This document shows, one piece after another, positions 1 through 4,215 of a stretch of 4,215 nucleotides of DNA. The notes under the pieces are model-generated. The model was not told the DNA's origin. It saw only the letters and a program-made list of their open reading frames with translations, and did not search any database. The stretch covers positions 1 to 4,215 of the IMG/VR virus record IMGVR_UViG_2526164633_000019; one strand, written 5' to 3'. This DNA comes from a virus. Taxonomy: Duplodnaviria > Heunggongvirae > Uroviricota > Caudoviricetes. The translations under genes and the position numbers were made by a program. Positions within the stretch are counted from its first letter, which is position 1; the number at the start of each line of letters is the position of its first letter.

Positions 1-180
1 ATGCAGCTCGCGCAGAAGGTCGTATAGGTGGGCGTACGACCTAAATACCAAGAAGAAACATGGCAGCAAATGCGGCGATTGCTGGAGAAGGGCATCCCCC
101 GTAAGCAGGTTGCAATCATCTATGATGTGGCTGTTTCCACGCTTTATAAGAAGTTTCCGGCGTCATCCTTTCAATCCTAA
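1..180 (+). pseudogene. Serine DNA invertase (Hin/Gin/Cin/Pin family), 3' end only; 5' part lies outside the window; reading frame disrupted around nt 25-43
   Basis: Frame 1 from nt 28 translates VGVRPKYQEETWQQMRRLLEKGIPRKQVAIIYDVAVSTLYKKFPASSFQS, stop TAA at 178-180. This is the characteristic C-terminal helix-turn-helix DNA-binding domain of Hin-family invertases and, from memory, is closest to e14 Pin. Immediately upstream, the conserved AARAEGRIGGR motif is in frame 3 (nt 3-35, stop TAA 42-44), while frame 1 has TAG at 25-27. Both conserved blocks therefore cannot be read in one frame. Confidence 0.6.
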
Positions 181-197
181 ACCTTGGTTTAAGAGAA
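172..197. other. Crossover site 1 for the invertase (gix/hix/cix-like 26-bp site: 12-bp half-site, 2-bp core, 12-bp half-site), at the invertase-proximal border of the invertible segment
   Basis: CAATCCTAAACC-TT-GGTTTAAGAGAA has the ACC-NN-GGT dyad that defines Hin-family sites. It matches the reverse complement of site 2 at 17 of 26 positions. It overlaps the last three codons and stop of the invertase. Confidence 0.65.
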
Positions 198-1751
198 CTC
201 GGTACCAGCGGTGAAAAGATCCCCCTGTTGAGCACGGCTAACACATGGAGTTCACGCCAGACTTTTAACGGCGGGATCACCGGGGCGCTGACAGGGAACG
301 CCGACACCGCGACGAAATTAAAAACAGCCATAAACATTAATGGCGTCAGATTCGATGGTTCTACGAACATTTCGATACCAACAATTACGTCTAGAGGACG
401 CGTTACTGCGCTTACCGGTACAACGCAAGGTGCTGCTACTGGATTGCAGATGTATGAGGCATACAACAATGGTTATCCGACGACTTACGGGAATGTACTT
501 CACCTGAAGGGAGCTGCATCCACTGGTGAAGGCGAGTTGCTCATTGGCTGGAGTGGCACAAATGGCGCTCATGCACCAGCTTTCATTCGATCCAAAAGAG
601 ATAGCACTGCTGCGGCATGGTCCGAATGGGCACAGATCTATACGTCAAAAGATTCCGTTCCCGGCGTTAATACCAAAGGGAATCAGGACACCTCTGGTAA
701 TGCGGCTACAGCGACCAAATTGCAGACGGCGTGTACTATCAACGGTGTCTCGTTTGACGGTTCTAAAAATATTGAGCTAACGGCGGCAGATTTAAATCTT
801 GAGCAAACTGTAGAATTAGCCGCAGGAGCATTACAGAAAAACCAGAACGGCGCAGATATTCCGGGAAAAGATACCTTCACCAAAAATATTGGTGCCTGCC
901 GCGCATATAGCGCATGGCTGAATATTGGTGGCGATAGTCAGGTCTGGACAACCGCGCAATTTATTTCGTGGCTGGAGAGTCAGGGAGCATTTAACCATCC
1001 TTACTGGATGTGCAAAGGCTCATGGGCTTATGCAAATAATAAGGTCATTACAGATACAGGTTGCGGAAATATTTGTCTTGCAGGTGCTGTGGTGGAAGTT
1101 ATTGGCACTCGCGGCGCAATGACCATACGCGTTACTACGCCGAGCATGTCCAGCGGTGGCGGAATTACTAACGCTCAATTCACTTATATTAATCATGGTG
1201 ATGCTTATGCTCCTGGCTGGCGAAGAGACTACAACACGAAAAACCAGCAGCCTGCATTTGCTTTAGGGCAAACAGGAAGCAGGGTTGCAAATGATAAAGC
1301 TGTTGGCTGGAACTGGAATAGCGGCGTTTATGATGCAGATATCAGTGGCGCATCGACATTAATCCTCCACTTCAATATGAATGCGGGGAGTTGCCCTGCT
1401 GTACAGTTCCGCGTGAATTATAAGAACGGCGGTATCTTTTATCGTTCAGCGCGTGATGGTTATGGCTTTGAAGCTGACTGGTCAGAGTTTTACACCACAA
1501 CCCGCAAACCCTCTGCGGGGGATGTTGGTGCATATACGCAGGCAGAATGTAACTCAAGGTTTATTACAGGTATTCGCCTGGGCGGTCTGTCATCTGTTCA
1601 GACATGGAATGGTCCCGGCTGGTCTGACAGGTCAGGTTATGTCGTTACAGGTTCAGTTAACGGAAACCGTGATGAATTAATTGATACAACTCAGGCAAGG
1701 CCAATTCAGTATTGCATTAATGGGACGTGGTATAACGCGGGGAGTATTTAA
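186..1751 (+). CDS. Silent (off-orientation) alternative side-tail-fibre C-terminal receptor-binding cassette (Sv'-like); no start codon of its own, would be fused to the constant N-terminal fibre region after inversion
   Basis: The open frame runs continuously from site 1 to TAA at 1749-1751. The ORF-track start at 228 is a TTG with no Shine-Dalgarno sequence. The frame through site 1 encodes ILNLGLRE, parallel to VIEYLGLQE encoded through site 2 in the expressed fibre. It contains two copies of a tail-fibre repeat motif (GNAxTATKLxTAxxINGVxFDGSxNI) and ends with RPIQYCINGTWYN, like the expressed fibre. Confidence 0.8.
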   Translation, partial: GLRELGTSGEKIPLLSTANTWSSRQTFNGGITGALTGNADTATKLKTAININGVRFDGSTNISIPTITSRGRVTALTGTTQGAATGLQMYEAYNNGYPTTYGNVLHLKGAASTGEGELLIGWSGTNGAHAPAFIRSKRDSTAAAWSEWAQIYTSKDSVPGVNTKGNQDTSGNAATATKLQTACTINGVSFDGSKNIELTAADLNLEQTVELAAGALQKNQNGADIPGKDTFTKNIGACRAYSAWLNIGGDSQVWTTAQFISWLESQGAFNHPYWMCKGSWAYANNKVITDTGCGNICLAGAVVEVIGTRGAMTIRVTTPSMSSGGGITNAQFTYINHGDAYAPGWRRDYNTKNQQPAFALGQTGSRVANDKAVGWNWNSGVYDADISGASTLILHFNMNAGSCPAVQFRVNYKNGGIFYRSARDGYGFEADWSEFYTTTRKPSAGDVGAYTQAECNSRFITGIRLGGLSSVQTWNGPGWSDRSGYVVTGSVNGNRDELIDTTQARPIQYCINGTWYNAGSI

Positions 1752-1753
1752 CG

Positions 1754-2287
1754 ATGATGCACTTAAAAAACATTACTGCTGGCAACCCTAAAACAAAAGA
1801 GCAATACCAGCTAACGAAACAATTTAACATCAAATGGCTTTATACAGAGGATGGGAAAAACTGGTATGAGGAACAAAAGAACTTTCAGCCTGATACGTTG
1901 AAAATGGTCTATGACCACAACGACGTTATTATTTGTATTGAAAAGGATGTTTCAGCAATTAATCCAGAAGGCGCAAGCGTCGTTGAGGTTCCTGATATTA
2001 CAGCAAATCGCCGGGCTGATATTTCGGGTAAATGGATGTTCAAAGATGGCGTAGTGATAAAGCGAACTTATACCGAGGAGGAACAAAGGCAGCAGGCAGA
2101 GAATGAAAAACAAAGCCTGTTGCAACTTGTCAGGGATAAAACCCAGCTATGGGACTCACAGCTACGGCTGGGCATCATTTCCGACGAGAATAAACAAAAA
2201 TTAACTGAGTGGATGCTCTATGCGCAGAAAGTCGAATCTACAGACACCTCCAGCCTGCCAGTAACATTTCCCGAACAACCTGAATGA
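1754..2287 (+). CDS. tfa: Tail fibre assembly protein (Tfa/U'-like chaperone) paired with the silent fibre cassette
   Basis: 177-aa ORF starting ATGATG at 1754, 2 nt after the stf' stop, with GGGGAG Shine-Dalgarno 9 nt upstream. Its N-terminal two-thirds is highly similar to the convergent ORF 2846-2316 (shared [18 protein letters not shown] and [15 protein letters not shown] blocks); its C-terminal third is divergent. Position directly after a fibre variable region is typical of tfa. Confidence 0.85.
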   Translation: MMHLKNITAGNPKTKEQYQLTKQFNIKWLYTEDGKNWYEEQKNFQPDTLKMVYDHNDVIICIEKDVSAINPEGASVVEVPDITANRRADISGKWMFKDGVVIKRTYTEEEQRQQAENEKQSLLQLVRDKTQLWDSQLRLGIISDENKQKLTEWMLYAQKVESTDTSSLPVTFPEQPE

Positions 2288-2290
2288 GAC

Positions 2291-2320
2291 AAGGCCCGAT
2301 AGCGGGCCTTAATTTTTATT
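2291..2320. terminator. Intrinsic terminator hairpin between the two convergent tfa genes (strong for + strand, weaker for - strand)
   Basis: Perfect 8-bp stem AAGGCCCG (2291-2298) / CGGGCCTT (2303-2310) with 4-nt loop ATAG, followed on the + strand by AATTTTTATT. It lies 3 nt after the tfa' stop. The T-rich tail overlaps the stop codon of the minus-strand tfa. Confidence 0.6.
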
Positions 2321-2846
2321 CAGGCTTTTGTGGCCATTCAGGATTTGCCGTATCCACACGGCTGACCAGAACACTGTAGCGTTCCCATGCTTCCAGTCGT
2401 GTGCGTTCCTCGTCTGTTGCCATATTCAGCCTGACAGCGCGTTCCAGCGGCTGGATGACTGATTCAGCTTCGGAAAGCAATGCGGCCTTTTGTGATTCGG
2501 CCTGTTGTTGCTGTTCGTCTGCCGTATAAATCCGTTTAACTACAGCTCCATCCTTAAACATCCACTTTCCTGAATCATCAGCGCGGCGGTTGGCTGTAAT
2601 ATCAGGAACCTCAACGACGCTAAAACCTTCAGGGTTAAGCGTGGAGGCATCTTTAGTGATGGCGACAATAATATTATTTGCATCGTAAACAATCTTTATT
2701 GTGTCTGGCTGAAAGTTTTTCACTTCCTCATACCAGTTTTTATCGTCTTCGGACCATAACCAGATAACATCAAAATTCTTTGTTAGCTGATATTGTTCTT
2801 TCGTTTTAGGATTTCCAGACTTAATATTTTTTAAATGCTGCATCAT
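2316..2846 (-). CDS. tfa: Tail fibre assembly protein (Tfa/U-like chaperone) paired with the currently expressed fibre
   Basis: 176-aa ORF. Its ATGATG start directly abuts the TAA stop of the upstream fibre gene (translational-coupling arrangement). It is paralogous to ORF 1754-2287 over the N-terminal ~115 aa and divergent at the C-terminus. Confidence 0.85.
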
Positions 2847-4215
2847 TTACACCTGTGCGACGTTATACCATGTGCCATTGATGTATTTTTGTATTGGCCT
2901 GAAGATGGCTTCATCATCGCCATCTACTTCACCAATGATTCTTAATCCGGTAATTGCGTGTCCGGCTTTTTCATAACGACCACCACGCGCCATCAATTGA
3001 ACAACTCGCGTACCCAGGCGAACATCTCTCACATAACGTGAGTCAAAATTACCATAATTGCCGGGAATAACTTGCGCACCGCAAAGCCAGTTGCCATTGT
3101 TGTCCATGTACGCCTGACCATCGGTGCCATTGGCTGTCCTTGAATTATTAATCATGTAAAAACCAAACTGGTAGTTACCAAGTCCACCGACAAAAAATTT
3201 GCGTTCTGCATGGTCTTGTCTTAACAAAGCCTGCGCAGAACTTGTTGATACTGCGTTTCTACCAAAAATGACATTCTGGTTTCGCATATCAATCCATGAG
3301 GTTGAACCACTATTAATAGCAAACCTGTTTGCATACACCCAGGAGTTAGTTGTTATATCTCCTGTAACATCCAGACCATGCCCCATGCTTATCCGACCAG
3401 TTCTAAGGTTAATCGTAAAGGGGCGTAATGGCCCTATATCACCATTTTCTCCCTCATTCTCTCGTGTAGGGATGATATGCAGGCATTCTTCAGAACGGCG
3501 AAAAATGGCACCAAAAGATGAATTAAATATCCTCAGTGCATTGACTGTCGATATTTTTACTTCACTGCTGAAAAGGGCTTTAACAAGAACAGACAAAGCA
3601 TCCCATTTAAGATTCATCAGGTCTTTTGTTGTGGTACTCTGTTTGCTTCTCCATTTGAAATATTCATTGCCGTTGTCGCCTGTTTCAAACCACATGTATG
3701 AATCAGTATCGCTGTCGGCATCATTTTTAAATCCAATCTTTGCCCAGTCAGTATTCCGAATCCAGGCAAGGATTGAGTCGTTTTCAAAAGTAAGCCCACC
3801 GGACAAGGTATCGCCATTCTTTTGCACGGCGTTCCTGGCCCTGTTTACCGTTTCCTGTAAACCGAGGTATTCGATAACAGCGGCAACGGTCGATTTCGCA
3901 AGAATATCCCGCCCGACTTTTGTCAGGGTTGCCAGGCTGGCGACATCATTCCCCGTAAAATACGGAAACTTGTCTGCCGCAGTAGCAAGCCCGGCCAGCG
4001 CCGTCAGGGTGGCATCTTTCGGTTGCTTACCCGCAAGCGCTTTAGTCATGGTGGTCGCAAAATTCGGGTCGTTTCCCAGCGCCGCCGCTAACTCGTTCAA
4101 CGTATTCAGTGCGTCAGGCGACGAGTCTACAAGTGCGGCAATCGCGGCCATCACATAAGCCGTGCTTGCGATCTGAGTATTATTAGTCCCTTTTGGCGCA
4201 GTTGGCGTTGTTGGC
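2847..4215 (-). CDS. stf: Side tail fibre protein in the expressed (on) orientation; 5'-partial, N-terminal constant region continues beyond the window end
   Basis: The minus-strand frame is open from the window edge (…PTTPTAPKGTNNTQIASTAYVMAAIAALVDSSPDALNTLNELAAALGNDPNFATTMTKALAGKQPK…) to TAA at 2849-2847. The N-terminal motif is, from memory, characteristic of lambdoid Stf-type side tail fibres. The ORF-track start at 4154 is an internal GTG, not the true start. The constant/variable junction coincides with site 2. Confidence 0.85.
   Translation of the reverse strand, partial: PTTPTAPKGTNNTQIASTAYVMAAIAALVDSSPDALNTLNELAAALGNDPNFATTMTKALAGKQPKDATLTALAGLATAADKFPYFTGNDVASLATLTKVGRDILAKSTVAAVIEYLGLQETVNRARNAVQKNGDTLSGGLTFENDSILAWIRNTDWAKIGFKNDADSDTDSYMWFETGDNGNEYFKWRSKQSTTTKDLMNLKWDALSVLVKALFSSEVKISTVNALRIFNSSFGAIFRRSEECLHIIPTRENEGENGDIGPLRPFTINLRTGRISMGHGLDVTGDITTNSWVYANRFAINSGSTSWIDMRNQNVIFGRNAVSTSSAQALLRQDHAERKFFVGGLGNYQFGFYMINNSRTANGTDGQAYMDNNGNWLCGAQVIPGNYGNFDSRYVRDVRLGTRVVQLMARGGRYEKAGHAITGLRIIGEVDGDDEAIFRPIQKYINGTWYNVAQV
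3852..3877. other. Crossover site 2 (gix-like), embedded in the tail-fibre coding sequence at the constant/variable junction
   Basis: Plus strand TTCCTGTAAACC-GA-GGTATTCGATAA. By recollection this matches the phage Mu gix site (TTCCTGTAAACCGAGGTTTTGGATAA) at 23 of 26 positions. It is in inverted orientation relative to site 1 and encodes VIEYLGLQE in the fibre frame. Confidence 0.75.

Follow-up and report, generated by a model that had tools for sequence, protein, structure and literature searches.

Phages P1 and Mu switch host range by inverting a DNA segment, termed C and G, respectively. A late promoter outside the segment drives the constant 5′ part of the tail-fibre gene (Sc), which is itself external to the segment; whichever variable 3′ part faces it (Sv or Sv′) is fused to it in frame across a crossover site and expressed together with the matching chaperone (U or U′). 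Inversion takes place between two 26-bp sites and is carried out by a serine invertase, aided by an enhancer to which Fis binds. Salmonella Hin/hix, the Pin/P segment of e14 and Min of p15B belong to the same family. These modules are textbook biology, and a further copy adds nothing new; the modest interest of the locus described here lies in the joining of a P1-type switch to a P2-type switch.

The window, i.e. the whole stretch of DNA that was analysed, is one entire 4,215-bp contig of a 2012-era draft assembly of E. coli DEC12B. Judged by its sequence, it is a member of the known Cin/Gin family of tail-fibre inversion modules to which the P1 C and Mu G segments belong. Taken as a whole, the window is likely a module of this known family that is a P1/P2-type hybrid as assembled and, as written, is locked with Sc-Sv-U expressed.

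Two convergent fibre cassettes

The window carries two convergent cassettes, each consisting of a fibre tip and a chaperone, with the 3′ end of an invertase gene on the left and the constant fibre part on the right:

1–180, plus strand: 3′ end of a cin-type serine DNA invertase gene (nucleotides 383–561 of cin) with the HTH DNA-binding domain, transcribed toward the segment
36, plus strand: extra A, a +1 frameshift of the invertase in alignment with P1, P7, a P7-like plasmid and locus L009
172–197, minus strand: left crossover site, identical to P1/P7 cixL, central dinucleotide 184–185
185–825, plus strand: P1/P7-type arm of about 0.65 kb, one copy, encoding the first 204 residues of Sv′
185–1751, plus strand: Sv′, alternative fibre C-terminus without a start, predicted to be silent, 521 aa
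1754–2287, plus strand: U′, tail-fibre assembly chaperone of the Sv′ cassette, 177 aa (Caudo_TAP, E 2e-36)
2291–2310: GC-rich hairpin at the centre of the two-fold symmetry, where the chaperone genes converge, with a T-run after it on the plus strand only
2316–2846, minus strand: U, chaperone of the cassette predicted to be expressed, 176 aa (Caudo_TAP, E 8e-38)
2847–3864, minus strand: Sv, variable fibre C-terminus now fused to the constant part, 338 aa
3757–3794: donor-switch interval, P1-like leftward and P2-like rightward
3852–3877, plus strand: right crossover site of the gix (P2/Mu) type, central dinucleotide 3864–3865
3865–4215, minus strand: Sc, constant part of a P2-like (gpH-type) tail-fibre gene, running past the contig end

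Every part of the inversion architecture that the initial annotation had described at 172–3877 is present at its coordinates, and its assignment of the module to a known system of the Mu G/P1 C type is borne out by matches to P7, P88, Mu and the P1-like phage-plasmid locus L009 (GCA_028883595.1). The near two-fold symmetry of the genes that it had pointed out is visible as inverted repeats within the window (1750–2100 with 2497–2847, and 1698–1737 with 2861–2900) around the hairpin at 2291–2310, the folding energy of which is −21 kcal/mol (z −6.7) for the plus strand and −14.7 kcal/mol for the minus strand.

The minus-strand ORF (2847–4215) carries a Gp34_trimer fibre domain (Pfam, E 1e-11) and is 98% identical to tail fibres of 720–792 aa, in keeping with its earlier reading as a fibre. 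Its Sv part is 68% identical to Mu S (the G(+) type) and 75% identical to P1 S, and matches PDB entry 5YVQ chain A with an E value of 1.5e-142. Its Sc part is 100% identical to the fibre gene of the ETEC-2264 prophage and has mainly chromosomal matches (1707 places in chromosomes vs 124 in plasmids). The neighbouring U shares 95% of its residues with Mu U and 98% with P1 U, and matches 5YVQ chain B (E 3.5e-108). The two chaperones have 58% identity and score 125.5 (U′) and 129.9 bits (U) against Caudo_TAP (PF02413), the gathering cut-off of which is 22.1; U′ is 99% identical to Mu U′.

On the plus strand, the Sv′ frame is open across the left site, and in it no TTG occurs before 228 and no ATG before 450, which confirms that this variable C-terminus lacks a start. 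Homology to Mu S′ begins at Sv′ residue 205, and residues 205–521 are 95% identical to Mu S′ (the G(−) type). The right arm of P1 is the reverse complement of window positions 174–812 at 81% identity; P1-like elements carry a second, inverted arm at the opposite end of the segment, and no second copy is found within the window. The two variable domains had been called unrelated, with lengths of about 340 and 520 aa. The lengths hold (338 and 521 aa), the gap arising because the single P1-type arm adds 204 residues, but the domains are partially similar at both ends: identity is 38% over their last ~70 aa (E 9e-8), and a weak similarity covers the first ~75 aa past the Mu-type junction.

Crossover sites and invertase

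The left site, in reverse complement, reads TTCTCTTAAACC AA GGTTTAGGATTG; cixL and its crossover point were taken from the annotation of the P1 record. The right site reads TTCCTGTAAACC GA GGTATTCGATAA, a sequence that P88 and the P2-like prophage of ETEC-2264 have as their right gix-type site. The two are mutually inverted and match at 17 of 26 positions. Within the window, the family core motif AAACCNNGGT occurs at these two sites only, giving three strand-hits vs 0.14 expected, and at least three hits were reached in none of 200 shuffles. With a motif count so far over chance, the inverted pair of 26-bp Hin-family sites (12-2-12) described earlier at 172–197 and 3852–3877 stands. The right site matches what we take to be the Mu gix sequence at 24 of 26 positions, and the two window sites match what is presumably hixL at 19 and 21 of 26. 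Close relatives occur in both orientations, with the outer half-sites swapped and the inner half and core constant, which identifies these positions as real crossover points; inverting L009 in silico regains a 12.4-kb collinear match to locus L005.

The initial annotation had described the locus as a complete host-range switch; read as a working one, its two sites would recombine and give a population with both fibre types. Several features are compatible with this reading. The coding parts of the segment are intact, and a modelled inversion leaves the fibre ORF in frame (…EYLGL/RELGTSGEK…, 638 aa to the stop). Each site is identical to one that functions in its own element, where it is part of a matched pair or is seen in both orientations. 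In addition, the invertases Gin, Cin, Hin and Pin cross-complement one another.

However, the core mismatch, which had also been recognized earlier, is real (AA on the left vs GA on the right), and the sites further differ at three of the 12 inner-half positions, whereas inner halves and cores are identical within the site pair in all natural relatives examined. Ligation of the inverted product needs the same central dinucleotide in both sites, and a single core change is enough to prevent it (PMC4817059); the window has AA in one site and GA in the other. Strand exchange between such non-cognate sites would be unligatable in the inverted configuration because of the unequal cores and the three inner-half differences.

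The broken frame of the invertase also speaks against a working switch. The contig holds only its last 60 codons, in which positions 28–180 encode a resolvase HTH_7 domain (Pfam, E 2.3e-17); the catalytic domain lies beyond the contig end, as does, upstream, the region corresponding to the recombinational enhancer, which in P1 is in the 5′ part of cin according to the record annotation. The disruption of the frame noticed earlier is a true feature of the sequence, a 1-nt insertion at position 36, after which the upstream frame ends in …GRIGGRTT and a stop and the HTH domain is lost. This insertion is the sole difference between the invertase end and that of L009 and, together with a few point changes, the sole difference between window positions 1–240 and P1/P7. 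It is present neither in P1, P7, the P7-like plasmid A134 p2 and L009 nor in any of 95 other fetched loci, and in the collections searched the exact string bearing it occurs in this contig only. As the insertion is only 36 nt from the contig end, the frameshift may be a consensus error.

Finally, the two junctions that a flipped segment would create, cin-TTCAATCCTAAACCT[T/C]GGTTTACAGGAAAC and arm-TTCTCTTAAACC[A/G]AGGTATTCGATAA-Sc, were both absent from complete E. coli genomes and from viral and metagenome contigs, in searches with positive controls. The parental junctions turn up often (in 46 and 31 viral contigs), and the P1-like parent type is present in the collections in both orientations. 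A working switch is very unlikely, and the description of the locus as "complete" is not supported: its sites come from two systems (cixL vs a P2/Mu-type gix) and no more than 60 codons of the invertase lie on the contig. The copy described here is probably either locked or a product of misassembly. As written, the segment would be locked with Sc-Sv-U expressed and Sv′-U′ silent, next to an invertase that is frameshifted too.

An invertase from another prophage, acting in trans, could stand in for the broken cin. Iida and Hiestand-Nauer reportedly observed in 1986–87 that Cin can, at low frequency, recombine sites that differ in their cores, with local conversion, so that "locked" may mean strongly reduced rather than zero. 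It is nevertheless highly improbable that the window represents a real hybrid still flipping at low frequency, in which an invertase supplied in trans by a co-resident prophage would act on cixL and gix and the mismatched core would be converted.

The join between P1-like and P2-like DNA

The segment as assembled is a hybrid, P1-like phage-plasmid on the left and P2-like prophage on the right. Positions 1–3794 contain four differences from the C segment of L009, and positions 3757–4215 contain none from the fibre gene of the chromosomal P2-like prophage at locus L014. At position 3756, the window and L009 have C, whereas the P2-type relatives nearest to it (L014, L067, L087 and L094) have T, as do all but two of the other relatives that span the donor-switch interval. 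The shared identical block, 3757–3794, is 38 bp long and is the last before the parents diverge completely. In the assembled sequence, the cin 3′ end, cixL, the single arm and the cassette core are those of a P1-like phage-plasmid, and the final ~70–110 bp of Sv, together with the right site and Sc, are those of a P2-like prophage.

The full-length window has no match among 5,426 complete E. coli genomes, the 72,556 plasmids of PLSDB and a phage collection of 50,697 records. A 101-mer across the hybrid join does not occur in the genome collections or in the metagenome and viral contigs searched, and none of the 95 fetched loci combines the cin/arm side with a P2-like Sc. Because the hybrid is seen nowhere else in either orientation and lies in a short draft contig, it is either a real but locked recombinant or a chimera created in assembly, the two being about equally probable.

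The join of the two systems may be absent from the cell. It could well be that the draft assembler joined two ordinary elements, a P1-like phage-plasmid whose C segment is complete and a P2-like prophage with its own G-type segment, at the short stretch shared by both near the right site, the cell itself containing two matched switches. The contig consists of the window and nothing else, and it shows one clean donor switch in the final 38-bp identical block, where an assembler at a fork would place it and where a random homologous crossover in the ~3-kb shared core would rarely fall. The wealth of parental junctions in collections devoid of the hybrid and the indel so close to the contig end, a hint of weak consensus, are consistent with such an error. 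On the other hand, the 38-bp exact block is shorter than any read of that era, and spanning reads should have resolved it. Two cores of ~95% identity would, moreover, predict contig breaks or several donor switches in 825–3757, but the contig is uniformly P1-like there. Were the contig chimeric, the cell would have two normal switches and no locked hybrid.

It is also quite conceivable that a P1-like phage-plasmid recombined in vivo with a resident P2-like prophage through homologous fibre-cassette DNA, leaving a one-armed segment with non-matching sites and a fixed Sv-U. A single crossover resulting in a cointegrate, or break-induced copying begun at the gix site, would be possible routes. 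The contig follows one parent consistently for 3.8 kb and the other for 0.46 kb, and the ORFs are in frame throughout. The patchy identity profiles of all relatives show mosaic exchange of P1-, Mu- and P2-type fibres, and P1-like gene blocks are found in chromosome-sized contigs elsewhere (L004, L009 and L011). Decayed cin/C-segment switches are documented in P1-like plasmids (PMC6906374). Against in vivo recombination stand the lack of a second case in the genomes, plasmids, phage records and fetched loci listed above, and the position of the crossover at the extreme edge of the homology. A 38-bp block is near the lower limit for RecA-type recombination.

If real, the hybrid is evidence that a phage-plasmid and a chromosomal prophage recombined via shared fibre cassettes, and it shows that such exchange disables the switch by pairing mismatched sites. 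If an artefact, it cautions that short draft contigs over invertible, multi-copy phage regions can mimic complete systems that are absent from the cell. If low-frequency flipping were true, the P2-type phage would gain an alternative fibre, a P1-type 204-residue arm with a Mu S′-type tip, and the locus would be a live case of host-range cassettes moving between a phage-plasmid and an integrated prophage.

Comparison with known switches

Among the closest known systems are P1, P7 and L009, which share with the window the cin 3′ end, cixL, the left arm, Sv′, U′, U and most of Sv. Identity to the window is 99.6% over 1–3859 for L009, 98.8% over 174–3815 for P7 and 89–94% for P1. In P1 and P7, transcription of cin likewise runs toward the segment, but the gene lacks the +1 frameshift that the cin of the window carries. 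These phages pair cixL with cixR (inner half TTCTCTTAAACC, core AA) and have inverted arms of ~0.6 kb at both segment ends, whereas the window keeps cixL without cixR and only the left arm (185–825). The P1 Sc is ~70% similar to the constant part of the window, over 4061–4215 only.

Among P2-like elements, Xuanwuvirus P88 is collinear with the cassette core (93.7% over 825–4215), and the ETEC-2264 prophage (L014) is identical in the right site and Sc over 3757–4215; many P2-like fibre proteins are 98% identical to the Sc-Sv protein of the window. P2-like prophages, however, have gix-type sites with a GA core at both ends and no arms, and the window has a gix-type site at the right only. Their Sv′ is short (219 aa in those looked up), and their invertase (195–199 aa) is transcribed away from the segment, in contrast to that of the window.

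The Mu G segment resembles the window at the protein level (Sv′ core 95%, U′ 99%, U 95% and Sv 68% identical), and the structure of its G(+) S-U complex has been solved (PDB 5YVQ). Mu differs in having matched 34-bp inverted repeats, another Sc and a gin gene that points away from the segment. The inner half TTCCTGTAAACC with core GA, expected at both ends of Mu G and P2-like G-type segments, is found at the right end of the window only. The wider Hin family has in common with the window a serine invertase that acts on 26-bp sites with a 2-bp core, although Salmonella Hin flips a promoter rather than fibre cassettes.

Layout of the invertible segment

The initial annotation of a complete invertible tail-fibre host-range switch at 172–3877, in which two inverted sites enclose a segment of near two-fold gene symmetry, was borne out in its central observation: the sites, the motif count and the symmetry are all present, and the architecture is, as proposed, that of the known invertible tail-fibre segments of the P1 C and Mu G kind. 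The segment and its flanks are laid out as follows.

1–180, + strand: 3′-terminal 60 codons of a gene for a serine invertase (Pfam HTH_7, E 2.3e-17)
172–197: left 26-bp crossover site
ending at 1751, + strand: Sv′, the silent fibre tip, a long start-less ORF whose frame is open across the left site (first TTG at 228, first ATG at 450)
1754–2287, + strand: U′, chaperone gene of the silent cassette (Caudo_TAP)
2291–2310: GC-rich hairpin
2316–2846, − strand: U, chaperone gene of the expressed cassette (Caudo_TAP)
from 2847 off the right end of the window, − strand: fibre ORF (Gp34_trimer, E 1e-11) with the expressed tip, Sv
3852–3877: right 26-bp crossover site, within the − strand fibre ORF

The minus-strand ORF is a tail fibre, as had been suggested, with 98% matches to full-length fibres. 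The gene calls of the record replace its 455-codon reading frame with a 146-aa minus-strand gene (2847–3287) and a 296-aa antisense plus-strand ORF (3268–4158), the latter spurious in view of these matches. The same calls start Sv′ at the internal ATG and name it ‘tail protein 2’. A search of the window against Rfam returned no RNA family.

The two variable domains, originally described as unrelated, are so in their middles, but their last ~70 residues are similar (38% identity, E 9e-8), as, weakly, is the stretch just past the Mu-type junction. Their difference in length (520 versus 340 aa) stands, but is wholly due to an arm, the ~0.65-kb inverted end piece that P1-type segments carry at both ends and the window at the left only (185–825). 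This single arm adds 204 residues to Sv′, without which the lengths are 317 and 338 aa. In translation, the arm displays two fibre-repeat copies, GNADTATKLKTAININGVRFDGSTNISI and GNAATATKLQTACTINGVSFDGSKNIEL, at about 294–377 and 702–785 (+); no Pfam repeat family scored above threshold for the ORF that holds them.

Crossover sites and the join between two switch types

The sites have opposite orientations and agree at 17 of 26 positions. The family core motif AAACCNNGGT is confined to them in the window (0.14 hits expected), and a search of the window for a third, internal site of the Min/shufflon-like kind found none. The left site is identical to cixL, the site of the Cin invertase, of P1 and P7, and the right site to the right-hand gix-type site of the P2-like Xuanwuvirus P88 and of the chromosomal P2-like prophage of E. 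coli ETEC-2264.

Crossover site pairs, left sites given as reverse complements
P1, P7 and L009 (a P1-like element, GCA_028883595.1): left TTCTCTTAAACC AA GGTTTAGGATTG; right TTCTCTTAAACC AA GGTATTGGATAA
P88 and the ETEC-2264 prophage: left TTCCTGTAAACC GA GGTTTTAGATAA; right TTCCTGTAAACC GA GGTATTCGATAA
Window: left TTCTCTTAAACC AA GGTTTAGGATTG (P1/P7 cixL); right TTCCTGTAAACC GA GGTATTCGATAA (P2-like right site)

Both sites of each natural element examined have an identical inner half and core, whereas the window sites have unequal cores (AA versus GA) and three mismatches in the inner half, the core mismatch having been recognized at the outset. Among the fetched P1-like relatives, the segment lies one way relative to the cin gene in L005, L007, L012 and L015, and the opposite way in L006, L008, L009 and L013; the outer half-sites are exchanged between these groups, with no change in the inner half-site TTCTCTTAAACC or the core AA. 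In-silico inversion of L009 between both cores produces a 12.4-kb collinear match to L005. Complete plasmids are polymorphic in orientation too, some matches beginning at 1 and others at 174. Judged by these alignments, crossover really does take place at these sites in the parental elements.

Sequence comparison identifies the segment as a hybrid of two systems, P1-type on the left and P2-like on the right, which had gone unnoticed. Left of 3756 the window follows L009, and 3757–4215 is identical to the P2-like prophage; the join is therefore placed within the 38-bp interval 3757–3794. At 3756 the window carries the P1-type C, whereas T is found there in the nearest P2-type relatives and, with two exceptions, in the others that span the interval. 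The best matches to 3700–4215 all have the two P2-type alleles. Site-specific cix × gix exchange between replicons was rejected as the origin of the join, as the donor switch lies 70–110 bp inside the site and not at the core. Two close relatives of the fibre protein, P0001 and P0004, were considered as further hybrids and dismissed, both residing in ordinary P2-like prophages.

P1 (6321–6328) and P7 retain the start of a gix-type site, its first 8 nt (TTCCTGTA, equal to window 3852–3859), exactly at the inner boundary of the right arm, with arm sequence starting right beyond. This remnant looks like a relic of an ancestral Mu-type segment that received the P1 arms at its crossover point.

Origin of the join and functional state

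By an exact match of its 50-aa HTH remnant, the window was identified as contig AIHB01000050.1 in full (4,215 bp; assembly GCA_000250235.2, E. coli DEC12B, announced by Hazen et al. 2012, as cited in PMC5592225), and both of its ends are therefore assembly breakpoints. No record among 5,426 complete E. coli genomes, PLSDB plasmids and phage records covers more than 91% of it, and searches of genome, metagenome and viral contig collections for a 101-mer specific to the hybrid found nothing. The two parental junctions occur in 46 and 31 viral contigs; neither predicted flipped junction was found in complete E. coli genomes, viral contigs or metagenome contigs. The cin/arm side and the P2-like constant part occur together in none of 95 fetched loci, among which contig end-points at window positions 1 or 4215 show no recurrent pattern. 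An exact look-up of the edge-truncated fibre protein returned no record.

This uniqueness, the shortness of the draft contig, an indel close to its end and the location of the switch exactly in the last block shared before the parents diverge would all fit an assembly join of two ordinary switches, to which we give slightly less than an even chance. Against this, the shared block is just 38 bp and the 3-kb core shows no patchiness, being P1-like throughout. That a P1-like plasmid really recombined with a P2-like prophage, for us likewise a little short of even, would explain the coherence of the sequence and agrees with the pervasive mosaicism of fibre genes and with P1-like blocks in chromosome-sized contigs, but a second example was not found and the crossover would fall at the extreme edge of homology.

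Such blocks of P1-like phage-plasmid genes lie in contigs far above the ~95-kb P1 plasmid (L004, GCA_949281595.1, 985 kb; L011, 958 kb; L009, 377 kb) and represent either P1-like elements that have integrated or joins made in assembly. The L004 block ends just past U′ (window-equivalent 1722) and is directly followed by chromosomal genes; a Mu-like transposase lies about 8 kb away. In a 5,293-bp viral contig (IMGVR_UViG_3300012281_000016), the cin-side junction string is present at both ends, inverted (500–529 and 4765–4794); a real segment should carry the string once only, so the duplication is probably an assembly artefact, a fold-back at an invertible region.

When inversion was modelled with cuts at 184|185 and 3864|3865, the fibre ORF stayed in frame (...EYLGL|RELGTSGEK..., 638 codons to the stop), and the coding design is therefore intact. 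The invertase frame is disrupted, as first reported, by an extra A at 36 that is absent from P1, P7, a P7-like plasmid, L009 and all 95 other loci; the translated product would end ...GRIGGRTT*, without the DNA-binding domain. An apparent A at 36 in two other loci is an alignment artefact, the exact string being unique to this contig, and searches for the frameshift string in genome, metagenome and viral contigs were negative. The extra A could be a consensus error, 36 nt from the contig end. As written, it is one of two arguments that this copy cannot flip, the other being the unequal cores of the sites, as a single core change is enough to block ligation of the inverted product (PMC4817059). 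With sites that match neither in core nor in inner half and a frameshifted invertase, the switch does not support the term ‘complete’, and that it fully works, despite its intact coding design, is very improbable. Two caveats apply: invertases of the Hin/Gin/Cin/Pin family cross-complement, and Cin can act, at low frequency and with local conversion, on a pair of sites whose cores differ. The P1 enhancer is annotated in the 5′ part of cin, which here is off the contig. Impairment of cin or C-segment loci has described precedents in P1-like plasmids (PMC6906374).

Relation to the P1 C and Mu/P2 G systems

The closest relative is L009 (99.6% over 1–3859, four differences in 1–3794), and P7 is 98.8% identical over 174–3815. 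P1 matches at 89% over 1–3188 and 94% over 3573–3859, and Mu and P88 from about 825 rightwards. At the protein level, the silent cassette belongs to the Mu G(−) type, with 95% identity of Sv′ residues 205–521 to Mu S′ and 99% of U′ to Mu U′. The expressed one is a diverged member of the G(+) type, in which Sv has 68% identity to Mu S and 75% to P1 S, and U 95–98% to Mu and P1 U. The solved Mu S–U complex (PDB 5YVQ) matches Sv with E 1.5e-142 and U with E 3.5e-108.

The middle of Sv (3065–3576, −; roughly residues 97–266) is a replaceable block: the ETEC-2264 prophage has no homology over 3065–3576 and P1 none over 3188–3573, while the flanks stay 94–100% identical in both. Receptor-binding alleles are therefore swapped inside an otherwise conserved fibre tip. 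In P7, the equivalent of 1754–2287 (4081–4614) is split in the annotation into Ua and Ub; the reference P7 copy thus appears interrupted, and the window copy is whole, encoding an intact 177-aa U′.

The locus is not a new kind of system: all components are 99–100% identical to sequences already annotated as such, and its unusual feature is the join alone, which may be artefactual. It resembles the P1 C and Mu/P2 G systems in how it works, takes its parts from both, and is not a complete member of either. Compared to the P1 C segment, it lacks cixR, the second arm and the P1 constant fibre part Sc; compared to the Mu/P2 G segment, it lacks the left gix and an outward-facing gin-type invertase; and, unlike in both, its two sites share no common core dinucleotide.

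Follow-up and report, generated by a model that had tools for sequence, protein, structure and literature searches.

A single inserted base breaks the frame of a P1-type cin gene close to the end of an Escherichia coli draft contig and is probably a consensus error

The stretch of DNA analysed here, referred to as the window, has 4,215 bp and is the whole of contig AIHB01000050.1 from assembly GCA_000250235.2, a 2012 draft of E. coli DEC12B. AIHB is listed as E. coli DEC 12B, O111:H2, phylogroup B1, in a published strain table (PMC4959244). The window carries the end of a DNA invertase gene, two crossover sites and a set of tail-fibre genes, which are arranged as follows:

1-44, + strand: end of the cin catalytic-domain frame (frame 3), with codons A129-R139, the out-of-frame residues T, T and a premature TAA at 42-44
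36, + strand: single inserted A, directly after codon 139, with no homopolymer there
28-180, + strand: residual frame-1 open reading frame of 50 aa with a GTG start (GenBank EHX27768.1; HTH_7)
172-197: cixL crossover site, identical to P1 cixL and overlapping the cin stop codon, with the central TT at 184-185 (after the P1 annotation of cixL and its crossover point)
183-1751, + strand: Sv', the silent variable part of the tail fibre, in frame starting with the LGLRE codons at cixL
1754-2287, + strand: tail-fibre assembly gene U' (Caudo_TAP), silent orientation
2316-2846, - strand: tail-fibre assembly gene U (Caudo_TAP), expressed orientation
2847-4215, - strand: mosaic tail-fibre gene (type P1 S / P2 H), with its frame open as far as the contig end
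3852-3877: Mu/P2-type gix site within the tail-fibre codons YLGLQE, with the + strand centre GA at 3864-3865 (TC in the cixL register)

The open reading frames, together with the annotation of 99%-identical plasmids, reveal the convergent set Sv', U', U and Sv of the P1/P7 C segment, and both U genes match Caudo_TAP. The first ~620 nt of Sv' correspond to the left 0.6-kb inverted repeat of that segment. The gene caller used on the record split the tail-fibre frame into a 146-aa C-terminal piece (2847-3287, - strand) and a 296-aa ORF (3268-4158, + strand). The latter is probably spurious, because it lies antisense to the open tail-fibre frame. An exact look-up of this ORF and of the ORF at 450-1751 gave AIHB01000050.1 only. 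Between the convergent genes U' and U, at 2291-2310, a GC-rich hairpin is followed by a T-run (AAGGCCCGATAGCGGGCCTT AATTTTTATT) in a terminator-like manner; across the whole scan, terminator-like sites were no more frequent than in shuffled sequence.

Judged by its sequence, the broken gene at the left end is cin, which in phage P1 and its relatives encodes a serine DNA invertase; the window has the last 180 nt of this gene. Near-identity to P1 cin and a cixL site overlapping the stop codon were both found. Compared to P1 cin (AF234172), the 3' 180 nt differ by the inserted A and by two substitutions, A39 and C168. The intact WP_000904921.1 allele of the D6/P1-like plasmids NZ_CP122828.1 and NZ_CP183151.1 exhibits the same synonymous A39 and C168 but no inserted A, while the invertible segment of these plasmids is unrelated to the window past about nt 325. 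A39 (CGA, compared to CGG in P1) is a natural synonymous variant that is present in intact alleles and separate from the lesion. Since window nt 1 is cin nt 383, the contig lacks the first 382 nt (5') of the gene and holds only codons 129-139 of the Resolvase catalytic domain. The recombinational (Fis) enhancer, annotated at cin nt 19-90 in P1, is also located upstream of the contig start. For intact Cin, Pfam assigns residues 3-135 to Resolvase and residues 138-181 to HTH_7, and by these boundaries the break is placed in the GGRRPK arm between the two domains, at the start of the DNA-binding domain. The closest solved structures to the repaired Cin are those of Gin (3UJ3 and 4M6F; alignment over residues 1-182, E = 3e-89), and its C-terminal end aligns with Hin's DNA-binding domain (on hixL, 1HCR and 1IJW).

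The frame break itself is a deterministic reading of the sequence in which no statistical signal is involved. In frame 3, nt 3-41 of the window encode AARAEGRIGGRTT, followed by the stop codon TAA at 42-44. Frame 1 contains a TAG at 25-27 and then reads VGVRPKYQEETWQQMRRLLEKGIPRKQVAIIYDVAVSTLYKKFPASSFQS as far as the TAA at 178-180; this reading after the TAG is a complete helix-turn-helix domain, VGVRPKYQEETWQQ...FPASSFQS. The 50-aa ORF in frame 1 matches PF02796 HTH_7 with E = 2.3e-17, above the curated cut-off, and encodes Cin residues 140-186 from its fourth codon (nt 37). The lesion comprises exactly one base, an A inserted at window nt 36 (GGGCGT[A]CGACCT), and the cin stretch carrying this extra A reads GGGCGTACGACC. 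Deletion of any single base among nt 35-37 regains the reading ...GRIGGRRPKYQEE... of intact invertases. In agreement with this, window nt 1-230 are identical at 229/229 positions, save the inserted A36, to nt 6001-6229 of L004, a locus of E. coli plasmid NZ_CP122828.1 that encodes the intact 186-aa Cin WP_000904921.1. The first-pass annotation had described just this arrangement, with frame 3 running into the TAA, frame 1 preceded by the TAG, and a single extra A, removable by one deletion in the GGRRPK arm, between the catalytic end and the HTH of an invertase; on re-reading every coordinate proved correct, and the alignment to intact cin that it had proposed confirmed the single base. Because one A is inserted after codon 139 and the TAA follows, the HTH domain is out of frame, and the two domains that Cin, Gin, Hin and Pin (Din) carry on one chain via a GGRxPK arm are separated in the deposited sequence.

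Within window 33-39, A36 splits the GTCGAC hexamer (SalI/AccI/HincII) of the intact alleles and makes the palindrome CGTACG. We regard the overlap of A36 with GTCGAC as a coincidence. An engineered lesion at this site (SalI) was considered and rejected, since filling in a SalI end should add 4 nt and an AccI end 2 nt, whereas a single base is present here.

Frames 3 and 1 have 17 nt in common (nt 28-44, GUGGGCGUACGACCUAA), the GTG at nt 28 has an AAGG 8 nt upstream of it, and a complete HTH_7 domain is encoded by the 50-aa ORF. These features would suit a functional break, that is, a +1 ribosomal frameshift in nt 28-44, a split invertase, or a free HTH peptide that binds cix. We give such a function hardly any weight. 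On inspection, the overlap GUGGGCGUACGACCUAA has no slippery sequence for +1 re-pairing of the P-site tRNA, and a programmed frameshift was rejected on this ground. The conserved GGRRPK arm would moreover be altered in any shifted product, and the arrangement occurs in no other genome searched, so it is not conserved. In this invertase family the active site is brought to the crossover point only if the catalytic and the DNA-binding domain belong to one chain. The matched structures of Gin and gamma-delta resolvase support this one-chain requirement of serine recombinases, which also argues against a functional break.

If the inserted base is real, and assuming no damage to the 5' part of cin beyond the contig, translation would yield Cin 1-139 followed by two foreign residues, TT. 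Such a protein would keep the catalytic domain and helix E and would lose the minor-groove arm and the HTH domain, the parts that bind the cix half-sites and that in Hin receive the activating Fis contacts. The residues of the DNA-binding domain contacted by Fis are conserved in Hin, Gin and Cin (PMC3798978). Since the whole HTH_7 domain would be missing, a product ending after residue 139 should be inactive, and the allele should be a null allele if the base is real. The proposal of the first-pass annotation that the invertase is inactive therefore stands as a reading of the record, in which the product, if real, has no HTH_7, but as a statement on biology it probably fails, the lesion lying so close to the end of the contig.

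Since the window is a complete draft contig, the lesion is 36 nt away from a contig end. A36 is the sole indel over 3,815 aligned nt compared to the nearest relative. The 50-aa ORF has exact matches on AIHB01000050.1 only, among 153 billion gene positions, and a 26-mer across the insertion gave 0 matches in the GTDB representative genomes, IMG/VR and the JGI metagenomes. Short-query BLAST found no 100% match to the allele in 5,426 complete E. coli genomes or in PLSDB; the best alleles in these databases reached 99.6% identity, with one gap. Looked up in three versions, the predicted truncated protein of 141 aa had no record. Furthermore, cin nt 251-561 aligns end to end in ~144 finished P1-like plasmids, with no indel among the matches listed; a real frameshift in this part of cin is therefore rare. 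Two finished plasmids carry a broken cin, with 6 gaps in L009 (NZ_CP031917.1) and 3 gaps in L010 (CP042632.1), nearly all at homopolymer runs, and these are most likely long-read errors rather than pseudogenes.

P1-type Cin N-terminal fragments of many lengths (60 to 156 aa) are found at contig edges of independent drafts (P0002, P0016-P0027). It follows that cin is a frequent break point in drafts and that the region is hard to assemble. A recurrent break zone at cin codons 123-130 was considered, as fragments of 123-125 and 127-130 aa exist, but those of 60, 90, 108, 114, 137 and 156 aa exist too; the idea was dropped because drafts break all along cin with no single codon favoured. A repeat shared with another invertase was also rejected as the cause of the break at cin nt 383. 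The P2-type invertase is ~72% identical to cin with identical runs of at most ~14 nt, and the ~144 finished records contain no partial matches of this cin stretch, which supports the rejection. One could assume a mixture, in which two cin copies or a heterogeneous culture forked the assembly graph and the contig end represents a minority or erroneous branch. The frequent breaks of draft assemblies inside cin would agree with a mixture, and so would the end of the contig 35 nt past the variant base, a distance probably of the order of short-read assembler k-mer overlaps. Finished genomes, though, contain no paralogue with long identical stretches to this part of cin, and we judge a mixture to be very unlikely.

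The remainder of the window is a mosaic of two element types. Nucleotides 1-3815 match P7-like plasmid prophages at 98.8-99.1% identity; over nt 201-3000 the closest plasmid, pSA20094620.3 (L001), shows only about 6 mismatches. From nt 3801 to 4215 the window agrees, with 0 mismatches, with the tail-fibre gene H of chromosomal prophages of the P2-like type (ETEC-2264 and UMNF18). Along the tail-fibre gene the sequence is of the L001/P7-plasmid type to 3035, of the pGF31-D type at 2744-3635 and identical to the P2-prophage H type at 3757-4215, and the first two types are identical across their overlap at 2744-3035. Among the complete E. coli genomes, PLSDB and the phage collection, no single record matches window 1-4215 over its full length. 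Plasmid pGF31-D (L011, NZ_CP172156.1), a 39-kb phage-plasmid, has the same Sv variant at 1589-3238 and shows only one mismatch to window 2899-3635; there the variant belongs to a Mu-like layout in which the gix site adjoins the gene for a 184-aa invertase. This tail-fibre tip is thus in circulation between elements that are unrelated.

After nt 3815, P1 and P7 enter the right 0.6-kb repeat leading to cixR, whereas the window lacks both and continues as the P2 type. Compared with its own reverse strand, the window has no 0.6-kb inverted repeat, while P1 has one of 636 nt at 98% identity and the P7-like plasmid one of 628 nt at 82%. Of the two repeats of the C segment only the left one is present (174-799), with 82% identity to the right repeat of L001. 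Where the sequences part, only half a gix site (TTCCTGTAGATT) is left in P1 and P7, while the window has a full site (compared to L001 6315-6980 and L003 6315-6950). At the opposite end, a comparison of window 4155-4215 with L006 6292-8706 places the right contig end ~57 nt from tandem repeats of the H gene (units beginning TAQDATTARKGIVQLSSATNSTSETLAATPKAVKAAYDLANGKY). These repeats are a typical short-read break point and probably explain the assembly break at this end. The mosaic pattern fits natural tail-fibre mosaicism and, equally, one wrong join; a wrong join would have linked a P7-like plasmid to a P2-like prophage carried by the same strain, somewhere within their common stretch 2744-3035. 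For a real hybrid, it is plausible that a P1-like element replaced the middle of its S gene by a double crossover with a P2-like prophage.

Exactly two crossover-type sites were found in the window, compared to 0.14 expected by chance, and its gix site has the same sequence as both sites in the P2-like prophages L006 and L007. In the known systems the natural partners match, TT with TT in P1 and the P7-like plasmid and TC with TC in the P2-like prophages. The P1/P7 C segment has two inverted cix sites with the same TT centre, whereas in the window cixL with TT is paired with gix with TC. The Mu G segment and its P2-like counterparts have gix at both ends, which fits the right site of the window, while the left one is cixL. 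For Hin, changing one base pair among the core nucleotides stops ligation in the inverted orientation (PMC4817059). Since a mismatch of this kind blocks the step in Hin, the segment nt 185-3864 would by analogy be locked whatever the state of cin, and a helper invertase in trans would be no rescue, provided that the contig is faithful. Inversion would still leave the reading frames correctly joined, since the first Leu of the common LGL motif is specified by CTT as well as by CTC. Members of this invertase family can work across prophages: the P segment of e14 is inverted by PinQ, which belongs to the rac prophage (PMC12529663). Rescue in trans is therefore reasonable in principle. The earlier claim that the segment may be locked unless a related invertase acts in trans is supported to this extent, but in a faithful contig the TT/TC sites would lock the segment even with a helper.

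The identity of the gene, the exact lesion, its distance to the contig end and the uniqueness of the allele are observations, from which we infer the origin of the extra base. Because of the position at the contig end, the unique allele, the intact cin in finished plasmids and the frequent breaks of drafts in cin, we consider A36 to be probably a consensus error. A thinly covered or ambiguous contig end would have resulted in a wrong base in the deposited consensus, and the cin of the strain would be intact. The first-pass annotation had mentioned an assembly error as a caveat; with the lesion this near to the end of a contig, the caveat becomes the leading explanation. Some features speak against an error. 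The insertion lies outside a homopolymer and does not belong to the commonest platform error type. The contig contains 24 homopolymer runs of at least 5 bases and no other indel relative to its relatives over the aligned stretches, and is on the whole of good consensus quality; at its other end the last 400 nt match relatives with 0 mismatches. In addition, if the hybrid cixL/gix arrangement is real, cin would already be useless there, and gene decay would be expected.

The same features suit a real, recent mutation private to DEC12B, which would make cin a pseudogene for a 141-aa protein without the DNA-binding domain and abolish inversion of its own segment. For this case we envisage that a P1/P7-type element swapped the right part of its tail-fibre gene with a P2-like prophage. 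In this exchange cixR and the right 0.6-kb repeat would have been lost and a gix site of a different central dinucleotide gained, so that inversion was blocked and cin was no longer under selection. The clean single-base insertion in an otherwise identical allele, at a site without a homopolymer and in a contig otherwise free of indels relative to its relatives, is in agreement with a private mutation. The mismatched crossover centres, TT and TC, in place of the TT/TT pair of P1 or the TC/TC pair of the P2-like prophages, point in the same direction, as does the effect of a single core base pair in Hin. The contig was moreover assembled through both crossover sites unbroken, which is at least compatible with a fixed orientation. 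On the other side stand the 36 nt to the contig end, the lack of the allele in every other collection searched and the absence of frameshifts in this cin stretch from finished plasmids among the matches listed. The hybrid architecture that would relax selection is itself unique and could be a chimeric join. A private mutation is thus possible in our view, but we rate it as unlikely.

If the contig were faithful in both respects, it would represent a natural hybrid tail-fibre switch that has been disabled twice, by the TT/TC cores and by the frameshift, freezing in one orientation. We regard this frozen switch as unlikely. In such a switch, the leftover 50-aa HTH peptide could possibly still bind cix-type sites. 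If both anomalies are true, the locus would illustrate, on a modest scale, how a phage host-range switch decays in nature once unrelated prophages have recombined. A one-base break in one draft contig, whether consensus error or private knockout, matters little, and a frameshift that lies only a few dozen bases from the end of a draft contig should be given no biological reading without the reads. Until its hybrid cixL/gix arrangement has been confirmed, AIHB01000050.1 should not serve as reference for an inversion system, be it intact or locked.

Cin, the cix sites and the invertible tail-fibre segment of P1 are a textbook host-range switch, and the window contains nothing new in kind. Compared to the structures of Hin and Gin, the DNA-binding domain of the window is out of frame with the catalytic domain. 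With phage P1 (AF234172) the window shares the gene order cin, cixL, Sv', U', U, S and an identical cixL with the same overlap with the stop codon, but its cin frame is broken after codon 139, and in place of the right 0.6-kb repeat and cixR it has the P2-type H gene and gix. The P7-like elements, namely phage P7 (AF503408), the Salmonella plasmid pSA20094620.3 (NZ_CP030188.1) and the E. coli plasmid NZ_CP182338.1, all have an intact 186-aa Cin, while the window has the extra A and diverges from them completely after nt 3815. With the P2-like prophage modules (ETEC-2264, UMNF18 and phage P88) and the Gin/G segment of Mu, it shares the end of the H gene and the gix site with the central TC. The invertase of these P2-like prophages is a protein of 195 aa whose gene runs on the opposite strand and has a DNA identity to cin of only about 72%, and their left site is gix, whereas that of the window is cixL.

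Follow-up and report, generated by a model that had tools for sequence, protein, structure and literature searches.

Din invertases cut both strands at a 2-bp core and swap the ends by a 180-degree rotation. The tail-fibre locus studied here carries two putative sites of this kind with cores that are not identical, and we asked what such a pair represents: a switch that has decayed, a switch that works as it is, or parts of two separate switches. The window, that is, the whole stretch of DNA that was analysed, has 4215 nt and is the entire contig AIHB01000050.1 of the draft assembly GCA_000250235.2. Its features are as follows.

1-180, plus strand: 3' end (last ~60 codons) of cin, a P1/P7-type DNA invertase gene, by alignment with cin of P1, P7 and P7-like plasmids
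172-197, plus strand: crossover site 1 (cixL), identical at 26/26 positions to the annotated cixL of P1
186-1751, plus strand: silent alternative fibre C-terminus, P7-type Sv, 98.8-99.1% identical to P7 and P7-like plasmids
786-811, plus strand: degenerate vestigial crossover site (GATTTAAATCTTGAGCAAACTG...), by positional alignment, without the ACC-NN-GGT motif
1754-2287, plus strand: tail-fibre assembly chaperone U, partner of Sv (Pfam Caudo_TAP, E=2e-36)
2291-2310, plus strand: GC-rich hairpin AAGGCCCGATAGCGGGCCTT followed by a T run, terminator-like by consensus scan
2316-2846, minus strand: tail-fibre assembly chaperone U', partner of Sv', in the expressed orientation (Pfam Caudo_TAP, E=8e-38)
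2847-3863, minus strand: variable fibre C-terminus Sv', an open frame now fused in frame to the constant part
3757-3794, no strand: interval of the change in ancestry, with the P1/P7-plasmid type on its left and the P2-like prophage type on its right, by allele comparison
3852-3877, minus strand: crossover site 2, the fibre-gene-side site of P2-like (P88-type) elements, by 26/26 identity; core at 3864-3865
3866-4214, minus strand: distal constant region of a P2-like tail-fibre (H-type) gene, matching UMNF18 and running off the contig

Neither the two alternative fibre frames nor the two chaperone genes are disrupted. The stop codon of cin (TAA, 178-180) lies within site 1, and the residues encoded by 28-180 match the Pfam family HTH_7 (E=2e-17). 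Sv is promoterless, has a weak Pfam match to gp37_C and contains, at about 186-810, one copy of the P1-type 0.6-kb repeat; the window has no partner copy, and a search for a long inverted repeat within it gave none. U is identical to that of the P7-like plasmids, and Sv' has a Pfam match to Gp34_trimer and carries alleles of the P1-plasmid type up to about 3794. Between the convergent genes U and U' the hairpin has T-rich tails, and judging from its sequence it may be a shared bidirectional terminator.

Two crossover sites with different cores

Site 1 reads CAATCCTAAACC-TT-GGTTTAAGAGAA on the plus strand (in full CAATCCTAAACCTTGGTTTAAGAGAA) and has the core TT at 184-185. For site 2 the plus strand is TTCCTGTAAACCGAGGTATTCGATAA, in which 3864-3865 are GA; the minus strand reads TTATCGAATACCTCGGTTTACAGGAA, that is TTATCGAATACC-TC-GGTTTACAGGAA, with the core TC. 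When outer half, core and inner half are aligned, 9 of the 26 positions differ between the sites (1, 2, 6, 7, 9, 14, 21, 22 and 23), which are 8 of the 24 half-site positions and the second core base. The pattern WWWACCNNGGTWWW has exactly two matches in the window, sites 1 and 2, against 0.01 expected from 200 shuffles, and the two sites are thus not chance occurrences. Both have the Din-family format (26 bp, two imperfect 12-bp inverted half-sites and a 2-bp core, …ACC NN GGT…) and both lie at the junction of the constant and variable parts of a tail-fibre gene, with both alternatives in frame. By sequence, they are crossover sites of the Din family (Hin/Gin/Cin/Pin).

Site 1 is read as the codons AAC CTT GGT TTA (N-L-G-L) and site 2 as TAC CTC GGT TTA (Y-L-G-L). 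As the codon phase is the same in both fibre frames, the core difference is the wobble base of a leucine codon. The preliminary description had stated that the cores are non-identical (TT at 184-185, TC at 3864-3865), that the half-sites differ at 8 of 24 positions and that the core difference is a Leu wobble (CTT and CTC); the letters of the window, the alignment and the shared codon phase bear out these statements.

On the minus strand, the current fibre frame extends uninterrupted from 4214 to 2847. When inversion is simulated, the constant part is connected to Sv in an open fibre frame of 638 codons that ends at 1751. The partners are inverted relative to each other, as in a functional invertible segment, but they lack the identical cores of one. 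A weak quasi-site lies in Sv at 1544-1569 (AGAATGTAACTC-AA-GGTTTATTACAG); its core fits site 1 in inverted orientation, but only 4/12 and 7/12 of its half-site positions match, and it is probably a chance match.

Each site belongs to a known system

Site 1 is identical at 26/26 positions to cixL of P1 (2671-2696 in our copy of the locus, L003), P7 and P7-like plasmids, and the P1 record annotates the crossover at precisely the core TT of cixL. Site 2 is identical at 26/26 positions to the fibre-gene-side site of UMNF18 (L001, 7253-7278), P88 (L005, 6025-6050) and many IMG/VR loci; in E. coli UMNF18 it matches two loci. It is also identical (26/26) to the 5' site of Phi4 in EC958, which inverts in PacBio data with a TC-core partner (PMC4134206). 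Compared with gix of Mu, site 2 differs at three positions; the Mu gix core is also TC, and the boundary of the Mu G segment is placed at the same position as the core. In the parental systems the cores are matched, TT/TT in P1, P7 and P7-like plasmids and TC/TC in Mu, P88 and UMNF18, and all nine differences between sites 1 and 2 are differences between the two systems. Each site is, by sequence, a canonical and undamaged member of its own system. The preliminary description had called for a comparison with the sites of invertible homologues; once run, this comparison spoke against damage, both sites being intact copies, of P1/P7 cixL and of the EC958 Phi4 site.

The closest known systems resemble the window in part only. 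As in the Cin/cix C segment of P1 and P7, the 3' end of cin overlaps a cixL with the core TT, the repeat copy, Sv, U, U' and Sv' follow in the same order, and the left 3.8 kb are 98.8-99.1% identical to P7. Unlike the C segment, the window is without the right-hand 0.6-kb repeat, cixR and the P1/P7-type Sc (the P7-type IR-R/cixR/Sc sequence is marked by TTCTCTTAAACCAAGGTATTGGATAA). The 0.6-kb inverted repeats that lie inside both cix sites of P1 and P7 are present as the left copy only; beyond 3815 the window is P2-like, with a right flank that consists of a P2-like fibre gene and a TC-core site, and its cin has a +1 frameshift.

The second system is the P2-like fibre segment (P88/Xuanwuvirus type, UMNF18, EC958 Phi4), which is related to the G segment of Mu and its Gin/gix. 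Here the likeness comprises site 2 (26/26, core TC as in Mu gix), the constant region, with zero mismatches to UMNF18 at 3801-4215, and a homologous cassette from 828 onwards (93-94%). Unlike this segment, the window has no invertase-side partner site of the form TTATCTAAAACC-TC-GGTTTACAGGAA (the P2-like invertase-side site is TTATCTAAAACCTCGGTTTACAGGAA); at the homologous position, about 786-811, there is a degenerate vestige. The divergently transcribed Gin-like invertase is likewise missing, and the P1-type repeat, cixL and cin are found instead.

The vestige at 786-811 aligns with positions 4182-4207 of the UMNF18 locus L001, which are the invertase-side gix-type site of P2-like prophages, and also with the right-hand vestige of P1. 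A vestige of a Mu/P2-type site is seen at the inner edge of each 0.6-kb repeat in P1/P7-type elements (786-811 in the window, about 6320-6345 in P1, L003, and about 6850-6875 in a P7-like element, L004); on the right side it reads TTCCTGTA and then GATTTAAATC... This suggests that the P1 C segment had an ancestor resembling the G segment, and that the crossover point was later shifted by 0.6 kb up the fibre gene.

Engineered hix/gix substrates (pRJ862, Hin) share with the window the arrangement of two inverted, otherwise competent sites that differ in one core base. On such one-core-base hix or gix substrates the recombinant orientation cannot be ligated, and exchanges are completed in even numbers only (PMC4817059). 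Unlike the window, they were built in the laboratory, their half-sites are identical and their enhancer is defined; the half-sites of the window pair come from two natural systems, the enhancer lies outside the window and the pairing is putative.

Partner cores in natural loci

We surveyed 80 IMG/VR loci with a U' homologue, together with hand-picked phage, plasmid and chromosomal loci. Two recognisable sites were present in 42 of the 80. Five of these 42 had the same outer flank on both sides (four exactly, one in part) and were left out as untrue pairs, and the properly flanked loci that were kept number 48 in all, with 15 distinct site pairs. The core is identical between partners in all 48 loci, either TT/TT (P1 type) or TC/TC (Mu/P2 type). 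Partners differ at 0-5 half-site positions and never at positions 13-14; one natural pair differs at position 12. Not one of the 48 loci pairs a P1-type site with a Mu/P2-type site. The window pair, with nine differences, one of them in the core, and with sites of mixed type, is the sole exception that we found.

In the draft contigs left out, namely L016, L058, L062 and L074 (and L068 in part), the outer flank on one side of the segment repeats that on the other, with 100% identity over 36-162 nt. They look like fold-back misassemblies that arose from the presence of both orientations in the culture that was sequenced. Of these contigs, L068 has at 4994-5019 and 8041-8066 a Mu-type site (TTATCTAAAACC-..-GGTTTACAGGAA) with the core TT instead of TC. 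The site adjoins a gin-like gene with a disrupted C-terminus, and no true fibre-side partner is visible on the contig. With Mu-type half-sites and TT at both ends, L068 was considered as evidence that the cores co-vary, and was rejected since both flanks are starts of the invertase gene, so that essentially one site is seen twice. In a P2-like prophage, the site at 6165-6190 of L095 has an inner half (TTCTCGTAAACC) near the P1 type and is followed by a P1-like GLRELGTS… fibre segment, and its core is still TC. The core therefore tracks the system (outer flank and invertase) and not the variable cassette.

Mixed ancestry of the contig

Compared with P7 and P7-like plasmids, positions 1-3815 of the window are 98.8-99.1% identical, with zero mismatches over 1477-3035. 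The match to P7 ends at 3815, where P7 goes on with the 0.6-kb repeat, cixR and Sc. Positions 825-4215 are 93-94% identical to P2-like prophages, and from 3801 to 4215 there are zero mismatches to the P2-like prophage of UMNF18, whose fibre gene adjoins baseplate genes of the P2 type.

The alleles at 3387-3756 seemed private to the window at first, but they are present in a P1-like plasmid contig, L094. This contig equals the window over 3366-3794 except at 3639 and then shows 11 differences in 3795-3841, where the window is of the P2-like and Mu types. The UMNF18 type, on the other hand, differs from the window at 3636, 3639, 3741 and 3756 and is identical to it over 3757-4215. Taken together, these allele patterns place the change of ancestry within 3757-3794, and these are the final 38 nt common to both element types before they diverge. 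Since the change does not fall at the core of either site, the hybrid is not a product of site-specific recombination.

We therefore come to the main reading, to which we assign a probability of about 0.9: the sites are intact parts of two known switches, and the contig crosses from one element to the other inside a homologous cassette of ~3 kb (Sv-U-U'-Sv'). The cores are mismatched, on this account, as a consequence of the contig joining two systems. Both parts are known systems, and there is nothing new in kind.

Some strains contain both types of element. In the IMG genome 2526164633, a 43-kb Mu-like contig (L093) and the 63-kb P1-like contig L094 both start at the same point of Sv', equivalent to 3366 in the window, and are 98% identical over the next 494 nt, from which it follows that both elements share the fibre cassette in that strain and that the assembly breaks there. 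E. coli UMNF18 has two P2-like prophages (L001 and L095) with invertible fibre segments of their own, both TC/TC, and in addition a P1-like plasmid, NZ_AGTD01000005.1, with cin and cixL. All ingredients for an exchange between elements, or for a mis-assembly, are thus found in one cell in UMNF18.

Searches for the hybrid

The hybrid, in either orientation, is absent from 5426 complete E. coli genomes, PLSDB, IMG/VR, the GTDB representatives and the JGI metagenomes. A 96-mer across the ancestry switch (3750-3845) had no match in IMG/VR, the GTDB representatives or the JGI metagenomes, and the patterns for the hybrid junction in the inverted state, CAATCCTAAACCNNGGTTTACAGGAA and TTCTCTTAAACCNNGGTATTCGATAA, had none in IMG/VR. 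Exact-protein matches to the 50-aa and 433-aa products were limited to this contig. As for coverage, about 120 complete genomes span the cin-cixL junction and about 356 span the region of the P2-like site; P7-like plasmids were found in both orientations (H1-H3 in one, H5-H8 in the other).

Synthetic queries for the inverted junction gave only split matches in the 5426 E. coli genomes, and no hybrid. Split matches of one kind are the ordinary P1 structure, with the 0.6-kb repeat between the pieces; those of the other kind, at 86%, are a second, ordinary P2-like prophage with TC/TC cores. Two chromosomal copies of cin were considered as hybrids and rejected, that of APEC17 being in an ordinary integrated P1-like prophage and that of IH5 in a string of gene fragments. 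The latter stretch (L007, 5102120-5120446 of the E. coli IH5 'chromosome') is made up of unrelated truncated gene fragments including a partial cin, and although the record is labelled a complete chromosome, it looks like concatenated leftover contigs.

Consequences of the core mismatch

The predicted course of events does not depend on how the join came about: both sites are expected to be bound and cut by an invertase. Once the ends have turned by 180 degrees, the 2-nt overhang TT would lie opposite the complement of TC, with pairing at the first core base and a mismatch at the second. The inverted product could then not be ligated; the ends would go back to the parental arrangement and the segment would stay as it is, with the constant part-Sv' fusion and U' expressed. 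At most, rare localized conversion of one core would be expected; Iida and Hiestand-Nauer (1986 and 1987) reportedly described such rare localized conversion for Cin. The Fis-dependent enhancer of P1 lies in the 5' part of cin (L003, 2137-2208), which would be upstream of the window. For Hin, a single base change in one hix core blocks ligation when the segment is inverted and allows even numbers of exchanges only (PMC4817059). Because a single core mismatch has this effect, the pair, if real, should not invert productively.

That the pair functions as it stands is hardly credible. It would require either that cleavage is offset to the CT at 12-13, which both sites share, or that the invertase tolerates the mismatch; and Din invertases do tolerate half-site differences, natural partners having up to 5. 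The offset cut had been named in the preliminary description as a possible escape, but the P1 crossover is placed in the central TT, and the boundary of the G segment in Mu coincides with it. The survey contradicts the offset as well, for the natural pair that differs at 12 would be mismatched under such a model, while no partner difference at 13-14 was seen in the 48 loci. Tolerance, in turn, has against it the Hin result, in which one core change stops ligation of the inverted product (PMC4817059), and the hybrid junction in the inverted state was found neither in IMG/VR nor in the 5426 E. coli genomes.

It has also been proposed that the switch is decaying or locked. The lock is in agreement with the block to inversion by a mismatch (PMC4817059), but the decay is not in agreement with sites that are each a 26/26 copy from a functional system. 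Decay would mean that point mutations in a once-matched pair changed TT to TC, altered eight half-site positions and shifted the frame of the invertase. The differing cores and half-sites (8/24) and the frameshifted cin do fit this, and the disruption of the invertase frame, also noticed earlier, is present in the sequence: relative to cin of P1 and P7, the window has an extra A at 36 and the change G39A, and the frame is broken. Yet each site is a perfect copy from a different system, the nine differences are those between the systems, the flanks have different parentage and every fibre and chaperone frame is intact. The frameshift itself is weak evidence for decay, as it lies 36 nt from the contig end. 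We regard decay as very improbable.

The changes in cin lie 36-39 nt from the contig end, and the frameshift may have arisen as an error at the end of the contig and not as a biological lesion. An exact search with a 42-mer across it had no match in IMG/VR or the GTDB representatives, and no other record has the insertion. The idea that the first 39 nt come from another invertase gene was rejected, positions 1-35 being exact cin. Between cin and the invertase genes of P2-like elements and Mu there is no shared k-mer of 17 or more, and the end of the contig within cin is not explained by sequence common to other invertase genes. Invertases are known to act in trans on the sites of heterologous prophages (PMC4134206).

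Origin of the join

The remaining question is whether the join was made in a cell. Since the window is a whole 4.2-kb draft contig, it is possibly an assembly artefact, and we lean towards an assembly chimera of two normal switches, inferring that the assembler rather than the cell made the join. In that case both elements would be present in the source strain, their proper, matched partner sites lying on other contigs; the assembler would follow the plasmid alleles through the shared cassette and, on reaching the fork between the two elements, continue along the prophage branch. This fits with where the switch lies: a real crossover could fall anywhere in about 3 kb, but the plasmid alleles continue across the entire shared part and the change occurs in the last shared stretch, where a fork in the assembly graph would sit. 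The contig is a short draft contig with private changes 36-39 nt from its end. Misjoins in drafts are common at such loci (four or five of the 42 two-site IMG/VR contigs are fold-backs), the Mu-like and P1-like contigs of one strain end at the same point of Sv', and UMNF18 has both element types in one strain. Collapsed repeats and spurious contigs at fibre switches have been documented for EC958 (PMC4134206), and no hybrid was found in the collections searched. On the other side, an assembler that breaks at repeats, given both intact elements, would also break at the forks near 828 and 3795. An unbroken contig of 4.2 kb means that the strain could have this one cassette only, in which case the hybrid is real. 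The left contig end in cin, unexplained by shared invertase sequence, also speaks against a chimera, and the two cassettes are locally about 93-100% identical, enough for RecA-dependent recombination in a cell with both.

Such a recombination is what the competing reading supposes: a real and recent recombinant between a P1/P7-type plasmid prophage and a P2-like prophage, formed by homologous recombination in the shared cassette. To us it is the less probable of the two, but a possibility of some weight. By cointegration or patch replacement, cin-cixL with its TT core would be left facing the P2-like site with its TC core and the P2-like fibre gene. The switch would be locked, with the constant part, Sv' and U' expressed and Sv and U silent; cleavage of the sites would be open to any Din invertase of the cell, but not ligation of the inverted product. 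A contig that runs uninterrupted across both forks is what this predicts, and a recent event would leave the four cassette genes and both fusion frames undamaged, as they are. Over long stretches, identity between the cassettes of the two types is 93-100%, strains with both elements exist, trans action on heterologous prophage sites is documented (PMC4134206) and the blocking of ligation by a core mismatch is established for Hin (PMC4817059). It is at odds with the absence of any hybrid from the ~120 genomes spanning cin-cixL, the ~356 spanning the P2-like site and the other collections searched. The switch point, moreover, lies in the last 38 nt of homology and not elsewhere in the 3-kb cassette, and the hybrid is known in a single copy, on a 4.2-kb draft contig that has unusual changes close to one end. 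The stronger statement, that the contig is faithful and represents a natural hybrid whose host-range switch is locked by one synonymous wobble base (CTT and CTC, both Leu), is to our mind possible but doubtful.

Implications

The survey yields a rule for annotation: the cores of partner sites are identical (48/48), and up to 5 half-site positions may differ. If the join is a chimera, it is unsafe to take a short draft contig over an invertible fibre cassette for a single locus, and seemingly mismatched or decaying switches in such contigs need confirmation at the level of reads. If, on the other hand, the contig is faithful, it would be a natural case in which incompatibility of the core dinucleotide is a barrier between two otherwise cross-reactive invertase systems, as well as a natural substrate in which localized core conversion could be observed. 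A real hybrid would mean that one silent base is enough to put a host-range switch out of action when unrelated phages exchange fibre cassettes, and it would suggest a role for the core dinucleotide in preventing recombination between the P1-type and Mu/P2-type systems.
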